Part shown: one piece after another, positions 1 through 64,000 of the stretch
How the letters are laid out: each line of letters begins with the position of its first letter
How positions within the stretch are numbered: position 1 is the first letter of the stretch
Sequence record: PZ452584.1
Direction: 5' to 3' (one strand)
Length of the DNA stretch: 64,000 nt
From: a phage
Program-made: the position numbers and the translations under genes
The notes under the pieces: generated by a model
What the model saw: only the letters and a program-made list of their open reading frames with translations
Told to the model about the DNA's origin: nothing
The model's database searches: none

Positions 1-1836
<1,836 letters not shown>

Positions 1837-1864
1837 TATTAAAGCATATTAAAGAGGATTAAAA

Positions 1865-3844
1865 ATGACTTTATTATCTCCGGGCATTGAGCTCAAAGAA
1901 ACTACGGTTCAAAGCACCGTGGTTAATAACTCTACTGGTACAGCAGCTTTGGCCGGTAAATTCCAGTGGGGTCCTGCTTTTCAGATTAAACAGGTTACAA
2001 ATGAAGTAGATTTAGTTAATACTTTTGGTCAACCAACCGCTGAAACTGCTGACTATTTTATGTCTGCGATGAATTTCTTGCAGTACGGAAATGACTTACG
2101 AGTAGTTCGTGCTGTTGATAGAGATACCGCTAAAAACTCATCTCCGATTGCCGGTAATATTGAATACACAATTTCTACCCCAGGTAGTAACTACGCAGTT
2201 GGAGATAAAATCACGGTCAAATATGTTTCAGATGCTATTGAAACTGAAGGTAAAATTACTGAAGTAGACACAGATGGAAAAATTAAGAAAATTAATATTC
2301 CTACTGCAAAAATTATCGCTAAAGCTAAAGAAGTCGGTGAATATCCAACACTAGGTTCTAACTGGACTGCGGAAATTTCTTCATCTTCCTCTGGTTTAGC
2401 TGCAGTAATAACCCTTGGAAAAATTATTACTGATTCTGGTATTTTATTAGCTGAAATTGAAAATGCTGAAGCTGCTATGACAGCGGTTGACTTTCAAGCA
2501 AATCTTAAAAAATACGGAATTCCAGGAGTAGTAGCGCTTTATCCAGGCGAATTAGGCGATAAAATTGAAATTGAAATCGTATCTAAAGCTGACTATGCAA
2601 AAGGAGCTTCTGCATTACTCCCAATTTATCCAGGTGGTGGTACTCGTGCATCTACTGCCAAAGCAGTGTTTGGATATGGACCACAAACTGATTCACAGTA
2701 TGCTATTATAGTTCGTCGTAATGATGCTATTGTTCAAAGCGTTGTTCTTTCAACTAAGCGCGGTGAAAAAGATATTTACGATAGTAACATCTATATCGAT
2801 GACTTTTTCGCAAAAGGCGGCTCAGAATATATTTTTGCAACTGCACAAAACTGGCCAGAAGGCTTCTCTGGAATTTTAACTCTGTCTGGTGGATTATCAT
2901 CAAATGCTGAAGTAACAGCAGGAGATTTGATGGAAGCTTGGGACTTCTTTGCTGACCGTGAATCTGTTGACGTTCAACTGTTTATTGCAGGTTCTTGTGC
3001 CGGTGAATCTTTAGAAACAGCATCTACTGTCCAAAAACACGTCGTTTCAATTGGGGATGCTCGCCAGGATTGCTTAGTATTGTGCTCACCACCGCGTGAA
3101 ACTGTAGTTGGAATTCCTGTAACTCGTGCTGTTGATAACTTAGTCAATTGGAGAACTGCGGCAGGTTCATACACTGATAATAACTTTAATATCAGTTCAA
3201 CCTACGCAGCAATCGACGGTAACTACAAATATCAGTATGACAAATATAATGATGTGAATCGTTGGGTTCCATTAGCAGCTGATATTGCTGGTTTATGTGC
3301 AAGAACTGATAACGTATCTCAGACTTGGATGTCACCAGCTGGTTATAATCGTGGCCAGATTCTTAACGTTATTAAACTTGCTATTGAAACTCGCCAAGCT
3401 CAGCGCGACCGTTTATACCAAGAAGCTATCAACCCGGTAACCGGTACAGGTGGTGATGGTTACGTATTGTATGGTGATAAAACAGCTACTTCTGTTCCTT
3501 CTCCATTTGATCGTATTAACGTTCGTCGTCTGTTTAATATGTTGAAAACGAACATAGGACGTAGTTCAAAATATCGTTTGTTCGAATTAAACAATGCGTT
3601 TACTCGTTCATCATTCCGCACAGAAACTGCCCAATACTTACAGGGAATTAAAGCTCTCGGTGGAATTTATGAATATCGTGTAGTTTGCGATACAACAAAT
3701 AACACTCCGTCAGTAATTGATAGAAATGAGTTTGTTGCAACATTCTACATCCAACCTGCGCGCAGTATAAATTATATTACTTTGAATTTCGTCGCAACTG
3801 CTACTGGTGCAGATTTCGATGAGTTAACTGGTCTTGCAGGTTAA
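1865..3844 (+). CDS. 18: Contractile tail sheath protein
   Basis: 659 aa, same length as T4 gp18; position after 17; late promoter upstream. Confidence 0.96.
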   Translation: MTLLSPGIELKETTVQSTVVNNSTGTAALAGKFQWGPAFQIKQVTNEVDLVNTFGQPTAETADYFMSAMNFLQYGNDLRVVRAVDRDTAKNSSPIAGNIEYTISTPGSNYAVGDKITVKYVSDAIETEGKITEVDTDGKIKKINIPTAKIIAKAKEVGEYPTLGSNWTAEISSSSSGLAAVITLGKIITDSGILLAEIENAEAAMTAVDFQANLKKYGIPGVVALYPGELGDKIEIEIVSKADYAKGASALLPIYPGGGTRASTAKAVFGYGPQTDSQYAIIVRRNDAIVQSVVLSTKRGEKDIYDSNIYIDDFFAKGGSEYIFATAQNWPEGFSGILTLSGGLSSNAEVTAGDLMEAWDFFADRESVDVQLFIAGSCAGESLETASTVQKHVVSIGDARQDCLVLCSPPRETVVGIPVTRAVDNLVNWRTAAGSYTDNNFNISSTYAAIDGNYKYQYDKYNDVNRWVPLAADIAGLCARTDNVSQTWMSPAGYNRGQILNVIKLAIETRQAQRDRLYQEAINPVTGTGGDGYVLYGDKTATSVPSPFDRINVRRLFNMLKTNIGRSSKYRLFELNNAFTRSSFRTETAQYLQGIKALGGIYEYRVVCDTTNNTPSVIDRNEFVATFYIQPARSINYITLNFVATATGADFDELTGLAG

Positions 3845-3860
3845 TACGGTGCATTCTAAA

Positions 3861-3878
3861 GGCCTGTTTCGGCAGGCC
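3861..3878 (+). terminator. Hairpin after gene 18
   Basis: GGCCTG-TTTCGG-CAGGCC. Confidence 0.6.
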
Positions 3879-3879
3879 A

Positions 3880-3887
3880 TATAAATA
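3880..3887 (+). promoter_or_regulatory. Late promoter TATAAATA upstream of gene 19 (distal)
   Basis: Exact motif after hairpin. Confidence 0.65.
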
Positions 3888-3938
3888 CACTATATCCTTA
3901 ATTCTTTAATTCTATATGCCCTAGGTTAAACATAGGGA

Positions 3939-3946
3939 TATAAATA
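3939..3946 (+). promoter_or_regulatory. Late promoter TATAAATA upstream of gene 19 (proximal)
   Basis: Exact motif 15 nt before ATG. Confidence 0.7.
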
Positions 3947-3960
3947 CTACAGAGGCTAAT

Positions 3961-4452
3961 ATGTTTGTAGATGATGTAACACGAGCGTTTGAATCTGGTG
4001 ATTTTGCTCGACCTAACTTATTCCAAGTAGAAATTTCTTATCTTGGACAAAATTTTACGTTTCAATGTAAAGCCACTGCTTTACCAGCTGGTATTGTAGA
4101 AAAAATTCCAGTCGGATTTATGAACCGTAAAATTAACGTAGCAGGCGATCGTACATTCGATGACTGGACTGTTACAGTAATGAACGATGAAGCTCATGAT
4201 GCTCGCCAGAAGTTCGTTGATTGGCAAAGCATTGCTGCGGGGCAAGGAAACGAAATTACTGGTGGAAAACCTGCAGAGTATAAAAAGAGCGCTATCGTTC
4301 GTCAATATGCTCGTGACGCTAAAACAGTAACAAAAGAAATTGAAATTAAAGGTCTGTGGCCTACTAACGTGGGTGAACTTCAATTGGATTGGGATTCAAA
4401 CAACGAAATCCAAACATTTGAAGTAACTCTTGCTCTCGATTATTGGGAATAA
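3961..4452 (+). CDS. 19: Tail tube protein
   Basis: 163 aa, T4 gp19-like; two TATAAATA motifs upstream. Confidence 0.95.
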   Translation: MFVDDVTRAFESGDFARPNLFQVEISYLGQNFTFQCKATALPAGIVEKIPVGFMNRKINVAGDRTFDDWTVTVMNDEAHDARQKFVDWQSIAAGQGNEITGGKPAEYKKSAIVRQYARDAKTVTKEIEIKGLWPTNVGELQLDWDSNNEIQTFEVTLALDYWE

Positions 4453-4459
4453 AATGAAT

Positions 4460-4473
4460 GGGGAGAAATCCCC
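4460..4473 (+). terminator. GAAA-loop hairpin after gene 19
   Basis: GGGGA-GAAA-TCCCC. Confidence 0.5.
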
Positions 4474-4484
4474 ATCCTGCTTAA

Positions 4485-6109
<1,625 letters not shown>

Positions 6110-6110
<1 letters not shown>

Positions 6111-6349
6111 TGGAAGGTTTAATTGAAGCTATTAAATCAAACGACCTCGTAGCCGCTCGTAAATTATTTGCTGAAGCCATGGCTGCAAGAACGATTGATT
6201 TAATTAAAGAAGAAAAAATCGCTATCGCTCGTAATTTCTTAATCGAAGGTGAAGAACCTGAAGACGAGGATGAAGATGATGACGAAGATAGCGATGATAA
6301 AGACGACAAAAAAGACAAAGACTCTGACGAAGACGAGGATGATGAATAA
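6110..6349 (+). CDS. 67: Prohead core protein with acidic C-terminal tail
   Basis: 79 aa; D/E-rich C-terminus; position between 20 and 68 as in T4. Confidence 0.85.
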
Positions 6350-6774
6350 TGCTTCTGATCCCTGAAACTCATGAATTAGTTCTCGAGAATGTCGAAGCAC
6401 TTATTCCTGAAGCACAGGGTCGCTTTGACGAATTGTCTTCTGCTTTAAATAAAGACGATATAAATACAATTGTCGAGAATATGCTTGATGATGAAACTGA
6501 TTTAGCGGTTGCATTAGCTTCTATTAATGAAAATATGCCGTTAAATGAATTCATCGTTAAACATGTTTCTGCCCGTGGTGAAATTACTCGCACTAAAGAT
6601 CGCAAAACCCGCGAACGAAATGCATTTCAAACCACTGGGTTGTCTAAAGCAAAACGTAGACAAATTGCTCGTAAAGCTACCAAAACGAAGATTGCCAATC
6701 CAGCAGGTCAATCTCGTGCTCAGCGTAAGCGTAAAAAAGCTCTTAAACGCCGTAAAGCATTAGGATTAAGCTAA
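6349..6774 (+). CDS. 68: Prohead core protein with basic C-terminal tail
   Basis: 141 aa; K/R-rich C-terminus; T4 gene order. Confidence 0.85.
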
Positions 6775-7412
6775 TGAATGAACCCCAATTACTAATTGAA
6801 ACTTGGGGTCAACCTGGCGAAATTATTGATGGCGTACCAATGCTTGAATCTCATGATGGAAAAGACTTAGGTTTAAAACCGGGTTTATACATCGAAGGAA
6901 TATTCATGCAAGCGGAAGTCGTCAATAGAAATAAACGTCTTTATCCAAAACGTATATTAGAAAAAGCGGTAAAAGACTATATTAATGAGCAAGTTTTAAC
7001 TAAACAAGCTCTCGGAGAATTAAATCATCCTCCACGCGCTAATGTTGACCCGATGCAAGCCGCTATCATTATAGAAGATATGTGGTGGAAAGGAAATGAC
7101 GTATACGGACGAGCTCGTGTTATTGAAGGTGACCACGGTCCTGGAGATAAATTAGCAGCTAATATTCGTGCCGGATGGATTCCAGGAGTTTCTTCTCGTG
7201 GATTAGGTTCATTGACTGACACAAATAAAGGTTATCGTATCGTAAACGAAGGATTCAAATTAACTGTAGGTGTTGATGCAGTATGGGGTCCAAGTGCTCC
7301 AGATGCATGGGTAACTCCTAAGGAAATTACCGAATCACAGACGGCGGAAGCCGATACAAGTGCCGATGACGCCTATATGGCTCTCGCAGAGGCCATGAAA
7401 AAAGCGTTATAA
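6774..7412 (+). CDS. 21: Prohead core protease
   Basis: 212 aa, T4 gp21 length and position. Confidence 0.94.
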   Translation: MNEPQLLIETWGQPGEIIDGVPMLESHDGKDLGLKPGLYIEGIFMQAEVVNRNKRLYPKRILEKAVKDYINEQVLTKQALGELNHPPRANVDPMQAAIIIEDMWWKGNDVYGRARVIEGDHGPGDKLAANIRAGWIPGVSSRGLGSLTDTNKGYRIVNEGFKLTVGVDAVWGPSAPDAWVTPKEITESQTAEADTSADDAYMALAEAMKKAL

Positions 7413-7415
7413 ATA
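7408..7415 (+). promoter_or_regulatory. Late promoter TATAAATA for gene 22
   Basis: Exact motif. Confidence 0.7.
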
Positions 7416-7442
7416 TTATTATCTAAACAACAGGACTACAAA

Positions 7443-8252
7443 ATGCTTAAAGAACAACTGATTGCCGAAGCGCAGAAAATTGATGCTTCCGTTGCTCTTG
7501 ATAGTATTTTCGAATCAGTTAATATTTCTCCGGAAGCAAAAGAAACTTTCGGCACTGTATTCGAAGCTACCGTCAAGCAGCACGCCGTTAAATTAGCTGA
7601 ATCTCATATCGCTAAAATTGCTGAAAAAGCAGAAGAAGAAGTAGAAAAAAATAAAGAAGAAGCCGAAGAAAAAGCTGAGAAGAAAATCGCTGAGCAAGCT
7701 TCTAAATTCATTGACCATCTTGCAAAAGAATGGCTCGCTGAAAATAAATTAGCAGTTGATAAAGGCATCAAAGCCGAACTGTTTGAATCCATGCTTGGTG
7801 GATTAAAAGAGCTCTTTGTTGAACACAACGTTGTTGTTCCAGAAGAATCAGTTGATGTTGTAGCTGAAATGGAAGAAGAGCTGCAAGAACATAAAGAAGA
7901 ATCAGCTCGTCTGTTCGAAGAACTCAATATGCGCGACGCATATATCAATTATGTGCAGCGTGAAGTGGCATTGAGCGAAAGTACTAAAGATCTGACTGAG
8001 TCTCAAAAAGAAAAAGTCTCTGCTCTGGTCGAAGGTATGGATTATTCAGATGAATTCTCAAATAAATTGAGTGCCATCGTAGAAATGGTGAAGAAGTCTA
8101 ATAAAGATGAAAGCACTATTACTGAGGGTATAAATACTCCTGATACTGAAGCAGCCGGACTGAATTTCGTCACTGAAGCTGTAGAAGATAAAGCTGCACA
8201 GGGTGCAGAAGATATTGTAAGTGTATATGCGAAAGTCGCATCTCGTTTCTAA
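7443..8252 (+). CDS. 22: Prohead scaffolding core protein
   Basis: 269 aa, E/K-rich coiled-coil composition; late promoter upstream. Confidence 0.93.
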   Translation: MLKEQLIAEAQKIDASVALDSIFESVNISPEAKETFGTVFEATVKQHAVKLAESHIAKIAEKAEEEVEKNKEEAEEKAEKKIAEQASKFIDHLAKEWLAENKLAVDKGIKAELFESMLGGLKELFVEHNVVVPEESVDVVAEMEEELQEHKEESARLFEELNMRDAYINYVQREVALSESTKDLTESQKEKVSALVEGMDYSDEFSNKLSAIVEMVKKSNKDESTITEGINTPDTEAAGLNFVTEAVEDKAAQGAEDIVSVYAKVASRF

Positions 8253-8270
8253 TTTTAAAGGTTAACACAA

Positions 8271-9836
8271 ATGACTATCAAAACTAAAGCTGAACTTTTG
8301 AACAAATGGAAGCCATTACTGGAAGGTGAAGGTTTACCGGAAATTGCTAATAGCAAACAAGCGATTATCGCTAAAATCTTTGAAAACCAGGAAAAAGATT
8401 TCCAGACAGCTCCGGAATATAAAGACGAAAAAATTGCTCAGGCATTCGGTTCTTTCTTAACAGAAGCTGAAATCGGCGGTGACCACGGTTACAATGCTAC
8501 TAACATTGCTGCAGGTCAGACTTCTGGCGCAGTAACTCAGATTGGCCCAGCTGTTATGGGTATGGTACGTCGTGCTATTCCTAACCTGATTGCTTTCGAT
8601 ATTTGTGGTGTTCAGCCGATGAACAGCCCGACTGGCCAGGTATTCGCACTGCGCGCAGTATACGGTAAAGACCCAATCGCTTCCGATGCTAAAGAAGCAT
8701 TCCACCCAATGTATGGTCCAGATGCAATGTTCTCTGGTCAGGGTGCTGCTAAGAAATTCCCAGCTCTGGCTGCTAGCACACAAACCACAGTAGGTGATAT
8801 CTATACTCACTTCTTCCAGGAAACTGGTACTGTATATCTGCAAGCTTCTGTTCAAGTAACAATCGATGCTGGCGCGACTGATGCTGCTAAATTAGATGCT
8901 GAAATTAAGAAACAAATGGAAGCTGGTGCACTGGTAGAAATCGCTGAAGGTATGGCTACTTCTATCGCTGAACTTCAGGAAGGTTTCAACGGTTCTACCG
9001 ATAACCCATGGAATGAAATGGGCTTCCGTATCGATAAACAAGTTATCGAAGCTAAATCTCGTCAGCTGAAAGCTGCTTACTCTATCGAATTAGCACAAGA
9101 CCTCCGCGCTGTTCACGGTATGGATGCTGATGCTGAACTGTCTGGTATTCTGGCTACCGAAATCATGCTGGAAATCAACCGTGAAGTTGTTGATTGGATT
9201 AACTACTCCGCTCAGGTTGGTAAATCTGGTATGACCCTGACTCCGGGTTCTAAAGCTGGTGTATTCGACTTCCAGGATCCGATTGATATTCGTGGTGCTC
9301 GCTGGGCGGGTGAATCCTTTAAAGCTCTGTTGTTCCAGATTGACAAAGAAGCAGTTGAAATTGCTCGTCAGACCGGTCGTGGTGAAGGTAACTTCATTAT
9401 CGCTTCCCGTAACGTAGTTAACGTTCTGGCTTCAGTTGATACCGGCATTTCTTATGCTGCACAGGGTCTGGCTACCGGCTTTAACACTGATACTACCAAG
9501 TCAGTATTTGCTGGTGTTCTGGGTGGTAAATACCGTGTATATATCGACCAGTATGCTAAACAGGATTATTTCACTGTAGGTTATAAAGGTCCGAATGAAA
9601 TGGATGCTGGTATTTACTATGCTCCATATGTAGCTCTGACTCCGCTGCGTGGTTCCGATCCGAAGAACTTCCAACCGGTAATGGGGTTCAAAACTCGTTA
9701 CGGTATCGGTATCAACCCATTTGCAGAATCCGCTGCTCAGGCTCCGGCTTCTCGCATCCAGAGCGGTATGCCTTCTATTCTGAATAGCCTTGGTAAAAAC
9801 GCTTACTTCCGCCGTGTATATGTTAAAGGTATCTAA
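8271..9836 (+). CDS. 23: Major capsid protein
   Basis: 521 aa; high-expression codon usage; UUCG hairpin terminator downstream. Confidence 0.97.
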   Translation: MTIKTKAELLNKWKPLLEGEGLPEIANSKQAIIAKIFENQEKDFQTAPEYKDEKIAQAFGSFLTEAEIGGDHGYNATNIAAGQTSGAVTQIGPAVMGMVRRAIPNLIAFDICGVQPMNSPTGQVFALRAVYGKDPIASDAKEAFHPMYGPDAMFSGQGAAKKFPALAASTQTTVGDIYTHFFQETGTVYLQASVQVTIDAGATDAAKLDAEIKKQMEAGALVEIAEGMATSIAELQEGFNGSTDNPWNEMGFRIDKQVIEAKSRQLKAAYSIELAQDLRAVHGMDADAELSGILATEIMLEINREVVDWINYSAQVGKSGMTLTPGSKAGVFDFQDPIDIRGARWAGESFKALLFQIDKEAVEIARQTGRGEGNFIIASRNVVNVLASVDTGISYAAQGLATGFNTDTTKSVFAGVLGGKYRVYIDQYAKQDYFTVGYKGPNEMDAGIYYAPYVALTPLRGSDPKNFQPVMGFKTRYGIGINPFAESAAQAPASRIQSGMPSILNSLGKNAYFRRVYVKGI

Positions 9837-9851
9837 TCTTTGACGATTTAA

Positions 9852-9867
9852 GGGACCTTCGGGTCCC
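9852..9867 (+). terminator. UUCG-loop hairpin after gene 23
   Basis: GGGACC-TTCG-GGTCCC then T-rich. Confidence 0.7.
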
Positions 9868-9884
9868 TTTAGTTGTTTTTATGG

Positions 9885-9892
9885 TATAAATA
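9885..9892 (+). promoter_or_regulatory. Late promoter TATAAATA for gene 24
   Basis: Exact motif. Confidence 0.75.
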
Positions 9893-9919
9893 AATCATAT
9901 AAACCAAAAGGAAAGCGCA

Positions 9920-11203
9920 ATGGCTAAAATCAACGAACTTCTGCGCGAATCAACCACAACGAATAGCAACTCAATCGGTCGCCCAAATCTCGTTGCTTTG
10001 ACTCGCGCTACCACTAAATTAATATATTCTGACATTGTAGCAACGCAAAGAACTAATCAACCTGTTGCTGCTTTTTATGGTATCAAATACCTTAACCCAG
10101 ACAACGAATTTACATTTAAAACTGGTGCTACTTATGCTGGCGAAGCTGGATATGTAGACCGAGAACAAATCACAGAATTAACAGAAGAGTCTAAATTAAC
10201 TCTCAATAAAGGCGATTTATTCAAATATAATAATATCGTTTATAAAGTATTAGAAGATACACCATTTGCTGATATTGAAGAAAGCGACTTAGAGTTAGCT
10301 CTTCAGATTGCAATTGTTCTTTTAAAGGTTCGTCTATTTTCTGACGCAGCGTCAACAAGCAAATTTGAAAGCTCTGATAGTGAAATTGCGGATGCTAGAT
10401 TCCAGATTAATAAATGGCAAACCGCAGTTAAATCTCGTAAACTTAAAACTGGCATCACAGTTGAATTAGCACAAGATTTAGAAGCAAATGGATTCGATGC
10501 TCCTAATTTCTTGGAAGATTTGCTTGCAACTGAAATGGCAGATGAAATCAATAAAGATATTCTGCAGTCTTTGATTACAGTGTCAAAACGCTATAAAGTT
10601 ACAGGAATTACTGATAGTGGATTCATCGATTTGAGTTATGCATCTGCACCTGAAGCTGGTCGTTCATTATACCGAATGGTATGTGAAATGGTTTCGCATA
10701 TCCAAAAAGAATCAACTTATACAGCAACGTTCTGTGTTGCTTCAGCTCGTGCTGCTGCGATTCTTGCTGCATCAGGTTGGTTAAAACATAAACCAGAAGA
10801 TGATAAATATCTTTCACAAAATGCCTACGGGTTCTTAGCTAATGGTTTACCGCTTTATTGCGATACTAATAGCCCATTAGATTATGTAATCGTTGGTGTA
10901 GTAGAAAATATCGGTGAAAAAGAAATTGTTGGATCAATTTTCTATGCTCCGTATACAGAAGGTCTTGACTTAGATGACCCTGAACATGTAGGTGCATTTA
11001 AAGTTGTAGTTGACCCAGAAAGTTTGCAGCCATCTATCGGTTTATTAGTTAGATATGCTTTATCTGCAAATCCTTACACTGTAGCAAAAGATGAAAAAGA
11101 AGCAAGAATAATTGATGGTGGAGACATGGATAAAATGGCGGGTCGTTCAGATTTGTCTGTTTTATTAGGTGTTAAGCTACCAAAAATTATCATTGATGAA
11201 TAA
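9920..11203 (+). CDS. 24: Capsid vertex protein (paralogue of major capsid protein)
   Basis: 427 aa; late promoter at 9885; T4 order. Confidence 0.94.
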   Translation: MAKINELLRESTTTNSNSIGRPNLVALTRATTKLIYSDIVATQRTNQPVAAFYGIKYLNPDNEFTFKTGATYAGEAGYVDREQITELTEESKLTLNKGDLFKYNNIVYKVLEDTPFADIEESDLELALQIAIVLLKVRLFSDAASTSKFESSDSEIADARFQINKWQTAVKSRKLKTGITVELAQDLEANGFDAPNFLEDLLATEMADEINKDILQSLITVSKRYKVTGITDSGFIDLSYASAPEAGRSLYRMVCEMVSHIQKESTYTATFCVASARAAAILAASGWLKHKPEDDKYLSQNAYGFLANGLPLYCDTNSPLDYVIVGVVENIGEKEIVGSIFYAPYTEGLDLDDPEHVGAFKVVVDPESLQPSIGLLVRYALSANPYTVAKDEKEARIIDGGDMDKMAGRSDLSVLLGVKLPKIIIDE

Positions 11204-11209
11204 AACAAA

Positions 11210-11225
11210 GGGACCTTTCGGTCCC
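11210..11225. terminator. Bidirectional hairpin between 24 and rnlB
   Basis: GGGACC-TTTC-GGTCCC flanked by A- and T-runs. Confidence 0.7.
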
Positions 11226-11232
11226 TTTTTAT

Positions 11233-12237
11233 TTAACTTACTAATTCAATCCAAGCCGGACGAAGTACATCTTGTACCATTTTAACTAATTCCTTCTTAA
11301 CCAAAGAAGGATTATCCGCTTGAGTTAGAGTAATATCTTCACGAGAAGTTTCTTCCAAAATATCTTGAACAGTTAACCCCATCACCTTTCCAAAATCTTT
11401 TGGACCAATTTCGCCAATTTTAGAAATAACGTTATTTACTCGGTTCAGTGTAACGTAACAAGCTAAAATTCCCACCAATTTGTTATCAGCTTCTGATAGT
11501 TCAACTTTAGCTTTAATAGGCTTATCAGACTTTTTCTTTTCACTAAATTTAGAGTTCTTGCATTTAATTGCTACACGATTGCCATTAGGCATCCAAGAAG
11601 GATAACAAGGTTTCAATACATATCCTTCAGCGGTAAATACTTCGCCTTTTGCTTCGGCATTCCAAACGCATTTATTTGCATCAACTAATCCAGCATGGTC
11701 TACTGTAAAATTATAATCTTGGACGACAGAATCTAAATCATTTGGCAATTTAATAAGCTCTTCAAATTTACCGCGACCTAAAAGCGGAGCCATTTTAAAT
11801 TTAAATGTATTACAGAATGATTCCATCATATAATCATCGACATAAGTCACATCACCACTTTCTGTAGTAACAATAATGTCAAATACATAAAAATCTTTAT
11901 CGCCATAATCAACATTCTTCTGAATGCCAGGTCCAGCGAATTCGCCAAAAACTTGATAAGATACAACCGCTGAAGTTTCCATAATATCTTGCACTGCTTC
12001 GATAGAATCAGCGTAATTCTTTAGAATAATTTCATACCCAAAGAAATCTTCAGCAGGAAGAATAGGACCAGTGCGTTTAGCGCAAGTTACTTTATCACGC
12101 TCAATAATCAATGAGAAATTTGTACCATGAATCTTTTCACGAGCTACCCATTCGCCGCCAGTCAATCCCAAGCTATAAAGTTTTTCAATAAATTTAGAGT
12201 TGTAATGATTTTCAAGACTGCTATACTTTTTAAACAT
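11233..12237 (-). CDS. rnlB: RNA ligase 2
   Basis: 334 aa; nucleotidyltransferase lysine motif EKIHGTN; matches T4 Rnl2 from memory. Confidence 0.92.
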
Positions 12238-12246
12238 AATTAATCC

Positions 12247-12525
12247 TCAGAATGTAATTTCTAACCAATCACCATCACGCTGATCACTATTAACTTTAAA
12301 ATTAAATCCTTCTTTTCTCAGCCAATCACCAATTTCTTCAGTAATCAATTTATCGCGAGCAGTACAATAATAACTAAAATATGTTTTACCTTGTTCGGCT
12401 GCTTTATTAGCAAGTTCTGAAAAATCTTTAATAAAACACTCTAGCTTAAACTGTTTACTTTTTAATGCTTTTTCACGTAATTGATTAGCAAAAGATTCAT
12501 TTTCATAAAGATCATACTGTTCCAT
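12247..12525 (-). CDS. Hypothetical protein (position of T4 24.2)
   Basis: 92 aa ORF; synteny only. Confidence 0.6.
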   Translation of the reverse strand: MEQYDLYENESFANQLREKALKSKQFKLECFIKDFSELANKAAEQGKTYFSYYCTARDKLITEEIGDWLRKEGFNFKVNSDQRDGDWLEITF

Positions 12526-12727
12526 TTTTCACCTTTTTATTAATATGTCTTTTTCTATAGACAACTTTTTCTCGAGTTTCAAATTTATTCTTAGCAGTCA
12601 TAGCTCGAGCCCATAATACAGCCACTTCTTTCGCCTGTAAGTTTAATTCACGAGCAATTTCAATGAATGACTTTCCAGACTCATGAAGAGTAAACACCAC
12701 AACCTCAGTTCTCATAATCAATCTCAT
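12512..12727 (-). CDS. Hypothetical small protein, possible helix-turn-helix (position of T4 24.3)
   Basis: 71 aa ORF; synteny; true start may be internal. Confidence 0.5.
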   Translation of the reverse strand: MRLIMRTEVVVFTLHESGKSFIEIARELNLQAKEVAVLWARAMTAKNKFETREKVVYRKRHINKKVKNGTV

Positions 12728-12796
12728 GTTATCGAGTTGGTGCCATTATATACATCATTTTCTGATTGTGTTTTGTGTGCTTTCAAAATGAAGAAA

Positions 12797-12810
12797 GGGG
12801 CCGAAGCCCC
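12797..12810 (-). terminator. Hairpin downstream of hoc
   Basis: GGGGC-CGAA-GCCCC. Confidence 0.6.
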
Positions 12811-12816
12811 TTATGA

Positions 12817-14523
12817 TTATGGATAGGTATAGATGATACCAGTTTCTAAAGCAGTTTTATGAATGATGTATCCATTACGCGATTCTTGAACATCAACTTC
12901 TGGATAGTCTTTCATCATCTTCTGAAGCGTATAACGATGCAGGTAGTATTTACTATCTGGATCTTCAGTTTTCCAATCTTTACCTTCTTCAGTCATTTTT
13001 TGGATTTCATCCATAACCCACCAACCGCACCAGATGTAAGCTGAAGTACGATGTGGAAGAGGATGGACATAAGGTAATTCACCTTCTGGTTCCGGAGCAA
13101 CTTTATCAGTCACTTGAACTTGACCTTCTGCTGTAATAGTTTTGCTATCATAGTCATCTGCAGTAACGACGGCAGTCACTTCAATAGTTTGACTTCCAAC
13201 AGATGAAGTATCAACGGTATATACATTAGTTGATCCTTCTACTGGAGAAGAATCTTTCTTCCATGAATAAGTAATTTGTGCCGGTTCGGGTGCACCAGTA
13301 ACATTAGCTGTAAATGTAGCCGAAGCATCTTGTTGAACGTTAATAGAAGGAGGAGTCAATGTAACCTGTGGATTCATTGTCTTCTTATTAACCGTTAATG
13401 ATACTTCATTAGAAGTAACTGTTTTTGCGTCATAATCCGTTGCTGTTACTTGGGCTACGCATTTAATTCTTTTTACTCCAACTGCAGTAGGAGTATAGCT
13501 AAATGTAGCGGAAGTTGCTTCACTAATTTGTGAATCATCTACATACCACTGATACGTAGCAGATGCTCCATCAGGTTGAGAAGCTAAAGCGGCGGTAAAT
13601 TCAACAGCTGTTCCAATTACTCCGGCAACAGGATTAGCAGGAGTTACAGCTAAGGTGGTCGTTTGTGTTTTCTTGTTAACAGTCAAAGATACTTCATTCG
13701 AAGTAACTTCCTTTTCATTGTAATTTTCTGCAGTTACTTGGGCTACGCATTTAATTCTTTTTACTCCACTTGTAGTTGGAGTGTAATTGAACGTAGCATT
13801 AGTTTCTCCAATAACTTGAGAACTGTCAACATACCATTTATATGTAGCAGACGCTCCAACGGGTCGAGAAGCTAAGGCAGCAGTAAATTGAACTGGGGTT
13901 CCAATTACTGCTGCTGGAGGACTATCAGGAGTTACTGCCAAAGTAGTTGTCTGCTCCTTTTTATTAACAGTCAGTGATACTTCATTAGAAGTAACGCTTA
14001 GTGCATCATAATCTGTCGCAGTTACTTGAGCCACACACTTAATTTTTTTAACTCCGCTTGTGGCAGGAGTGTAATTGAATGTAGCGCTAGTTGCTTCGTC
14101 CACAGGAGAACCGTCAACGTACCACTGGTATGTGGCGTTTGCACCAGATGGCTGCGAAGCTAAAGCGGCTGTAAATTGAACAGCTGTTCCGATTACTCCA
14201 GCGTCAGGGCTATTAGGAGTTACAGCTAAGGTGGTCGTTTGTGTCTTATTTTGAACTGTGATAGTTGTAGAAGCTTCTGCTGTTTCAGCTTCAGCTTCTG
14301 GAACTGTATTTGTTGCAACTACTTTAATAGTTTTTTGTCCAGCAGGCCCCTTTAATACATAATTAAAAGTTGCTTCAGCTCCATCTTGTGGAACATTATC
14401 TACGCTCCAAGCATAGGTAATAGTTCCACCTTCAGTTTGACCACTGGGTGCAGCAGTAAACTGCTTGGTTTCATCAATAACCCCTGTAGGTGTTTTAGGA
14501 GTTATATCAACTGTAAAAGTCAT
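12817..14523 (-). CDS. hoc: Hoc, highly immunogenic outer capsid protein with five Ig-like repeats
   Basis: 568 aa; N- and C-terminal regions match T4 Hoc; three near-identical ~96-aa Ig-like repeats visible. Confidence 0.92.
   Translation of the reverse strand: MTFTVDITPKTPTGVIDETKQFTAAPSGQTEGGTITYAWSVDNVPQDGAEATFNYVLKGPAGQKTIKVVATNTVPEAEAETAEASTTITVQNKTQTTTLAVTPNSPDAGVIGTAVQFTAALASQPSGANATYQWYVDGSPVDEATSATFNYTPATSGVKKIKCVAQVTATDYDALSVTSNEVSLTVNKKEQTTTLAVTPDSPPAAVIGTPVQFTAALASRPVGASATYKWYVDSSQVIGETNATFNYTPTTSGVKRIKCVAQVTAENYNEKEVTSNEVSLTVNKKTQTTTLAVTPANPVAGVIGTAVEFTAALASQPDGASATYQWYVDDSQISEATSATFSYTPTAVGVKRIKCVAQVTATDYDAKTVTSNEVSLTVNKKTMNPQVTLTPPSINVQQDASATFTANVTGAPEPAQITYSWKKDSSPVEGSTNVYTVDTSSVGSQTIEVTAVVTADDYDSKTITAEGQVQVTDKVAPEPEGELPYVHPLPHRTSAYIWCGWWVMDEIQKMTEEGKDWKTEDPDSKYYLHRYTLQKMMKDYPEVDVQESRNGYIIHKTALETGIIYTYP
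13375..14238 (-). repeat. Three tandem ~288-bp repeats encoding Ig-like domains within hoc
   Basis: DNA repeat units visibly similar; protein units begin TTTLAVTP. Confidence 0.85.
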
Positions 14524-14532
14524 AAGTTATCC

Positions 14533-15213
14533 TTATTTTAATGTTACGAAAGAAGAATTGCGTGTTTCACGAATTAAAACTGATCCGTCACGGTTAATGT
14601 AATAAATTAAGCTAAATAATGTTTGGTGCGCAGAAGCATGCTCAAAACTGGTTGGGTGAGATTTCCAATCAGGAGTTTCAGCAATCCATTGATAAATCCA
14701 CCAAGGAACGGTACAAAATCCTGGATTTTTTCCTAATAGTTGAAGATTTGGGCTAAAGTTTTCCGGAAGAGTAAATACAGACGGCTTTTCAGATTCAATA
14801 ATCTCAGCTACAGCCTGTTCGAATTTTTCTTCAACAAAAGGAGTATCTTCAATCAAAACTGAGGTATTTTCAGGAATTTTATCCGTTTCTACTACTTCAA
14901 TTTTAATGTCAGATTTAACCGGAGAATCAATCAGAAGTGCTGCTTCTGGATTGACTTCTTCATCGTCATATTTTAATCCCTCTGCAGCATCAGCAGCATC
15001 AATTAAGTCTTTAATAGATAACCCATCAGTCTCCGGCATGGGTTCACTAGCGAGCTTCTGGAGGGCTTCTTCAATATCAACAACGATATTATCAAAAGAT
15101 TTATTCTTTTTGACCTTTATACCAAACTGTTCAGCATATTCAGCTAATTTAGCTTTAGCTTCTTTATTATCATCAAGAGCCTTCAGCTCTGCAATATAAT
15201 CTTTATCTATCAT
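14533..15213 (-). CDS. inh: Inh, inhibitor of prohead protease
   Basis: 226 aa; position downstream of hoc as in T4. Confidence 0.85.
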   Translation of the reverse strand: MIDKDYIAELKALDDNKEAKAKLAEYAEQFGIKVKKNKSFDNIVVDIEEALQKLASEPMPETDGLSIKDLIDAADAAEGLKYDDEEVNPEAALLIDSPVKSDIKIEVVETDKIPENTSVLIEDTPFVEEKFEQAVAEIIESEKPSVFTLPENFSPNLQLLGKNPGFCTVPWWIYQWIAETPDWKSHPTSFEHASAHQTLFSLIYYINRDGSVLIRETRNSSFVTLK

Positions 15214-15226
15214 AATATTTCCTCAG

Positions 15227-15234
15227 TATAAATA
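15227..15234 (+). promoter_or_regulatory. Late promoter TATAAATA for uvsW
   Basis: Exact motif 30 nt before ATG. Confidence 0.7.
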
Positions 15235-15263
15235 TAGATATATTTATTACATGGTATTTAGAC

Positions 15264-16775
15264 ATGACTGACATTAAAGTACATTTTTATGATTTTAGTC
15301 ACGTGAGAATTGATTGTGAAGAAAGTACATTTCATGAACTCCGTGATTTCTTTAGCTTTGAAGCTGATGGGTATCGTTTTAATCCGAAGTACAGATATGG
15401 CCACTGGGATGGACGAATCCGTCTTTTAGATTATAATCGACTTCTTCCATTCGGCTTAGTCGGGCAAATTAAAAAGTTCTGTGATAACTTTGGCTATAAA
15501 GCCTGGATTGACCCACAAATTAACGAAAAAGAAGAATTATCAAGAAAAGATTTTGATGAATGGCTTTCTAAATTAGAAATTTATTCAGGAAATAAAAGAA
15601 TTGAACCACATTGGTATCAAAAAGATGCAGTGTTCGAAGGATTAGTTAATCGTCGTAGAATTCTTAATCTTCCAACATCCGCCGGTAAATCTTTAATTCA
15701 AGCTTTGCTTGCGCGATATTATTTGGAAAATTATGAAGGTAAAATTCTTATCATTGTTCCAACAACTGCTTTGACAACTCAGATGGCTGATGACTTTGTT
15801 GACTATCGTTTATTCAGTCATGCAATGATAAAGAAAATTGGTGGCGGAGCATCAAAAGATGATAAATATAAAAATGATGCACCAGTCGTTGTTGGTACAT
15901 GGCAAACTGTAGTTAAACAACCGAAAGAATGGTTCTCACAGTTTGGAATGATGATGAATGATGAATGTCATCTTGCTACAGGAAAAAGTATTTCATCTAT
16001 CATATCAGGTTTAAATAACTGCATGTTTAAATTTGGTCTATCAGGTTCATTACGTGATGGCAAAGCTAATATCATGCAGTATGTTGGAATGTTTGGTGAA
16101 ATATTTAAGCCAGTAACGACTTCTAAATTAATGGAAGATGGACAAGTAACTGAGTTAAAAATTAATAGTATTTTTCTTCGTTATCCCGATGAGTTTACTA
16201 CTAAATTAAAGGGAAAAACTTACCAAGAAGAAATAAAAATTATTACTGGGCTTAGTAAAAGAAATAAATGGATCGCTAAATTAGCTATTAAGCTTGCGCA
16301 AAAAGATGAAAACGCTTTTGTCATGTTTAAACATGTATCGCATGGTAAAGCTATTTTCGATTTAATTAAAAATGAATACGATAAAGTTTATTACGTATCA
16401 GGGGAAGTTGATACCGAAACCCGCAATATAATGAAAACCTTAGCTGAAAACGGTAAAGGAATAATTATAGTAGCTAGTTATGGTGTATTTTCTACTGGTA
16501 TTTCAGTTAAAAATCTGCATCACGTTGTTTTAGCGCACGGTGTTAAATCAAAAATCATTGTATTACAAACAATCGGTCGTGTATTACGTAAGCATGGTTC
16601 TAAGACAATAGCAACAGTCTGGGACCTCATAGATGATTGTGGTGTTAAGCCAAAATCTGCTAATACGAAAAAGAAATATGTTCATTTGAACTATCTTTTA
16701 AAACACGGCATTGATCGTATTCAGCGCTACGCAGATGAAAAATTTAATTACGTAATGAAAACAGTTAATTTATAA
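15264..16775 (+). CDS. uvsW: UvsW DNA/RNA helicase (SF2)
   Basis: 503 aa; Walker A PTSAGKS, DECH box; late promoter at 15227. Confidence 0.95.
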   Translation: MTDIKVHFYDFSHVRIDCEESTFHELRDFFSFEADGYRFNPKYRYGHWDGRIRLLDYNRLLPFGLVGQIKKFCDNFGYKAWIDPQINEKEELSRKDFDEWLSKLEIYSGNKRIEPHWYQKDAVFEGLVNRRRILNLPTSAGKSLIQALLARYYLENYEGKILIIVPTTALTTQMADDFVDYRLFSHAMIKKIGGGASKDDKYKNDAPVVVGTWQTVVKQPKEWFSQFGMMMNDECHLATGKSISSIISGLNNCMFKFGLSGSLRDGKANIMQYVGMFGEIFKPVTTSKLMEDGQVTELKINSIFLRYPDEFTTKLKGKTYQEEIKIITGLSKRNKWIAKLAIKLAQKDENAFVMFKHVSHGKAIFDLIKNEYDKVYYVSGEVDTETRNIMKTLAENGKGIIIVASYGVFSTGISVKNLHHVVLAHGVKSKIIVLQTIGRVLRKHGSKTIATVWDLIDDCGVKPKSANTKKKYVHLNYLLKHGIDRIQRYADEKFNYVMKTVNL

Positions 16776-16787
16776 GGGCTTCGGCCC
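16776..16787 (+). terminator. Hairpin after uvsW
   Basis: GGGC-TTCG-GCCC then TTT. Confidence 0.6.
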
Positions 16788-16800
16788 TTTGGAGAAAAAG

Positions 16801-17031
16801 ATGTTACTAGAATTTAAACAATTTCTTTATGAAGCTTCTATTGACGAATTTATGGGTAAAATTGCCTCTTGTCAAACGATAGAAGGTTTAGAAGAACTTG
16901 AAGCTTATTACAAGAAAAGAGTTAAAGAAACTGAATTAAAAGATACTGATGACATCTCAGTCAGAGATGCTTTGGCAGGAAAAAGAGCTGAATTAGAAGA
17001 TTCAGACGATGAAGTAGAAGAAAGCTTTTAA
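16801..17031 (+). CDS. uvsW.1: UvsW.1 small acidic protein
   Basis: Start moved to ATG 16801 (GGAG at 16791); 76 aa; track ORF starts at TTG 16789. Confidence 0.8.
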   Translation: MLLEFKQFLYEASIDEFMGKIASCQTIEGLEELEAYYKKRVKETELKDTDDISVRDALAGKRAELEDSDDEVEESF

Positions 17032-17086
17032 ATTAAAAAAGGCCCAACCAAAAAGGAAGGGCCAAAACTATAGACTAAAGGTCACA

Positions 17087-17254
17087 CTATAGCAAAAGTT
17101 GTGTTTCATTTAATTGTTCTTCCGAACTTTCTGAAACTGGTAGTTCTTTAATGTAATTATAGCAAGGCCCAGGATGTACAGGACCTTTGTCTGTTTCAAC
17201 AACCAATGCAGAATCGATTGGAGTTTTACAGACAACACAAATCTTATCTGACAT
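17087..17254 (-). CDS. Small CxxC protein (uvsY-downstream ORF, not in ORF track)
   Basis: 55-codon ORF read by hand; GAGGAG 6 nt before ATG; TATAAATA at 17280-17287. Confidence 0.6.
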   Translation of the reverse strand: MSDKICVVCKTPIDSALVVETDKGPVHPGPCYNYIKELPVSESSEEQLNETQLLL

Positions 17255-17279
17255 GATTGTCTCCTCTAAATTATATATC

Positions 17280-17287
17280 TATTTATA
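17280..17287 (-). promoter_or_regulatory. Late promoter TATAAATA for small ORF 17087..17254
   Basis: Motif on minus strand followed by GAGGAG SD. Confidence 0.6.
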
Positions 17288-17507
17288 CAACTCTCATATG
17301 CATATCAATGCCCATATCTTTAGAATAAAAATATTCATCAAGATATCCGGCAAATTTTCCTTTAATATAAAGGACATCTTCACCACATGGGTGGTCGGCC
17401 AGGATACGAATATCCTGACGCTTGAGATTATACTTTTTCATTAAGAATTGAATTTCCGTTTCGAATTCTTCTTCATAATTAAAAGCATCATCAATATTAT
17501 ATCTCAT
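17283..17507 (-). CDS. Hypothetical small protein downstream of uvsY
   Basis: 74 aa ORF; start overlaps uvsY stop. Confidence 0.65.
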   Translation of the reverse strand: MRYNIDDAFNYEEEFETEIQFLMKKYNLKRQDIRILADHPCGEDVLYIKGKFAGYLDEYFYSKDMGIDMHMRVV

Positions 17508-17920
17508 TATTTTCCAGCCTCAAATGCCCGCATGTCTTGAATATGCTTAATAGCAAATCCACGTGATTTAATAGCATCAAGAGCTCCGCTACAGAAATCC
17601 AATAAAATTCCCCAATATTGTAATGAAGTATCAACTTTTAAAACATCCTTATCAGCTGATAGAACTGTCTTCATTTCTGATTTCTCGTAACGATCCATAC
17701 TAAATTCATCACCATCTCCTCGTCCCGAGTAGTAGTCTAATTTAGCTTTAAGAGCAACTTTTTTCTGTGCATCAATTCTAAGCATTTCCTTTTTAATACT
17801 TGAATGCTTATTAAGCCATTTACTATATAACATCACATTATTAGCTGCTTCATACTGCAATTTAGTCGAATCTATAAACACATCTTTCTTCAATTCTTCT
17901 TGAAGATCTTCTAATCTCAT
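17507..17920 (-). CDS. uvsY: UvsY recombination mediator
   Basis: 137 aa as in T4; MotA-box middle promoter upstream. Confidence 0.93.
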   Translation of the reverse strand: MRLEDLQEELKKDVFIDSTKLQYEAANNVMLYSKWLNKHSSIKKEMLRIDAQKKVALKAKLDYYSGRGDGDEFSMDRYEKSEMKTVLSADKDVLKVDTSLQYWGILLDFCSGALDAIKSRGFAIKHIQDMRAFEAGK

Positions 17921-17950
17921 ATTGTTCTCTATTCAATTGTTATTGGATGG

Positions 17951-17978
17951 ACTTAGATTCATTATACCACGTTTTAAC
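17951..17978 (-). promoter_or_regulatory. MotA-dependent middle promoter for uvsY
   Basis: Minus-strand ATGCTTCA box, 13-nt spacer, TATAAT. Confidence 0.6.
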
Positions 17979-17986
17979 GTGAAGCA

Positions 17987-18385
17987 TTATACTCTATTAC
18001 TGGAAGCCAGTTGCAGTTTTATCTGCTCAATATCATCGGGGTTATCGATGACCGAAAAGCGTATTTCTACTATCAGAGTATAATCATCATAAACTGGTAT
18101 TACATTAACTGATAATTTATCAATACGTGGCTCATAGTTTCTTACTGCGCTTTCGATATTGCGCTCAACTGTGTCAGCAGTAAGAGGAGTCATATTTTCA
18201 AAAAGCTGGTCGGACAAATCACATCCAAATTCAGGGTCAAACGGTCTTGAACCTTTTCTTGTTGTAATAATTCCCAAAAGACTGTTTTTAATTGACCTTA
18301 ATCCAAGCGATCTGGAAACGTCTTTGTCCCAGTCCATTTTCATTTCTGGGTCGATGTCAGAATAAAGCTTATTAATATTTGCCAT
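17987..18385 (-). CDS. 25: Baseplate wedge protein gp25 (lysozyme-like fold)
   Basis: 132 aa; T4 order 25-26 divergent from 51. Confidence 0.92.
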   Translation of the reverse strand: MANINKLYSDIDPEMKMDWDKDVSRSLGLRSIKNSLLGIITTRKGSRPFDPEFGCDLSDQLFENMTPLTADTVERNIESAVRNYEPRIDKLSVNVIPVYDDYTLIVEIRFSVIDNPDDIEQIKLQLASSNRV

Positions 18386-19011
18386 TATAGTAACTCAAAG
18401 AACTCTTTGAGGCCTCTTATTACATGAGCATGGGTTTTTCCACACTCTGGACATTTAATTGGAACAGCCAAATAAACGGTAGGCTTTAAAAGCATATCTT
18501 TTATAGCTACAATATCTGACTCTGTGATGATAGAATATAAATCTTCTAGTTCCTTTTCATTTAAGTCTTCAACTGGAATGCTTTCCCCGTTAGCATGAAT
18601 CGTTTCTATGCATGATACTATCATGTGGGCTATATTTTTATCATCAAAAATTTTAGGGTATCGGAATTTAATTTTAATGTCACCTAGTGTATACCAGAGG
18701 TCTTCTGGTGCATCTATTTGTGTATGTAATAGATTTATATGGGTTGGTATTTCAGTTCCACAGGTGCACTTCCAGGAGTTTTCGTGATTAACTTCACCAA
18801 GAGAATGTGTCCATAAATGAATCAACAGTAGTTCTGATTCTTGGCGGTTTAAATCTTTTGCATTTGTGCAGTCTTTGATTAGCTTTTTAACAATTACTTC
18901 TACAGAACCATTATTTTTGGCAGTAATAAGTTCTAGATATTCTTTAAGCGTGAATGCGCGACAGTTGATTATTTTAGAACCAACTCTCACATCAAATTTG
19001 TATTCATACAT
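18385..19011 (-). CDS. 26: Baseplate hub protein gp26
   Basis: 208 aa; late promoter at 19033-19040 on minus strand. Confidence 0.9.
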
Positions 19012-19032
19012 ATTTAGCTCCTTTATTTATCA

Positions 19033-19040
19033 TATTTATA
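19033..19040 (-). promoter_or_regulatory. Late promoter TATAAATA for genes 26-25
   Basis: Minus-strand motif overlapping the plus-strand one. Confidence 0.65.
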
Positions 19041-19044
19041 AATA
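19037..19044 (+). promoter_or_regulatory. Late promoter TATAAATA for gene 51
   Basis: Exact motif. Confidence 0.7.
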
Positions 19045-19061
19045 GAATAAAAGGAGCATCT

Positions 19062-19814
19062 ATGGCAAACATTATTCGTTGTAAATTACCAGATGGTGTT
19101 CATCGTTTTAAACCATTTACGGTAGAAGATTATCGAGATTTTTTGTTAGTTCGAAACGATATAGAACATCGGTCACCACAAGAACAAAAAGAAGTAATTG
19201 CTGATTTAATTGCTGATTATTTTGGAGACTATCCAAAGACTTGGCAACCATTTATATTTTTGCAGGTATTTGTAGGGTCAATAGGTAAAACTAAAGTACC
19301 AGTCACATTCGTGTGTCCAAAATGTAAAAAAGAAAAGACAGTTCCATTTGAAATATACCAAAAAGAATTAAAGGAGCCTGTTTTTGATGTAGCTAATGTT
19401 AAAATTAAATTAAAGTTTCCTTCTGAGTTTTATGAAAATAAAGCAAAGATGATTACTGAAAATATTCATTCTGTTCAAGTAGATGAAATATGGTATGATT
19501 GGAAGGAAATTAGTGAATCAAGCCAAATAGAACTTGTTGATGCCATCGAGATAGAAACATTAGAAAAAATTCTCGATGCAATGAATCCTATTAATTTAAC
19601 ATTGCACATGTCGTGTTGTAATAAGTATGTAAAAAAATACACTGATATAGTAGATGTGTTTAAGCTATTAGTTAACCCAGATGAGATATTTACTTTTTAT
19701 CAAATTAATCACACACTTGTAAAAAGTAATTATAGCTTAAATTCAATAATGAAAATGATTCCTGCCGAGCGCGGATTCGTATTAAAACTGATTGAGAAGG
19801 ATAAACATCAATGA
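19062..19814 (+). CDS. 51: Baseplate hub assembly catalyst gp51
   Basis: 250 aa; late promoter at 19037. Confidence 0.9.
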
Positions 19815-20986
19815 GTATGTTACAACGCCCTGGATATCCAAATCTCAGCGTTAAATTATTTGATAGCTACGACGCTTGGAGTAATAATAGATTTGTTGAA
19901 TTAGCTGCTACTATTACCACATTAACTATGCGGGATTCTCTTTATGGACGAAATGAAGGAATGCTGCAGTTTTATGATTCTAAAAATATCCACACAAAAA
20001 TGGATGGAAATGAAATAATTCAAATTTCTGTAGCTAATGCAAACGATATTAATAATGTTAAAACACGAATTTATGGATGCAAGCATTTTTCCGTGTCAGT
20101 AGATTCAAAAGGCGATAACATCATTGCTATTGAATTGGGAACTATTCATTCTATAGAAAATCTTAAATTTGGTAGACCGTTTTTCCCTGATGCAGGTGAA
20201 TCTATAAAAGAAATGCTTGGCGTCATTTATCAAGACCGTACATTATTAACTCCAGCTATAAATGCTATAAATGCTTATGTTCCTGATATTCCATGGACTA
20301 GCACATTTGAAAACTATTTGTCATATGTTAGAGAAGTTGCTCTAGCTGTAGGAAGCGACAAATTTGTATTTGTGTGGCAAGACATCATGGGAGTTAACAT
20401 GATGGACTATGATATGATGATAAACCAAGAACCATATCCAATGATTGTCGGCGAGCCATCTTTAATAGGTCAATTCATCCAAGAATTAAAATACCCATTA
20501 GCATATGATTTCGTTTGGTTGACTAAATCGAATCCTCACAAACGTGACCCAATGAAAAATGCTACTATCTATGCGCATTCATTTTTAGATTCTTCATTGC
20601 CAATGATTACTACGGGAAAGGGCGAAAACTCTATTGTAGTGTCAAGGTCAGGTGCTTATTCTGAAATGACTTATAGGAATGGATATGAAGAAGCTATTCG
20701 TCTTCAGACTATGGCACAGTATGATGGTTACGCTAAGTGTTCTACTGTCGGTAATTTTAACTTGACTCCTGGTGTTAAAATTATTTTTAATGATAGTAAA
20801 AACCAATTTAAAACAGAATTTTACGTTGATGAAGTTATCCATGAATTATCCAATAATAATTCAGTAACTCATCTATATATGTTCACTAATGCAACGAAAC
20901 TGGAAACAATAGACCCAGTTAAGGTTAAAAATGAATTTAAATCTGATACTACCACTGAAGAAAGTAGTTCTTCCAATAAGCAATAA
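19811..20986 (+). CDS. 27: Baseplate hub protein gp27
   Basis: 391 aa as in T4. Confidence 0.94.
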
Positions 20987-21464
20987 AGAAGTTTCTATTC
21001 CTAAAATGGGTCTTAAACATTATAACATTTTAAAAGATGTTAAAGGTCCTGATGAAAATTTAAAACTTCTTATTGATTCTATTTGTCCGAATTTATCACC
21101 GGCAGAAGTTGATTTCGTTTCTATTCATTTATTGGAATTTAATGGAAAGATTAAATCTCGTAAAGAAATAGATGGTTATACTTATGACATTAATGATGTT
21201 TATGTGTGCCAAAGATTAGAATTTCAATACCAAGGAAATACATTTTATTTTAGACCTCCTGGAAAATTTGAACAATTTTTAACGGTGAGCGATATGTTAT
21301 CCAAATGCTTGCTTAAGGTCAATGATGAAGTTAAAGAAATTAATTTTCTTGAGATGCCAGCATTCGTTTTAAAATGGGCAAATGATATTTTTACAACTTT
21401 AGCAATTCCTGGCCCTAATGGTCCAATAACCGGAATTGGCAATATTATTGGATTATTTGAATGA
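20931..21464 (+). CDS. 28: Baseplate hub distal subunit gp28
   Basis: 177 aa; overlaps 27 3' end. Confidence 0.9.
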
Positions 21465-23233
21465 AAAAGCCACAAGAAATGCAAACGATGCGTAGAAAAG
21501 TTATTTCAGATAATAAACCAACACAGGAAGCGGCTAAATCCGCTTCTAACACTTTATCTGGACTTAACGATATATCTACGAAATTGGATGATGCTCAAGC
21601 TGCTTCTGAATTAATTGCTCAAACTGTCGAAGAAAAATCGAATGAAATAATTGGAGCAATTGACAGCGTAGAAAACGCAGTGAGTGATACTACTGCTGGT
21701 TCTGAGTTAATTGCTGAAACTGTTGAAATTGGCAACAATATTAATAAAGAAATAGGTGAATCACTCGGGAGCAAATTAGATAAATTAACAAGTTTACTAG
21801 AGCAAAAAATTCAGACAGCTGGAATTCAACAAACCGGAACTAGTTTAGCAGTAGTCGAAAATGCTATTCCTGTTAAAGTTGTTGAGGATGATACAGCCGA
21901 ATCTGTGGGTCCTTTATTACCGGCCCCCGAAGCAGTTAATAATGATCCTGATGCTGATTTTTTCCCTACCCCTCAGCCAGTTGAGCCCAAACAAGAATCA
22001 CCAGAAGAAAAACAGAAAAAAGAAGCATTTAACTTAAAATTATCTCAAGCTTTAGATAAATTAACAAAGACAGTTGATTTTGGATTTAAAAAATCCATTT
22101 CAATTACTGATAAAATATCAAGCATGCTATTTAAGTACACCATCAGTGCTGCTATTGAAGCTGCTAAAATGACTGCAATGATATTGGCTGTTGTTGTTGG
22201 AATAGACCTGTTGATGGTTCATTTTAAATACTGGTCAGATAAATTTTCAAAAGCCTGGGATTTATATGATACTAACTTTAATAAATTCTCTACCGAAACC
22301 GGAACATGGGGTCCTTTATTACAGAGCATCTTTGGTTCTATTGATAAAATTAGACAACTTTGGGAAGAGGGAGATTGGGGTGGATTGACAGCAGCTATTG
22401 TTGAAGGACTCGGAAGTGTTCTTTTTAATTTAGGTGAACTTATTCAATTAGGTATGGCTAAATTATCTGCAGCAATTCTTCGAGTCATTCCTGGCATGAA
22501 GGATACTGCTGATGAAGTAGAAGGAAGAGCACTAGAAAATTTCCAAAATTCTACTGGAGCATCTCTCAATAAAGAAGACCAGGAAAAAGTTGCAAATTAT
22601 CAAGATAAACGAATGAACGGAGACCTTGGTCCGATAGCAAAAGGATTAGATAAAATTGCTAATTGGAAAACTCGTGCATCTAATTGGATTCGTGGGGTTG
22701 ATAATAAAGAAGCACTAACTACCGACGAAGAACGTGCAGCAGAAGAAGAAAAATTAAAGCAGCTTTCACCTGAAGAAAGAAAAAATGCTTTAATGAAGGC
22801 TAATGAAGCACGTGCCGCGATGATTCGTTTTGAAAAATATGCTGATTCAGCTGATATGAGTAAAGACTCAACGGTTAAATCAGTTGAAGCTGCCTATGAA
22901 GACCTTAAAAAACGGATGGATGACCCGGATTTAAATAATTCACCGGCAGTTAAAAAAGAACTTGCTGCTAGATTTTCTAAAATTGATGCTACTTATCAAG
23001 AGCTCAAGAAAAATCAGCCTAATGCCAAACCTGAAACTTCTGCTAAATCGCCAGAAGCGAAACAGGTCCAGGTTATTGAAAAGAACAAAGCACAGCAAGC
23101 TCCTGTTCAACAAGCATCTCCTTCAATCAATAATACTAATAATGTTATTAAGAAAAATACTGTCGTTCATAATATGACACCTGTCACGAGCACGACTGCT
23201 CCTGGTGTATTTGATGCGACTGGAGTTAATTAA
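21461..23233 (+). CDS. 29: Baseplate hub / tail length determinator gp29
   Basis: 590 aa as in T4. Confidence 0.93.
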   Translation: MKKPQEMQTMRRKVISDNKPTQEAAKSASNTLSGLNDISTKLDDAQAASELIAQTVEEKSNEIIGAIDSVENAVSDTTAGSELIAETVEIGNNINKEIGESLGSKLDKLTSLLEQKIQTAGIQQTGTSLAVVENAIPVKVVEDDTAESVGPLLPAPEAVNNDPDADFFPTPQPVEPKQESPEEKQKKEAFNLKLSQALDKLTKTVDFGFKKSISITDKISSMLFKYTISAAIEAAKMTAMILAVVVGIDLLMVHFKYWSDKFSKAWDLYDTNFNKFSTETGTWGPLLQSIFGSIDKIRQLWEEGDWGGLTAAIVEGLGSVLFNLGELIQLGMAKLSAAILRVIPGMKDTADEVEGRALENFQNSTGASLNKEDQEKVANYQDKRMNGDLGPIAKGLDKIANWKTRASNWIRGVDNKEALTTDEERAAEEEKLKQLSPEERKNALMKANEARAAMIRFEKYADSADMSKDSTVKSVEAAYEDLKKRMDDPDLNNSPAVKKELAARFSKIDATYQELKKNQPNAKPETSAKSPEAKQVQVIEKNKAQQAPVQQASPSINNTNNVIKKNTVVHNMTPVTSTTAPGVFDATGVN

Positions 23234-23241
23234 GGAATAAT

Positions 23242-24336
23242 ATGGCAATTGTTAAAGAAATAACTGCTGATTTAATTAAAAAGTCCGGTGAGAAAATTTC
23301 AGCCGGACAGAGCACTAAATCAGAAGTAGGAACTAAAACATACACAGCCCAGTTTCCAACTGGGCGTGCTAGTGGTAATGACACTACAGGGGACTTCCAG
23401 GTAACAGATCTATATAAGAATGGATTATTATTTACTGCATACAATATGTCATCTAGGGATTCTGGAAGTCTTAGATCGATGAGATCTAACTACTCTTCTT
23501 CATCTTCGAGTATTTTACGTACAGCCAGAAACACTATCAGTAATACAGTATCAAAACTGTCAAATGGATTAATATCAGATAATAATTCAGGAACAATAAG
23601 TAAAGCCCCTGTTGCAAATATTCTTTTACCAAGATCTAAATCCGATGTTGATACATCATCACATAGATTTAATGATGTTCAAGAAAGTCTTATCAGCAGA
23701 GGCGGAGGTACTGCTACTGGTGTGCTAAGTAATATTGCTTCAACTGCAGTATTTGGGGCACTGGAAAGTATAACACAAGGTATAATGGCTGATAATAATG
23801 AACAGATTTATACGACAGCAAGAAGTATGTATGGTGGCGCTGAAAATAGAACTAAAGTGTTTACATGGGATTTGACTCCACGTTCCACAGAAGATTTAAT
23901 GGCTATTATTAATATCTATCAATATTTTAACTATTTTTCTTATGGTGAAACGGGTAAATCTCAATATGCTGCTGAAATAAAGGGGTATTTAGATGATTGG
24001 TATCGTTCTACGTTAATTGAACCTTTATCTCCGGAAGACGCAGCTAAAAATAAAACACTATTTGAGAAAATGACATCGAGTTTAACTAACGTTCTAGTAG
24101 TTTCAAACCCGACAATTTGGATGGTGAAAAACTTTGGTGCAACATCTAAGTTTGATGGAAAAACGGAAATATTTGGTCCATGCCAAATACAAAGCATCAG
24201 ATTTGATAAAACGCCTAATGGTAACTTTAACGGATTAGCTATTGCTCCAAACCTCCCTAGTACATTTACTCTTGAGATTACTATGAGAGAAATTATCACG
24301 TTAAACCGTGCTTCTTTATATGCGGGGACTTTTTAA
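23242..24336 (+). CDS. 48: Baseplate tail tube cap gp48
   Basis: 364 aa as in T4. Confidence 0.93.
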   Translation: MAIVKEITADLIKKSGEKISAGQSTKSEVGTKTYTAQFPTGRASGNDTTGDFQVTDLYKNGLLFTAYNMSSRDSGSLRSMRSNYSSSSSSILRTARNTISNTVSKLSNGLISDNNSGTISKAPVANILLPRSKSDVDTSSHRFNDVQESLISRGGGTATGVLSNIASTAVFGALESITQGIMADNNEQIYTTARSMYGGAENRTKVFTWDLTPRSTEDLMAIINIYQYFNYFSYGETGKSQYAAEIKGYLDDWYRSTLIEPLSPEDAAKNKTLFEKMTSSLTNVLVVSNPTIWMVKNFGATSKFDGKTEIFGPCQIQSIRFDKTPNGNFNGLAIAPNLPSTFTLEITMREIITLNRASLYAGTF

Positions 24337-25301
24337 TGTATTCTTTAGAGGAATTTAATAATCAAGCAATAAACGCAGATTTCCAACGTAATAATATGTT
24401 TAGCTGCGTTTTTGCGACAACTCCATCAACTAAAAGCTCTTCGTTGATAAGTTCAATTAGCAACTTTTCTTATAATAACTTGGGTCTAAATTCAGATTGG
24501 TTAGGATTGACTCAAGGCGATATTAATCAGGGAATTACCACGCTAATTACAGCTGGCACACAAAAACTGATAAGAAAATCAGGGGTTAGTAAATATCTTA
24601 TTGGTGCCATGAGTCAACGTACAGTTCAAAGTTTATTGGGCTCATTTACAGTTGGTACATATTTAATTGACTTCTTTAATATGGCATATAACTCATCTGG
24701 ATTGATGATATATTCTGTAAAAATGCCAGAGAATAGATTATCCTATGAAACTGACTGGAACTATAATTCCCCTAATATTCGTATAACTGGGAGAGAATTA
24801 GACCCTTTGGTTATTTCATTTAGGATGGATTCAGAAGCTTGTAACTATCGTGCAATGCAAGACTGGGTTAATGCTGTTCAAGACCCAGTAACTGGATTAC
24901 GTGCTTTGCCACAAGATGTCGAGGCAGATATTCAGGTTAATCTTCATTCTCGTAATGGATTACCTCATACTGCGGTGATGTTCACCGGATGCATTCCAAT
25001 ATCAGTGAGCGCTCCTGAGTTATCATATGATGGAGATAACCAAATAACTACATTTGATGTTACTTTTGCGTATAGAGTGATGCAGGCTGGAGCAGTTGAT
25101 AGGCAAGCTGCGCTTGAATGGCTTGAATCTGCTGCTATAAATGGTATTCAAAGCGTTCTCGGAAATAGTGGAGGTGTTACTGGACTATCTAATTCGCTTT
25201 CACGACTCAGTAGATTAGGGGGAACTGCAGGAAGCATTTCAAACATTAATACTATGACAGGAATTGTCAATTCGCAAAGTAAAATATTAGGAGCAATATA
25301 A
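24336..25301 (+). CDS. 54: Baseplate tail tube initiator gp54
   Basis: 321 aa; hairpin terminator at 25306. Confidence 0.93.
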   Translation: MYSLEEFNNQAINADFQRNNMFSCVFATTPSTKSSSLISSISNFSYNNLGLNSDWLGLTQGDINQGITTLITAGTQKLIRKSGVSKYLIGAMSQRTVQSLLGSFTVGTYLIDFFNMAYNSSGLMIYSVKMPENRLSYETDWNYNSPNIRITGRELDPLVISFRMDSEACNYRAMQDWVNAVQDPVTGLRALPQDVEADIQVNLHSRNGLPHTAVMFTGCIPISVSAPELSYDGDNQITTFDVTFAYRVMQAGAVDRQAALEWLESAAINGIQSVLGNSGGVTGLSNSLSRLSRLGGTAGSISNINTMTGIVNSQSKILGAI

Positions 25302-25305
25302 CAAC

Positions 25306-25323
25306 GGGGACCTTTCGGTCCCC
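25306..25323. terminator. Bidirectional hairpin between 54 and alt.-3
   Basis: GGGGACC-TTTC-GGTCCCC. Confidence 0.7.
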
Positions 25324-25329
25324 ATATTT

Positions 25330-25620
25330 TTATTTGCGGAATGAAATGAAAGCAGAAACTGAAGCAACTAAACTGTCTTCAATATAAACTTCAATTTTTA
25401 CCGGAGCTTCTGATTCAAATTTACCTGTTACTACACCTTGGAAAATACTTTCAGTCTGTTCTGGCTTTGAAAAATTTTCAGAAGGAAAAATTCCGAACTT
25501 TTTATCTGTTCCAAAAATTTTGATAAATTCATCGTAAACTGCTTCATTAAAAGCATTATCAGCAGGAATAACGCCTTCAACTACAAGTTCTTGACCTAAA
25601 AAGCGTAAAGAAGATTTCAT
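25330..25620 (-). CDS. Hypothetical protein (alt.-3 position) with early promoter
   Basis: 96 aa; GAGGA SD; early promoter cassette immediately upstream. Confidence 0.7.
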   Translation of the reverse strand: MKSSLRFLGQELVVEGVIPADNAFNEAVYDEFIKIFGTDKKFGIFPSENFSKPEQTESIFQGVVTGKFESEAPVKIEVYIEDSLVASVSAFISFRK

Positions 25621-25627
25621 TTTGTGT

Positions 25628-25681
25628 TCCTCATGTTATGTCAGTAAGACTACTATAACACAACACGAGGGACTTGTAAAC
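25628..25681 (-). repeat. 54-bp early promoter + leader cassette, copy 1
   Basis: Identical to 40285..40338. Confidence 0.9.
25652..25681 (-). promoter_or_regulatory. Early promoter (GTTTACA-17-TATAGT)
   Basis: T4 early consensus -35 GTTTAC with sigma70-like -10. Confidence 0.7.
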
Positions 25682-27738
25682 TACATTTTGAACTTTTTAG
25701 ACATTCCGTTGATGTTAACCAAAGAAGCCAAGATTTGAGAAACTTCGTTTTCCTCTTCTTTTGATTCTTCTACAAGGAATTGATTAAATCCAGCCATTGG
25801 GCGAACTTCACCAGTTTCCATTAGATGGTCGCCATCATATACTGATTCTTCTAATTGTTCAGAAGGAGGAACGATTGTACCTTCGATTAGATACTTGTTA
25901 TAAGCAGTTTCTTTCATAAAGTACGTGCTCACTTTATTAATCTTCAGTAAAATTCCACGTGGTAGAATAACTTCAGCTTCTGATGGAAATCCTGATAAAT
26001 GACCCGGAACGATAACTTTAATTCGCTCAGCTCCTTTAATTACCATACCCACGCTAGTTTCAGCATCTTCATTAGCATATGTAGAATGACTACCCATATG
26101 CATCAAATCTTCTGCATCAACAGAACCTTCTCCTTCGCCAGAAAATACTGCACCGGAATCATCTAGAGCCATATAGTTTTTACCATGCTCACCGAAGATA
26201 TTTGGTTTAAGCGATGTGGATACGAAGTTCTTGAAATAGAACATTTTGTTTTCAATGTTATGACGCAAAGTTTTAAAGGTAACTTCTTGTCCACGGTAAA
26301 GTGTAGTTCCTGGAGGAAGAACTGAACCTTTAGCGAATGCAGAATCCAACGTCTCGATGTGCTTAATAGCTCGTTCCATATATTCTTCACGGGTAGAATC
26401 TGGTTTACCCAAAAGGAACGAGTTCATTTCAACATATGAATCTGCACAATAATCTTCAATTACATCAGATTCAGCTTGAGTTAATCCTTTTGGAGTTACT
26501 TCGGTGCTTGCGTATTCATATGCCTGAGCGGCAGATTCATTAATCAATTTATAAATGCCATTCATGACAAATTGAATAATAGCTGTCTTTTCATCTGGCG
26601 TAGCTTTAGAACCTTTAACTAAATCATTGATAATTTTCTTAATAACATCAAAGCTATTAGAAATATTAATGTCAGCAAGATCGCTTAAAATTTTATCAGT
26701 TTTATAATCAAAGAATTCTTTATTCTTTAAATATTCTTGAGAACCTTGATATGTTATATCGCTCTGCAACTTGATAGATGGATCACGTAAACGCGCATGG
26801 GCTAATGCAATATGATTTCGGAAGTTTTCTAGTTCATAATCGCTAGATTTAAAACGAGAAGCACTCCTCATACCACCGATAGCTCCTTTGCTGAAGTTTG
26901 AACCAATCTGAATAACGCCAGAGTTCATTGGTCCTTCTGCTTTATATACCGGAACTTTAGATTCAAACTCTTGATATTTCTTAGCAGCGAAGCTATCACC
27001 CTGAAGTGAAGCATCAACAGTAGAATATTGAGCTTGTGCTGCTAATCGACGACTAATTTTAGTTTTCTGAATAACAGCTTGGTCCGTGCGCTTATCATTT
27101 TCTAAAGCAATAGAAGCAGCAACAGCGACAGCTTTAGGAACAGCATTACCTGTTTTAACGTCTACATAAACATCACCAACCTTTGATTCAACTTTTGTGA
27201 ATAACTCAGTTGAAATAGGAGGTACACCTGGAATGTCTTCTAAATTGGCATTTTTACGGTAAACCATAATATATGCATACTTTTTATCATAGTCCCAGAT
27301 TTCCTTTAAAAGAACATATCGACCTGCTCCTTTAGTACGTACTAAACGGTCAGCAATAACTTGCATTTGACGAGCAGCGCCATTTGTTTTACTTTTTAGT
27401 ACGCGGAATAGGCATGCGTCAATTTTATACTGTTTCATTGTTTGAAGAGCAGTATCAAAAACAGCATTAATGACGCCAATTGGATTTCCACCCAAGTTTC
27501 TAAGCTTAACCAGCGATAATTTCTCGTTGACACCTATCATTACGATATGCATCATTTTATCGCCTGGCTTAACGTTTTTATTCGTATCACCACCAGAGGT
27601 GTATGTACAAAATCTAAATCCAGGAAGCACGCTTTCTTCGCCGGCTTGAATAGCAAAAATTTGTGGTATTTTATGCTTAGGATTTAAGTTAACAACCGGC
27701 GCCGAAGCGCCGTCAAATAATTCTGTAATAAGTTCCAT
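25681..27738 (-). CDS. Alt-like ADP-ribosyltransferase paralogue (full length)
   Basis: 685 aa; N-terminal ~200 aa near-identical to Alt; Arg / STS / EAE motifs retained. Confidence 0.88.
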   Translation of the reverse strand: MELITELFDGASAPVVNLNPKHKIPQIFAIQAGEESVLPGFRFCTYTSGGDTNKNVKPGDKMMHIVMIGVNEKLSLVKLRNLGGNPIGVINAVFDTALQTMKQYKIDACLFRVLKSKTNGAARQMQVIADRLVRTKGAGRYVLLKEIWDYDKKYAYIMVYRKNANLEDIPGVPPISTELFTKVESKVGDVYVDVKTGNAVPKAVAVAASIALENDKRTDQAVIQKTKISRRLAAQAQYSTVDASLQGDSFAAKKYQEFESKVPVYKAEGPMNSGVIQIGSNFSKGAIGGMRSASRFKSSDYELENFRNHIALAHARLRDPSIKLQSDITYQGSQEYLKNKEFFDYKTDKILSDLADINISNSFDVIKKIINDLVKGSKATPDEKTAIIQFVMNGIYKLINESAAQAYEYASTEVTPKGLTQAESDVIEDYCADSYVEMNSFLLGKPDSTREEYMERAIKHIETLDSAFAKGSVLPPGTTLYRGQEVTFKTLRHNIENKMFYFKNFVSTSLKPNIFGEHGKNYMALDDSGAVFSGEGEGSVDAEDLMHMGSHSTYANEDAETSVGMVIKGAERIKVIVPGHLSGFPSEAEVILPRGILLKINKVSTYFMKETAYNKYLIEGTIVPPSEQLEESVYDGDHLMETGEVRPMAGFNQFLVEESKEEENEVSQILASLVNINGMSKKFKM

Positions 27739-27741
27739 GAT

Positions 27742-29835
27742 TTATCCTTGAACGAACTTGTAAGGCATGTTTGTAATATCTATGCAAGACGCAATAATTC
27801 CAAGAGATGATTCTACTTTCTGTTTAACATTTGATGAAACAAATGATGCAAAGTCAACTCTGTCTTCTACTTCAATATCACCTGTCATTGCAACTACTTC
27901 GCCGGTTTCCATTAGACGGTCGCCGTCATAAATTACCGATTCGGTGAGTTCTTCCGTAGTCATAACTTCAGCTTGAATGAGTTTTGTATTATTAGATGTT
28001 GTTCCGTCATTATTAGAAGCATCAGTTATTTTATTAACTTTGACCATCAATCCGCGCGGTAGAATAACTTCAGCTTCTGTTGCTATTCCGAGACTTCCTG
28101 GATATACAACATTAACTTTATGAGCTCCATCAATTGCCCATCCTATTTGAACTTTAACGTATTCAGGATTTTCTTTATACGCTCTTATTTCGTTTGGATT
28201 AATAGTTATTCCTTCTTCATTTTTATCAACTGTCAATTCATTACGAGCTTCTGGTTCTAAAAGACCAATACCAGCATGTGTAATTCCAAAACGTCCAAAA
28301 ATGATAGGAGTTAAAGAAGTAGATACAAAATTTCTGAAATAGAACACTTTATTTTTAACTAGTGCTTCGTATATAGGAGCAGTCATACTTTGAGCACGAT
28401 AAACTGTGATGCCTTCCGGTATGCGGTCACCATTTTCAAAAGCTGAATCTAAGTTATTTATAGCAGATTCAATTTCTTTTTCACTCATTACATCATATCG
28501 TTCTGGATTGTAACGACCTAAAAGAAGATTATTGATGTCTGTATATCCTGAACCACAATACTCTCTAATGCCGCGCTTTTGTGATGGAGTATATTTAGAA
28601 CCATCACGGGCAATAGTAATATCAATCATTGGACCTGCACCAATTCCGGAAAAACTATAAATCATTCGTTTGAGGAATTTAGTTTTTGCCGCATTCCAGG
28701 CATTTTTAGTTATTTCTCCCCAGACTTCATCTGACTGCCCTTTACGAGTTTTATTATGTTTATCAAGCCAATTATCTTTGTATTCTTCAAAGAATTTATT
28801 AACAGCTGCTGCGTATTTCTCTAAACATTTTATTGAAGTAGTTGGTTCATTTTTGATTGCGTTAAAAATTACATCTTTAATTTTTTCTGAAACTTCATCA
28901 ACCTCACTTTTTGAAAAGAATTTATAGTCATAGTGAAGTTCATTCGCAGTTCCTTCGGCAATAATTTTTGCTGCCTTAGTTTTAGAAGCTAATGAATTAA
29001 TTCCAAGCTTCATTTCTTCTGCTTCGGGAATTAAAGGAGCGGTAGCAGGTTTATTGAAATTAGCTGCGGTAGATTCATACTTCTGGAATAATTCACTTTC
29101 AAATCTAGAAGATTCCAATGATTGACTTTGCGCAATTGCTCTACGGGAAATTTTAACTTTAACGATTACAGCTTGGTCAGAACGTTTATCATTTTCTTGT
29201 GCAATAGATGCTGCAATTGCCTCATTTTTAGTTACTTGAGCCCCAGTATCTTTATTGATATAAACATCACCGACCTTCGATTCAACTTTAGTAAAGAGCT
29301 CGGTACTAATTTCCGGAACTCCTGGAATGTCTTCTAGTGATGCATTTTTGCGATGTATAAGAATATATGCATACTTTTTATCATAATCCCAGAGTTCCTT
29401 AAGAAGGACGTATCTGCCACCTGAACGACTACGGATAAGTCTATCAGCAATAACTTGAATTTGTCGAGCTTGACCAGCGGTTTTAGACTTAAGAATACGG
29501 AGCATACAGGCATCAATTTTATACTGACGCATAGTTTGCATTGCAACAGTAAAAACTGAATTGATATAATTAATTGGGCTTGGACCAAGACCTTTCAATT
29601 TAGCAATTGAACCTTTAGCAGTTAATGTAAAAGGAACAATATGCATCATTTTATCGCCCATTTTTAAATCGCGATTAGTATCACCTCCAGATGTATAGGT
29701 ACATAAACGAAAGCCTGGTTGTTCAATTGCATCATCAACATGAACTGAAAAAATTTGTGGTATTTTCTTCTTTGGATTTAAGTTTGTAATCGGAAGAGTA
29801 GTATCTTCGTCAAATAATTCTGTAATGAGTTCCAT
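27742..29835 (-). CDS. alt: Alt ADP-ribosyltransferase (capsid-packaged, modifies host RNA polymerase)
   Basis: 697 aa from ATG 29835; N-terminus MELITELFDEDTTLPITNLNPKK; R-STS-EAE motifs; minus-strand late promoter at 29859. Confidence 0.93.
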   Translation of the reverse strand: MELITELFDEDTTLPITNLNPKKKIPQIFSVHVDDAIEQPGFRLCTYTSGGDTNRDLKMGDKMMHIVPFTLTAKGSIAKLKGLGPSPINYINSVFTVAMQTMRQYKIDACMLRILKSKTAGQARQIQVIADRLIRSRSGGRYVLLKELWDYDKKYAYILIHRKNASLEDIPGVPEISTELFTKVESKVGDVYINKDTGAQVTKNEAIAASIAQENDKRSDQAVIVKVKISRRAIAQSQSLESSRFESELFQKYESTAANFNKPATAPLIPEAEEMKLGINSLASKTKAAKIIAEGTANELHYDYKFFSKSEVDEVSEKIKDVIFNAIKNEPTTSIKCLEKYAAAVNKFFEEYKDNWLDKHNKTRKGQSDEVWGEITKNAWNAAKTKFLKRMIYSFSGIGAGPMIDITIARDGSKYTPSQKRGIREYCGSGYTDINNLLLGRYNPERYDVMSEKEIESAINNLDSAFENGDRIPEGITVYRAQSMTAPIYEALVKNKVFYFRNFVSTSLTPIIFGRFGITHAGIGLLEPEARNELTVDKNEEGITINPNEIRAYKENPEYVKVQIGWAIDGAHKVNVVYPGSLGIATEAEVILPRGLMVKVNKITDASNNDGTTSNNTKLIQAEVMTTEELTESVIYDGDRLMETGEVVAMTGDIEVEDRVDFASFVSSNVKQKVESSLGIIASCIDITNMPYKFVQG

Positions 29836-29858
29836 CATATCCTCTCTAGTGTTTATTC

Positions 29859-29866
29859 TATTTATA
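29859..29866 (-). promoter_or_regulatory. Late promoter TATAAATA for alt
   Basis: Minus-strand motif 25 nt upstream of alt ATG. Confidence 0.7.
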
Positions 29867-29874
29867 AAATTAAA

Positions 29875-29886
29875 GGCCCGAAGGCC
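29875..29886 (-). terminator. Hairpin between ligase-side ORF and alt promoter
   Basis: GGCC-CGAA-GGCC flanked by T/A runs. Confidence 0.55.
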
Positions 29887-29887
29887 T

Positions 29888-30076
29888 TTAATAATCTAGT
29901 GGTAAGAGAGTACGGTATATTTCAAACTTTGGACCTTTTTCATAGGCATCAAATGTTTCTGTGAATTTATTATAAGCATATGCATCTACAAATTCGAGAA
30001 TGACTTGTGATACAGAAGTAGAAACATCTCCACCTTCTTTTTGAGCAATGACAATTGTTTCTAAGTAAGCTTTCAT
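29888..30076 (-). CDS. Hypothetical small protein between alt and ligase
   Basis: 62 aa ORF; start overlaps ligase stop. Confidence 0.5.
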   Translation of the reverse strand: MKAYLETIVIAQKEGGDVSTSVSQVILEFVDAYAYNKFTETFDAYEKGPKFEIYRTLLPLDY

Positions 30077-31536
30077 AGACCAGTTACCTCATGAAAATCA
30101 CCAAATACATCCTCGAATGTATTAGCTTTAGTTTTATCTTCACGTAAACGAATCGCAATCGGAAGAAATAATTTAACGTAATCAGTGCGGCCATCAGATT
30201 TTAACCAACCGTTGCATTCGCACTCTAGAATTTTTCCAATATAATAATTTTGGTTTTCCATAATGCGAGTACGGTCAAGTTCATGCGATTTTACACCTGC
30301 TTTATCTTTTAAGCCTGAACCAGCATTTACTTTAATTTTTCCACACTCTGACTCAAGAATAAATCCACCTGCTTTAGTAGGGTCTTTACGGTGAGGATAA
30401 ATTCCTACAATTTTTAAATCAACATCAATTACTTCTTTAAATTTATAGAGATTTTTTGAACGAGCATTTTCCCATAATCCATCGATATTTTTGAGAATAA
30501 TACCTTCAAGACCTTGGTCAATATACTTTTTATAAATTACCTTAGCTTCATCTAGGTTATTTACTACCTGGTTTTCAATTAAAATTACTTTATCATATCC
30601 TGATGTCATTTGTTCTAGTTTAGAAAAACGTACATCATATTTTAAACGAAACACCGGAAGACCATATATTTCTACTAATGGAACATAGTCCCAGACCTGA
30701 AACTTCATGCATTGAGCTTCTTTTTCTGAAATAGTTCCCTTCAAAGATTTATTGGCAATTCCATTAGATGTAGTACGTGATTCAGCTACTTCGGCGAATT
30801 CTTTAGCTTTACTAATTTCAGGATAAGCATCAAAAAGAAAATCTAGGCCTTCTGGTTCCTTTTCAACTTGCTCATGGTATACCAATTCGCCATCAATTAA
30901 CACACCTTCTGGATGAATCTGGCGGGCTTCAGCGGTCATTTTGATTAACTCTTCTTTGAGAAGGTCTAATCCTAGATATTCATTACCAGCTCGTGATAAA
31001 AGACGAACATCATCTAATTCATCACCTTTAACTTCAGCAAAACACCGAGCTCCATCAGCTTTTAATTGGGCAAAGGCTGGAAATTTGATATTCTTATTAA
31101 TGCCTTTTTCATCATAAGAACTTGCAAGCATTTGAGGTTGTTCAGGAATTAAACCTGGCCAAACTTTGTTTGCAATAGATACTGATGCACCGCATTCAAG
31201 GTCTCGCATCATCACCCGACGCAAAACTTCAACATCATCTTTTTTACCATCAGTAATATATCCAGTTAATTCCTCAATTGCCGCATTTCCAGTCAATTTC
31301 CGAGTAGCTAACGTGAATTCAATGAAGTCAAGCATATCGGTAAGAGTCAACATTCCAAAACTCTGGGTAGCAATACCCGGTTTAGGCCATTTCTTGATAT
31401 AATACTGTAACCCACGAGAATAAGTCAGACGATATACTCGTTTAAGCAATTCATTATCTTTATTCTTTTCAAGAATTGCTTGCTTCTGCTTAGTTGAACC
31501 AATAGATGCTATTTCGTTCAGAATTTTAAGAATCAT
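30073..31536 (-). CDS. 30: ATP-dependent DNA ligase
   Basis: 487 aa; KxDG adenylation motif (LKADGARC). Confidence 0.95.
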   Translation of the reverse strand: MILKILNEIASIGSTKQKQAILEKNKDNELLKRVYRLTYSRGLQYYIKKWPKPGIATQSFGMLTLTDMLDFIEFTLATRKLTGNAAIEELTGYITDGKKDDVEVLRRVMMRDLECGASVSIANKVWPGLIPEQPQMLASSYDEKGINKNIKFPAFAQLKADGARCFAEVKGDELDDVRLLSRAGNEYLGLDLLKEELIKMTAEARQIHPEGVLIDGELVYHEQVEKEPEGLDFLFDAYPEISKAKEFAEVAESRTTSNGIANKSLKGTISEKEAQCMKFQVWDYVPLVEIYGLPVFRLKYDVRFSKLEQMTSGYDKVILIENQVVNNLDEAKVIYKKYIDQGLEGIILKNIDGLWENARSKNLYKFKEVIDVDLKIVGIYPHRKDPTKAGGFILESECGKIKVNAGSGLKDKAGVKSHELDRTRIMENQNYYIGKILECECNGWLKSDGRTDYVKLFLPIAIRLREDKTKANTFEDVFGDFHEVTGL

Positions 31537-31802
31537 TGTTCATCCTTTAGAGTTTGGTTTACAGCTCTATTATAAATCAATTCATCATTAAGCTCAGGCA
31601 AAGACCTATGATATGTAGTTCTAACTTTATTTCCTTGCATCCAGTGCTTGACGTAAATGAAACCTTGTTCTACGCATTTTTTAAAAATTCGTTCGTCTTT
31701 TTGAGCTCGGAATTCTGGATTGCATCTAAAAAATTGATTTACGTGACCGTAATCACGTGTAGTATTACCTTCATTTTCATAAATAGTGTGAACAACAAAC
31801 AT
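31533..31802 (-). CDS. Hypothetical protein (30.1 position)
   Basis: 89 aa; synteny. Confidence 0.65.
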   Translation of the reverse strand: MFVVHTIYENEGNTTRDYGHVNQFFRCNPEFRAQKDERIFKKCVEQGFIYVKHWMQGNKVRTTYHRSLPELNDELIYNRAVNQTLKDEQ

Positions 31803-32641
31803 TAGAATGCTCCTTGGAAAATATTATCACCACCAGTAGGTCTATTATACAAATACTCTATGCCACCAGGTTTAATATAGTTCCATGTCTGAAACGGATG
31901 TGTCTGATATGGATGATATAGATGATTATAAGGATTAAATCCAGGAGTTCTCCAGGTAGTATTCCAAGGAAAAGAATCGTTTTTGATCATCTTCTCAATT
32001 ACATCTTTTATAACTTTTTCACTATCAAAACTTTCTTTATTTTCCTTCGATGGAAAAAGCTTATTCTCTACATCATTCCATGTATAAACTCGCTGCGCAG
32101 TTTTTGGAATACTGTCACGCTCCCCTCGAGCCATCCAATAAACAGGAACATTTAATATTTCACTCGCATGATCGCAGTGGTGAGCGAGATCGTCAATATA
32201 ACAAATTACGTTATATTTCTCTTTTGCCTTTTTGAACAACTCTTCTTTTGAAGAATCATGACCACACATCAATACTTCTGAGAAGGCACCAGGAAAAAGA
32301 GCATTCAAATTAAATTGACGATTCAGCAGAGCGTCAATAGAATCACCCAATGCTGTAACAGCTACAAAATTATAATCTTCTTTTAATTTGTTAATTACAC
32401 ACAGGGCATCTTTATACGGAGACAAGTAACGAATAAAATCTGAACGATTGTATTTTTCAATTAACTTGACGCCAAGTTCTTCGTCACAATTAAAGAGTTT
32501 ACCTGGAGAAATAAATTTCTCATCTTGGATCATTTTTAAAATATGTTCTAACGGAAGATTATATTTCTGAGCAAAATAAGGAAGGCCTGATTGCCAGCTT
32601 AAACATACTCCATCAATATCAGTTAAAATAGTAGGCTTCAT
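31802..32641 (-). CDS. HAD-superfamily hydrolase-like protein (30.2 position)
   Basis: 279 aa; N-terminal DxDG motif ILTDIDGVC. Confidence 0.75.
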   Translation of the reverse strand: MKPTILTDIDGVCLSWQSGLPYFAQKYNLPLEHILKMIQDEKFISPGKLFNCDEELGVKLIEKYNRSDFIRYLSPYKDALCVINKLKEDYNFVAVTALGDSIDALLNRQFNLNALFPGAFSEVLMCGHDSSKEELFKKAKEKYNVICYIDDLAHHCDHASEILNVPVYWMARGERDSIPKTAQRVYTWNDVENKLFPSKENKESFDSEKVIKDVIEKMIKNDSFPWNTTWRTPGFNPYNHLYHPYQTHPFQTWNYIKPGGIEYLYNRPTGGDNIFQGAF

Positions 32642-33102
32642 AGAGAGTCTCTTAATAGGTTTAACACATCAATAAATTCAGCTTCGGTTAGTATTGTATC
32701 ATCTTTTGTTAGACCACTAGCCATGCTGTGCTTCAAAACTTTTCCTTTCGAGGCTAGTAATGCATCACGAAAGCCCTTGTTTTGAATCGCTGCTTCAAAA
32801 TATGCATTTGTGTATAATTCTTTCCACGCTGTGGAGTATCTTGAAAACGGAACTCCAAGCCAGAAGAGGGTCCCACGGTCCTGAGCTCTAGCATAAGACC
32901 TTCCAGCTTGTTGGGCGGCAAGCCCGGATAACCCAAATACACGACGTTGTTGTTCAACATTTTTCACCTTGCATCCTTGGAGGAATCCTTCAAGACCTCC
33001 AAATTGAATACCATCCATGACGAAAGGCCATTGGGCAAAATTACTTAATGCGCATGATGGCCATCTAAAATTGCTTCTAATCTCTAACTCAGACATTTTC
33101 AA
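32638..33102 (-). CDS. NADAR / YbiA-family protein (30.3 position)
   Basis: 154 aa; LSNFAQWP...DG...EGFLQGCK resembles E. coli YbiA core FSNFAAWP...DG...EHYFQAQK. Confidence 0.75.
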   Translation of the reverse strand: MKMSELEIRSNFRWPSCALSNFAQWPFVMDGIQFGGLEGFLQGCKVKNVEQQRRVFGLSGLAAQQAGRSYARAQDRGTLFWLGVPFSRYSTAWKELYTNAYFEAAIQNKGFRDALLASKGKVLKHSMASGLTKDDTILTEAEFIDVLNLLRDSL

Positions 33103-33295
33103 TACTTATAATTTCAACATCAGCCCAATGACCATAGCAAGGAAGACGAAATTCAACTGGCCAGTTAGGGTCCTTTTCTAATATAATAGACTTAACTTGC
33201 GGTTCTTCGTGTTCATCAGTATACGGATTTTTATCTGTTACTTTATATGTTACCTTAATGTACTGAATTCCAAAAATCTTATTAATTATATTCAT
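33089..33295 (-). CDS. Hypothetical protein (30.4 position)
   Basis: 68 aa ORF. Confidence 0.6.
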   Translation of the reverse strand: MNIINKIFGIQYIKVTYKVTDKNPYTDEHEEPQVKSIILEKDPNWPVEFRLPCYGHWADVEIISIENV

Positions 33296-33489
33296 ACTAA
33301 TTCCTTTAGTCCGTAGATAGGAGATAATTCATCGCCCATACGAAGGTCTTCATTTCCATCTACCCAAGAAACAATATAAGCCTCTTTTACTTGAACATTT
33401 CCCAATTTAAATGCGGGTAAAACCTTAGAAATTAATCCAGGTATACCAACTCCCTTTAATTCAACGGTTTGGCCTAAAAAGAATTTCAT
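33292..33489 (-). CDS. Hypothetical protein (30.5 position)
   Basis: 65 aa ORF. Confidence 0.6.
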   Translation of the reverse strand: MKFFLGQTVELKGVGIPGLISKVLPAFKLGNVQVKEAYIVSWVDGNEDLRMGDELSPIYGLKELV

Positions 33490-33776
33490 TAGAACCTCAT
33501 CTGAAAACCATGTGATTTAACATTACCGCCATTAATATCAGAACTATTAATTTCACGTGCAATTGAGGGATCAATGTCAATTTCGCCATTAAGTTTAATG
33601 ATAGACAAAGTATCACGCCCATTTACTGTGCGGAACTCTAAAGGACAAACTACATCAACGTAGTTTTTAATCGATTCACTGGTAGGCTGCAAATGAGCAG
33701 GAAGGTCTTTAGGCGCCTTTGAGAAAACTACTTCACAGAAATTTTTGCGGGTGTCAAAATAAGTAGTCATAAACAT
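33489..33776 (-). CDS. Hypothetical protein (30.6 position)
   Basis: Start trimmed to ATG 33776 (GAGGA 7 nt upstream); the 189-aa track version runs through a hairpin, promoter and terminator. Confidence 0.6.
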   Translation of the reverse strand: MFMTTYFDTRKNFCEVVFSKAPKDLPAHLQPTSESIKNYVDVVCPLEFRTVNGRDTLSIIKLNGEIDIDPSIAREINSSDINGGNVKSHGFQMRF

Positions 33777-33829
33777 AACATTTTCCTCAGTAAAGGGCCG
33801 AAGCCCTTTTCTTTTGTTTGTGTAAGATA

Positions 33830-33859
33830 ATACTATCACAAAGGAACCGTACTGTAAAC
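33830..33859 (-). promoter_or_regulatory. Early promoter candidate (GTTTACA-17-TAGTAT)
   Basis: Motif between a terminator hairpin and the 30.6 leader. Confidence 0.5.
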
Positions 33860-33889
33860 AACTTTGTGCAATCTTTGGAAAATAAAAAA

Positions 33890-33907
33890 GGACTCCCGAA
33901 GGAGTCC
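33890..33907 (-). terminator. Intrinsic terminator after 30.7
   Basis: GGACTCC-TTCG-GGAGTCC plus U6 on minus strand. Confidence 0.7.
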
Positions 33908-33912
33908 TCAAC

Positions 33913-34089
33913 TTATGCTTTCTGCTTACCAAAACGAGAAGCATCATCTCGAAGAACCGCACGTGCTCGGCGCATGATCTTCTCAACAGTTTGATTGATA
34001 CGAGAGTTCGACCCACGCTTGTAACCAGCGCGTTTAGAATCACCAACTTTCTTTTCAACTGCTTTCTTTGCTTTAGCTTGTTTTGCCAT
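33913..34089 (-). CDS. Small lysine/arginine-rich protein (30.7 position)
   Basis: 58 aa from ATG 34089; followed by UUCG hairpin plus U-tract. Confidence 0.55.
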   Translation of the reverse strand: MAKQAKAKKAVEKKVGDSKRAGYKRGSNSRINQTVEKIMRRARAVLRDDASRFGKQKA

Positions 34090-34487
34090 TATAAATTCTC
34101 TTTTAAATGAAAATGCAGGACTTATTGGCATTGCCTGCGCAAGCCCTCAAGGGGAACATAGGTTTTTGGATATTTAACGACCAGGATAACCATAAACCCG
34201 TCATCATACCTTATAGCTCTTATCTGTTGCACACCGTTAGCTTAAAGGTTCCGGGTTCGATTTCTCGAGGATAAGATATATACTGATGGATATATAGGCC
34301 TTGAGGCGTACTCCCGATTGGCCATCACCTCGGGGTAGCATGCACTTGCCGCTATAAGAATAACATTCAAGAGGTACACCATAAAACTGCCGAGGTCTTA
34401 AAACTATAATGATTCGCAAATCATTAATCAGACAGTTCGATGGCTCCTCGATTTTAGCTCACACTAAGGCAGTGAATCTCCAATAAA

Positions 34488-34736
34488 TTACTTCAATGTT
34501 ACCACAAAGTGACGAACTGCTTTTCGTGCAGCAGAAGCCAGAGGCTTAGCATACTTAAGTTCATCTTTTTCCTGAAGCTCGGCAGCTAATGCAGTTTGAG
34601 CAGGATTCAGATGTTTGAAATAACGCAGGATTTCAAGAGCTTCGGCTTCAACATCAATAGATGCGCCATAGTTTTCGTGACCATTATTCCATGCGTTTCG
34701 TTGCAGTTCAAGAGCGTGTTGTAATTGTTTAATCAT
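34488..34736 (-). CDS. rIII: rIII lysis-inhibition accessory protein
   Basis: 82 aa as in T4; position upstream of 31. Confidence 0.9.
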   Translation of the reverse strand: MIKQLQHALELQRNAWNNGHENYGASIDVEAEALEILRYFKHLNPAQTALAAELQEKDELKYAKPLASAARKAVRHFVVTLK

Positions 34737-34875
34737 TTAAAAATTCTCGTTAGAGATTAAAACTCGGTAGTCACGTTCTTCTGAATTTCATCTTCTTTCG
34801 ACAGATCTCTCAGTTGTAGACTACCACATAGAATTGTTCGGTTAACTTATTATTCCGACACCCAATTCATATTAT

Positions 34876-34883
34876 TATTTATA
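34876..34883 (-). promoter_or_regulatory. Late promoter TATAAATA upstream of rIII
   Basis: Exact motif on minus strand just after gene 31 stop. Confidence 0.5.
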
Positions 34884-35219
34884 TCACTTATAAAGACACG
34901 GAATAGCTTTATAGTGACAAGTAACAAATTTTTGTTTAATTTCTTTTGGCTGCTTAAGACCCAGAGCTACAAAAGGATGCGGAACATTTCGAATTTGACC
35001 AACTGGAAGAGAAGTCAAATCACCAACTTCGCAGAAACCTTCAGGAACATCAGGACCAACAGAGTGAACTACACACAGTTCAGGAACTTCACCTTGAACA
35101 CGTTTACCGATAATAAGTCCTGATTCTGTAACTTCTTCATCACCAGCCTGTGCGGGTTCAGAAACTAAAATAACATATTCACCGACAGCACGAATTGGTA
35201 GCTGTTGTACTTCAGACAT
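34884..35219 (-). CDS. 31: Gp31 co-chaperonin (GroES analogue for capsid folding)
   Basis: 111 aa; MotA middle promoter upstream. Confidence 0.93.
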
Positions 35220-35249
35220 CGTTTTTCCTTTTTGTTAACAGATGAATTA

Positions 35250-35276
35250 ATAATAACAAATAATTCTTAAAGCATT
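35250..35276 (-). promoter_or_regulatory. MotA-dependent middle promoter for gene 31
   Basis: AATGCTTTA box, 12-nt spacer, TATTAT. Confidence 0.6.
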
Positions 35277-35584
35277 TATTTACCAATAAATTGGAGCAAA
35301 TGCTCAACTTTCATACCATTAACGGAAATCAATTTGTCAATAGAAAAACCTCGCCATGCACCAAGCTCAACATCAAATACTGGAATCATGTCAGTAGATT
35401 CTTTCCGAGTAGATTCAGTCAATTTACCGGTTTGCATGGTTGGCATAAAGTCTGCATCACGAGTACCTTTCATAGTACGAATAGTACCATCAGACTTTTC
35501 AAAAACTACGTTTGAAACACCCATTGACAATTTAGTTTTCAAAATTTCACGAATTGCTACTTTTTGTTCAGTCGTCAGTTTCAT
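35276..35584 (-). CDS. Hypothetical protein (31.1 position)
   Basis: 102 aa. Confidence 0.65.
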   Translation of the reverse strand: MKLTTEQKVAIREILKTKLSMGVSNVVFEKSDGTIRTMKGTRDADFMPTMQTGKLTESTRKESTDMIPVFDVELGAWRGFSIDKLISVNGMKVEHLLQFIGK

Positions 35585-35821
35585 TTATTTACCTATTACA
35601 GTTTTAATATGAGTTGTTCCACGTTCTTTAAGGGTGGAAAGTAATTTTTGGCATTTTTCTAAATCAGATTTCCAACTATATGGTCTATCAATACTAGTCC
35701 AATCAGTTTTATAATACTGCTTCCATTTAGAGAAAAAATACTTCTTATACTCTACAGCAAATGAAATGTTCTCGTTGGAATAAGAACTAATTGCAGTGAG
35801 TTGTACCAAACGAAATTTCAT
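35585..35821 (-). CDS. Hypothetical protein (31.2 position)
   Basis: 78 aa. Confidence 0.6.
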   Translation of the reverse strand: MKFRLVQLTAISSYSNENISFAVEYKKYFFSKWKQYYKTDWTSIDRPYSWKSDLEKCQKLLSTLKERGTTHIKTVIGK

Positions 35822-36402
35822 TATTCACCACAGAATTCGTTGATATTTTCCCAGTTTAACTTATTCAAGTTTTTCTTAGGAACATTAAACACTTCAATAC
35901 CCGCATTTCGCAGAATATCATCCCAGCCAGGTTTATTTTTATCGTATGTTTCGCAATAAACTAGCTTTTTAATACCAGATTGAGCTATCGCTTTTGCGCA
36001 ATCCGGACAAGGAGAAAGTGTTACATACATAGTAGCACCTTCAATAGAAGAACCATTTCGTGCAGCAAACAAAATTGCATTTAGTTCAGCATGAATTTCA
36101 TTTTTAGACGACCATTCAGAGTGAGCGCTACGGTGTTCTTTCGCCAAGACAAAGCGATCGGTTGAACCAAATGATACGCATTCAGGCTTATGACCTTGAA
36201 TGATAGTGTGTTTAGGCTTATTCAACAACCAACCTTGCTCAGCAGCATAATCACAACAGTTCACACCCCCTGCGGGTGAACCATTATACCCAGTAGAAAT
36301 AATACGTCCATTCTTTTCAATTACTGCTCCTACCTTCCAGGAGCAACATTTTGATTCCTGTGATACTAAATATGCAATTTGAAGTACTGTACTCGCTTTC
36401 AT
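35821..36402 (-). CDS. cd: dCMP deaminase
   Basis: 193 aa; zinc motifs HAELNAI and PCPDC. Confidence 0.95.
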   Translation of the reverse strand: MKASTVLQIAYLVSQESKCCSWKVGAVIEKNGRIISTGYNGSPAGGVNCCDYAAEQGWLLNKPKHTIIQGHKPECVSFGSTDRFVLAKEHRSAHSEWSSKNEIHAELNAILFAARNGSSIEGATMYVTLSPCPDCAKAIAQSGIKKLVYCETYDKNKPGWDDILRNAGIEVFNVPKKNLNKLNWENINEFCGE

Positions 36403-36737
36403 TTCATAATCACCAGATAAGCAGATTTAGCAGTTTCAACACGATAAATTTCGTGACGAAGTTTAGTTATACTTTTAATAACAGAACTAATTATATTCTG
36501 CCCATCTTTAAAGCGGTTTTTCTTATCAATAAAAACTGCGCCAGTCATCTTTTTGTGAATCTCAACTGGATACTTCGTCACAATAATAGCATCATACACA
36601 GAAGGATGAATACTATTCACCAGAGCATCATTCATTAAAGTTATTCTAATGAACTGTGCTGTTTCAGAATCAAGCGCTCTATGATCGCCAGTATCATTTT
36701 CAAGACAATTATTAATTATATCAGTTAAATTCATCAT
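36399..36737 (-). CDS. Hypothetical protein (cd.1 position)
   Basis: 112 aa. Confidence 0.6.
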   Translation of the reverse strand: MMNLTDIINNCLENDTGDHRALDSETAQFIRITLMNDALVNSIHPSVYDAIIVTKYPVEIHKKMTGAVFIDKKNRFKDGQNIISSVIKSITKLRHEIYRVETAKSAYLVIMK

Positions 36738-36973
36738 AGTACGCCATACACCCTTTGTGCTTCAACTAATCCATCAAAATCCAGTTTAAGATGCGATATT
36801 TGATCGCCATCACCTGGATTCACAATTACTAATACTGAACGAGGAGTTTCGGTAATAACACGAACCGATGTTTCAGGAAATCGTTCAGAAACCTTATTTA
36901 CTAATTCCTGTGCAAATAGTTTAACTTTTTCTTGGAATTCTTTAACAGTAATTGGTTTTTCACTTAGCAGCAT
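36734..36973 (-). CDS. Hypothetical protein (cd.2 position)
   Basis: 79 aa; early promoter candidate upstream. Confidence 0.6.
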   Translation of the reverse strand: MLLSEKPITVKEFQEKVKLFAQELVNKVSERFPETSVRVITETPRSVLVIVNPGDGDQISHLKLDFDGLVEAQRVYGVL

Positions 36974-37002
36974 TTTGTTTTCCTCATTTGTTTGGTAGAG
37001 CT

Positions 37003-37032
37003 ATAATATCACAACTCTACCGTAAAGTAAAC
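37003..37032 (-). promoter_or_regulatory. Early promoter candidate for cd.2
   Basis: GTTTACT-17-TATTAT; -10 lies inside a 7-bp inverted repeat. Confidence 0.4.
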
Positions 37033-37034
37033 TA

Positions 37035-37310
37035 TTAAATCGCTTTGAATTCCGCAGTTTGAGATTCAAAACGAATATCGCCTTTGATGACTAGCTCAGC
37101 ATCAAGACCGAATACAACAATGATATGCGCAGAACCTGGATACAGCGTAATGGCAACAGAATCCACTTGGTCTGGAAGCAAAGTATTCAATACATGAGTC
37201 ACTTGAGCATGAATTCGAAGCTCGGCTGCGTTATCAAGTTTTTCAAACATGTTATTAGCGATAATTTGGCTAAACACTACTTCTACGATTTTAGAGTAAG
37301 TCGGAAACAT
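37035..37310 (-). CDS. Hypothetical protein (cd.3 position)
   Basis: Start trimmed to ATG with GAGG SD (MFPTYSK). Confidence 0.55.
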   Translation of the reverse strand: MFPTYSKIVEVVFSQIIANNMFEKLDNAAELRIHAQVTHVLNTLLPDQVDSVAITLYPGSAHIIVVFGLDAELVIKGDIRFESQTAEFKAI

Positions 37311-37312
37311 AT

Positions 37313-37513
37313 TTACCTCACATAATTTTCTTCGAGCCAATCAATAACATCCAACGCATTATCAAAAGTTGAACCATCTACTTTGTCTTCTGTTTCATAA
37401 TCAAGAACATCTAAACCTACTCTTCCATCAACAATAGGCCATAAACAAAATAGATATTTCTTTTCTTTTTCAATTTTATCACAAAGACGATAAATCTTTT
37501 CTATGTTATTCAT
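37313..37513 (-). CDS. Hypothetical protein (cd.4 position)
   Basis: 66 aa. Confidence 0.55.
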   Translation of the reverse strand: MNNIEKIYRLCDKIEKEKKYLFCLWPIVDGRVGLDVLDYETEDKVDGSTFDNALDVIDWLEENYVR

Positions 37514-37702
37514 AAGTTTTCCATGGTAAAGGCAGTTTAGTTTTCTTTACTGTTAGTTCAATATCAGGATTCTTTTCTCTTAATTTAAGGCATTCCTCCC
37601 AAGCTCTGATTTCACTAGTGAATACACAAAATTGCCCATTACTAGTACCGACTAAACCACTATTTACAATAATAATAGCCCAAGTTTCATGATGCCACGC
37701 CA

Positions 37703-37703
<1 letters not shown>
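37506..37703 (-). CDS. Hypothetical protein (cd.5 position)
   Basis: 65 aa. Confidence 0.55.
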
Positions 37704-38906
<1,203 letters not shown>

Positions 38907-38910
<4 letters not shown>

Positions 38911-39137
38911 TTATTTTTCTCAACCAATGATTGAATATAATCATGCAGGTCTTTAGATGCTTTACCCCACTTATTTTGATATTCATTTTTAAGATTAGCC
39001 CGAGATTGAGCTAATAAAACATCATTAGTTGGAGGTAAAGATTCTAATCGTTGAATCTGACGTCCATAAATCATTGCAGCCATCTCAGATTCATAAATCA
39101 ATCCTTTGAGATGTTCAAATTGATGCCATGAAATCAT
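38907..39137 (-). CDS. Hypothetical protein
   Basis: 76 aa. Confidence 0.55.
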
Positions 39138-39433
39138 TTACATTTATCCTCTTTTAACTCTTGACGATAATAACATATCATAGTTTTTTGGTCATGTACA
39201 TATCGTTTTACATCATTAAGCCAAATACGAAATTCCTGGGAATCTTCAAATGGCATACCGACCCAAGCTTTACCATCAATAACTTTAACTTGCCAAGATA
39301 GTTTAGCTTCATCATATGACTTTATTTGTACAGGCCAATTAGGATGAACTGTTTCTTTCTTTACTTCTAGAGGCTTTGTCGAACAACCAACTAGAAGACC
39401 AATAGATAATATTACTGCCGATAGTTTAATCAT
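39134..39433 (-). CDS. Outer-membrane spanin (lipoprotein)
   Basis: 99 aa; signal peptide with lipobox LLVGC; adjacent to i-spanin candidate. Confidence 0.75.
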   Translation of the reverse strand: MIKLSAVILSIGLLVGCSTKPLEVKKETVHPNWPVQIKSYDEAKLSWQVKVIDGKAWVGMPFEDSQEFRIWLNDVKRYVHDQKTMICYYRQELKEDKCK

Positions 39434-39783
39434 TTAGAAAGGTCCTGGATGTCTTCTGCGAACTTGTTGAAGGAGTTGTTGATTTGTTTTTCAACCAATC
39501 CTGGCTTATGAGCCACCACATCCGCCTTCTTTGCATCTTTGCGCAGTTTTTCATTTTCACGCTCAATAGCAGCAATTGCCTCACGATTTTTATTATTCAT
39601 CGCATCAATATAATTATACTGAATTCGCAAATTATCTAATGCTAAAGCGTTTTCATTGGCTGTTTTTGTAATTTCAGTAACTGATGTTTCTAATCTTTCT
39701 ACCTTATTTTTTAAAATAATAGATGTTCCACCCAATGCTATTACAATTAATAGTAAACCTGCTGTCGTATTACTTAATTGCAT
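39430..39783 (-). CDS. Inner-membrane spanin (N-terminal TM, coiled coil)
   Basis: 117 aa; hydrophobic N-terminus then coiled-coil-like sequence. Confidence 0.75.
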   Translation of the reverse strand: MQLSNTTAGLLLIVIALGGTSIILKNKVERLETSVTEITKTANENALALDNLRIQYNYIDAMNNKNREAIAAIERENEKLRKDAKKADVVAHKPGLVEKQINNSFNKFAEDIQDLSK

Positions 39784-40280
39784 AAAGTTTTAATAACCTC
39801 TATAATATCGTCTTGAGAAAGACCGTTAATTAAAATATGATGTTCAGCTGGAGATTTAGAAATTTTAAAGCATGCCTCAACATCTTCTGCCATATCCGAT
39901 GCACTACGATTTGGATTACTAATTCCAAGACGATGCTTTCCAGTCAAAGGATTAACGATGATATAGCATTTGCAGCTATTGATATGAACATTGGGCTGAG
40001 TCTGATTAATGAACACTTCGCAATCATACTTAGCGAGTTGATTTTCTAAAAAGACTTTCATCTCTTCAACCGCATCAGGAAGCATATCACGGGCTTGCTC
40101 AAGACGACGATTTCGATATTCTTTAATGGTCGTTTTCCGCTTGACTTGCTTAGCTAAATCTTTCTTAAGATCGGTGATATATCCAACTCGACGATTTCCT
40201 TTGAATACAGAAATCCCATCTGTAGTATCACCGTATGCTTCAACGACCATTTCAGTAGTAATAAGCTGCAAATCCATCAT
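39774..40280 (-). CDS. alc: Alc, host transcription termination factor
   Basis: 168 aa; position between spanins and rnlA; early promoter cassette upstream. Confidence 0.85.
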   Translation of the reverse strand: MMDLQLITTEMVVEAYGDTTDGISVFKGNRRVGYITDLKKDLAKQVKRKTTIKEYRNRRLEQARDMLPDAVEEMKVFLENQLAKYDCEVFINQTQPNVHINSCKCYIIVNPLTGKHRLGISNPNRSASDMAEDVEACFKISKSPAEHHILINGLSQDDIIEVIKTLCN

Positions 40281-40284
40281 AAAG

Positions 40285-40338
40285 TCCTCATGTTATGTCA
40301 GTAAGACTACTATAACACAACACGAGGGACTTGTAAAC
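40285..40338 (-). repeat. 54-bp early promoter + leader cassette, copy 2
   Basis: Identical to 25628..25681. Confidence 0.9.
40309..40338 (-). promoter_or_regulatory. Early promoter for alc (second copy of cassette)
   Basis: Identical to promoter at 25652..25681. Confidence 0.7.
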
Positions 40339-40341
40339 AGC

Positions 40342-41929
<1,588 letters not shown>

Positions 41930-41956
41930 AATAAAATGGGCCTTGCGGCCCACTCC

Positions 41957-43135
41957 TTAAAAGTATTTTTTAAAACTCATCATAACTTTATCATCAACAT
42001 CATTATCAATCTGTGCAACAAGGTAAGATGACAGTTCTACTTCTTGTGGCGCGGATTGAACATTATCAGAATTAAGATATTCACGAATCCAAGGATATGG
42101 ATGTTTAACCGGAGCATCGGTAATTGGGCATGGAAGACCACACTGTTTCATACGAGATACAGTTAAGTAATCAATAAAGCTCCACATGCTATTTGTATTT
42201 AATCCAGGAACATCGCCATCTTTAAATAAATGAACTGCCCAATCTTTTTCTTGGCGGTTAACTTCCATGAAAATATCAACTGCTTCTTGTTCACACTCTT
42301 GAGCAATTTTAACCCATTCATCACCATCAGTGCCAAGTTGAAGTTGACGAATAATATATTGTGTGCCTTTAAGGTGAAGCTGTTCATCACGTGCAATGAA
42401 CTTCATAATCTTGGCATTACCTTCCATGATTTCCATGTTCTTATGGAAGTTAAAGGTACATGCGAAAGATACATAAAAACGAATAGCTTCCAATGCGTTG
42501 ATTACATGCAAACAGAGGTAAAGAGATTTCATTAAAGCACGTTTAGCTTCGGCTTCTTGTTTAATAGCTCTGTTTAAACGAAAGTCGGCATCAGGAGATT
42601 CTTTAGCTAGTTCTACAAATTCTTTAGCATTTTCCCATTCACGGGTTTTAATCAGAACATCATCATAATAACGTCCAATTGATTCAGCACGTTTCATAAT
42701 AGCTTCATCTAATACAATCTCATCAAATACCTTTGACGGATCAGTATAAAGATTTCGCATGATATGAGTATATGAACGACTATGAATAGTTTCACTAAAA
42801 GTCCATGTAGCAACCCATGTATCAAGGCTTGGGTCTGAAATTAATGACATAAGTACAGCAGACGGCGCACGACCCTGAATGCTATCCAAAAGTGATTGAT
42901 ACTTCAGATTATTAGTAAAAATATTCTGCTGATACTGAGGAAGCTTATTAAACTGTGCAGCATCCATCATTAAGTTTACTTCTTCCGGGCGCCAGAAAAA
43001 TGATAAGGACTTTTCTGTGAGTTCTTCAAATACTCGATGCCGTTGAATATCATAACGCGCAATACCAAGACCTGAACCAAAAAACATAGGTTCTTTTAAA
43101 ACATCAACTGGGTTTGTATTAAAAACTGTGCTCAT
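41957..43135 (-). CDS. nrdB: Ribonucleotide reductase beta subunit, uninterrupted
   Basis: 392 aa continuous ORF; no intron. Confidence 0.95.
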   Translation of the reverse strand: MSTVFNTNPVDVLKEPMFFGSGLGIARYDIQRHRVFEELTEKSLSFFWRPEEVNLMMDAAQFNKLPQYQQNIFTNNLKYQSLLDSIQGRAPSAVLMSLISDPSLDTWVATWTFSETIHSRSYTHIMRNLYTDPSKVFDEIVLDEAIMKRAESIGRYYDDVLIKTREWENAKEFVELAKESPDADFRLNRAIKQEAEAKRALMKSLYLCLHVINALEAIRFYVSFACTFNFHKNMEIMEGNAKIMKFIARDEQLHLKGTQYIIRQLQLGTDGDEWVKIAQECEQEAVDIFMEVNRQEKDWAVHLFKDGDVPGLNTNSMWSFIDYLTVSRMKQCGLPCPITDAPVKHPYPWIREYLNSDNVQSAPQEVELSSYLVAQIDNDVDDKVMMSFKKYF

Positions 43136-43186
43136 AAATTTTCCGCTTAGTTAATAGTTAGTGACTCGTCCGTGAGTCAAATTATA

Positions 43187-45451
43187 TCATAATTTACAGG
43201 ATGAACAATCTTCAGCTTTTGGAGTTTCTATTTCATAATCATCAGTACCAGAACCATCACGGGTATTATGATAATAGAAATTTTTAATGCCATAATACCA
43301 TCCGTATAGCATATCATCAATCATTATTGACATTGGAACCTTTCCTTTTGGAAAAATCTGTGGGTCATAATATGTATTCGCCGAAGCTGATTGACATACC
43401 CATTTCAGCATAATAGCTACCTGCGTAAGATAAGGTTTATTACCTTTCTTAGCTAATTTCCATGTATAATCATATAGGTCTATGTTATGTTCAATATTGG
43501 GCACGACTTGATTAAAGGAACCCTCTTTTGATTCTTTAACAGAGACTGGTCCACGTGGAGGCTCGATACCGTTTGTACTGTTAGAAACTTGGGAAGATGA
43601 CTCACATGGCATAAGTGCTGATAGTGTGCTATTACGGATGCCAAAGAGCTTAAGGTCTTCCCGCAGCGACGACCAGTCACAAACGTATTTTGGAGCTGCG
43701 ATTTGGTCAATCTTTTTATTGTACCAGTCGATAGGTAATTCGCCTCGAGACCAACGAGTGTCTGAATAATATTCGCAAGGTCCTTTTTCTTTGGCGAGCT
43801 TAATGGATGCTTTAATGAGTCCATACTGTAATCTCTCAAATAGTTCATGTGTTAAATCGTTAGCATCTTCATAAGAAGCAAAGTTACTTGCCAGCCAAGC
43901 TGCATAGTTAGTAACACCTACACCAAGGTTACGACGCTTTTTAGCTTTTTCTGCTTCAGGAACTGGATATCCTTGGTAATCCAAAAGATTATCAAGAGCA
44001 CGAACTTGAACTTCTGCCAATTCATTAATTTTATCTTGGTCTTGCCAATCGAAGTTATCCAACACAAATGCAGATAACGTGCACAATCCAATTTCAGCAT
44101 CAGGGCTATTCACATCATTTGTTGGAATAGCAATTTCACAACACAAGTTACTCTGACGAATAGGTGCCTTTTCACGAATAAACGGAGTATAGTTATTCGT
44201 ATTATCAATGAACTGCACATAAATCCTTGCTGTTCCTGAGCGTTCAGTCATGAGCAATTCAAATAGTTCACGGGCTTTAATACGCTTTTTACGAATATTA
44301 GGGTCTTTTTCTGCTGCTTCGTATAATTCACGGAAACGGTCTTGGTCTTTAAAATAAGAATAATAAAGCTCACCACCCATTTCATGCGGACTGAACAAAG
44401 TAATGTAATCATTCTTTCCGAATCGTTCCATCATCAAATCATTCAGCTGAACACCATAATCCATATGACGAATGCGGTTTTCTTCTACGCCTTTGTTATT
44501 TTTCAAAACGAGAAGATTTTCAACTTCCAAATGCCAAATAGGATAATAAGCAGTAGCAGCGCCGCCACGAATTCCACCCTGTGAACATGATTTAACTGCG
44601 GTCTGAAAATGTTTCCAAAAAGGAATAACACCAGTATGGCGTACTTCACCCATGCCAATCTTAGAACCTTCGGCACGAATCATACCAACGTTAATACCAA
44701 TTCCAGCGCGTTTAGAGATATATTCAACAATTGAAGCGGAAGCCTTATTGATAGACTTTAATGAATCACCTGCCTCAATAACAACGCATGAACTAAACTG
44801 TCGAGTCGGAGTACGACAACCAGCCATAATAGGAGTTGGCAATGAAATCTGTCGAGTAGATACTGCTTCATAAAAACGGATAACATGTTTTAATCTATCA
44901 ACAGGTTCATCTTGATGCAGTGCCATTCCAATAGTCATAAATGCAAACTGTGGAGTTTCATAAATTTGACCAGTGGTTTTATCTTTGACTAGATATTTTT
45001 CTTTTAATTGCATCGCCCCGGAATAAGTAAATTCCATATCCCGCTCGTGCTTAATTTTTGATTCTAAAAATGTAATTTCTTCTGCTGAATATTTTGACAA
45101 TAATTCAGGGTCATATTTACCTTCATTTACACAGTAAGAAATATGGTCAATAAATGAACGTGGTTCATACTGCCCATAAACATGCTTACGAAGAGCAAAC
45201 ATTAAACAGCGTGCAGCTACATATTGATAATCAGGTTCTTCAACCGAAATAGAATTCGCAGCGGCCTTAATGACAATAGTCTGAATATCATCAGTTGTCA
45301 TTCCATCACGGAGATATGATTTAATATTTTCATATAATTCATAAGGATCTACTGATGTTCCCTCAGCTGCCCAAGATAAAACTTTAATAATTTTTTGTGG
45401 ATCAAAGCTCTGAGAAACACCACTACTTTTGATAACATTAATTAATTGCAT
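43187..45451 (-). CDS. nrdA: Ribonucleotide reductase alpha subunit
   Basis: 754 aa; class I RNR large subunit. Confidence 0.96.
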   Translation of the reverse strand: MQLINVIKSSGVSQSFDPQKIIKVLSWAAEGTSVDPYELYENIKSYLRDGMTTDDIQTIVIKAAANSISVEEPDYQYVAARCLMFALRKHVYGQYEPRSFIDHISYCVNEGKYDPELLSKYSAEEITFLESKIKHERDMEFTYSGAMQLKEKYLVKDKTTGQIYETPQFAFMTIGMALHQDEPVDRLKHVIRFYEAVSTRQISLPTPIMAGCRTPTRQFSSCVVIEAGDSLKSINKASASIVEYISKRAGIGINVGMIRAEGSKIGMGEVRHTGVIPFWKHFQTAVKSCSQGGIRGGAATAYYPIWHLEVENLLVLKNNKGVEENRIRHMDYGVQLNDLMMERFGKNDYITLFSPHEMGGELYYSYFKDQDRFRELYEAAEKDPNIRKKRIKARELFELLMTERSGTARIYVQFIDNTNNYTPFIREKAPIRQSNLCCEIAIPTNDVNSPDAEIGLCTLSAFVLDNFDWQDQDKINELAEVQVRALDNLLDYQGYPVPEAEKAKKRRNLGVGVTNYAAWLASNFASYEDANDLTHELFERLQYGLIKASIKLAKEKGPCEYYSDTRWSRGELPIDWYNKKIDQIAAPKYVCDWSSLREDLKLFGIRNSTLSALMPCESSSQVSNSTNGIEPPRGPVSVKESKEGSFNQVVPNIEHNIDLYDYTWKLAKKGNKPYLTQVAIMLKWVCQSASANTYYDPQIFPKGKVPMSIMIDDMLYGWYYGIKNFYYHNTRDGSGTDDYEIETPKAEDCSSCKL

Positions 45452-45768
45452 AAGTCCTCAACTTGAAAATCGTCTTTAAACAATCGGTTAACTATATGAG
45501 CTATTATATCACCATGACACGGCTTTGGTTTACATGTGCATCCTAGCCTCATTCCACGTAAAGGCTCTAAATGTGCTTTAGTTATTTCTCCGGATTTAAT
45601 TCGACGTATAAAATCTTTTTTGAATAATTCAATGGCAGCCTCCCGGCTGCCAGCATCTTTACCGACGTAATTTCCCCAAAATGTACCACGGTGAATATTA
45701 ACATCAAAGTCGGATTTATATTTATTCACTACCTGGCATAGACGGCCCGCGCGGCGATAATTCGTCAT
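45442..45768 (-). CDS. Hypothetical Cys/His-motif protein
   Basis: 108 aa; [13 protein letters not shown] cluster. Confidence 0.6.
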
Positions 45769-45997
45769 ATTGTTTTTCCGTTAAAACAGTAATATCATAG
45801 TAACAATCTGAAGAAGTTTTAACTGTAGAAATTTTATTATCAAAATACTCACGAGTCATTTTATGAGTATAATATTTTTTGCCATAAATGATAATAGGCT
45901 GATTTGGTCCTGGAACTTCTAACTCGCTTGGATTAGGAAGTGTAAAAAGAACTACACCAGAAGTATCTTTAAATCGTAAAATCATATATCCTCGCAA
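45722..45997 (-). CDS. Hypothetical protein
   Basis: 91 aa; overlaps next ORF by 47 nt. Confidence 0.5.
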
Positions 45998-46008
45998 TTA
46001 AATTAAAA

Positions 46009-46869
46009 TTATACCGCCATTTTTCCTTTCAAGACACCGTAGGACTGATAATCTTTGAGAACGAAATCTTTAGGCCTGAGTTTAAGAACATATTCCAATT
46101 GTTCTTTAGTAGAAAGATAACGGAATTTATAAGGCAATCCGCCTATTACCAGTTCACAAAGCTCTTTAGGTTCACGACGCAAAATTTCTTTGCATTGTTC
46201 TACATGATTCATATAGATATGAGTATTACCACCAGAAAATATCAAATCTCCTGGAGTAAGATTACACATCTTAGCTATAATATGAACTAACGCAGCATAT
46301 GATGCAATATTAAATGGAAGGCCGAGAAAAACATCTACTGATCGTTGATACCACTGCAAATCCAAATAGCCATTACGCACATTAAACTGATAGAACATAT
46401 GACAAGGCGGTAATGCCATCTGCTTGATTTCAGCTGGATTCCATGCTGAAACGATTTGACGTCGATCAGTTGGTAATTTTTTAATACGATCAATAACTTC
46501 TACAATTTGGTCTACACCGCCAAAATCACGCCACTGTTTTCCATAAATTGGACCAAGTTCACCGCTATGGTATCCTAAATCTTTTGCTTGATTTTCGTAA
46601 TTTTCATCCCAGACTGTTTTGCCTTGGATTAACGAATCATGCTGAATTAATCGTAAATCATTGACATTTGTGCTTCCTGATAAAAACCATATTAACTCAG
46701 CAATGCAAGCTTTCCAAGCGAGCTTTTTAGTTGTTACCGCAGGAAAACCTTTAGTTAAATCCCAACGCAATTTAGTACCGAACAAAGCAATTGTTCCTGT
46801 GCCTGTTCGGTCATCGGTTTCATAACCATTTTCAAAAATGTCTTTAATTAAATCTTGGTATTGTTTCAT
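46009..46869 (-). CDS. td: Thymidylate synthase, uninterrupted
   Basis: 286 aa continuous; active-site LPPCH present; no intron. Confidence 0.95.
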   Translation of the reverse strand: MKQYQDLIKDIFENGYETDDRTGTGTIALFGTKLRWDLTKGFPAVTTKKLAWKACIAELIWFLSGSTNVNDLRLIQHDSLIQGKTVWDENYENQAKDLGYHSGELGPIYGKQWRDFGGVDQIVEVIDRIKKLPTDRRQIVSAWNPAEIKQMALPPCHMFYQFNVRNGYLDLQWYQRSVDVFLGLPFNIASYAALVHIIAKMCNLTPGDLIFSGGNTHIYMNHVEQCKEILRREPKELCELVIGGLPYKFRYLSTKEQLEYVLKLRPKDFVLKDYQSYGVLKGKMAV

Positions 46870-46914
46870 TTAGTACCTTATATAAATTATAATACATTTT
46901 ATGAAGCTAAATAA

Positions 46915-47274
46915 TCAATACGGTTTAGCATCAAATTTTCTCTCAATTTCAGGTGTGAAATATAATTCTTTACCGCGTTTGGAAAAGCGACCAATAATAT
47001 GATAATTATTCTCATCAAACGTAATATTACCAATATCCATAGCTTTCAACCAAATATCGATATTTCTATCCAGCTTTATGTCAAAATTCCAATACGGAGA
47101 ACTATTACCAAAAATACTACAAGCGGATTCAGTGAAACAGCTACTATAAATCTTGTCTTTAGGAACTACTAATTGATAGACACCTTTAATAAACTGAGGA
47201 CCTTGCCATTTTGGCTGTTTCGCGTCTTTTTCTAATAGAATAGGATAATAATTAAAATTCATATTTTCCGCCAC
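46915..47274 (-). CDS. Hypothetical protein inserted between frd and td
   Basis: 119 aa ORF; not expected between frd and td in T4. Confidence 0.6.
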   Translation of the reverse strand: MAENMNFNYYPILLEKDAKQPKWQGPQFIKGVYQLVVPKDKIYSSCFTESACSIFGNSSPYWNFDIKLDRNIDIWLKAMDIGNITFDENNYHIIGRFSKRGKELYFTPEIERKFDAKPY

Positions 47275-47282
47275 GCGTTATT

Positions 47283-47867
<585 letters not shown>

Positions 47868-48110
47868 TCAAAACCCCCTTTCAATAAACCATTCAGTGGC
47901 TTTATTAGCATCAAAGAATAATTCTTCATATGTCTTTTCTTTGTTTTCAAAAACTGTCACACAAACACGTTGACATTCTCCACAGTATTCTTCTGACATA
48001 CTTAAAGCGTCAGAAAACATTTCTTTAAATTCATTTAAATCAGGATTATGCAATGCGTTAAAAATTGCATAATCAAATTCATCATTCATAAATTCAAATA
48101 CAAAAATCAT
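47868..48110 (-). CDS. Hypothetical protein
   Basis: 80 aa. Confidence 0.55.
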   Translation of the reverse strand: MIFVFEFMNDEFDYAIFNALHNPDLNEFKEMFSDALSMSEEYCGECQRVCVTVFENKEKTYEELFFDANKATEWFIERGF

Positions 48111-48120
48111 ATTGTTTTCC

Positions 48121-48363
48121 TTAAACAGACTTTTTCACAATTTTCCAATCAGCTTTAAACTGCTCGACGTCAGAGTGATGAATCCAGAAACCAGATGAGC
48201 TACCATCTTCATAAAGAGGACAACCATCGCACTCATCTTTCCAACCCATCGCGCATAAAGTTTCTTCAGCTTTTTCCAGAGCTTCTGGATTGTTACCCTG
48301 GATTGTAAAGTACCATTTGCCTTTAACTTCTGAATCTTTGATGCTCTCACGTTGTAATTTCAT
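48121..48363 (-). CDS. Hypothetical protein
   Basis: 80 aa; overlapping alternative-frame ORF 48135..48350 disregarded. Confidence 0.55.
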   Translation of the reverse strand: MKLQRESIKDSEVKGKWYFTIQGNNPEALEKAEETLCAMGWKDECDGCPLYEDGSSSGFWIHHSDVEQFKADWKIVKKSV

Positions 48364-48440
48364 TTTATTCTCCAGTGTTTTAGTTGTTAACTCAGTATGG
48401 GACCATTATGTCATAGCCCCATTTGGTTGTACACTACTTT

Positions 48441-48812
48441 TTACTGAATATTAAAAGTTGCTTTAATCAGTGCAATGACTTCTGCCGCATTTTTATGATT
48501 TACCTGCACATGAATGGTTTGGGTATCAATATCAGGAGCATCGCCATCAACTTCCAGGAAGTGACAGAATTCCCATTCAGCGAGTTCAAAGTACTCGTCA
48601 GCATTATCATAAACAGACTTCAGGATGGTGCCATCTTTCATTTCAACTTTTTCGACAAAATAATCACCGTCGATATAACACATGTCCAGGACTTTAAAGG
48701 AACTGCCATGTTGTTCCATAATCTTAATCATGCGCGAATTGTTATCAGGACTACCAGCGATGAATTGTTTTTTGGCAGCAGGGTCTAATACGTAAAATTT
48801 ACCAATTTCCAT
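48441..48812 (-). CDS. Hypothetical protein, paralogue of 48871..49251
   Basis: Start at ATG 48812 (GAGGA SD); early promoter at 48842-48871. Confidence 0.6.
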   Translation of the reverse strand: MEIGKFYVLDPAAKKQFIAGSPDNNSRMIKIMEQHGSSFKVLDMCYIDGDYFVEKVEMKDGTILKSVYDNADEYFELAEWEFCHFLEVDGDAPDIDTQTIHVQVNHKNAAEVIALIKATFNIQ

Positions 48813-48841
48813 TTTATTTTCCTCATGTAGTTGATAGGGTA

Positions 48842-48871
48842 ATAGTATCACACTACTACCCTACTGTAAAC
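48842..48871 (-). promoter_or_regulatory. Early promoter candidate (GTTTACA-17-TACTAT)
   Basis: Consensus-like elements 25 nt upstream of ORF start 48812. Confidence 0.55.
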
Positions 48872-49251
48872 TACTTTTTGAAAGTTTTTCGCAAAAGTTC
48901 AATGATTTCATCTACATTGTTTTCATCTACAATGCAGTGAATTTTTGTTACGCCAGAAACCTTGTCTTTGACTTCAACTTCTTCAGAAGTCGGTTCTTTA
49001 TACTCACGAAAACAATGAAATTCGTCTTCGCAAATTTCTAAAAGTCTATCTTTGAGGTAAAAATGCTTTCCATTTGCGCATTCAATGTGTTTTACTGCTT
49101 TATATCCATTAGCGACGGAAACTTCTTTAACTTCAAACCATCCGCCATTATCTCGAATCGCTTTAACTATTGATGAATTAGAACGTGGGCTATAATTAAT
49201 AAATGTATCAATAAGTCTTGGAACAAGCTCATACTTTTTACCGGTATACAT
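48871..49251 (-). CDS. Hypothetical protein, paralogue of 48441..48812
   Basis: 126 aa; shared pattern with neighbour. Confidence 0.6.
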   Translation of the reverse strand: MYTGKKYELVPRLIDTFINYSPRSNSSIVKAIRDNGGWFEVKEVSVANGYKAVKHIECANGKHFYLKDRLLEICEDEFHCFREYKEPTSEEVEVKDKVSGVTKIHCIVDENNVDEIIELLRKTFKK

Positions 49252-49296
49252 TACGTTTTCCTCATTTTAATAGGGGCTGTAATAGCCCCTCGATAA

Positions 49297-49527
49297 TTAT
49301 TGTTCAATCAGTCCCATGTAAAATTCTGCGTCTTCAGAATCCATGCCATCACAATATTCATTAGCCATAAAGCGGGTAAGGTCTTCAAGAGGACCTTCAA
49401 TGACAATAGAAAAATTGCAATAATTGGGATCATCATGAATACTTGTGATACTAAGTTCAGGATAACGATTACGAATAATTTCTTCGATATATTCAAAATC
49501 AACGATGTCAATATCAACTTTAGCCAT
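49297..49527 (-). CDS. Hypothetical acidic protein
   Basis: Start at MAKVDIDIV with GAGGA SD; early promoter 49571-49600. Confidence 0.55.
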
Positions 49528-49570
49528 ATTATTTTCCTCTTTAATCATCAGCAGTATTGCCGATAGTTGT

Positions 49571-49600
49571 ATAGTACCATGGAAGAACAGGGATGTAAAC
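49571..49600 (-). promoter_or_regulatory. Early promoter candidate (GTTTACA-17-TACTAT)
   Basis: Consensus-like elements upstream of ORF 49297..49527. Confidence 0.55.
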
Positions 49601-49633
49601 CGTTTTGTGAAAAAATTTTAAAATAAAAAAAGG

Positions 49634-49651
49634 GACCTCTAGGGTCCCCGA
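49634..49651 (-). terminator. Intrinsic terminator after gene 32
   Basis: GGGACC-CTAGA-GGTCCC followed by U-run on minus strand; coordinates approximate. Confidence 0.6.
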
Positions 49652-49671
49652 TTAATTAGTAATATAATCTA

Positions 49672-50580
49672 TTAAAGGTCATTCAAAAGGTCATCCAGGT
49701 CCGTGTCATCAGCACTAGATGAACTGCCAGAGCTTGAGCTCATAAAATCATCTTCAGTTTTTGTATTGAAGTCATCAACATTGAATGCATCCAAATCATC
49801 AGCAACTTTATCAGCTTTCTTAGCAGCAGTTGCAGCGGCACCGCCCATCACAGCAGTTCCCATAACTTGACCGAATTTAGTATTCAGTTCTTCAAACGAT
49901 TTGAATTTATCTTTAGAAGTCATTTCAGAAAGGTCAACCATTTGTTCGAACAGTTCTTTCTGGAAAGATTCATCGTCAATGTTTGGAATCGCAGATTGAT
50001 TCAGGAATTTAGATTCGTCGTAGTTACTAAATCCGGAAACTTGTTTAACTTTCAGTACAAAGTTAGCACCTTCCCACGGACAAGTTACATCAACCGGAGT
50101 TTCACCCATTTCAACATCAACTGCAATCATTGCGTTGATTTTATCCCAGATTTTCTTACCGAAACGGTATTTAAATACTTTACCTTCATTTTCTGGAGCA
50201 GCTGGGTCTTTTACTACAAGAATGTTAGCCCAGTAAGAAGTTTTACGTTTAACAAGACCGTACTCTTTATTGTCAGTGTTGTACAAATCATTTTTACTGA
50301 TGTACTGACATACTGGGCAAGAATCGTAATCACCATGGGTAGATGAACATGTTTCAATATACCATTTACCATTTTTCTTGAAACCGTGATTTACAAGAAT
50401 TGCGAATGGTGCTTGTTCATCATTTTTAGACGGAAGAAAACGAATTACTGCTTGACCGTTACCCGCATTATCGAGTTTCAGTTTCCACTCGCCTTTATCT
50501 TCAGAAGAAAAACCACCTTTATTTCCAGCCAGTTTAGCCATTTGTGCAGCGAGTTCAGCAGTAGATTTACGTTTAAACAT
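49672..50580 (-). CDS. 32: Single-stranded DNA-binding protein gp32
   Basis: 302 aa; acidic Ser-rich C-terminus; characteristic AU-rich leader. Confidence 0.97.
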
Positions 50581-50663
50581 TTTTATTTCCTTTTTAATTT
50601 AATTAACAGTTGGTGCTATGACGATGTATGACCTCATAGCTGGTCAGTGAGATAATTATAATC
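50581..50663 (-). promoter_or_regulatory. Gene 32 mRNA leader / autoregulatory translational operator
   Basis: AU-rich UUAAAUUAAAAAGGAAAUAAAAAUG immediately 5' of gene 32. Confidence 0.7.
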
Positions 50664-50671
50664 TATTTATA
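50664..50671 (-). promoter_or_regulatory. Late promoter TATAAATA upstream of gene 32
   Basis: Exact motif on minus strand. Confidence 0.55.
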
Positions 50672-50679
50672 ATAAGCAA

Positions 50680-51333
50680 TTAATACTTGCAAGATTTCAC
50701 AGTTTCAATGAAAACACTTTTAGCTTTCTGTGAATCAATATTTAAAATTTTTCTATAAGCTTTTAACTTTATAGAATAATTATTCCAAACTAAATTATCA
50801 GTCTGTTCATCATGTTTATCAATTATATTTAAAAACGAATCAAGTAAGATAAACGTCTCAAACGAAATTATATTCGATTGAAGCAGTTTAAAAATATAAC
50901 TTGACTGAACTTTTGGATTATATTCAAAGATTTCTTTAAAAGCAGAAACTTCAACTTTCTTACTAAAATAATAAATGTTGCGAATATCTTCTTCAAACTT
51001 AAATTTAATTTGCTTTAAGCGTCCGATATATTCACGATAAAACACAAGTGCATCAGCGTCAGAGATGTCACCAATCCAAGCATCTTGGTTAGCAACAAGA
51101 TTGCTTATAAAGATTAAAGCAAGTTCCTTTAATTTATATTTTTCTGATAACTTCTGGAAAAAATACTTATCCCTTCGCTTTTGATAAGCGGCATCAGACA
51201 CCCGCATGCACCAATTATACTTAATTACATCATACTTTCCATTCATATGCTGTTTTATCATTAAGTATAATTTATAAACTGATTTACCATCAATGTATCT
51301 TTCACCACCAGCAGGCATGCGGAGTTTAATCAT
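50680..51333 (-). CDS. 59: Helicase loader gp59
   Basis: 217 aa as in T4. Confidence 0.93.
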   Translation of the reverse strand: MIKLRMPAGGERYIDGKSVYKLYLMIKQHMNGKYDVIKYNWCMRVSDAAYQKRRDKYFFQKLSEKYKLKELALIFISNLVANQDAWIGDISDADALVFYREYIGRLKQIKFKFEEDIRNIYYFSKKVEVSAFKEIFEYNPKVQSSYIFKLLQSNIISFETFILLDSFLNIIDKHDEQTDNLVWNNYSIKLKAYRKILNIDSQKAKSVFIETVKSCKY

Positions 51334-51668
51334 AGCAGAAAATCTAATGTATTAGTTTTTTCACAACGAACAACAGAAGGACGTAAAAGATTTTCGTCAA
51401 TAGCTTCTGACTGAATTTTTTCAATTATACCCGAAGGAATAAATTTAGCAAATTGAGTTTCAGGAATAGAGTTTTCTTCCAAGAATGCTGTTGTAGCTTC
51501 AAGATAACTCATTCCAAACTCTTCTACCATTTTTTCAATAATAAATCCATTTTCTTGACGATCAAGAAGCTTTGCTATTTCATCCTTTTCTTTCTTAATT
51601 GAAAGTTCTTTTTCTGAAAGACCGGTCTCATCGACCGGACGAATATCATTTAGAGAAAACTGTGTCAT
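51330..51668 (-). CDS. 33: Late transcription co-activator gp33
   Basis: 112 aa from MTQFSLND. Confidence 0.9.
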   Translation of the reverse strand: MTQFSLNDIRPVDETGLSEKELSIKKEKDEIAKLLDRQENGFIIEKMVEEFGMSYLEATTAFLEENSIPETQFAKFIPSGIIEKIQSEAIDENLLRPSVVRCEKTNTLDFLL

Positions 51669-51915
51669 AAAGTTCAACTACCTCTTCAGTTTCAGCTTCA
51701 AACACATCACGATTATCTTTATGATACAAAGCTAATAGACGATTAAACATCTTACCATCAACGCCAAGTTCATCTTTAGCACGAATTCGAATATCTTTAA
51801 TCAGTTCATTATAACCGGAAATTTTCAGTTTATGATCAGATGCTTCTTTAATAAATTTAGCCAAGTCTTCGCCATGGATAGCTTCATCAAATTCAACCAT
51901 TTCTTTTTTAGCCAT
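51646..51915 (-). CDS. dsbA: DsbA double-stranded DNA-binding protein
   Basis: 89 aa; T4 order. Confidence 0.88.
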   Translation of the reverse strand: MAKKEMVEFDEAIHGEDLAKFIKEASDHKLKISGYNELIKDIRIRAKDELGVDGKMFNRLLALYHKDNRDVFEAETEEVVELYDTVFSK

Positions 51916-51923
51916 TATTCACC

Positions 51924-52841
51924 TCAAAATTCATTAATGCTATTAGTTAATTTAGAAAGACCCGCTTTTACAAAATATGAATAAATTTTGCCACGCGGTG
52001 GTAATTTATATGAATTATAGTAATTCACAATGTTTGAAGCAATATTATCAGGAATATAATCAAAATCAATTAGAACTAAATTTTCTTTATAACGATTATA
52101 TTCAGATTCTGTGAGAAGCACCTTAGCTTGCTCACGGTCATTAGCAATAGCTTCAACGATTGAAGTTTTCATTGAAGGAGTTCGTTCACCTTCAACTCTG
52201 GTAAACCAAAAGTCAGATCGTACTTTAACTGAAGCAACGTTATCCTTTTTGTCGCCTTTAAGGATTTTAGTCATACAGTCAATTTCAGCAGAACCGCTTT
52301 TAATTTTAACCCATTTCTTGTGCATCGGTGACCATTGCTTAACATTTGGGTATTTGTGAAGCTGTGTAAAGTCACCATCCGATGAAATGATTAAAATCTT
52401 ATGTCCTTCTAAAGAGAACTTTTTAACAAGAACAGCAATGTGGTCATCTGCTTCATACTTATCAATATCCATAACAATGTATGGCATATAAGCTTTCAAT
52501 TCATCTATAACTTTATGACTGGATTCAAAATAACCTTCCCAGTCCCAAGTAGATTCTTCTCGTGCTTTTCCACGGTTTTTCTTATAATAATACGCGAAAT
52601 CACGACGCCAGTATCCAGATTTCGCATTATCAATACACAGTACAATTTTAGTGTATCCAAGCGTTTTTGCTTTTTTGACATTAAACTTAATTGAGTTCAA
52701 TATCAAATGACGAACCATTGATAAATTAATTTTTTCTTTATCTGGGAAGTTTACTAAAGCAGTTGAAAGCGCAATTTGACTAAAGTCAATAAAGCAAATT
52801 CCTTCTTTGTAATCTTCATCCAGCATCATTTCTAAATCCAT
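51924..52841 (-). CDS. rnh: RNase H (5'-3' exonuclease / flap endonuclease)
   Basis: 305 aa from MDLEMML; track start 52856 is a possible alternative. Confidence 0.92.
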   Translation of the reverse strand: MDLEMMLDEDYKEGICFIDFSQIALSTALVNFPDKEKINLSMVRHLILNSIKFNVKKAKTLGYTKIVLCIDNAKSGYWRRDFAYYYKKNRGKAREESTWDWEGYFESSHKVIDELKAYMPYIVMDIDKYEADDHIAVLVKKFSLEGHKILIISSDGDFTQLHKYPNVKQWSPMHKKWVKIKSGSAEIDCMTKILKGDKKDNVASVKVRSDFWFTRVEGERTPSMKTSIVEAIANDREQAKVLLTESEYNRYKENLVLIDFDYIPDNIASNIVNYYNSYKLPPRGKIYSYFVKAGLSKLTNSINEF

Positions 52842-52870
52842 ATGAACCTCGTTCAATTAGTGAGATTTCT

Positions 52871-52900
52871 ATTATATACCATCCAAATCTTAAAGTAAAC
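52871..52900 (-). promoter_or_regulatory. Early promoter for rnh (GTTTACT-17-TATAAT)
   Basis: Perfect -10, GTTTAC-type -35. Confidence 0.6.
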
Positions 52901-52903
52901 AAG

Positions 52904-52911
52904 TATAAATA
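52904..52911 (+). promoter_or_regulatory. Late promoter TATAAATA for gene 34
   Basis: Exact motif 35 nt before ATG. Confidence 0.75.
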
Positions 52912-52945
52912 CTTATTATTGAAAACACAATAGGAGCCCGGGAGA

Positions 52946-55900
52946 ATGGCCGAGATTAAAAGAAAGTTCAGAGCAGAAGACGGTCTGGACGCAGGTGGTG
53001 ATAAAATAATCAACGTAGCTTTAGCTGATCGTGCCGTAGGAACTGACGGTGTTAACGTTGATTACTTAATTCAAGAAAACACAGTTCAACAATACGATCC
53101 AACTCGTGGATATTTAAAAGATTTTGTAATCATTTATGATAACCGCTTTTGGGCTGCTATAAATGATATTCCGAAACCAGCAGGAGCTTTTAATAGCGTA
53201 CGCTGGAGAGCATTACGTACTGATGCAAACTGGACAACTGTTTCATCAGGACCTTATCAATTAAAGTCAGGCGAATCAATTTCAGTTGATACTGCAGCCG
53301 GTAATGACATTACATTTACTTTACCATCTACCCCAATTGACGGTGATACTATCGTTCTCCAAGATATTGGAGGAAAACCTGGAGTTAATCAAGTTTTAAT
53401 TACAGCTCCGGTACAAAGCATTGTAAATTTTAGAGGTCAGCAAGTACGTTCAGTACTAATGACTCATCCAAAATCACAGATAGTTTTAATTTTTAGTAAT
53501 CGTCTGTGGCAAATGTATGTCGCTGATTATAGTAGAGAAGCTGTAGTTGTAACGCCTGCGAGTCTCTATCAGGCTCAATCAAACGATTTTATCGTACGTA
53601 GATTTACTTCTGCTGCACCAATTAATGTTAAACTTCCAAGATTTGCTAATCATGGCGATATTATTAATTTCGTTGATTTAGATAAATTAAATCCTCTTTA
53701 TCACACAATTGTTACTACATATGATGAAACAACTTCAGTACAAGAAGTTGGAACTCATTCCATTGAAGGTCGTACATCGATTGACGGTTTCTTGATGTTT
53801 GATGATAATGAGAAATTGTGGAGATTGTTTGACGGGGATAGTAAAGCGCGTTTACGCATTATAACGACTAATTCTAATATTCGTCCAAATGAAGAAGTTA
53901 TGGTATTTGGTGCGAATAACGGAACAGCTCAGACAATTGAACTTCAGCTTCCGACTGATATTTCTGTTGGTGATACTGTCAAAATTTCCATGAATTACAT
54001 GAGAAAAGGACAAACGGTTAAAATCAAAGCTGCAGGTGAAGATAAAATTGCTTCTTCAGTTCAATTGCTGCAATTCCCAAAACGCTCAGAATATCCACCT
54101 GAAGCTGAGTGGGTTACAGTTCAAGAATTAGTTTTTAACGGTGAAACTAATTATGTTCCAGTTTTGGAGCTTGCTTATATTGAAGATTCTGATGGAAAAT
54201 ATTGGGTTGTACAGCAAAACGTTCCAACTGTAGAAAGAGTAGATTCTTTAAATGATTCTACTAGAGCAAGATTAGGGGTAATTGCTTTAGCTACGCAAGC
54301 TCAAGCTAATGCTGATTTAGAAAATTCTCCACAAAAAGAATTGGCAATTACTCCAGAAACGTTAGCTAATCGTACTGCTACAGAAACTCGTAGAGGTATT
54401 GCAAGAATAGCAACTACTGCTCAAGTTAACCAGGATACTACATTCTCTTTTGCTGATGACCTTATCATTACTCCTAAAAAGCTGAATGAAAGAACGGCTA
54501 CTGAAACTCGTAGAGGTATTGCTGAAATTGCTACACAGCAAGAAACTAATACAGGAACCGATGATACTACAATCATTACTCCTAAAAAGCTTCAAGCTCG
54601 TCAAGGTTCTGAATCATTATCTGGTATTGTAACCTTTGTATCTACTGCAGGTGCTACTCCAGCTTCTAGCCGTGAATTAAATGGTACGAATGTTTATAAT
54701 AAAAACACTAATAATTTAGTTGTTTCGCCTAAAGCTTTGGATCAGTATAAAGCTACTCCAACGCAGCAAGGTGCAGTAATTTTAGCAGTTGAAAGTGAAG
54801 TAATTGCTGGACAAAGTCAGGAAGGATGGGCAAATGCTGTTGTAACGCCAGAAACGTTACATAAAAAGACATCAACTGATGCAAGAATTGGTTTAATTGA
54901 AATTGCTACACAAAGTGAAGTTAATACAGGAACTGACTATACACGTGCAGTCACTCCTAAAACTTTAAATGACCGTAGAGCAACTGAAAGTTTAAGTGGT
55001 ATAGCTGAAATTGCTACGCAAGTTGAATTCGACGCAGGCGTCGACGATACTCGTATCTCTACACCATTAAAAATTAAAACCAGATTTAATAGTACTGATC
55101 GTACTTCTGTTGTTGCTCTATCTGGATTAGTTGAATCAGGAACTCTCTGGGACCATTATACACTTAATATTCTTGAAGCAAATGAGACACAGCGTGGTAC
55201 ACTTCGTGTAGCTACACAGGTCGAAGCTGCTGCAGGAACACTAGATAATGTTTTAATAACTCCTAAAAAGCTTTTAGGTACTAAATCTACCGAATCGCAA
55301 GAAGGTGTTATTAAAGTTGCAACTCAGTCTGAAGCTGTGGCTGGAACGTCAGCAAATACTGCTATATCTCCAAAAAATTTAAAATGGATTGTGCAGAGTG
55401 AACCTACCTGGGCAGCTACTACTGCGATAAGAGGTTTTGTTAAAACTTCATCTGGTTCAATTACATTCGTTGGTAATGATACAGTCGGTTCTACTCAAGA
55501 TTTAGAACTGTATGAGAAAAATAGCTATGCAGTATCACCATATGAATTAAACCGTGTATTAGCAAATTATCTGCCGTTAAAAGCAAAAGCTGTAGATAGT
55601 AATTTATTGGATGGTCTAGATTCATCTCAGTTCATTCGTAGGGATATTGCACAGACGGTTAATGGTTCACTAACCTTAACCCAACAAACGAATCTGAGTG
55701 CCCCTCTTGTATCATCTAGTACTGGTGAATTTGGTGGTTCATTGGCCGCTAATAGAACATTTACCATCCGTAATACAGGAGCCCCGACCAGTATCGTTTT
55801 CGAAAAAGGTCCTGCATCTGGGGCAAATCCTGCACAGTCAATGAGTATTCGTGTATGGGGTAACCAATTTGGCGACGGTAGTGATACAACACGTTCTACT

Positions 55901-56815
55901 GTATTTGAAGTTGGCGATGATACATCTTATCACTTTTATTCTCAACGTAATAAAGATGGTAATATAGCGTTTAGCATTAATGGTACTGTAATGCCAATAA
56001 ATGTTAATGCTTCAGGAACATTGAATGCAAATGGTGTAGCAACATTTGGTAATTCAGTCACTGCAACTGGTGAAATTATTTCTCGAAGCGCAAATGCTTT
56101 CCGTGCTATTAACGGAAATTATGGTTTCATTGTTCGCAATGATGGATCAGTAACGAATTTTATGCTTACTGCATCGGGTGATCAGACTGGCGGATTTAAT
56201 GGATTGCGTCCTTTAGCTATCAATAATGCATCTGGTCAAGTAACGATTGGTGAAAGCTTAATTATTGCCAAAGGTGCTACTATAAATTCAGGCGGTTTGA
56301 CTGTTAACTCGAGAATTCGTTCTCAGGGTACTAAAACATCTGATTTATACACCCGCGCTCCAACATCTGATACAGTAGGATTCTGGTCAATTGATATTAA
56401 CGATTCAGCCACTTATAATCAATTCCCTGGTTATTTTAAAATGGTTGAAAAAACTAATGAAGTGACTGGACTTCCATACTTAGAACGTGGTGAAGAGGTT
56501 AAATCTCCTGGTACACTGACTCAGTTTGGTAACACACTTGATTCGCTTTACCAAGATTGGATTACTTATCCAACAACACCAGAAGCGCGCACCACTCGCT
56601 GGACACGTACATGGCAGAAAACCAAAAACTCTTGGTCAAGTTTTGTTCAGGTATTTGACGGAGGTAACCCTCCTCAGCCATCTGATATCGGTGCTTTACC
56701 ATCTGATAATGCTATAATGGGTAATCTTACTATTCGTGATTTCTTACGAATTGGTAATGTTCGCATTATTCCTGACCCAGTGAATAAAACTGTTAAATTT
56801 GAATGGGTTGAATAA
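52946..56815 (+). CDS. 34: Long tail fiber proximal subunit
   Basis: 1289 aa; late promoter at 52904; internal ~38-aa repeats. Confidence 0.96.
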   Translation: MAEIKRKFRAEDGLDAGGDKIINVALADRAVGTDGVNVDYLIQENTVQQYDPTRGYLKDFVIIYDNRFWAAINDIPKPAGAFNSVRWRALRTDANWTTVSSGPYQLKSGESISVDTAAGNDITFTLPSTPIDGDTIVLQDIGGKPGVNQVLITAPVQSIVNFRGQQVRSVLMTHPKSQIVLIFSNRLWQMYVADYSREAVVVTPASLYQAQSNDFIVRRFTSAAPINVKLPRFANHGDIINFVDLDKLNPLYHTIVTTYDETTSVQEVGTHSIEGRTSIDGFLMFDDNEKLWRLFDGDSKARLRIITTNSNIRPNEEVMVFGANNGTAQTIELQLPTDISVGDTVKISMNYMRKGQTVKIKAAGEDKIASSVQLLQFPKRSEYPPEAEWVTVQELVFNGETNYVPVLELAYIEDSDGKYWVVQQNVPTVERVDSLNDSTRARLGVIALATQAQANADLENSPQKELAITPETLANRTATETRRGIARIATTAQVNQDTTFSFADDLIITPKKLNERTATETRRGIAEIATQQETNTGTDDTTIITPKKLQARQGSESLSGIVTFVSTAGATPASSRELNGTNVYNKNTNNLVVSPKALDQYKATPTQQGAVILAVESEVIAGQSQEGWANAVVTPETLHKKTSTDARIGLIEIATQSEVNTGTDYTRAVTPKTLNDRRATESLSGIAEIATQVEFDAGVDDTRISTPLKIKTRFNSTDRTSVVALSGLVESGTLWDHYTLNILEANETQRGTLRVATQVEAAAGTLDNVLITPKKLLGTKSTESQEGVIKVATQSEAVAGTSANTAISPKNLKWIVQSEPTWAATTAIRGFVKTSSGSITFVGNDTVGSTQDLELYEKNSYAVSPYELNRVLANYLPLKAKAVDSNLLDGLDSSQFIRRDIAQTVNGSLTLTQQTNLSAPLVSSSTGEFGGSLAANRTFTIRNTGAPTSIVFEKGPASGANPAQSMSIRVWGNQFGDGSDTTRSTVFEVGDDTSYHFYSQRNKDGNIAFSINGTVMPINVNASGTLNANGVATFGNSVTATGEIISRSANAFRAINGNYGFIVRNDGSVTNFMLTASGDQTGGFNGLRPLAINNASGQVTIGESLIIAKGATINSGGLTVNSRIRSQGTKTSDLYTRAPTSDTVGFWSIDINDSATYNQFPGYFKMVEKTNEVTGLPYLERGEEVKSPGTLTQFGNTLDSLYQDWITYPTTPEARTTRWTRTWQKTKNSWSSFVQVFDGGNPPQPSDIGALPSDNAIMGNLTIRDFLRIGNVRIIPDPVNKTVKFEWVE

Positions 56816-56823
56816 GAGGTATT

Positions 56824-57942
56824 ATGGAAAAATTTATGGCAGAGTTTGGACAAGGATATGTCCAAACGCCATTTTTATCGGAAAGCAATTCAGTAAGATA
56901 CAAAATAAGTATAGCGGGTTCTTGCCCGCTTTCTACTGCAGGACCACCATATGTTAAATTTCAGGATAATCCTGTAGGAAGTCAAACATTTAGCGCAGGC
57001 CTTCATTTAAGAGTTTTTGACCCTTCCACCGGAGCATTAGTTGATAGTAAGTCATATGCTTTTTCGACTTCAAATGATACTACATCTGCTGCCTTTGTTA
57101 GTTTCATGAATTCTATTTCAAGCAATAGACTTGTTGCTATATTAACTAACGGAAAGGTTAATTTTCCTCCTGAAGTACTATCTTGGTTAAGAACAGCAGG
57201 AACGTCTGCTTTTCCATCTGACTCTGTATTGTTAAGATTTGATGTATCATATGCTGCTTTTTACACTTCTTCTAAAAGAGCTATTGCATTAGAGCATGTT
57301 AAATTAAGTAATAGAAAAAGCACAGATGATTATCAAACTATTTTAGATGTTGTATTTGACAGTTTAGAAGACGTTGGAGCTACCGGGTTTCCAAGAAGAA
57401 CATATGAAAGCGTTGAGCAATTCATGTCAGCAGTTGGTGGAACTAATAACGAAATTGCGCGTCTACCAACTTCATCCGCGATAAGTAAACTTTCTGACTA
57501 CAATTTAATTCCTGGTGATGTGCTTTATCTTAAAGCACAACTATATGCTGATGCAGATTTACTCGCTCTTGGAACTACGAATATATCTATTAGATTTTAT
57601 AATGAATCGGATGGATATATTTCTTCAACACACGCTGAGTTTACTGGTCAAGCTGGGTCATGGGAATTAAAGGAAGACTATGTAGTTGTTCCTGAAAATG
57701 CAGTAGGATTTACGATATATGCACAAAGAACTGCACAAGCAGGTCAAGGTGGCATGAGGAATTTAAGTTTTTCTGAAGTATCAAGAAATGGCGGAATTTC
57801 AAAACCTGCAGAATTTGGCGTCAATGGTATTCGAGTTAATTATGTCTGTGAATCTGCTTCACCTCCAGATATAATGGTACTTCCTACACAAGCATCGTCT
57901 AAAACTGGTAAAGTGTTTGGACAAGAATTTAGAGAAGTATAA
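56824..57942 (+). CDS. 35: Long tail fiber hinge connector
   Basis: 372 aa. Confidence 0.92.
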   Translation: MEKFMAEFGQGYVQTPFLSESNSVRYKISIAGSCPLSTAGPPYVKFQDNPVGSQTFSAGLHLRVFDPSTGALVDSKSYAFSTSNDTTSAAFVSFMNSISSNRLVAILTNGKVNFPPEVLSWLRTAGTSAFPSDSVLLRFDVSYAAFYTSSKRAIALEHVKLSNRKSTDDYQTILDVVFDSLEDVGATGFPRRTYESVEQFMSAVGGTNNEIARLPTSSAISKLSDYNLIPGDVLYLKAQLYADADLLALGTTNISIRFYNESDGYISSTHAEFTGQAGSWELKEDYVVVPENAVGFTIYAQRTAQAGQGGMRNLSFSEVSRNGGISKPAEFGVNGIRVNYVCESASPPDIMVLPTQASSKTGKVFGQEFREV

Positions 57943-57947
57943 ATTGA

Positions 57948-57965
57948 GGGAGCCTTCGGGTTCCC
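57948..57965 (+). terminator. Hairpin after gene 35
   Basis: GGGAGCC-TTCG-GGTTCCC then T-run. Confidence 0.7.
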
Positions 57966-57974
57966 TTTTTTCTT

Positions 57975-57982
57975 TATAAATA
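57975..57982 (+). promoter_or_regulatory. Late promoter TATAAATA for gene 36
   Basis: Exact motif. Confidence 0.7.
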
Positions 57983-58005
57983 CTATTAAAATAAAGGGGC
58001 ATACA

Positions 58006-58671
58006 ATGGCTGATTTAAAAGTAGGTTCAACAACTGGAGGCTCTGTCATTTGGCATCAAGGAAATTTTCCATTGAATCCAGCCGGTGACGATGTACTCTA
58101 TAAATCATTTAAAATATATTCAGAATATAATAAACCACAAGCTGATGATAACGATTTCGTTTCTAAAGCTAATGGTGGTACTTATGCATCAAAGGTAACA
58201 TTTAACGGCGGTGTCCAAGTCCCGTATGCTCCAAACATCATGAACCCATGCGGTATTTATGGGGGTAACGGTGATGGTGCTACTTTTGATAAAGCAAATA
58301 TCGATATTGTTTCGTGGTATGGCGTAGGATTTAAATCGTCATTTGGTTCAACAGACCGAACTGTTGTAATTAATACACGCAATGGTGATATTAGTACAAA
58401 AGGTACAGTGGCTGCATCAAAACAAGTAAAAAGTGATGCGGCTGCTCCTATAGCAGCGAATGATCTTACTAGAAAGGACTATGTTGATGGAGCAATAAAT
58501 ATTGTTACAGCAAACGCAAACTCTAGGGTATTACGCTCTGGAGACACTATGACAGGAAATTTAACTGCGCCAAACCTTTTTTCACAGAATCCTGCATCTC
58601 AACCCTCACATGTTCCACGATTTGATCAAATTGTTATTAAGGATTCTGTTCAAGATTTCGGCTATTATTAA
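58006..58671 (+). CDS. 36: Long tail fiber distal connector
   Basis: 221 aa; late promoter at 57975. Confidence 0.92.
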   Translation: MADLKVGSTTGGSVIWHQGNFPLNPAGDDVLYKSFKIYSEYNKPQADDNDFVSKANGGTYASKVTFNGGVQVPYAPNIMNPCGIYGGNGDGATFDKANIDIVSWYGVGFKSSFGSTDRTVVINTRNGDISTKGTVAASKQVKSDAAAPIAANDLTRKDYVDGAINIVTANANSRVLRSGDTMTGNLTAPNLFSQNPASQPSHVPRFDQIVIKDSVQDFGYY

Positions 58672-58679
58672 GAGGACTT

Positions 58680-61600
58680 ATGGCTACTTTAAAACAAATA
58701 CAATTTAAAAGAAGCAAAACCGCAGGAGCACGTCCTGCCGCTTCAGTATTAGCCGAAGGTGAATTGGCTATAAACTTAAAAGACCGTGTACTTTTTACTA
58801 AAGATGACCAAGGAAATATTATTGATCTTGGTTTTGCTAAGGGCGGTAGTATTGACGGGAATGTTATTCATATAGGAAACTATAACCAAACTGGTGATTA
58901 TACTTTAAATGGCGCATTAACTCAGACAGGTAATTTTAATTTAACTGGTATTGCTCGAGTAACTCGCGATATTATTGCCGCTGGGCAGATTATGACTGAA
59001 GGCGGAGAACTTATTACAAAAAGTTCAGGTACAGCACATGTTCGTTTTTTCGATGGCAATAGCCGCGAACGTGGAATCATTTATGCCCCGGCTAATGATG
59101 GTTTAACTACACAAGTACTTAATATCAGGGTTCAAGACTATGCCGCTGGTAGCGAAAGCACTTATGCATTTTCAGGCAGTGGCCTATTTACTTCACCTGA
59201 AGTATCAGCATGGAAATCTATTTCGTCTCCACAAATTCTGACCGACAAAGTTATTACAAACGGGAAGAAGACAGGCGATTATGATATCTATTCATTATCA
59301 AATAACACTCCATTGGCAGAAAGCGAAACGGCTATTAACCACCTCCGTGTTATGCGAAATGCTGTAGGAGCAGGTATTTTCCACGAAGTTAATGTTAATG
59401 ACGGAATAACCTGGTATTCCGGAGATGGCTTAAACACTTATCTTTGGTCGTTTAACTGGTCCGGTGGATTGAAAGCGGGTCATTCTATTTCTGTAGGTCT
59501 TCCTCACGGTTCTAAAAATTATTCAGAAATGGGCACGGCTTCTATTGCTTTAGGAGATAATGATACTGGGTTTCAATGGCATCAGGACGGATATTATTTT
59601 AGCGTTAATAATGGAATAAAAACGTTTTTATTTAGTCCCAGCGAAACAACTAGCCTAAGAAAATTTGTAGCTGGATATTCTACTAACGGAACCGATTTAA
59701 CTACTCCTCCGACTGAAAACTATGCTCTTGCTACTGTCGTGACATATCACGATAATAACGCGTTTGGAGATGGCCAGACTCTTTTAGGATATTATCAAGG
59801 CGGTAATTATCATCACTATTTCCGTGGTAAAGGTACTACAAACATTAATACTCACGGCGGTTTGTTAGTTACTCCCGGTAATGTAGATGTGGTCGGCGGC
59901 ATGGTTACCATTGATGGTAAAAATTATGCTTCTAGTGTGCTTTTTAAAGGAAATACTACAGGATATAGTTCAGTTGATAATATAGAGCTCAAAGTTTGGG
60001 GTGACACTTTTAATACGGTAGGTGGTACTCGTAAAAACGTAATGGAAACATCTGATGCTACTGGCTGGATGCATTATATTCAACGAACTACAGCAGGTAA
60101 AGTTGAGTCCTATTTAAATGGTACCATGAATGTAAATGAAAGCATCAACGTCAGTAAAGAAGTTAACGCCTCTGGCACTATTGCTAGTAATGCTGTCAAT
60201 GCGCTTCGCATTTGGAATGCAGATTATGGAGCCATTTTTAGACGTTCAGAAGGCAGTCTTCATATTATTCCAACTGCTTATGGTGAAGGCAAAAATGGTG
60301 ATATCGGTCCACTTCGCCCGTTTAGTATGGCTTTAGATACCGGTAAAGTTACTATTCCAGATTTACAATCAAGTTACAATACGTTCGCTGCGAACGGCTA
60401 TATTAAATTTGTTGGTCATGGAGCGGGTGCTGGCGAATATGATATTCAATACGACCAAGCAGCTCCCATTTTCCAGGAAATCGATGATGATGCCGTAAGT
60501 AAATATTACCCAATTGTTAAGCAAAAATACCTTCAAGGTAAAGCTGTGTGGTCTTTAGGTACTGAAATAGAATCTGGTACTTTTATTTTACATCATTTAA
60601 AAGAAGATGGAACACAAGCCCATACCTCAAGATTTAATGCTGATGGTACAGTTAACTTCCCTGATAACGTGCAGGTTGGTGGGGGTGAAGCTACTATTGG
60701 CAAAAATGGTAACATCTGGTCTGATATCTGGAAAACGTTTACTTCTGCCGGTGATGTAACCAATCTTCTTGGTGCTGTCTATAGCCGTGTTTCAAAAGAA
60801 GGCGATACGCTGACAGGCCGCTTAACTATTAATGCCAACTCGGATGCTATTGTTATTAACAGTGCTGCAACCGAATCTGGTTATGTGAAAGGACAAAAAG
60901 CAGGCGTTGATAACTGGTATGTAGGTAATGGCGGCGCCGATAATGCTCTATCGTTTTATAGTTTCAGAACCAATTCAGGCGTTAATATTCATAATAGTGG
61001 AGAAATTGCTTTAGCTCCTCAAGGGTCGGATACTTTTTATTTTAATAGGGACCGTCTTTATATAAAGGGTTCGCACTGGGTTGCACATAAATCTGGCGCT
61101 TGGGCCGACCAATGGGGCTTAGAAGCTCCTGTGTTTGTGGATTTTGGTAATGTTGGTAATGATAGTTATTATCCTATTATTAAAGGAAGATCTGGTATTA
61201 CGAATGAAGGATACATATCTGGTGTTGATTTTGGTATGCGACGCATTACTAATAACTGGGCACAAGGTATTATCCGTGTAGGTAATCAGGAAAACGGTTC
61301 CGACCCACAAGCTATCTATGAATTTCACCACAATGGAGTTATGTATGTTCCTAACATGGTTAAAACCGGAGCAAGATTATCAGCTGGCGCTGGTGACCCG
61401 GTGTGGCAAGGCGCATGCGTTGCTATTGGTGATAATGATACCGGATTAGTTCATGGTGGTGATGGGCGAATTAATATGGTTGCAAATGGAGTGCATATTG
61501 CTTCATGGTCTTCATCCCATCATGAACACACTGGGCTTTGGGGCACCGACGGCGCGTTTTGGACTGAAACCGGAAGAGCTATTATTTCATTTGGACATTT

Positions 61601-61988
61601 AATTCAACAGAATGACAGCTATTCAACATATGTCCGCGATGTTTATGTCCGCTCTGATATTCGTGTTAAAAAGAACCTCGTTAAATTTGAAAATGCTTCT
61701 GAGAAGCTTTCTAAAATTAACGGTTACACTTATATGCAGAAGCGAGGCCTAGATGAAGAAGGTAATCAGAAATGGGAACCTAACGCCGGTTTGATAGCTC
61801 AAGAAGTTCAAGCTATTTTACCAGAATTAGTTGAAGGTGACCCGGATGGTGAAGCTTTACTTCGTTTGAACTATAATGGTATAATTGGTTTAAATACAGC
61901 TGCAATCAATGAGCATACTGCAGAAATTGCAGAACTTAAGTCAGAGATTGAAGAGCTTAAAAAATTAGTTAAATCATTGTTAAAATAA
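58680..61988 (+). CDS. 37: Long tail fiber distal subunit with C-terminal intramolecular chaperone domain
   Basis: 1102 aa; C-terminal SDIRVKKN motif followed by coiled coil, typical of auto-cleaving chaperone domains. Confidence 0.92.
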
Positions 61989-61993
61989 TAAGA

Positions 61994-62007
61994 GGGGCTT
62001 CGGCCCC
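61994..62007 (+). terminator. Hairpin between 37 and 38 (possible attenuator)
   Basis: GGGGC-TTCG-GCCCC. Confidence 0.55.
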
Positions 62008-62019
62008 TTGGAGGTTTAT

Positions 62020-62793
62020 ATGGCAGTTGAAGGACCGTGGGTAGGATGGTCTGCGAGGGTACAAACTGGAGACCCTTGGATGGGTGGTGCCGCGCAGAGA
62101 TTGAGAATGGGAATTCCGTTTTGGATGAGTAATATGATAGGTCGATCTGTTGAAGTAATTCACACCCTTGGAGCAGACCATAACTTCAATGGTCAATGGT
62201 TCCGAGACAGATGTTTTGAGGCAGGTAGTACACCTATAGTGTTTAATATCACTGGAGATTTAGTATCATATTCTAAAGATGTTCCTTTATTCTTCATGTA
62301 TGGAGATACACCGAATGAATATGTTCAGTTGAATATACACGGCGTAACGATGTATGGACGTGGCGGTAATGGCGGTAGCAATAGTCCTGGCTCAGCTGGA
62401 GGTCATTGTATTCAAAACGATATTGGTGGGAGACTAAGAATTAATAATGGTGGAGCTATTGCAGGCGGCGGTGGCGGCGGTGGCGGTGGTAACAGGGGTA
62501 GACTAGTATTTGGTGGTGGCGGTGGTCGCCCATTCGGCGGTGGCGGGTCTTCCTCTCATATGAGTTCTGCTGCAACCGCTGGCACCATTTACGCTCCGGG
62601 TGCAGGATCTGTCGGTGAGGGGTCTCTTAGTGCATATACAGGCGGGTCTGGTGGTGAAGTTGGCTCCGCAGGAGGTAGATGTAATACTCACGGTACCGGT
62701 ACAGAATATGACGGCGGTGCTGCTGGTTATGCCGTCATAGGGTCTGCTCCAACGTGGATAAATGTTGGAGCAATATATGGTCCAAGAGTATAA
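62020..62793 (+). CDS. 38: T2-type receptor-recognising adhesin with glycine-rich motifs
   Basis: 257 aa from ATG 62020 (GGAGG SD); poly-Gly blocks [22 protein letters not shown]. Confidence 0.9.
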
Positions 62794-62823
62794 TTTGAAT
62801 AAATATCCTTAAAAGGAGGGTCT

Positions 62824-63480
62824 ATGGCAGCACCTAGAATATCATTTTCGCCCTCTGATATTCTATTTGGTGTTCTAGATCGCTTGTTCAAAGATAACGC
62901 TACCGGGAAAGTTCTTGCTTCCCGGGTAGCTGTCGTAATTCTTTTATTTATGATGGCGATTGTTTGGTATAGGGGAGATAGTTTCTTTGAGTACTATAAG
63001 CAATCAAAGTATGAAACATACAGTGAAATTATTGAAAAGGAAAGAACTGCACGCTTTGAATCTGTCGCCCTGGAACAACTCCAGATAGTTCATATATCAT
63101 CTGAGGCAGACTTTAGTGCGGTATATTCTTTCCGCCCTAAAAACTTAAACTATTTTGTTGATATTATAGCATACGAAGGAAAATTACCTTCAACAATAAG
63201 CGAAAAATCACTTGGAGGATATCCTGTTGATAAAACTATGGATGAATATACAGTTCATTTAAATGGACGTCATTATTATTCCAACTCAAAATTTGCTTTT
63301 TTACCAACTAAAAAGCCTACTCCCGAAATAAACTACATGTACAGTTGTCCATATTTTAATTTGGATAATATCTATGCTGGAACGATAACCATGTACTGGT
63401 ATAGAAATGATCATATAAGTAATGACCGCCTTGAATCAATATGTGCTCAGGCGGCCAGAATATTAGGAAGGGCTAAATAA
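62824..63480 (+). CDS. t: Holin
   Basis: 218 aa; single N-terminal TM and large periplasmic domain; matches T4 T. Confidence 0.95.
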   Translation: MAAPRISFSPSDILFGVLDRLFKDNATGKVLASRVAVVILLFMMAIVWYRGDSFFEYYKQSKYETYSEIIEKERTARFESVALEQLQIVHISSEADFSAVYSFRPKNLNYFVDIIAYEGKLPSTISEKSLGGYPVDKTMDEYTVHLNGRHYYSNSKFAFLPTKKPTPEINYMYSCPYFNLDNIYAGTITMYWYRNDHISNDRLESICAQAARILGRAK

Positions 63481-63753
63481 TTATTTGTTCGTATACATCT
63501 CTAGATATCGATATACACCCTCAAAACCCTCGTTGAATTCGTCGATGAGGGTTTTCTTATCTTCTTGGGTTAATTCAGAAACAATTTTACGGAATGAATT
63601 CTGATTTAACTTTCTACATTCATGCGTTACTCCAATCTCATTCAGAAATGCAATAAAATTAGCACGATTCTCAACAATATCTTCTCTGGAAAATTTAATC
63701 AAAATAGACGCAACAGTAATAATTTCACGAACTGTATCAATGTTTTTATTCAT
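63481..63753 (-). CDS. asiA: Anti-sigma70 factor AsiA
   Basis: 90 aa; matches T4 AsiA. Confidence 0.93.
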   Translation of the reverse strand: MNKNIDTVREIITVASILIKFSREDIVENRANFIAFLNEIGVTHECRKLNQNSFRKIVSELTQEDKKTLIDEFNEGFEGVYRYLEMYTNK

Positions 63754-63765
63754 TAACTATACCAC

Positions 63766-63918
63766 TCAATTAGTTGACTTTGTTATAATATCATCAGACG
63801 CTTGATTTGTAAACTGGTCTGTGTTATTTTCTTCAAAAATTTTTTCTACGAATTCCTTGAACGACTCACGTTCCTGAGCTACATTATGCTCGATTACCTT
63901 TTCAAGATTATGACTCAT
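63766..63918 (-). CDS. Small hypothetical protein (below ORF-track cutoff)
   Basis: 50-aa ORF read by hand; ATGA start/stop overlap with upstream gene. Confidence 0.45.
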   Translation of the reverse strand: MSHNLEKVIEHNVAQERESFKEFVEKIFEENNTDQFTNQASDDIITKSTN

Positions 63919-64000
63919 TCGAAATAATCTTCAATTTCGTAATCATGGACATAAAACATTATAGTTTTTAATATATCATCAATACTTTTTCCTGGAGCTG
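63915..64000 (-). CDS. 3' end of a minus-strand gene continuing past the window (arn region in T4)
   Basis: Open frame to window edge ending ...DYEIEDYFE. Confidence 0.5.
   Translation of the reverse strand, partial: APGKSIDDILKTIMFYVHDYEIEDYFE

Follow-up and report, generated by a model that had tools for sequence, protein, structure and literature searches.

The window analyzed here, a 64,000-nucleotide stretch of phage DNA (sequence record PZ452584.1), carries a hoc gene in which a unit found once in T4 is present in three tandem copies. It is very probable that this gene is a long hoc allele made of old, recombining paralogous units, and that it represents one of three standing classes with one, two, or three units, which are long established and found together in the gene pool of Tequatrovirus. 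The feature is real and is neither an artefact, nor recent, nor unique, and what follows is mostly clarification: the observation made in the original prediction was confirmed and its interpretation was supported in part. The gene and its parts are as follows.

12817-14523, minus strand: hoc coding sequence, long (three-unit) allele, 568 aa plus stop codon (ORF translation).
14242-14523, minus strand: domain 1 (D1), aa 1-94, N-terminal Ig-like domain (aligned to T4 Hoc aa 1-94).
13954-14241, minus strand: unit R1, aa 95-190, Ig/PKD-like domain of the T4 domain 2 type (repeat finders, T4 alignment; Pfam PKD at 99-158).
13666-13953, minus strand: unit R2, aa 191-286, Ig/PKD-like domain of the T4 domain 2 type (repeat finders, T4 alignment).
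13378-13665, minus strand: unit R3, aa 287-382, Ig/PKD-like domain of the T4 domain 2 type (repeat finders, T4 alignment).
13102-13377, minus strand: last Ig-like domain (DL), aa 383-474, the counterpart of domain 3 in T4 (aligned to T4 aa 191-282; Pfam Ig_3/I-set at 385-469).
12820-13101, minus strand: predicted C-terminal capsid-binding domain (CT), aa 475-568, equivalent to T4 domain 4 (homology).
12795-12812, minus strand: terminator-like GC hairpin (AAGGGGCTTCGGCCCCTT) followed by a T-run, 5 nt past the hoc stop (a candidate from a consensus scan).

The 568-aa protein matches PHROG 1149 ('Hoc-like head decoration') with an E value of 1e-169, and a phmmer search of the PDB returned T4 Hoc (5vf3_Z, E 1.4e-225), with window residues 285-568 aligned to T4 residues 93-376. 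Comparison of the window ORFs with the T4 annotation revealed that the T4 order is kept around hoc, with inh upstream and 24.3, 24.2, and rnlB downstream, and the gene occupies the T4-type head-gene position of Hoc (inh - hoc - 24.3 - 24.2 - rnlB - gene 24). The 24 kb around hoc are ~96.8% identical to T2 and to many other Tequatrovirus genomes, indicating a T4-like phage as the source of the window. The PHROG and PDB matches and the gene order identify the gene as hoc, predicted to encode the head decoration protein Hoc of a T4-like phage (Tequatrovirus), in agreement with the original prediction. Hoc of T4-like phages is non-essential and is dispensable for growth. The closest allele is that of Escherichia phage A6-6, with which the window is colinear over 7679 bp without a gap. 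Between these two genomes, identity drops locally in the Ig-coding part of hoc, to 90-95% versus 96-99% in the flanks.

A terminator is annotated beneath the hoc match in some related records. Upstream of inh/hoc, a search of the minus strand found no perfect T4 late promoter (TATAAATA), and only a 7/8 match was seen by eye. In the window as a whole, this octamer occurs 19 times versus 8.6 times expected from shuffles, with a concentration upstream of plus-strand head and tail genes (1829-9892). ARAGORN detected no tRNA genes in the 64-kb window. The 24.3 homolog adjoining hoc (12512-12727, minus strand) encodes 71 aa; PST, PP01, and T2 have a version of 67 aa (204 bp), and T4 has one of 56 aa (171 bp). 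The gap between inh and uvsW is only ~50 bp in the window (15214-15263). The homing endonuclease gene segE is situated between these two genes in T4 and PST, and is absent from the window, A6-6, and T2.

T4 hoc comprises 1131 bp and encodes 376 aa (NC_000866), and the difference of 192 aa between the two proteins is exactly 2 × 96 aa. By alignment to T4 Hoc, the excess consists of two additional ~96-aa units, and both this and the lengths of the two ORFs are as originally described. Tandem Repeats Finder reported a period of 288 bp and a copy number of 3.0 (13378-14244; 74% matches, score 938), and a gapless repeat finder gave three in-register copies with 76-77% identity. An array of this kind in hoc is far beyond chance. 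In the protein register the three 288-bp copies occupy 13378-14241; the array had been placed at 13375-14238, so that the array itself is real and its limits were shifted by one codon. Each unit starts with QTTTLAVTP and ends with VSLTVNKK(E/T), and the complete motif QTTTLAVTP...VSLTVNKK occurs three times in window Hoc and once in T4. The alignment gives the order D1-R1-R2-R3-DL-CT for the window, versus D1-R-DL-CT for T4 and D1-R-R-DL-CT for PP01.

Pfam recognizes PKD domains in three stretches of window Hoc, in addition to the Ig_3/I-set match in the last Ig-like domain. D1 is 39-42% identical to the repeat units, and D1 and the last Ig-like domain together show 30-42% identity to them with z ≥ 8.7 relative to shuffles, which indicates that all five Ig-like domains are paralogous and arose by nested duplications. 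In an AlphaFold2 model built on 30 homologs, five all-beta domains were predicted across residues 1-472 with pLDDT mostly ~85-95; D1 is all-beta (pLDDT ~79-91) and the last Ig-like domain is beta (pLDDT ~84-92). A Foldseek search with the whole five-domain model returned only generic multi-Ig proteins with low global TM-scores, because the string of domains is flexible. On the modeled structure, the search confirms the Ig fold and is uninformative on specific function. Pfam, AlphaFold2, and Foldseek thus agree on an N-terminal string of Ig-like beta-sandwich domains, and the original count of five is upheld by Pfam, the structure prediction, and the mutual paralogy of the domains. From sequence and model, window Hoc is predicted to comprise five Ig-like domains and a C-terminal anchor, that is, two Ig-like domains more than T4 Hoc. 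The protein is acidic as a whole (pI 4.65). R2 (13666-13953) is the sole non-acidic domain, with pI 8.06 and a net charge of +0.8, versus pI 4.05-5.08 for the remaining five.

The C-terminal domain is homologous to that of T4 Hoc (residues ~281-376) and matches PHROG 21694 at aa 504-568 (E 1.8e-41). Its DNA is 95-97% identical to that of T4, PP01, EC101, and A6-6, with dN of 0.000-0.009 (95% and 0.009 for T4), and nearly all of its columns are invariant in the 30 homologs, including W497, W500, and W501. AlphaFold2 modeled this domain as helices and short strands with low confidence (pLDDT 44-64), despite a sequence nearly identical to that of the solved T4 domain. Since the anchor domain is nearly unchanged from T4, the same mode of capsid attachment is expected.

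The units had been described as similar at the DNA level. The similarity is real and moderate: pairwise identities among R1, R2, and R3 are 72.2%, 76.7%, and 77.1% in DNA, and 76-81% in protein. By the Nei-Gojobori method, dS between units is 0.87-1.58, which is near saturation, and dN/dS is 0.11-0.17, although this divergence gives no strict date for the expansion, because an unequal crossover of already diverged alleles would produce diverged units at once. Between the window and other phages, dS of the corresponding parts of hoc is 0.04-0.56. The closest counterparts of R1 are R1 of A6-6 (91%) and R1 of EC101/JK08 (89%); those of R2 are R2 of A6-6 (97%) and R2 of PP01 (89%); and those of R3 are R3 of A6-6 (94%), R2 of EC101 (91%), and the single unit of T4 (88%, dS 0.27), R3 being the window unit nearest to domain 2 of T4. 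Each window unit thus has a counterpart of 88-97% identity in another phage, versus 72-77% identity to its own neighbors. The units of a young repeat would be near-identical, with little synonymous divergence, and would be closest to each other within their own genome; the units in the window are neither. These data point to old paralogs under purifying selection.

The array had been attributed to recent duplication by unequal recombination, that is, to two extra units gained recently in the lineage of the window from a single-unit, T4-like hoc. The units are indeed clearly homologous and in perfect 288-bp register, and gain or loss of whole units does occur in the hoc family, as in EC101 versus JK08. 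However, the moderate DNA identity, the near-saturated dS, and the closer counterparts in other phages indicate that the array did not arise by a recent duplication, and the longest exact in-register runs between units are only 14, 27, and 36 nt. A recent origin in this lineage is therefore given very little probability; it was rejected on the dS values and the cross-phage identities of the units.

A megablast search of hoc against 50,697 phage records gave 657 records with a match. Sizes were taken from an evenly spaced sample of 60 rows and from cluster representatives, which is short of a full count. Among the 52 full-length genes sampled, hoc spans 1131 bp (one unit) in 34, 1419 bp (two units) in 16, and 1707 bp (three units) in two. 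At least five records contain a 1707-bp hoc encoding 568 aa with an intact ORF (A6-6, EC101, vB-Eco-KMB26, UGKSEcP1, and YUEEL01). In a search of 5.8 billion proteins, the best 120 cluster representatives included 76 of 376 aa, 29 of 472 aa, and nine of 567-570 aa; a fourth size class (≥664 aa) was absent from these 120, where any longer allele should have ranked first. Alleles of 568 aa are already annotated as Hoc in GenBank, and the best protein match to window Hoc is 95% identical. By these comparisons the sequence of the window allele appears to be new, while its three-unit class is already known. The occurrence of the three-unit form in other phages indicates that the array predates the window genome and belongs to a standing class of alleles. 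Variation of Hoc domain number among T4-like phages has been reported (PMC10385173; PMC13435897). An explicit description of the 1/2/3-unit polymorphism of domain 2 in Tequatrovirus, or of its mosaicism, was not found in the literature searched, and these may be undescribed.

The original prediction also raised the concern that the assembly had collapsed or expanded the repeat. Tandem repeats are notorious for causing misassembly, and reads from a mixed phage population could in theory be joined into a chimera if several hoc alleles were present in the lysate. Nevertheless, approximately one base in four differs between the units, so that short reads are placed uniquely and an assembler would not confuse them. 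Furthermore, the reading frame is intact over all junctions, the 567-570-aa architecture recurs in five independently sequenced phages and in the nine protein clusters among the best 120, and the colinearity with A6-6 is uninterrupted. An assembly artefact was rejected on the ~25% divergence of the units, the intact frame, and the equal length in independent genomes; judged from these sequences, it is very unlikely, to the point of being negligible, and the concern was unwarranted.

P0105 (567 aa, 24 member sequences) represents a different class of five-Ig Hoc alleles with 69% overall identity to the window protein. Its first unit is of the window type, its units 2 and 3 and its last Ig-like domain are much more diverged, and its N-terminal domain and C-terminal anchor are nearly identical to those of the window, indicating that longer Hoc forms exist with units of very different ages. 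The hoc region of Yersinia phage PST (KF208315, 3001-4420; 1420 nt) is frame-shifted near its 5′ end, and as a result the deposited CDS is annotated only from an internal start (3491-4420); this record probably contains either a sequencing error or a pseudogene. In T2 (LC348380), the hoc region (12937-13793) is annotated as two short hypothetical ORFs with no intact gene, which fits with T2 not being known to possess a functional Hoc.

Segment-by-segment tabulation revealed that the variable parts of the unit (head, aa 10-14; aa 20-22; middle, aa 44-54; aa 60-67; tail, aa 76-83) are combined in many ways, differing between unit positions and between phages. Because the units are mosaic, their hierarchical clustering into discrete types gave no clean position-specific clusters. 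The heads are position-specific, with DSPPA in R2 and (A/V)NPxA in R3 in all 13 three-unit alleles examined, while the bodies are not. In 48-nt windows compared with the EC101 units, nt 1-48 of window R3 best match R3 of EC101 (88%), and nt 49-288 match R2 of EC101 (88-98%); the tail of window R2 resembles R3 of EC101 (90-98%). The arrangement and heads common to the 13 alleles are further evidence against a recent duplication in the lineage of the window, and the position-specific heads argue for a single origin of the three-unit arrangement.

Change in copy number is seen between EC101 (OL310488, 301-2007; three units) and JK08 (LR877332, 301-1719; two units). Over R1, the last unit, and the following Ig-like domain, 852 nt in total, the two alleles have no mismatch, and they differ by one exact 288-bp unit with a junction within 6 nt of the unit start. 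D1 differs at 36 of 282 nt, and hence the two alleles are also recombinant. The comparison points to a recent loss or gain of a whole unit, and such a clean one-unit indel indicates that copy number is still changing in the population. Taken with the mosaic units, it makes unequal in-register exchange a plausible general mode of change in the hoc family; the part of the original proposal that had this process produce the window array recently is not sustained.

It could also be supposed that the array was assembled, possibly lately, by unequal crossover of already diverged alleles during co-infection, such as a two-unit and a one-unit allele, in which case the divergence of the units would be that of the alleles and not the age of the array. 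T-even phages recombine at high frequency in mixed infections, and the hoc locus is heavily mosaic. In addition, R3 is nearest to the single unit of T4, at 88% identity and dS 0.27, and R1 is nearest to the first units of two-unit alleles (87-89%), as this reading would have it. On the other hand, the arrangement is common to A6-6, which is 93% identical over the whole gene, and, with bodies permuted, to the EC101 group. The units at corresponding positions in A6-6 and the EC101 group are diverged by dS 0.3-0.5, indicating that the three-unit state predates the split of these alleles, and the heads of R2 and R3 in the 13 alleles point to one origin. We therefore regard assembly from diverged alleles in this manner as unlikely, and an old three-unit class with recombining units as the preferred reading. 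In that reading, homologous recombination would continually re-assort units, among phages infecting the same cell as well as from one unit position to another, and whole units would occasionally be gained or lost through in-register events.

In T4, Hoc forms a 180-Å fiber whose C-terminal domain binds the center of the gp23* hexamer, with 155 copies per head, and Escherichia coli surfaces are bound by its Ig-like domains, especially the second and third (PMC10385173). Homologs of Hoc have from one to 10 Ig domains (PMC10385173). By analogy with T4, from which capsid binding and occupancy of window Hoc are inferred, the conserved C-terminal domain would anchor one monomer at the center of each hexamer of the major capsid protein, and the N-terminal Ig-like string would project from the capsid as a fiber with D1 probably at its distal tip. 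With domain 2 of T4 tripled as 96-aa units, the string would contain five Ig-like domains instead of three, and each capsid site might display three domain 2 surfaces rather than one. Estimated from the size of an Ig domain, the fiber would be ~8-10 nm longer than that of T4, and a longer reach with more binding sites may affect adhesion to mucus or bacteria; unit number may thereby tune surface binding, as the original prediction suggested. In phage PNJ-9, binding of MUC2 was mapped to S183-L184-T185 in domain 2 (PMC11853027), which corresponds to SLT of the VSLTVNKK strand. SLT is present in all three units of window Hoc (aa 183-185, 279-281, and 375-377), as it is in 178 of the 180 units surveyed; this is a match in sequence, and the evidence for binding comes from another phage. 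It is a matter of speculation that three copies of SLT might raise the valency of MUC2 binding.

More tentatively, the domain 2 array might be a cassette system. Balancing or diversifying selection would maintain the three lengths together with freely re-assorting segments, the target of selection being capsid-surface binding or the antibodies to be evaded, and near-saturated dS between neighbors would be favored since it shields the array from deletion by active phage recombination. If this were true, fiber length and unit composition would be ecologically tuned traits and not neutral variation; we consider this combination of proposals possible but rather doubtful.

Hoc underlies the 'bacteriophage adherence to mucus' (BAM) model and is the main display scaffold in the engineering of T4 nanoparticles and vaccines. 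A natural five-Ig allele would imply that the capsid site tolerates a fiber ~50% longer, by the length estimated here, and that domain 2 can be multiplied. The three natural lengths of Hoc are a ready series for relating mucus adherence, aggregation, and immunogenicity to length and valency.

Window Hoc resembles T4 Hoc (NP_049793; PDB 5vf3, 8t1x) in its position between inh and 24.3, in domain 1, the last Ig-like domain, and the C-terminal domain, and in the type of domain 2. It differs from T4 Hoc in having this domain three times instead of once, and hence 568 versus 376 aa, ~61 versus 40 kDa, and a predicted five versus three Ig-like domains. In length, architecture, and the possession of three units in register, it is like Hoc of the Escherichia phages A6-6, EC101, vB-Eco-KMB26, UGKSEcP1, and YUEEL01. 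A6-6 is 93.3% identical to the window over the whole of hoc and colinear with it over 7.7 kb, whereas the window and the EC101 group differ by a swap of bodies between units 2 and 3, with the heads staying in position. The 472-aa alleles (PP01, RB27, JK08, PST, and many others) belong to the same family and share the repeated unit. The first of their units resembles R1 of the window in type, and the second is a mosaic of the R2 and R3 types; unlike the window allele they are one unit short, JK08 being EC101 minus exactly one unit.

Hoc of Serratia phage Muldoon has 10 Ig domains, that of Klebsiella phage PMBT63 has one extra, and that of PNJ-9 is without domain 3 (PMC10385173; PMC13435897; PMC11853027). 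These proteins share with window Hoc a conserved C-terminal anchor and a variable string of Ig-like domains. However, their domains have diverged much further from one another, whereas in Tequatrovirus a single recognizable unit is polymorphic at one, two, or three copies within one genus.

Follow-up and report, generated by a model that had tools for sequence, protein, structure and literature searches.

The alt–alt2 gene pair of T-even phages and a candidate second injected ADP-ribosyltransferase

Results

Organisation of the alt locus

The window analysed here is a stretch of 64,000 nucleotides of phage DNA (PZ452584.1), which is Tequatrovirus DNA with about 98% identity to RB32/RB33. It contains two adjacent open reading frames, one of 685 aa at 25681..27738 and one of 698 aa at 27742..29838, separated by a gap of 3 nt; like all features given with coordinates below, they lie on the minus strand. 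The upstream frame, Alt, is a T2/T6/RB32-type allele that comprises 698 aa when read from its first ATG, and 697 aa from a second ATG at 29835, which agrees with the T4 start MELITE. The downstream frame, Alt2, is listed as alt.-2 in RB32/RB68 and as Alt2 in the BASEL records. The pair occupies the slot between gene 30/alt.1 and alt.-3/gene 54, with Alt2 located between alt and alt.-3. The two proteins share 41% identity (BLASTP, E = 1e-163), well past chance. Both pass the gathering cut-off of 23.4 bits for PF03496 (ADPrib_exo_Tox), with 71.9 and 128.7 bits, and phrog_802 (“Alt-like RNA polymerase ADP-ribosyltransferase”) aligns end to end with each of them, with E = 1e-256 and 1e-272. The proposal of two adjacent full-length Alt paralogues made in a preliminary description of this DNA is thus borne out, and the pair is the standard alt–alt2 late operon of T-even (Tequatrovirus) phages, with three-module proteins encoded by both genes.

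A T4-type late promoter, TATAAATA, is found at 29859..29866, 21 nt 5′ of the Alt start codon, and T4 shows the same arrangement. It probably drives Alt and Alt2 as a single late transcript. The Alt stop codon TAA (27744–27742) is followed, after 3 nt, by the Alt2 ATG (27738), and the Shine–Dalgarno motif of Alt2, AAGGA (27745..27749), lies within the last Alt codons. Directly after alt.1, a hairpin (AAAGGCC-TTCG-GGCCTTT) with a T-rich tail was read at 29872..29889; it is absent from the output of a simple terminator scan, and the equivalent site in the record of phage G28 is annotated as a putative terminator. Such a hairpin would shield the Alt operon from upstream transcription.

Domain architecture and processing sites

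Alt-family proteins open with an N-terminal module of about 240 aa that is specific to the Alt family of T4-like phages and begins with the six-residue propeptide MELITE. In Alt2, this module (residues 1–238, 27025..27738, PF26846, Tevenvirinae_ADPRT) is 68% identical to that of Alt, with 58% identity over residues 1–100 and 76% over residues 101–200. The sole identical stretch of the two N-termini is MELITELFD, so that the earlier wording of a “near-identical” region of some 200 aa was too strong. The PF26846 assignment, with PF03496 alongside, is precomputed annotation on a cluster representative (P0001, 99% identical), and PF26846 is likewise present on both genes of related contigs (precomputed). 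Among 1.84 billion cluster representatives the module occurs in 69, N-terminal in every case.

The centre of an Alt-family protein is a lineage-specific helical module of about 180 aa. That of Alt2 (residues ~239–415, 26494..27024) is modelled by AlphaFold as all-helical with pLDDT 85–92; identity to the central region of Alt is 14–18%, and no homology between the two central modules was detected by hhalign (probability 0.5%). The ART domains are about 35% identical, including an insert at residues 521–575 with 11% identity, and the C-termini 36–46%, in line with the divergence of centre and C-terminus described before. The Alt2 body is nearer to JS10-type Alt (44–56%) than to the neighbouring Alt (12–35%).

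The C-terminal domain of both proteins is an R-S-ExE ADP-ribosyltransferase of the C3/VIP2/iota/CDTa/Vis type. By alignment, the catalytic arginine of Alt2 lies in Y481-R482-G483 (26290..26298), followed by S507-T508-S509 (26212..26220) and the ExE motif E587-A-E589 (25972..25980). The corresponding motifs of Alt are Y479-R480-A481 (28393..28401), S505-T-S507 (28315..28323) and E587-A-E589 (28069..28077). The Arg/STS/E-A-E triad noted earlier for both frames therefore withstands alignment, with no catalytic residue lost. In a profile of ART domains, YR and ExE line up with the catalytic Arg and ExE of CdtA/iota toxin Ia, and STS is invariant across the family alignment. Fold prediction for Alt2 likewise returned an ART fold with Foldseek matches to bacterial toxins. 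The AlphaFold model is of moderate confidence (pLDDT 74.7, pTM 0.59), and its ART domain matches Vis, Certhrax, C3bot, CDTa, VIP2 and iota toxin Ia with E = 5e-8 to 1e-4. For Vis, C3bot, CDTa, VIP2 and iota Ia the search, performed with the Alt2 model only, gave a probability of 1.00 and target-normalised TM-scores of 0.6–0.68.

T4 Alt is cut by gp21 at ITE-6 and LTE-619 (PMC5694885). Codons 4–6 of Alt2 (I-T-E, 27721..27729) correspond to the known prohead-protease site ITE-6, and codons 629–631 (L-E-E, 25846..25854) form an L-x-E motif aligned with LTE-619. In Alt, the N-terminal site is assigned by alignment to codons 4–6 (I-T-E, 29818..29826) and the LTE-619 site corresponds to codons 630–632 (L-T-E, 27940..27948). 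Beyond the ART domain, both proteins end in a disordered tail of 54–65 residues that begins at the L-x-E gp21 site. ITE-6 and LEE-631 of Alt2 are identical in 9/9 orthologues, and the AlphaFold model is disordered exactly at residues 1–11 and 629–685. Mature Alt2 is predicted from these motifs to comprise residues 7–631 (69.2 kDa).

Distribution, selection and the T4 remnant

Alt2 occurs at ≥95% protein identity in about 400 phage records, and the protein of the window is 100% identical to that of phage vB_EcoM-CHD94UKE2. Most Tequatrovirus records (~400 of ~500) have the tandem pair, with T2, T6, RB32 and BASEL phages among the carriers; it is already annotated, and the unusualness that had been implied for a second intact copy does not hold. 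Alt2 is whole, at exactly 685 aa, in all nine genomes sampled and is under strong purifying selection (dN/dS 0.052), comparable to 0.059 for Alt (8 orthologues); it is thus not of the T4 alt.-1/alt.-2 remnant type. Between Alt and Alt2, dS amounts to 1.0–1.5, versus 0.13–0.19 among orthologues. As dS between the copies exceeds 1, the duplication is old. A diverged lineage, in which Alt2 is 74% identical, keeps the tandem layout.

T4 is the exception among T-even phages, through a small deletion in Alt2. It carries one intact alt (682 aa) flanked by short neighbours, as the preliminary description had it: the second copy exists only as the stubs alt.-1 (61 aa) and alt.-2 (67 aa), so that the T4 reference does not have the intact second copy that would have counted against the proposal. 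These match Alt2 residues 1–56 and 62–117 better than Alt, and the stub phrogs score 138 vs 78 bits (phrog_23015) and 129 vs 70 bits (phrog_15247) against Alt2 and Alt, respectively. A 9-bp direct repeat, CTAAAAAGT, is present twice within Alt2, at 27391..27399 (nt 340–348 of the gene) and at 25692..25700 (nt 2039–2047), and the two copies mark the left and right breakpoints. The T4 stubs fit a 1,699-bp deletion between these repeats plus a 1-nt frameshift, by which Alt2 was lost from codon 117 through to the last five codons. The note in the T4 record describes alt.-1/alt.-2 as “an old duplication of the first part of gene alt”; what is seen here fits instead a full-length paralogue that was deleted, and the two stubs are a deletion remnant of Alt2. 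Only a remnant is also found in slur03, HY03 and a Salmonella phage. The loss of Alt2, in T4 and in some 19% of related records, means that phages can do without it on at least some hosts.

The alt locus was seen in four states. In ECML-134 and PST, a single Alt-N::Alt2 fusion gene is the sole Alt-family gene at the locus, and its body is of the Alt2 type only. Natural fusions of this kind, between the N-terminus of Alt and the Alt2 body, show at least five different crossover points, located in the N-terminal module, so that the N-module of the Alt family is interchangeable. That these two phages have only an Alt2-type body could mean that the bodies are interchangeable in function, which would speak against separate roles.

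Discussion

Judged from the sequence features, Alt2 is probably a second arginine ADP-ribosyltransferase that is packaged in the head and injected, with targets of its own, and is encoded in the standard alt–alt2 operon. This agrees with the earlier suggestion of a second injected effector with a different target, with which the shared N-terminal module, both gp21 motifs, the late promoter, the dN/dS of about 0.05 and the unrelated central module are all consistent. In such a scheme alt and alt2 would be transcribed late from the TATAAATA promoter 5′ of alt, and both proteins would be built into the prohead core, where gp21 may trim them at both ends, removing the six-residue MELITE propeptide. 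Alt and Alt2 would then be injected along with the DNA, and each enzyme, consuming NAD+, would mono-ADP-ribosylate host proteins at arginine residues as soon as infection begins. The two most likely modify different host proteins, since their central modules are unrelated and their ART domains only about 35% identical; that the central module contributes to the choice of targets is assumed here.

A more far-reaching version, to which we assign equal chances of being right or wrong, holds that Alt2 is a distinct injected effector with targets that Alt lacks, possibly anti-defence, and that the alt locus is a cassette system. The conserved N-terminal packaging module would serve as the recombination handle, while effector bodies would be swapped, fused and deleted. 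The four locus states and the at least five independent fusion crossovers fit this proposal. Alt2 would have been overlooked because the T4 reference lost it by a microhomology deletion.

It is also conceivable, though we regard it as unlikely, that Alt2 is packaged and active but serves as a redundant backup with essentially the same targets as Alt (e.g. RNA polymerase alpha), contributing dosage or robustness and no new function. Fold, catalytic motif, N-module and processing sites are common to both proteins, and either body alone seems sufficient, as T4-type phages manage without Alt2 and ECML-134 and PST without the Alt body. Still, both copies are kept at dN/dS ~0.05 in hundreds of genomes despite saturated dS between them, whereas simple redundancy does not predict long retention of duplicates with central modules so devoid of detectable homology and ART domains so far apart, down to 11% identity in the 521–575 insert. 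Moreover, Alt alleles are known to differ in function.

Less probable again is a role of Alt2 that involves no delivery to the next host, either as a late-acting enzyme in the producing cell or in head structure or assembly. While the late promoter by itself would also suit a late intracellular role, conservation extends to the Alt-family N-module as well as to the ITE-6 propeptide and the L-x-E site near the C-terminus, and in natural fusions Alt's own N-module precedes an Alt2 body, with no other Alt-family gene at the locus; together, these features are easier to reconcile with packaged cargo than with a cytoplasmic enzyme. Finally, the notion of a decaying duplicate, a pseudogene in the making, for which the remnants in T4, slur03, HY03 and the Salmonella phage would speak, is barely tenable and is refuted by the selection test (dN/dS 0.052), with an invariant length of 685 aa in 9/9 genomes, ~400 records at ≥95% protein identity and every catalytic and processing motif kept.

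As a genome feature the pair is ordinary, being the common T-even state, and Alt2 is already known by annotation, given its presence in ~400 annotated records. What is new here is the mapping of the T4 deletion, the selection on Alt2 and the age of the duplication, the cleavage motifs, the position of Alt2 behind the late promoter of Alt, the unrelated centre and the Alt-N::Alt2 fusions. In the literature, we found no functional study or experimental characterisation of Alt2 and no published evidence of Alt2 in virions, cleaved, injected or active. What is known of injected ADP-ribosyltransferases derives almost wholly from T4, a deletion variant; therefore, a second, uncharacterised enzyme is probably injected by T2, T6, RB32 and the majority of natural isolates. 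Alt alleles differ in the defence systems that they counter, Mokosh type I being countered by T4 Alt and not by Bas37 Alt (preprint 10.1101/2025.11.20.689424), and Alt2 is thus an obvious candidate for further host-takeover or anti-defence activity. If the distinct-effector proposal is true, a distinct second effector would be present in about 80% of T-even-like phages. In addition, the alt locus offers a clean natural case of modular effector evolution, with a common packaging module, unrelated centres and recurrent fusions and deletions.

Comparison with known systems

T4 Alt (gpAlt, NP_049811) is a head-packaged, injected NAD+:arginine mono-ADP-ribosyltransferase whose host targets include Arg265 of RNA polymerase alpha and others. 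It has in common with Alt and Alt2 the three modules, the R-S-ExE ART domain, gp21 motifs at both ends, the late promoter and the genomic slot. Alt of the window is its positional orthologue (72% identical overall, 99–100% over the N-terminal 238 aa and 91% at the C-terminus) but a different allele, with about 30% identity in the central region and 36–77% in the ART domain. Alt2 is 41–43% identical to T4 Alt and has an unrelated central module. Targets established for T4 Alt should not be carried over to either protein of the window.

The closest relatives of Alt2 are the same gene under other labels: alt.-2 of RB32/RB68, the second of two “Alt-like RNA polymerase ADP-ribosyltransferase” entries (x2) in T2, T6 and other phages, and “ADP-ribosyltransferase Alt2” of BASEL Bas35/38/41/42/44, as given in GenBank/RefSeq. 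DNA identity to these entries is 95–99% and protein identity up to 100%, with nothing substantial different. Tandem or duplicated Alt-family genes by alt also occur in 44RR, RB49, Citrobacter CF1, Salmonella Melville and Dhakavirus dhaeg, which represent other lineages with 30–50% identity; ORF187c/188c of 44RR and ORF183c of RB49 have been described as Alt paralogue pairs (Nolan et al. 2006). In other T4-like phages, virions contain Alt-family ARTs in abundance; for Klebsiella phages, peptide-spectrum matches number ~190 (PMC13119998). ModA and ModB of T4 are ARTs of the Alt/VIP2 clade from the same phage group (PMC5512222), but they are of about 200 aa, made early and unpackaged, and are devoid of the N-terminal and central modules. 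The bacterial toxins of the R-S-E clade (Vis, Certhrax, C3bot, VIP2, iota Ia and CDTa) share the ART fold and the aligned catalytic Arg and ExE at a sequence identity of just 15–20%, and delivery relies on unrelated modules: the toxins have binary-toxin adaptor domains, the Alt family a phage head-packaging module.

Two intact Alt paralogues at the ligase–gp54 locus

Two adjacent minus-strand ORFs are present in the region singled out by the preliminary description: the downstream ORF-D, encoding Alt2 (25681..27738, 685 aa), and the upstream ORF-U, encoding Alt (27742..29838, 698 aa). The latter product comes to 697 aa from its second ATG, which corresponds to the T4 start MELITE and fits the GAGAGG ribosome-binding site better. 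The two proteins are paralogues (41% identity, E = 1e-163 in BLASTP); both exceed the gathering score of Pfam PF03496 (ADP-ribosyltransferase exoenzyme) and align with PHROG 802 ("Alt-like RNA polymerase ADP-ribosyltransferase") along their entire length. Alignment confirmed that the Arg / S-T-S / E-x-E motif is kept in both, at R482, S507-T-S509 and E587-A-E589 in ORF-D and at R480, S505-T-S507 and E587-A-E589 in ORF-U, with no catalytic residue lost. The preliminary description was also right about T4: in the reference, alt encodes 682 aa and its neighbours alt.-1 and alt.-2 only 61 and 67 aa, so that an intact second copy is absent. The feature is real, and its reading as two intact Alt paralogues is correct. 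It is also a known one, as the pair is the ordinary, already annotated T-even state; the two genes in the window are 98–100% identical to public ones.

The pair sits among typical T-even genes, with gp29, gp48 and gp54 on the plus strand and, on the minus strand, alt.-3 (DUF5498, 96 aa; 25330..25620), alt.1 (29888..30076) and, beyond alt.1, the DNA ligase gene gp30 and 30.1. A strong bidirectional terminator-like hairpin (GGGGACC-TTTC-GGTCCCC; 25304..25325, both strands) lies between the convergent gp54 and alt.-3. Elsewhere, the segment at 8001..10000 has a GC content of 0.44, against ~0.35–0.37 in the rest of the window. The 4.8-kb locus is 98.3% identical to that of RB33 and RB32 and 97.5% identical to that of T2 and T6. 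Of the 498 phage records that matched ORF-D DNA, 402 contain it at full length with 95–99% identity, and 80% or more of the complete two-gene locus is covered in 344 records, including T2, T6, RB27, RB32 and RB33 as well as Shigella, Yersinia, Salmonella and Citrobacter phages. At the protein level, ORF-D has counterparts of at least 95% identity in ~400 records and a 100% match in one, and its 90%-identity cluster comprises 772 member sequences in a collection of 5.8 billion proteins. The order ligase–Alt–Alt2–DUF5498–gp54 recurs in a diverged T4-like contig in which Alt2 is only 74% identical. Thus, T4 is the exception and the Alt + Alt2 pair the ordinary state.

Annotation of these genes varies. 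ORF-D is called "alt.-2" in RB32 and RB68 and "Alt-like RNA polymerase ADP-ribosyltransferase (x2)" in RefSeq, while the BASEL phages Bas35, 38, 41, 42 and 44 list an "ADP-ribosyltransferase Alt2" beside an "ADP-ribosyltransferase Alt". Both Alt genes of GEP001 (L011, 2401-6555) wrongly bear the label "DNA ligase", and alt.1, in T6 (L006, AP018814, 6608-6796) as well as in GEP001, is mislabelled "siderophore-interacting protein". In the record LR597657.1, "Escherichia phage T4_ev240" (hits H37 and H146), Alt2 is intact (99.6% protein identity) and the locus is of the window type, which sets this phage apart from reference T4; recombination or evolution from T4 may explain the difference, as may a naming issue.

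Modular architecture of Alt and Alt2

The preliminary description had called the N-terminal ~200 aa of the two proteins near-identical, which did not hold: identity is 58% over residues 1–100, 76% over 101–200 and 68% over the N-module as a whole (residues 1–238, PF26846). The divergence it had noted further downstream was borne out, with 14–18% identity in the central region (239–415), ~35% in the ADP-ribosyltransferase (ART) domain (416–625), falling to only 11% in its insert at 521–575, and 36–46% in the C-terminal tail. Homology of the two central modules was undetected by hhalign (probability 0.5%, from shallow profiles of 6 and 4 sequences, so that extreme divergence from a common source may account for them). 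Synonymous sites of the paralogues are saturated everywhere (dS 1.0–1.5), the N-module included, so the duplication is ancient and the N-terminal similarity reflects constraint. Recent gene conversion as the origin of this likeness is rejected by a dS of 1.5 in the N-module and by a longest shared exact DNA word of 24 nt.

ORF-U itself is a different allele from T4 Alt (L001, 6455-8503) in its middle: the ends, including the N-module, are 99–100% identical, whereas identity drops to ~30% centrally and to 36–77% in the ART domain. A T4-type Alt is paired with Alt2 in AR1 and Bas35. In slur03, a 697-aa Alt, by its length presumably the window-type allele, stands next to a remnant. Each of the two alleles is thus in circulation both with Alt2 and without it. 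The body of ORF-D is 44–56% identical to Alt of JS10-type phages, closer than to ORF-U.

The AlphaFold2 model of ORF-D (pLDDT 74.7, pTM 0.59) predicts an alpha/beta N-domain (~12–225), a confident all-helical central region (~240–470) and the ART domain (~470–625), with disordered ends at residues 1–11 and 629–685. An ART fold is supported for the modelled ORF-D by Foldseek matches in the PDB to Vis, Certhrax, C3bot, CDTa, VIP2 and iota Ia (E = 5e-8 to 1e-4); only this domain matched, and the N-terminal and central modules of the model returned no PDB structure. A phmmer search of full-length ORF-D against PDB sequences gave nothing at E ≤ 0.01. Still, a sequence profile of three ART domains hit CdtA (2.5e-7) and iota Ia, with YR aligned to the catalytic Arg and EAE to the toxin ExE. 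Within this ART clade, an ExE motif is associated with specificity for arginine.

Rare and family-specific, the N-module occurs in only 69 cluster representatives among 1.84 billion proteins, always N-terminal and nearly always in proteins of 600–712 aa, and PF03496 is still present in eight of the ten atypical-length N-module proteins scanned. With these counts, the notion of a general packaging handle on non-ART effectors is essentially unsupported. Weak N-module matches (E ~1e-7) were obtained for two proteins that lack a Pfam ART domain, P0183 (485 aa) and P0184 (541 aa); they may carry an Alt N-module on a different body. The Acinetobacter T4-like phages ZZ1 and Henu6 annotate a "split RNA polymerase ADP-ribosylase" (BFVD I3WW50, A0A410T5F4, A0A410T542), which means that in that lineage two separate ORFs encode Alt.

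Expression and predicted packaging signals

Just past alt.1 lies a GC-rich hairpin (29889..29872, minus strand) that has a T-rich tail, followed by a perfect T4 late promoter, TATAAATA (29866..29859, minus strand), 21 nt ahead of the ORF-U start; the same arrangement is found in T4. ORF-D starts 3 nt past the ORF-U stop with the ribosome-binding site AAGGA. As no late promoter stands directly ahead of ORF-D, it is most simply read as co-transcribed late with ORF-U. The 60-nt gap after Alt2 contains a promoter-like site for alt.-3 (25680..25652, minus strand; sigma-70/T4-early-like TTTACA-17 nt-TATAGT with a TG extension), and alt.-3 is therefore probably expressed apart from the late alt–alt2 transcript.

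T4 Alt is a prohead-core protein of ~40 copies that is cut by the prohead protease gp21 at ITE-6 and LTE-619, the latter site identified by mass spectrometry, to yield a 68.2 kDa product (PMC5694885, PMC9026906). Our site mapping reproduces 68.2 kDa for mature T4 Alt. Putative gp21 motifs are located at ITE-6 and LTE-632 in ORF-U and at ITE-6 and LEE-631 in ORF-D, those of ORF-D being identical in all nine orthologues examined. The predicted propeptides of ORF-D coincide with the disordered ends of its model.

Deletion and fusion states of the locus

Alignment of the T4 stub region with ORF-D shows that approximately the first 116 codons of ORF-D are kept, split into two ORFs by a 1-nt deletion, before the sequence jumps to the last few codons. 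The jump site is the 9-bp repeat CTAAAAAGT, present twice in ORF-D, 1,699 bp apart, at gene nt 340 (27399..27391, minus strand) and gene nt 2039 (25700..25692, minus strand). T4 has a single copy, whose left flank is that of the first repeat and whose right flank is that of the second. Since slur03, HY03 and Salmonella phage pSe_SNUABM_01 have the identical junction, the microhomology deletion is natural and shared rather than an artefact of laboratory culture; remnant-type records number ~96. On ORF-D, the PHROG families derived from alt.-1 and alt.-2 reach 138 and 129 bits, vs 78 and 70 on ORF-U, so the remnant is a deleted Alt2, contradicting the partial duplication of alt suggested in the T4 record. 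In HY03 (L004, NC_031047, 3858-7354), alt is annotated as a 214-aa fragment and unrelated plus-strand ORFs replace alt.1 and ligase; rearrangement, insertion or a break in the assembly could each account for this.

Several database proteins have an Alt2-type body (97–100% identical) behind an N-terminus that is of Alt type as far as a single clean crossover. Between alt.1 and alt.-3, such a fusion stands alone in a 65-kb contig and in three complete genomes, those of ECML-134, SCS4 and Yersinia phage PST. The fusion gene that takes the place of the tandem pair is located at 1852-3912 in both ECML-134 (NC_025449) and PST (NC_027404), at 5001-7055 in locus L015 and at 5001-7061 in locus L014. 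The crossovers differ (~residues 54–80, 98–110, 147–158, 174–192 and 218–224), a sign of repeated unequal recombination in the N-module common to both genes, and at least five independent events have deleted the Alt body. Metagenome assembly chimeras are ruled out by the complete isolate genomes ECML-134, SCS4 and PST and by the different crossovers. The Tequatrovirus locus thus exists in four states: Alt (either allele) with Alt2, Alt with an Alt2 remnant, a single fusion, and all allele combinations between. As the fusions show, one N-module can functionally stand in for the other, and an Alt2 body can be the sole Alt-family gene at the locus.

Functional interpretation

The best-supported reading of ORF-D is that of a second head-packaged, gp21-processed and injected arginine mono-ADP-ribosyltransferase with targets unlike those of Alt. 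The analysis shows the reading frame to be intact, constrained and widespread, with the catalytic motifs, the fold, the late promoter and the gp21 cleavage motifs in place; packaging, activity and target difference are what we infer here. The unrelated central module and the divergent ART domain would give Alt2 a different host target set. It is plausible that Alt2 instead does what Alt does, as the natural single-gene states would suggest, but two bodies that differ so strongly have been retained over the long term, which speaks against such redundancy. A late function of Alt2 without injection is disfavoured by its conserved packaging and processing features. A decaying gene or pseudogene is refuted by the selection test, ORF-D being exactly 685 aa in 9/9 genomes spanning dS ~0.19, with a dN/dS of 0.052 overall (N-module 0.018, central region 0.09, ART 0.05). 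The 697-aa allele of ORF-U gave a dN/dS of 0.059.

Functional studies of Alt2 or of a second alt copy were not found in the literature; Nolan et al. 2006 (PMC1524935) only note alt paralogues in T4-like phages, one of them full-length in 44RR, and the HIDEN-SEQ preprint mentions neither Alt2 nor bas37_0032. A 2025 preprint (10.1101/2025.11.20.689424) reports that T4 Alt contributes to evasion of Mokosh type I whereas Bas37 Alt does not; there is thus a functional difference between Alt alleles. C-terminal extension mutants of T4 alt.-3, the neighbour of the Alt pair, escape CmdTAC, and the escape maps to alt.-3 (PMC11618068). Set against the T4 model, from which it is absent, Alt2 represents a conserved and apparently unstudied candidate for an injected enzyme.

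Follow-up and report, generated by a model that had tools for sequence, protein, structure and literature searches.

Two identical early-promoter cassettes upstream of alc and alt.-3 in a T4-type phage, and a candidate hairpin gate on their translation

Why should the same 54 bp stand, without a single difference, in front of two genes that lie far apart in one phage genome? We have addressed this question in a stretch of 64,000 nucleotides of phage record PZ452584.1 (the window), which comes from a Tequatrovirus of the T4/RB27/RB32 kind and is about 98% identical to many records. Read on the minus strand, the unit is GTTTACAAGTCCCTCGTGTTGTGTTATAGTAGTCTTACTGACATAACATGAGGA, and it is found at 25628-25681 and at 40285-40338 with 54 of 54 positions identical. 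The two copies and the genes around them are as follows.

25628..25681, minus strand: cassette copy 1, 54 bp, an exact repeat between the stop of the alt paralogue and alt.-3
25330..25620, minus strand: alt.-3, 96 aa, homologue of T4 Alt.-3, the gene served by copy 1
25681-27738, minus strand: full-length alt paralogue (ORF and annotation), directly upstream of copy 1
27742-29838, minus strand: alt (ORF and annotation), upstream of copy 1
40285..40338, minus strand: cassette copy 2, 54 bp, an exact repeat between the rnlA stop and alc
39774..40280, minus strand: alc, inhibitor of host transcription, the gene served by copy 2
40342..41466, minus strand: rnlA, RNA ligase 1, directly upstream of copy 2

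The promoter cassette and its two loci

A repeat search of the window lists both 54-bp copies as one family of 100% identity. When up to three mismatches are allowed, the 54-mer has two matches in the window, while none is expected (100 shuffles). The two copies are separated by 14.6 kb, which include DNA ligase and other core genes, and their flanks are unrelated on the 5' side (...aaaatgta against ...actaagct) as well as on the 3' side (acacaaaATG against ctttatgATG). The junctions with the neighbouring genes are tight. The G at 25681 opens copy 1 and at the same time closes the TAG stop of the alt-like ORF, and this copy ends 7 nt before the ATG of alt.-3 (25620). The TAA stop of rnlA lies 3 nt upstream of copy 2, whose end is followed after 4 or 7 nt by two ATGs of alc (40280 and 40277), the second being the start in the T4 annotation.

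The initial annotation had put forward the same 54 bp at two distant loci within unrelated flanks, and both statements are borne out, the latter on both sides of both loci. Its suggested search for further copies yields none besides these two in the window, even with three mismatches. The possibility it had raised of an assembly artefact can be dismissed, since the 54-mer is found at 999 places in 500 phage records, about two per genome, all of Tequatrovirus type and including T4 and T6.

Each copy carries an early promoter.

25652..25680, minus strand: copy 1 early promoter, with the -35 TTTACA at 25680-25675, a 17-nt spacer, TG at 25660-25659 and the -10 TATAGT at 25657-25652
40309..40337, minus strand: copy 2 early promoter, with the -35 TTTACA at 40337-40332, a 17-nt spacer and the -10 TATAGT at 40314-40309

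In cassette numbering, the -35 element occupies positions 2-7, the TG 22-23, the -10 element 25-30 and the SD GAGGA 50-54. A promoter scan gives the cassette 10 of 12 matches plus the TG, which places it among the best sites in the region, and these elements of a T4-type early (sigma70) promoter are present: a -35 GTTTAC(A/T), a spacer of 17 +/- 1 bp, a -10 of the form TAnnnT and a TGn. The anatomy given before, GTTTACA, a 17-nt spacer, TATAGT and a leader ending in GAGGA, is correct, the leader measuring 24 nt. The description as a cassette of early promoter, leader and SD is likewise sound, but it had overlooked the TG at -15/-14 and a stem-loop within the cassette. From the promoter geometry, the start site is predicted at cassette position 37, near 25645 in copy 1 and 40302 in copy 2; no T4-wide start-site map was found in the literature searched. 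Upstream of the -35, the alc copy has the A/T-rich aaaaattataaaaaattt at about -40 to -60, while the alt.-3 copy is only moderately A/T-rich. These putative UP-element regions consist in both cases of upstream coding sequence and lie outside the repeat.

The promoters themselves are textbook T4 features. With the T4 early promoters of the UP/-35/TGn/-10 class (Hinton 2010, PMC2988021) the cassette shares the GTTTACA -35, the 17-bp spacer, the extended -10 and, at the alc copy, the A/T-rich upstream region, and both T4 genes are early. On the other hand, its 54/54 identity runs through spacer and leader and goes far beyond the class consensus. This identity beyond the consensus reflects copying together with an added constraint on RNA structure.

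The genes served by the two copies have a common timing. In time-resolved transcriptome and proteome tables of T4, alc and alt.-3 are classed as early at the level of RNA as well as protein, alt, the neighbour upstream of alt.-3, is a late gene, and rnlA has early RNA but late protein (PMC9697503). The gene alt.-3 is non-essential, and C-terminal extension mutants escape the CmdTAC defence (PMC11618068). Two further signals frame the alt region.

25304..25325, both strands: bidirectional intrinsic terminator between alt.-3 and gene 54 (terminator scan)
29859..29866, minus strand: late promoter TATAAATA directly upstream of alt (motif), with a terminator hairpin before the promoter

The terminator closes the alt.-3 transcript. 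Between alt and alt.-3, the terminator scan finds no terminator-like site on the minus strand. As a late promoter thus stands before alt with no terminator up to copy 1, read-through into copy 1 is to be expected, and by this sequence arrangement the promoter at 29859..29866 would be the source of late read-through RNA across copy 1. Since alt.-3 is early while lying at the tail of a late operon, it needs an early promoter of its own, and the cassette supplies one. Upstream of rnlA there is a MotA-box-like TGCTTCCA, then 12 nt and TACTAT, which is a pattern match only; as a candidate middle promoter of rnlA it is missing from Hinton's table of mapped middle promoters and was set aside.

A predicted hairpin between spacer and SD

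We have folded the 54-mer as RNA. In the predicted structure, positions 12-25 pair with positions 40-53, and a 4-bp apical helix is added. This hairpin has -22 kcal/mol (z = -5.4), a stability that none of 200 shuffles attains, and with the native flanks it reaches -23.0 and -24.4 kcal/mol, the latter for copy 2.

25657..25670, minus strand: copy 1 hairpin 5' arm, inside the spacer plus the first -10 base, complementary to the SD
25629..25642, minus strand: copy 1 hairpin 3' arm, leader and SD GAGGA (25632-25628)
40314..40327, minus strand: copy 2 hairpin 5' arm, from the fold of the 54-mer
40286..40299, minus strand: copy 2 hairpin 3' arm, leader and SD (40289-40285)

In the predicted fold the GAGG of GAGGA is paired, and the -10 element and the predicted start site sit in the loop. 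An RNA that starts at the predicted +1 has hardly any structure, with -4.7 and -4.8 kcal/mol (z = -0.5 and +0.4). By partition-function estimates, exposure of the SD requires 0.9 kcal/mol at alc and 3.7 kcal/mol at alt.-3 when the RNA comes from the own promoter, and 7.0 kcal/mol at alc and about 11 kcal/mol at alt.-3 in read-through RNA. The read-through RNAs were modelled from 60-400 nt upstream, and the cost is the same whatever the upstream length. The covariance models of Rfam 15 give no match at either cassette, even at E <= 1. Elsewhere in the window there are sub-threshold Rfam matches to Atu_C8 (33874-33957) and STnc50 (25294-25372), which we take as chance.

We lean slightly towards a reading in which the cassette joins a promoter to a hairpin gate that hides the SD, so that only RNA from its own promoter would be translated. 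At the DNA level, the cassette would act as a strong sigma70-type T4 early promoter with the extended -10 TGt-TATAGT; at the RNA level, the anti-SD carried in the spacer (positions 12-25) would pair with leader and SD (40-53). A transcript from the cassette promoter would lack the 5' arm and leave the ribosome-binding site open, whereas a transcript from upstream would contain both arms and fold into the hairpin that hides this site. Such upstream RNA may come from the late alt promoter at copy 1 and from transcription of the rnlA region at copy 2. Synthesis of Alc and Alt.-3 would then be confined to RNA from the early promoter. To our knowledge, no harm from late synthesis of Alc or Alt.-3 has been described.

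The gate would be the mirror image of a classic T4 arrangement. The genes e, soc, 49 and I-TevI have an SD-hiding hairpin with a late promoter in its 5' arm, and long transcripts are predicted to be untranslatable while promoter-proximal ones are translatable (Uzan & Miller 2010, PMC3014915). By analogy, the cassette functionally most resembles this class, with an early promoter inside the hairpin. The common points are an SD within the 3' arm of a stable helix and an internal promoter whose transcript lacks the 5' arm, the latter following for the cassette by geometry from the predicted +1. The difference is one of timing: the internal promoter of the known genes is the late TATAAATA and the masked RNA is early or middle, whereas here the promoter is early and the masked RNA would be middle or late. 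No late promoter TATAAATA is present in or next to either cassette. The SD-hiding function has been demonstrated for e and I-TevI, while the cassette is known from its sequence and predicted fold. An early-promoter case of the SD-hiding hairpin does not appear in that review, and our literature search for early-promoter inverted repeats returned nothing relevant. We have dropped the reading of the cassette as a RegB target, because the cleavage motif GGAG (PMC3014915) is absent from it, the SD being GAGGA.

The initial annotation had instead likened the repeat to the promoter-early stem-loop (PeSL) cassettes of T4-type genomes. The likeness holds for composition. The PeSLs of RB49 and phi1 (Arbiol et al. 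2010, PMC2839356) resemble the cassette in combining a strong early promoter of the sigma70 type with a stem-loop that lies in or spans the -35/-10 region, and in having an SD at their 3' end. As in the PeSL definition, the cassette is intergenic, placed between the stop of one gene and the ATG of the next, and contains an early promoter and an SD; its stable stem-loop overlaps the promoter. The likeness fails for high copy number, for association with orphan ORFs and for cassette-bounded insertions and deletions. PeSLs number about 50 per genome and occupy hyperplastic regions with orphan ORFs, but the cassette is present twice, at syntenic sites that do not change, and one copy belongs to the conserved gene alc. 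Moreover, PeSL stems are usually short GGGG/CCCC stems that have been called terminators, whereas the cassette has a long stem between spacer and SD and no U-tract.

The PeSL comparison nevertheless leads to the main rival of SD gating, namely a PeSL-type attenuator or insulator: the hairpin would terminate or attenuate transcription from upstream, or stabilise the 3' end of the upstream message, each cassette would thereby insulate its gene at the level of transcription, and the pairing with the SD would be incidental. Stem-loops in or over early promoters of RB49 and phi1 cut reporter expression as strongly as rrnB T1 (PMC2839356). Hairpins free of SD contact are also found at other early promoters, at 48870 and 37031 in the window and in three of the alc lineages described below. 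However, the stem is followed by a U-tract neither in the two copies nor in other genera, the tails being A-rich initiation regions (in the window ACACAAAAUG and CUUUAUGAUG, both without a U-run), and the terminator scan calls neither cassette. The missing U-tract and the absent call rule against reading the hairpin as an intrinsic terminator. Together with the position of the SD in related phages, to which we come below, they make the insulator role rather unlikely in our view.

Conservation and covariation of the hairpin

If pairing with the SD matters, the spacer should follow the leader where the sequences have diverged. We have sampled the regions upstream of alc in 24 IMG/VR contigs and several GenBank phages, among which the synteny rnlA-alc ... 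alt-alt.-3-gene 54 is kept. Complementarity between spacer and leader, with quite different sequences, is present in 16 of the 18 alc lineages compared, and the same complementarity is found in three phages outside this set (Karamvirus AS6, Klebsiella Roth80 and LQ5). In most lineages the upstream stop abuts GTTTACA, and the spacer opens with TCCTC or TCTCC, continuing as the exact complement of leader and SD. Examples of the two arms upstream of alc, spacer first and leader second, are given here.

Lineage L010: tcctcattttgttg / caacaaaatgagga
Lineage L016, probably Proteus phiP4-3: acctctcattttt / gaaaatgagaggt
Lineage L025, probably Serratia CHI14: tcctcatttcgtt / aacgaaatgagga
Gelderlandvirus NP4: tctccgtttagtt / aactaaacggaga
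Karamvirus AS6: tctccatttgg / caaatggaga

In an arm-swap comparison, the mean pairing energy of a spacer is -18.3 kcal/mol with the leader of the same lineage and -10.1 kcal/mol with the leaders of other lineages, and in 16 of 18 lineages the cognate combination comes out as the best or second best. In addition, a covariance model built from seven non-Tequatrovirus sequences that carry the helix finds both copies of the window, at 33.9 and 32.9 bits. In the model alignment (fitted to the model, with some antisense matches and some at promoters of genes other than alc), 86.6% of the cells are paired, compared with 68.6% after shuffling (0 of 500 as high) and 36-50% with the partners slid, and double changes occur at 14 of 14 pairs. 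A set restricted to 13 distinct alc lineages has 93% of the cells paired, with compensatory changes at 11 of 14 pairs, while 1000 permutations of the right arm reach 83% at most. Within Tequatrovirus, the left-arm variants C11T, C15T and G16A keep or improve the pairing in the sense RNA, for example -25.7 kcal/mol in lineage L032. RNAalifold on a plain MAFFT alignment of the 18 alc leaders returned no consensus structure, because the arm positions shift by 1-3 nt between lineages.

The arrangement upstream of alc recurs in the majority of the Tevenvirinae lineages sampled, where the sequences differ and compensatory changes are numerous, and this indicates that it is under selection. From the sequences compared, the long SD-pairing arrangement at this place appears to be ancestral across the Tevenvirinae. 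This bears on a simpler view, that the cassette is merely a duplicated strong promoter with an SD, its identity due to recent copying and ordinary constraint and its hairpin functionless. T4 early promoters do have a long consensus from the -35 to the SD (PMC2988021), and with flanking genes about 98% identical among Tequatrovirus genomes, 54 conserved bases would be unremarkable. Yet the spacer, although unneeded for promoter recognition, covaries with the leader in those 16 of 18 lineages, with 11-14 compensatory pairs and all controls far lower. The covariation thus disfavours a functionless hairpin, which we consider improbable.

A further alternative is an inverted repeat that acts in DNA, as a hairpin or cruciform tuning the melting or strength of the promoter, or as a signal for recombination or replication. 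For the T4-type cassette the strands differ: the stem contains three G-U pairs, and it has -24.4 kcal/mol in the sense strand against -15.4 kcal/mol in the antisense strand. This weaker antisense stem points to pairing in RNA and not in DNA, as far as the modelled energies go. G-U pairs are mismatches in DNA and in the antisense strand, and the Tequatrovirus variants are C-to-T and G-to-A changes that preserve pairing in RNA only. The comparison of sense with antisense stability shows no asymmetry across the family (p = 0.98) and is informative only for the T4-type cassette, since most lineages have perfect Watson-Crick arms; outside Tequatrovirus, a DNA-level hairpin is therefore conceivable. 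Arbiol et al. have speculated on a protein that targets PeSL stems in recombination (PMC2839356), whereas the arm sequences here are wholly different between genera, which speaks against a sequence-specific protein site. Overall, we hold an action in DNA to be quite improbable. Loops of 14-20 nt are, besides, poor substrates for cruciform extrusion.

Returning to the insulator role, a further point is where the SD lies. Of the 16 alc lineages with the long hairpin, 13 have it inside the 3' arm, and immediately behind the -35 the 5' arm mostly opens with TCCTC or TCTCC. This consistent inclusion of the SD in the helix points to selection on SD pairing itself, as SD gating would have it. Masking of the SD is not universal. 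In L015, L019 and L026 the helix ends 2-5 nt before the SD, and in the Mosigvirus-like L017 and in L027 there is only a small hairpin inside the spacer upstream of alc. In Gaprivervirus phages like VR25, alc is preceded by an additional ORF and lacks a promoter of this kind, and Acinetobacter Acj9 and Aeromonas Aes012 are without the hairpin. In the window itself, several other early promoters show the same general layout with different sequence, and the spacer hairpins of those at 48870 (z = -3.4) and 37031 (z = -5.4) are unable to mask the SD, so promoter hairpins may share a more general function. Phage NP4 provides an independent example of the arrangement before another gene (L005:26481-26551).

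Considering all this, we regard the cassette as real and functional, a regulatory element that is ordinary for the most part but has a single interesting and testable peculiarity. Two points are new, namely the anti-SD spacer at alc, with its deep conservation and covariation, and the copying of this spacer to alt.-3; neither is described in the searchable literature. If the gating is true, the sequence alone would explain how alt.-3 can be early at the end of a late operon and be made only early, and the same would apply to Alc, the shut-off factor of host transcription. A classic T4 control mechanism would then have a second temporal direction, and the cassette would be a simple, portable 54-bp part restricting the expression of a gene to the promoter it carries. 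Spacers of promoters are commonly regarded as free sequence, yet they can hold RNA information that is under selection.

Origin of the two copies

As for how two loci came to hold the same unit, the pair itself is old. Two copies stand at the same two places in about 500 Tequatrovirus genomes, so the pair predates the radiation of Tequatrovirus. In T4 the copies likewise stand before alt.-3 and alc, with one base different in the alt.-3 copy. Outside Tequatrovirus, alt.-3 also has an early promoter that abuts the alt stop; in Mosigvirus, Gelderlandvirus and VR25 it is of the type with a small hairpin inside the spacer, and its leader ends in ...caacatgaggaa. Since other genera have an early promoter at both sites, the cassette should have overwritten a resident promoter, with no insertion.

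The alt.-3 copy is probably a Tequatrovirus-specific gene-conversion copy. In the ancestor of Tequatrovirus, an alc-type cassette would have overwritten the resident alt.-3 promoter by gene conversion, which may have started from short homologies, the GTTTACA and AACATGAGGA ends common to both sites. Since then, the copies would have stayed nearly identical through conversion from time to time and through selection acting on promoter, helix and SD. We have moderate confidence in the direction from alc to alt.-3, which we read solely from the ancestral architecture at each locus, the long SD-pairing helix being ancestral at alc. We find the chances evenly balanced for the broader picture, in which the enterobacterial T4-like phages (Tevenvirinae) have at alc a long-standing dual-use element whose spacer anti-SD ties translation to one promoter, extending a late-gene trick to early genes, and which is portable and was copied to alt.-3.

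Variation among relatives supports continued exchange. In 12 genomes inspected, the same derived alleles (G16A, T27C and G29A+G32A) are present at both loci in different phages. The double change G29A+G32A makes the -10 TATAAT; it is found exactly at the alt.-3 locus in 31 records and at the alc locus exactly only in PP01, G28 and KMB40, and PP01 and G28 carry this rare haplotype in both copies. Variants common to both loci imply that conversion still occurs.

These data divide the former suggestion of a mobile or recombination-spread module. Recombination is upheld by the derived variants that the two loci share, and mobility finds no support, the positions being fixed in about 500 genomes. 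A strict mobile element would insert at new sites, or carry genes between PeSL copies by way of mini-circles. Copies of PeSLs within a genome are alike and recombine, as in the cassette, and in RB49 and phi1 their recombination gives insertions, deletions and mini-circles (PMC2839356). For the cassette, by contrast, only gene conversion is seen, and no insertion or deletion bounded by it was found in the 500 records or in the 12 genomes inspected. That two copies keep to the same two sites, and that both sites already have an early promoter in other genera, argue likewise against mobility. Excision between the copies would in addition be lethal, because the 14.6 kb hold DNA ligase and other core genes, which are essential in T4. 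A third copy, the only one found, exists in phage G28 and might be taken as a sign of movement, but it belongs to a stretch of 351 bp at the rnlA-alc junction that is duplicated in tandem. The duplicated stretch takes in the final ~110 nt of rnlA, the cassette and ~175 nt from the start of alc, and its novel junction is in coding sequence of rnlA and alc, outside the cassette. We have rejected this third copy as evidence of mobility, since it stems from a plain tandem duplication, and regard a strict mobile element as highly improbable. It seems that near-identical promoter cassettes can arise through gene conversion between resident promoters, with no need for a mobile element.

Homogenisation is not constant, and the 54/54 identity is the common but not the universal state. 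In T4, T6, wV7, GBLB0003 and several metagenomic phages, the two copies differ by 1-6 nt.

Anti-SD spacers and structured early promoters

The Salmonella phage NP4 carries a second, independent cassette of this design (L005:26481-26551), in which the anti-SD spacer pairs with the ribosome-binding site (SD). Its arms, tcctccgttgtat and atacaacggaga, give a folding energy of -21.4 kcal/mol with z = -5.3. The gene lying downstream is a small early gene other than alc, and thus the anti-SD spacer design is not limited to alc.

In the window, four further early promoters (GTTTAC, 17 nt, TAnnnT) were observed on the minus strand, all of them with an adjoining upstream stop codon and with inverted repeats that begin in the spacer:

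Further early promoters with inverted repeats
48809-48870, minus strand: early-promoter hairpin, -18 kcal/mol, z = -3.4; the helix runs across the -10 element and ends 5-8 nt short of the SD
36970-37031, minus strand: early-promoter hairpin, -18 kcal/mol, z = -5.4; the helix runs across the -10 element and ends 5-8 nt short of the SD
49525-49600, minus strand: early-promoter hairpin, a weak helix extending to the SD, z = -1.0
33774-33859, minus strand: early-promoter leader containing a terminator-like GGGC...GCCC hairpin

A spacer with secondary structure seems to be typical of early promoters of this kind.

Sequence surroundings of the cassette copies

Between alt and alt.-3, the window encodes a second full-length alt paralogue of 685 aa (25681-27738), as do RB32, RB27 and T6. 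Of this paralogue, T4 has kept only the remnants alt.-1 and alt.-2 (L002:4066-4451). Since the N-terminal paralogue codons (YKIDACLLRVLKS) are fused straight to the final codons (KKFKM*) directly 5' of the T4 cassette, the sequence indicates that the T4 paralogue underwent an internal deletion, with the cassette left intact.

In phage vB_EcoM-G28 (NC_054916.1, about 137897-138248), we have observed a tandem duplication of 351 bp, which runs from the 3' end of rnlA through the cassette to ~175 nt into alc. This duplication accounts for a third cassette copy and for a shortened piece of alc joined to sequence that derives from rnlA, and the TATAATAA variant is present in all three cassette copies of this phage.

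At the initiation region of both window copies, a mini-ORF of 4-5 codons starts at the AUG within ...cAUGAGGA... (minus strand, 25620-25635 and 40277-40292) and terminates at a UGA that shares bases with the start codon (AUG) of alt.-3 (AUGAGGAACACAAAAUGA) or alc (AUGAGGACUUUAUGA). As AUGAGGA is repeated in many early-gene leaders of this phage and its relatives, it is probably part of an initiation-region consensus rather than a translated ORF.

The rnlA upstream region and other repeats

Immediately upstream of rnlA, a 144-aa ORF (41519-41953, minus strand) with a GIY-YIG-like motif (YVIYAI...) looks like a Seg-type homing endonuclease; no gene is shown at the matching position beside rnlA in T4. 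Also 5' of rnlA (41467-41520, minus strand), a MotA-box-like TGCTTCCA followed after 12 nt by TACTAT could be a candidate middle promoter; the mapped T4 middle promoters tabulated in the literature include none for rnlA.

An identical 16-nt terminator hairpin core, GGGACCTTTCGGTCCC (repeat family D14), occurs at two far-apart loci, 11210-11225 and 25307-25322, the latter being a bidirectional terminator 3' of alt.-3. This core is another short regulatory motif used more than once in the genome. Three 288-nt tandem repeats of about 76% identity (13381-14256) and several repeats of 29-68 nt (54347-55272) are presumably domain repeats inside structural genes, namely Hoc-like Ig domains and a tail-fibre gene.

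Follow-up and report, generated by a model that had tools for sequence, protein, structure and literature searches.

Gene 30.3 of the T4-like genome analysed here encodes, with a probability of about 0.9, an ortholog of the T4 anti-DarT factor AdfN that reverses DarT1 guanine-ADP-ribosylation on phage DNA, and the adjacent gene 30.2 encodes, in the same reading, an independent NT5C-type HAD phosphatase placed outside the anti-DarTG1 mechanism. The DNA under study (the window) is the whole stretch of 64,000 nt from the phage sequence record PZ452584.1. The AdfN ortholog would be an "orphan antitoxin", a stand-alone N-glycosidase with the NADAR fold that is made early in infection and hydrolyses the bond between ADP-ribose and guanine placed by the host DarT1 on phage DNA; the removal of ADP-ribose would restore replicable DNA and, in turn, phage growth on DarTG1 hosts, and the enzyme would be inactive on thymine-ADP-ribose (DarTG2). 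gp30.2 would be a HAD phosphatase that depends on Mg and belongs to the 5'(3')-deoxyribonucleotidase (NT5C) type, with a C-terminal tail that is disordered and varies between lineages. Its substrate in phage nucleotide metabolism is most likely a nucleoside or deoxynucleoside monophosphate, or another small phosphoester of this kind.

That AdfN is active, necessary, and sufficient, and what E36, K43, and the C-terminal helix contribute to it, was established by others in T4. The orthology, fold, conserved residues, and intact allele of the window protein and, for gp30.2, the HAD fold with its motifs and the affinity to NT5C are results of the present analysis, and the activity of the window allele and the identity of the gp30.2 substrate are deduced.

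Genomic Context

The window belongs to a Tequatrovirus (T4-like) genome. On the minus strand, between 27.7 and 36.4 kb, its ORFs reproduce the T4 block alt - alt.1 - 30 (ligase) - 30.1 - 30.2 - 30.3 - 30.4 - 30.5 ... 31 - cd, in which the order 30.4-30.3-30.2-30.1-30 is that of the T4 reference annotation, and the 2-kb stretch around 30.3 and 30.2 shares 97-98% identity with many Tequatrovirus genomes. Due to this gene order and identity, the two ORFs flagged in an earlier note on this DNA, which lie between the DNA ligase gene (30) and 30.4, are recognized as 30.3 and 30.2 (Table 1). Both are conserved genes and not chance ORFs, since tblastn gave matches to gp30.3 in 1,511 phage records and, for the domain of gp30.2, in 1,456. 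The earlier note had placed the 279-aa gene upstream of the NADAR gene; the adjacency is correct, but in transcription order 30.2 is downstream of 30.3. As read from the sequence, the stop codon of 30.3 and the start codon of 30.2 share an ATGA, and the same is true of T4.

At 33888-33909 (minus strand), upstream of the tightly packed 30.6-to-30 block, there is a strong hairpin of the terminator type (GAGGACTCC-TTCG-GGAGTCCTT) with a T-run behind it, and the transcription unit of adfN may begin here. In the scan for promoters and terminators, promoter-like sites were about as frequent as by chance (19 vs 17.6 expected). At the other side of the block, the alt ORF (27742-29838, minus strand), encoding the Alt ADP-ribosyltransferase, is 698 aa long in the window, and that of the T4 reference has 682 aa (2,049 nt).

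Table 1. Coordinates in the window of genes 30.4, 30.3, and 30.2 and of their relevant elements.
Feature	Position	Strand	Basis or remarks
Gene 30.4 (68 aa), next to adfN on its upstream side	33089..33295	-	ORF call, T4 annotation; stop overlaps adfN start by 8 nt
Gene 30.3 = adfN (anti-DarT factor NADAR), 152 aa from ATG	32638..33096	-	148/152 identical to T4 gp30.3
Codons E36 to K43 (EGFLQGCK), with the Glu and Lys catalytic in NADAR	32968..32991	-	Conservation, YbiA alignment, published E36A/K43A
Codon H123, histidine defining the phage gp30.3 NADAR clade	32728..32730	-	Invariant in 80 homologues
AdfN C-terminal helix, residues 138-152, intact	32641..32685	-	Model helix 138-151; no indel vs T4
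Internal out-of-frame ORF 30.3', 68 aa (75 aa in T4)	32754..32960	-	T4 annotation
ATGA overlap of 30.3 stop and 30.2 start	32638..32641	-	Translational-coupling-type junction; found in T4 as well
Gene 30.2, 279 aa, HAD-superfamily phosphatase with variable tail	31802..32641	-	270/279 identical to T4 gp30.2; PHROG 420, E 1.5e-92
NT5C-like catalytic domain (residues 1-195), HAD with a helical C1 cap	32057..32641	-	
gp30.2 C-terminal extension, residues 196-279	31805..32056	-	Helix 207-220, then aromatic/Pro/Gly-rich predicted-disordered part, ending GIEYLYNRPT

The adfN Allele of the Window

The earlier note had described gene 30.3 as a 154-aa ORF at 32638..33102. The ORF is present on the minus strand, and its length probably needs correction: position 33102 is the mechanically called TTG start, and an ATG lies two codons past it at 33096. 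This ATG is probably the true start since T4 annotates 30.3 as 459 nt and 152 aa and the published numbering of E36 and K43 fits only this codon; the likely coding sequence is therefore the 152-aa one. In this numbering, the motif previously noticed as LSNFAQWP...DG...EGFLQGCK is found as LSNFAQWPFVMDGIQFGGLEGFLQGCK at residues 17-43.

The window protein aligns with T4 gp30.3 without gaps over the full length (148/152 identical, 97%), and the four differences, written from window to T4 (V53I, T89P, L114Q, and M125I), are conservative or semi-conservative, none of them being at a conserved catalytic position. At the DNA level the alignment with T4 is ungapped through the stop codon, and the frameshift of the RB69 type is absent. 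In the structural model, the last beta-strand covers residues 120-122 and is directly followed by H123, and residues 138-151 form a helix. The protein appears to be a functional ortholog of AdfN, with an activity that is predicted from the 97% identity.

The internal ORF 30.3' is identical to that of T4 at 66 of its 68 positions and is shortened by a single substitution, CAA to TAG, which corresponds to Q114 to L in the adfN frame. Because this change removes seven codons of 30.3' and alters only Q114 to L in adfN, selection on the full-length 30.3' product is weakly disfavoured.

Membership of gp30.3 in the NADAR Superfamily

The earlier note had proposed a NADAR/YbiA-like identity and named a match to the NADAR profile as the check. 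The identity holds and the direct match, technically, does not: in the direct Pfam search gp30.3 has a single match, PF08010 Phage_30_3 (E 1.4e-69), PF08719 NADAR is not matched at E<=1, and direct sequence searches of NCBIfam and the PDB with gp30.3 retrieve no NADAR match. Pfam models the phage clade separately; the missing PF08719 match is a boundary of the database and not a biological criterion.

The assignment of gp30.3 to the superfamily is due to its fold, which is the YbiA fold of NADAR proteins, to the conserved catalytic residues, and to bridging sequences. In particular, 16 of 80 members of the gp30.3 family match PF08719 (best E 1.5e-7), and JGI labels several gp30.3 homologues YbiA/DUF1768. 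The top PDB sequence match of the gp30.3 family profile is YbiA (E 0.012), with E36 paired with E48 and K43 with K55; none of the 80 homologues deviates at E36 or H123, and the conservation of K43 among them is at least 90%. The charged position at the last strand distinguishes the subfamilies, being Glu in YbiA, Asp in BC4488 (DarG1-type), and His in the phage clade (PMC11543638, PMC11125620), whose members, the "gp30.3 proteins", are in fact set by this histidine (PMC11125620). The window protein carries the last-strand histidine, the orthology to T4 and the corresponding gene position, and the full length with the C-terminal helix, and it is thus placed in the phage gp30.3 clade as an AdfN.

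NADARs of the gp30.3 type that are 31-39% identical to the window protein are present, too, in phages classified outside Straboviridae, in Pootjesviridae and Ackermannviridae. In Rhizobium phage RHph_N34 (L007, 4004-4468) and Ralstonia phage RSP15 (L008, 3995-4513), the NADAR gene is found in tRNA-rich or head-gene surroundings and has no gp30.2 homologue nearby.

Published Function of T4 AdfN and Relation to Known NADARs

The anti-DarTG1 role of 30.3 is already known, published, and independently replicated. Johannesman et al. [quoted passage not shown] Upon deletion of adfN, T4 and T2 fail to form plaques on DarTG1 hosts, and adfN alone complements the deletion mutants (PMC11825919). RB69 is sensitive to DarTG1 and its own copy is frameshifted, with the loss of the last 15 residues and of the C-terminal helix; ectopic adfN rescues this phage (PMC11825919). 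E36A, K43A, and C-terminal truncation each reduce the function of T4 AdfN, and the purified protein strips ADP-ribose from DarT1-modified DNA, an activity that the E36A mutant does not have (PMC11825919). Cihlova et al. (Toxins 2024) reported that the T4 enzyme removes guanosine-ADPr and not thymidine-ADPr in vitro (PMC11125620), and AdfN has no effect on DarTG2 (PMC11825919). In an independent T4 transposon screen, insertions in 30.3 were lost on DarTG1 (log2FC -7.25, adjusted p 0; bioRxiv 10.1101/2025.11.20.689424); in minimal medium they left fitness unchanged (log2FC 0.12).

The view of the earlier note that a NADAR enzyme counters DarTG by de-ADP-ribosylation of guanine is therefore right for DarTG1, which modifies guanine, with the proof obtained on the 97%-identical T4 protein, and it does not extend to DarTG2, which modifies thymine (PMC11825919, PMC11125620, bioRxiv 10.1101/2025.11.20.689424). 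In cells without infection, T4 AdfN fails to neutralise DarT1, and it gives hardly any rescue of T5 or Bas25 (PMC11825919, PMC11125620). For this reason the known mechanism of AdfN is incomplete and calls for a T-even-specific factor or context; its discoverers propose such a T-even factor (PMC11825919).

The window protein shares with T4 AdfN the length of 152 aa, E36, K43, H123, the intact C-terminal helix, and the place between 30.4 and 30.2, and it differs in the four non-catalytic substitutions; all the experiments concern the T4 allele. DarG1-type NADAR antitoxins (the BC4488 family, with the NADAR of G. lovleyi, 8bat, and that of E. coli C7) have Asp where the phage enzyme has His at the last-strand catalytic position. 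They are paired with DarT1, whereas the phage AdfN is an orphan whose neighbours are 30.4 and 30.2 and is not a member of this type; AdfN works like DarG1 outside any toxin-antitoxin pair, but is unable to take the place of DarG1 when the cells are uninfected. The identity of the phage enzyme to E. coli YbiA (2b3w) and the NADAR of P. nicotianae (8bau) is about 20%. In YbiA, whose described role is the damage control of riboflavin intermediates, a Glu occupies the position of the phage-clade His.

gp30.2, an NT5C-like HAD Phosphatase

The HAD DxDG motif attributed to the 279-aa protein by the earlier note is confirmed at the start of the ORF, MKPTILTDIDGV, with D8, D10, and G11. The protein is 97% identical to T4 gp30.2 (270/279), and HAD motifs I-IV are conserved in 58 gp30.2 homologues, in which D8, D10, K132, D150, and D151 show no variation and the conservation of T96 is at least 90%; the two Asp and the Lys of the motifs are also kept in 87 distant relatives. 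The DxD pair indicates a phosphatase rather than a dehalogenase. The model is confident for residues 1-195, a Rossmannoid HAD core with a C1 cap, and for the helix 207-220.

Both structure and family profile lead to the same enzyme. Foldseek ranks first the mouse cytosolic 5'(3')-deoxyribonucleotidase (2jao, E 4.3e-8), with many cdN/mdN enzymes in the top 50, and 2jao is also the sole PDB sequence match of the gp30.2 family profile, in which DvDGvlvkWqSgL pairs with NMDGVLADFESGL. Neither gp30.2 nor most of its close homologues reach the Pfam thresholds (NT5C is matched by 5 of the 58), direct PDB and NCBIfam searches with gp30.2 give only noise-level matches, and a word-indexed profile search with its domain retrieves only close phage homologues. 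An exhaustive HMMER search collected 1,369 representatives at E<=1e-3. The distant relatives are linked to the phage gp30.2 family by hhalign (E 7e-58), and the Pfam scan of 87 of them assigned 42 to NT5C (best E 4.2e-10), 16 to HAD_2, and 15 to generic Hydrolase.

gp30.2 is thus a real HAD phosphatase, which is called NT5C-like and is not filed as a member of NT5C (PF06941) because it lacks a direct Pfam match and only 5/58 close homologues have one. From sequence and model, its NT5C-like character makes a nucleotide substrate plausible. The literature search found neither a publication nor biochemical data for gp30.2. A generic HAD phosphatase acting on sugar phosphates or small molecules, similar to phosphoglycolate phosphatase or beta-phosphoglucomutase and not a nucleotidase, is possible at clearly lower odds. 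As a predicted nucleotidase, gp30.2 shares with the cdN/mdN enzymes the HAD core with a helical cap, the DxD followed by DGV..aromatic..SGL, and the Lys and DD motifs; it differs in the low identity (14-21%), in the extra, largely disordered tail of 84 residues, and in having an activity that is predicted.

The tail begins after the HAD domain, and its residues 225-279 have a pLDDT <50 and are predicted to be disordered. A tail of at least 40 aa past the domain is present in 60 of 123 gp30.2 homologues and is absent or unrelated in about half. An EYLxxxPT-type motif occurs in 19 of the 60 long-tailed homologues, and several unrelated tail types are found, e.g., ...GTGIEYLNRQPT..., ...LLNKVTANDS..., and ...DLRAYY.... 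The tail resembles an extension for docking or regulation that evolves quickly.

Are the Neighbouring Genes Involved in the Anti-DarTG1 Function?

Only two T4 genes, 30.3 and 30.4, were significantly depleted under DarTG1 in the T4 screen, and for 30.4 the values were a log2FC of -1.79 and an adjusted p of 0.014 (bioRxiv 10.1101/2025.11.20.689424); insertions in 30.4 were neutral in minimal medium (log2FC -0.05, T4 transposon screen). As the stop codon of 30.4 overlaps the start of adfN by 8 nt, the depletion is most simply explained by a polar effect on adfN. The same depletion would also fit an improbable reading in which gp30.4 is a phage-specific partner of AdfN, so that the real anti-DarTG1 module is 30.4-30.3 and not 30.3-30.2. 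No gp30.4 homologue was detected beside gp30.3 in eight distant phages, a result that is neutral on a helper role. In a weaker variant, gp30.2 would be a conditional counter-defence nucleotidase directed against a system not yet screened.

Still less probable is that 30.3 and 30.2 form a two-enzyme module in which NADAR frees ADP-ribose from DNA and the HAD enzyme processes a product derived from it, both against DarTG. The ATGA overlap, the adjacency of the genes in T4-type phages and in Acinetobacter Lazarusvirus phages and their near-adjacency in Slopekvirus, the similar numbers of phage records and host distributions, and the reported need of T4 AdfN for a T-even factor would fit such a module. 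However, T4 30.2 insertions are not significantly depleted under DarTG1 (log2FC -0.12, p 0.61, 71 TA sites; bioRxiv 10.1101/2025.11.20.689424), and adfN by itself is sufficient for the complementation described above. The gene is, moreover, non-essential on K-12, where 72/72 TA sites carry insertions, and neutral in minimal medium, with a log2FC of -0.10 (T4 transposon screen).

Synteny was examined in eight distant phages that carry gp30.3, by searching for a gp30.2 homologue within 4 kb. Two of them have such a homologue: in Acinetobacter phage KARL-1 it directly neighbours gp30.3, and in Klebsiella phage Miro two small ORFs lie between the genes. None was detected within this distance in the other six (Phi1, Aes508, Melville, Vibrio K567, Rhizobium N34, and Ralstonia RSP15); in Phi1, 30.3 directly abuts the ligase gene. 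Because six of the eight have no nearby gp30.2, the adjacency in T4-like phages appears to be synteny inherited with the ligase-31 block and not a partnership within an operon.

That gp30.2 could be the T-even factor needed by AdfN was also considered, and was rejected on the HIDEN-SEQ DarTG1 data and the partial synteny; the screen data exclude gp30.2 as a required non-essential factor of AdfN. The transposon neutrality of 30.2 holds for the tested conditions and leaves room for a role elsewhere. The suggestion of the earlier note that the HAD neighbour acts on a related nucleotide-derived substrate is therefore retained for the HAD identity and the plausible nucleotide substrate; a joint action with NADAR is not supported, due to the lack of a DarTG1 phenotype of 30.2 insertions and the partial linkage.

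Other Roles Proposed for gp30.3

An earlier bioinformatic proposal by Iyer et al. (2022), based on gene context and on the co-occurrence with Macro, Nudix, and SLOG domains, would have gp30.3 mainly degrade soluble immune signals or by-products derived from NAD+ or ADP-ribose and not DNA adducts. The inability of AdfN to detoxify DarT1 in uninfected cells is in its favour, as de-ADP-ribosylation of DNA alone leaves this part unexplained, but the E36-dependent removal of ADPr from DNA in vitro (PMC11825919), the specificity for DarTG1 of the phenotype in deletions and in the transposon screen, and the lack of a 30.3 phenotype among the other screen conditions examined make it highly improbable. 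A YbiA-type housekeeping N-glycosidase acting on intermediates of the riboflavin pathway, with no role in defence, is practically ruled out, since gp30.3 shares the YbiA fold but has His where the YbiA subfamily has its defining Glu, and the published T4 data, with DarTG1-specific genetics and unaffected insertions in minimal medium, have already effectively refuted it.

Biological Significance

The contribution of the window to the AdfN reading is one more intact adfN allele only. For the T-even phages, the screen data point weakly to 30.4 as the T-even factor behind the ability of AdfN to work only in T-even infection. gp30.2 is a widespread, phage-restricted NT5C-like phosphatase, found in about 1,450 phage genomes and without a Pfam family. 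AdfN itself is a clear case in which a phage has captured an enzyme similar to an antitoxin and uses it to reverse a modification of DNA made by the host.

Follow-up and report, generated by a model that had tools for sequence, protein, structure and literature searches.

ToxI is a type III antitoxin RNA that neutralises the toxin ToxN and is made of a 36-nt tandem repeat that folds as a pseudoknot, and a phage mimic, 'pseudo-ToxI', has been described (Blower et al. 2012, PMC3475682). The 36-nt ToxI unit of Pectobacterium reads AGGTGATTTGCTACCTTTAAGTGCAGCTAGAAATTC (PMC8610362). Another small non-coding element of phages is the PeSL cassette, whose early promoter in T4/PST follows the pattern TTTACW N17 TAYWAT (PMC4122927, PMC2839356). 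Here, the gap between genes rIII and 30.9 of a T4-type phage is compared with these systems. The gap is non-coding and a mosaic of small RNA modules. Its centre is a conserved 149-nt RNA structure, named element B in the following, which is probably a trans-acting accessory RNA.

The window, that is the whole stretch of 64,000 nt analysed (PZ452584.1), is from a T4-type phage (Tequatrovirus). An 851-bp query over 30.9–rIII matches phage LZ9 (FN868251) at 100% identity and many T4-like coliphages at about 99%. The minus strand carries all genes of this region (Table 1). The left neighbour of the gap had been taken in the first-pass annotation for an ORF at the position of 30.7; the LZ9 record and the T4 annotation identify it as gene 30.9. 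The 72-aa form of 30.9 is an upstream over-extension, and the real rIII–30.9 gap is therefore 34090–34487, 398 nt in length. A 189-aa TTG ORF (33489..34058) is likewise an artefactual extension. T4 genes 30.7 and 30.8 are absent from the window (33489–34131 region), and the downstream order is 30.9, a strong terminator (33888–33909), an early promoter (33830–33858) and then directly 30.6. Scanning of 34090–34487 found neither promoter-like (sigma-70, T4 early) nor terminator-like sites. A PeSL promoter-terminator cassette was consequently rejected for the gap, the true PeSL-like pair being located downstream of 30.9. In T4 the gap measures 244 bp and has nothing annotated in it.

Table 1. Genes, RNA modules and parts of element B at the rIII–30.9 locus (window coordinates).
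Feature	Coordinates	Strand	Description
Gene 30.9	33913-34089	minus	58 aa, start MAKQ..., very basic, phrog_1427; left neighbour; as in LZ9 and T4
Hairpin GCAGG-CAAUGCCAAUAAGU-CCUGC, then U-rich run	34115..34138	minus	just upstream of 30.9 ribosome-binding site; read from sequence
Hairpin GUUCCCCUUGAGGGCUUGCG (GUWCCC-loop-GGGSYUUG)	34138..34157	minus	contains CCTCAAGG; present in T4 too
Module AUGAUG-[hairpin, loop GUUUAUGGUUAUCC]-CGUUAAAUAUCC	34168..34207	minus	from alignments
Element B	34210..34358	minus	149-nt RNA, four-way junction without linker nucleotides; RNA position i = 34359-i
P1 of B	34351-34358 with 34210-34217	minus	8 bp here, CUUAUAGC/GCUAUAAG; formed by the two ends
P2 of B	34348-34350 with 34297-34299	minus	GGC/GCC
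Unpaired block AAGKGCAUG of B	34339-34347	minus	near-invariant; enclosed by P2
P2a/b hairpin of B	34309-34337	minus	conserved bulged A
Unpaired block CCU..G of B	34300-34306	minus	near-invariant; enclosed by P2
P3 hairpin of B	34277-34296	minus	plain hairpin
P4 of B	34270-34276 with 34218-34224	minus	encloses two sub-helices
P4a hairpin of B	34257-34268	minus	GAAA loop
P4b of B	34231-34256	minus	helix CCCGG/CGG-G, 15-nt loop
Unpaired block GGAMCC..GCUAAC..GUGUGCAAC of B	34226-34252	minus	near-invariant; inner P4 (GUGUGCAAC enclosed by P4)
Hairpin UAAUGAUU-UGCG-AAUCAUUA	34407..34426	minus	perfect, 8 bp; kept in T4, T6, Bp7 and VR26, deleted in phage sutha
Degenerate ToxI-like unit GGAGAUUCACUGCCUUAGUGUGAGCUAAAAUC	34450..34481	minus	directly after rIII stop; positional orthologue of clear units in relatives
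Gene rIII	34488-34736	minus	82 aa; stop codon 34488-34490; right neighbour

Element B is delimited by an inverted repeat that the first reading had missed, CTTATAGC (34210–34217) and GCTATAAG (34351–34358), complementary at 8/8 positions. This terminal helix closes a junction with three arms. P2 combines a hairpin with a sizeable, conserved internal loop, P3 is a plain hairpin, and P4 has two sub-helices. Some 45 nucleotides, spread over the P2 loop, the surroundings of the junction and the inside of P4, are nearly invariant, while the helices vary freely by compensation. The GAAA tetraloop is present on the gene strand only.

Homologues of B were gathered from GenBank phages, IMG/VR and metagenomes. 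RNAalifold on a plain, unfitted MAFFT alignment of 24 distinct sequences yielded 38 pairs, 20 of which are compensatory. A covariance model, with its structure written from ungapped type-1 sequences, matches the window exactly once, at 34210–34358 of the minus strand (185 bits, E=2e-38), and has no match in three regions of T4, among them the rnaC/rnaD-tRNA cluster (L040). In the model-guided alignment of 28 distinct sequences, which leans towards the structure used to build its model, 95.9% of the pair cells hold standard pairs and both-sided compensatory change occurs at 34 of 45 pairs, with at least one such pair in each of the 8 helices. Of 500 column shuffles, none reached these values on any of five measures. 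Sliding the 3′ partners by 1–3 columns left 24–42% paired and at most 11 compensatory pairs. Compensatory changes above both the shuffled and the slid controls are what is generally asked of a conserved structured RNA. Most of the sequences are close relatives, and the deepest covariation comes from about 8 divergent members (JC221, Olmo, mtp5, phiEap-3, L045, L078, L043/L047 and L011). Nearly the same architecture as in the model-guided fold is obtained by RNAalifold on the unfitted alignment and by the centroid of the single sequence, the latter reproducing almost the whole consensus. The thermodynamic z-score is modest (−1.96), and 7 of 200 shuffles fold equally well. Among the homologues, G-U pairs number 66 and A-C mismatches 7, and this asymmetry assigns the fold to the gene strand (minus); the model scores 187 bits in sense and 9 bits in antisense. 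Comparative analysis thus establishes B as a conserved, strand-specific RNA structure of 149 nt, predicted to fold autonomously.

A structured RNA was among the options of the first-pass annotation, which proposed covariance analysis over homologues as a check, and the analysis supports that option strongly, through features other than those it had listed. The 8-bp hairpin TAATGATT/AATCATTA exists as described (34407–34414 with 34419–34426, a perfect stem with a 4-nt loop) and lies outside the conserved element. The blocks CCTCAAGG (34145–34152) and CCTTGAGG (34299–34306) are also perfectly complementary, with 146 nt between them. Their pairing is outside the covariation-supported fold: CCTCAAGG belongs to the self-complementary hairpin GUUCCCCUUGAGGGCUUG, and CCTTGAGG is a strand of the internal loop and P2 helix of B. 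These are two separate local structures for which mutual pairing is not required.

B has no relatives in known RNA families. Rfam 15 (4227 covariance models) returned nothing that overlaps B at E≤10, ribozyme families included, whether the search covered 1.8 kb around B, five homologous loci, the phiEap-3 unit, or B alone with the laxest filters. The only Rfam matches are weak, snoRNA-like and in the flank of B, and apparent hits to Atu_C8 and Phe_leader are merely the 30.9 terminator. ARAGORN found 0 tRNA or tRNA-like genes in the window. A tRNA would show a cloverleaf with D-loop, anticodon loop and conserved T-loop (GTTCRANYC). A tRNA-like reading of the plus-strand 'T-loop' GGTTCGAT was discarded, as this sequence is one strand of P4a and reads GGTCCGAT in most relatives; on the plus strand, moreover, the G-U pairs would become A-C mismatches, and the junction lacks linker nucleotides. 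Homology to T4 rnaC/rnaD was rejected as well, there being neither similarity by eye nor a covariance-model match. Among the papers searched, for sequence strings of B and for structured RNAs of T4-like phages, none carries these strings or gives a description of the element. LZ9, rIII and 30.9 are not named in the 2010 PeSL paper (PMC2839356), nor are rIII and uvsY in the 2014 one (PMC4122927).

Aligned with T4, the window is nearly identical except for one extra 153-bp block, which T4 lacks exactly. A sensitive search with the 356-bp segment 34132–34487 found 991 phage records, 180 of which cover most of the segment. In T4, T6, RB27 and others the match is confined to the two flanks. In Klebsiella, Enterobacter and other T4-like genera only the middle 135 nt match, at 91–96% identity; these copies are syntenic, between rIII and a 30.9 homologue, with flanks that cannot be aligned. 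Such a conserved non-coding island amid unalignable flanks points to a functional RNA. The conserved 3′ block of B occurs in at least 400 phage records, B is present in roughly one quarter of the Escherichia/Shigella T4-like records, and 18 of 36 rIII loci from IMG/VR contain it (model search with filters off). Between the conserved flanks CCTCTTGAATGT and ATGATGACG the slot has three alternative contents: B (window, VR26), nothing (T4, sutha), or an unrelated insert of 45–50 nt (T6, Bp7). The insert of T6 (L048) and Bp7 (L049), UACUAUCAYGCGUCAGAAAARGUUAUCUGUSUAAG..., occupies the slot equivalent to about 34208–34360. Looser motif scans of IMG/VR returned the same ~19 T4-like contigs and no distant family members. 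A bacterial or plasmid origin or target of B was dismissed: exact B motifs had 0 matches in 185,579 GTDB bacterial and archaeal genomes, blastn against E. coli genomes gave none, and blastn against plasmids gave no credible match (four of 26–30 nt, E 0.4–5). Across the genomes compared, B is an accessory element confined to T4-like enterobacterial phages that moves as a cassette between loci.

The fixed-slot presence/absence polymorphism, the other inserts of T6 and Bp7 and the shuffled module order among genera could also be explained at the level of DNA, with B as a PeSL-like recombination cassette, a DNA site bound by a protein or a selfish insert without RNA function; indels of this kind are known to arise through PeSL cassettes (PMC2839356, PMC4122927). 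This is very improbable. The strand-asymmetric pairing is a signature of selection on RNA and not on duplex DNA. The unpaired blocks of B are about 95% identical across genera with unalignable neighbours, which argues for strong purifying selection, and B contains no early-promoter or terminator motif.

A protein-coding origin, as very small genes or as a decayed or nonsense-split gene, had been suggested from the lack of ORFs of 60 aa or more in 34132–34487. That lack holds for ATG starts; with TTG, one ORF of exactly 60 aa (34237..34419, minus) is found. The split minus-strand ORF is real, with 46 aa and a stop (34242..34382) followed past one TAA by 39 further in-frame codons, and hypothetical proteins are annotated here in some GenBank records. 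Both facts speak for a gene. Against it, the small ORFs run across the 153-bp block that is missing in T4, and the T4 comparison revealed no clean homology to intact small T4 genes. The small ORFs of the gap have 0 PHROG matches and 0 Pfam matches above threshold, the sole Pfam match being BA14K to a 36-aa ORF, far below threshold (E=0.034, 14.6 bits against a cutoff of 26). All six frames of the homologous elements contain stop codons, with the exception of one frame in JC221. The split ORF starts outside the conserved block, other genera do not keep this start, and substitutions in the element are compensatory within helices and not of the third-codon-position type. A coding gene, intact or decayed, is effectively excluded. 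The 'hypothetical proteins' that L002, L003 and further GenBank records show in the region corresponding to 34122–34419 look spurious. So does a 'glycogen branching enzyme' annotated in this non-coding region of one deposited genome.

B is also found at a second genomic position. A diverged copy (70–83 bits) occurs in Yersinia phage JC221 and in Slopekvirus-/Pseudotevenvirus-type phages (Olmo, mtp5, phiEap-3, ~20 records), where it is flanked by uvsY.-2 and the convergent uvsW.1/uvsW, a locus that in T4 comprises 55 bp only. These copies have other helix sequences and the same invariant blocks. A perfect T4 late-promoter motif, TATAAATA, precedes the GGC of P2 by 9 nt in phiEap-3, so that transcription would start inside P1; mtp5 and JC221 have CATAAATA. 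After B in phiEap-3, ~200 nt without a credible ORF lead to a bidirectional terminator. Each genome shows one copy of B, in one of the two loci. With a single copy in one locus or the other, each in its own context, B behaves as an independent ncRNA gene and not as a leader tied to 30.9. The ~200 nt between B and the terminator are conserved non-coding sequence in phiEap-3 (L042:950-1160) and JC221 (L022:1280-1490), for example GGCGUAMUCUUUUGCGYCGUCCGAU...GGUGAUUGAUAA..., and may represent a second RNA domain. The resemblance of this stretch to RAGATH-20 is weak and non-significant (E=2.1).

The second context also bears on a cis-regulatory role, in which B would serve as a riboswitch-like or protein-binding leader for translation or readthrough of 30.9. 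B is closed by P1 like an aptamer domain and has invariant junction nucleotides, it is upstream of 30.9 on the same strand in most genomes, and the ribosome-binding site of 30.9 could be hidden by downstream hairpins (in Klebsiella phages, UCUCC...GGAAGA). However, at uvsY-uvsW in Slopekvirus-type phages and JC221 no ORF precedes the terminator. The distance from B to 30.9 is variable (~115–190 nt), as are the modules, and in the window a hairpin module intervenes. P1 has no conserved alternative pairing, and T4 and T6, which lack B, express 30.9. As a general account a leader of 30.9 is unlikely. In Klebsiella-type phages B lies between the conserved AUGAUG-hairpin module and 30.9, and there a cis role is conceivable.

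Alternatively, B may be a self-cleaving ribozyme or an RNA-processing module, which would cut the polycistronic rIII–30.9 message or release the adjacent ToxI-like unit so that its ends are defined. In architecture B resembles the natural hairpin and twister-sister ribozymes: four helices meet in a perfect junction, the internal regions of two arms are invariant, the helices covary and the ends are closed. The position between cistrons, in a gap without terminator or sigma-70 promoter, would suit processing, and in KR8-type and CIP9-type phages and in L078 the ToxI-like unit ends exactly at the start of P1. Nevertheless, B searched alone matched no Rfam ribozyme family, as noted above, and a catalytic core is not recognisable. 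At uvsY-uvsW, B would be at the extreme 5′ end of the transcript, where cleavage has no obvious use, and in JC221 the ToxI-like unit is 3′ and not 5′ of B. We rate this possibility as low, though ahead of the cis leader.

Single units in T4-like phages match the ToxI repeat at 30/32 to 36/40 positions. Klebsiella T4-like phages have a clear single unit immediately 5′ of B (Phi_KR8, L005:2465-2495), and in L078 the unit (L078:1455-1490) both follows the rIII stop and abuts B. In VR26-like phages (L015) and L009, AGGTGATTCGCTACC-TTAAGTGCGGCTAGAAAATC follows directly after the rIII stop with a ToxI score of 47–51, the shuffle maximum being 22–28. The corresponding unit of the window (34450–34481) scores 18, which is not significant alone, and it is recognisable only through the VR26/L009 orthologues; T4 likewise keeps only a degenerate orthologue. 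About 200 phage records have such units: 163 are Klebsiella phage records (those examined being T4-like), and unrelated phages such as Bas88, SeKF_80, JSF10 and DU_PP_I are represented. The T4-like phages seen have a single unit only, without tandem repetition, and no published description of ToxI-like units in T4-like phages was found. No ToxI-like neighbour of B is present in L012–L014, L043 and L045. The association of B with these units is frequent but not universal. Because the neighbour is lacking in some lineages, and in the window is degenerate and ~90 nt away, the link is suggestive only. B itself was not accepted as a diverged ToxI array, its score against a ToxI dimer being 18, with 225 of 2000 shuffles as good (p ~0.1). 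A further ToxI-like match at 27–56 of the plus strand (24/30) is inside the start of a coding region and probably due to chance (score 30, shuffle maximum 28).

The modules around B differ in order among genera. The AUGAUG-hairpin module, for instance, is 3′ of B in the window and 5′ of B in Klebsiella phages. Its loop reads GUUKDWGGUYAUCC, followed by CGUUAAAUA, and its stem varies by genus (GAC.GG/CC.GUC, GUGG/CCAC, GUCGUAG/CUAGAC, GUGGAAG/CUUGCAC), a covariation judged by eye and unscored. The module (34168–34207) fits no sigma-70 or T4 early, middle or late promoter pattern. The GUWCCC-loop-GGGSYUUG hairpin adjoins B in both genomic contexts (also at L042:961-980, in L022 and in L045). At the place of the 34115–34138 hairpin, other genera have GGGAGC...GCUCCC.

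The reading that we prefer is a trans-acting RNA. B would be transcribed together with rIII and 30.9 from upstream promoters, and in Slopekvirus-type phages from its own late promoter with a terminator beyond. The invariant loops of the discrete folded RNA would then bind a partner, be it a protein, another RNA or a small ligand. A discrete partner-binding RNA of this kind would be a trans-acting ncRNA and not a regulator of 30.9. In order of preference, the trans-acting partner-binding RNA is followed by the ribozyme or processing module, the cis leader of 30.9, the DNA-level cassette and the decayed gene. T4 thrives without B, and any function must therefore be conditional. Host interaction or counter-defence is a speculative role, possible at less than even odds, and is suggested by the plastic early-gene regions in which B resides, by its dispensability and by the ToxI-like unit directly abutting it in several lineages. 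A bolder conjecture, which we consider doubtful, is that B founds a new class of phage RNA effector, either a new self-cleaving ribozyme or an RNA decoy or sponge that captures a protein or signal of host defence with high affinity, and forms with the abutting ToxI-like unit an all-RNA counter-defence cassette that is moved between intergenic slots.

B has escaped notice in the T4-type phages, the most intensively studied of all phages, because T4 itself is without it. It is among the best-supported orphan RNA structures obtainable from sequence alone, and the covariation of all helices together with ~45 near-invariant loop nucleotides across diverged genera implies a precise molecular job. 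If B works as ribozyme, RNA decoy or ligand binder, the conflict between phage and host would gain a new RNA tool, and the ToxI-like neighbourhood of B hints at RNA-based counter-defence islands. Close relatives with an empty, a filled and a differently filled slot constitute a clean natural experiment. The spurious GenBank 'hypothetical proteins' in the rIII–30.9 gap are a warning for annotation.

Several known systems resemble B in part. The T4 rnaC/rnaD (species 1 and 2) RNAs are, like B, small gene-strand ncRNAs of T4-type phages that are non-essential and have no function assigned after decades. They differ in their location in the tRNA cluster and in that rnaC ends in a tRNA-like T-arm/acceptor, whereas B has no T-loop. 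PeSL cassettes (Arbiol 2010; Comeau 2014) are likewise short conserved non-coding sequences of plastic regions with indels and module shuffling, yet they consist of a terminator stem-loop and an early promoter. B has neither, is three times larger and possesses a complex covarying fold. Four-way-junction riboswitches such as the yybP-ykoY Mn2+ riboswitch share with B the autonomous domain closed by P1 and the invariant nucleotides in junction and internal loops, but B matches none in Rfam, has no conserved expression platform and in one of its contexts lacks a downstream gene. The natural hairpin and twister-sister ribozymes have a linker-free four-helix junction, conserved dockable internal loops, helices that covary and a viral or mobile setting, as B does. 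B differs from such four-way-junction ribozymes in having no sequence or covariance-model similarity to them, its conserved loops on the non-adjacent arms P2 and P4, and no nameable cleavage site. ToxI and pseudo-ToxI (PMC3475682), finally, are a 36-nt tandem-repeat pseudoknot and not a unique 149-nt four-way junction, and their similarity to B is not significant. The likeness is that of a phage intergenic non-coding RNA acting in folded form, in the case of B putatively, against a host protein, and it extends to position, in that Klebsiella T4-like phages, CIP9-type phages and L078 have a clear single ToxI-like unit directly next to B, and VR26 has one after rIII.
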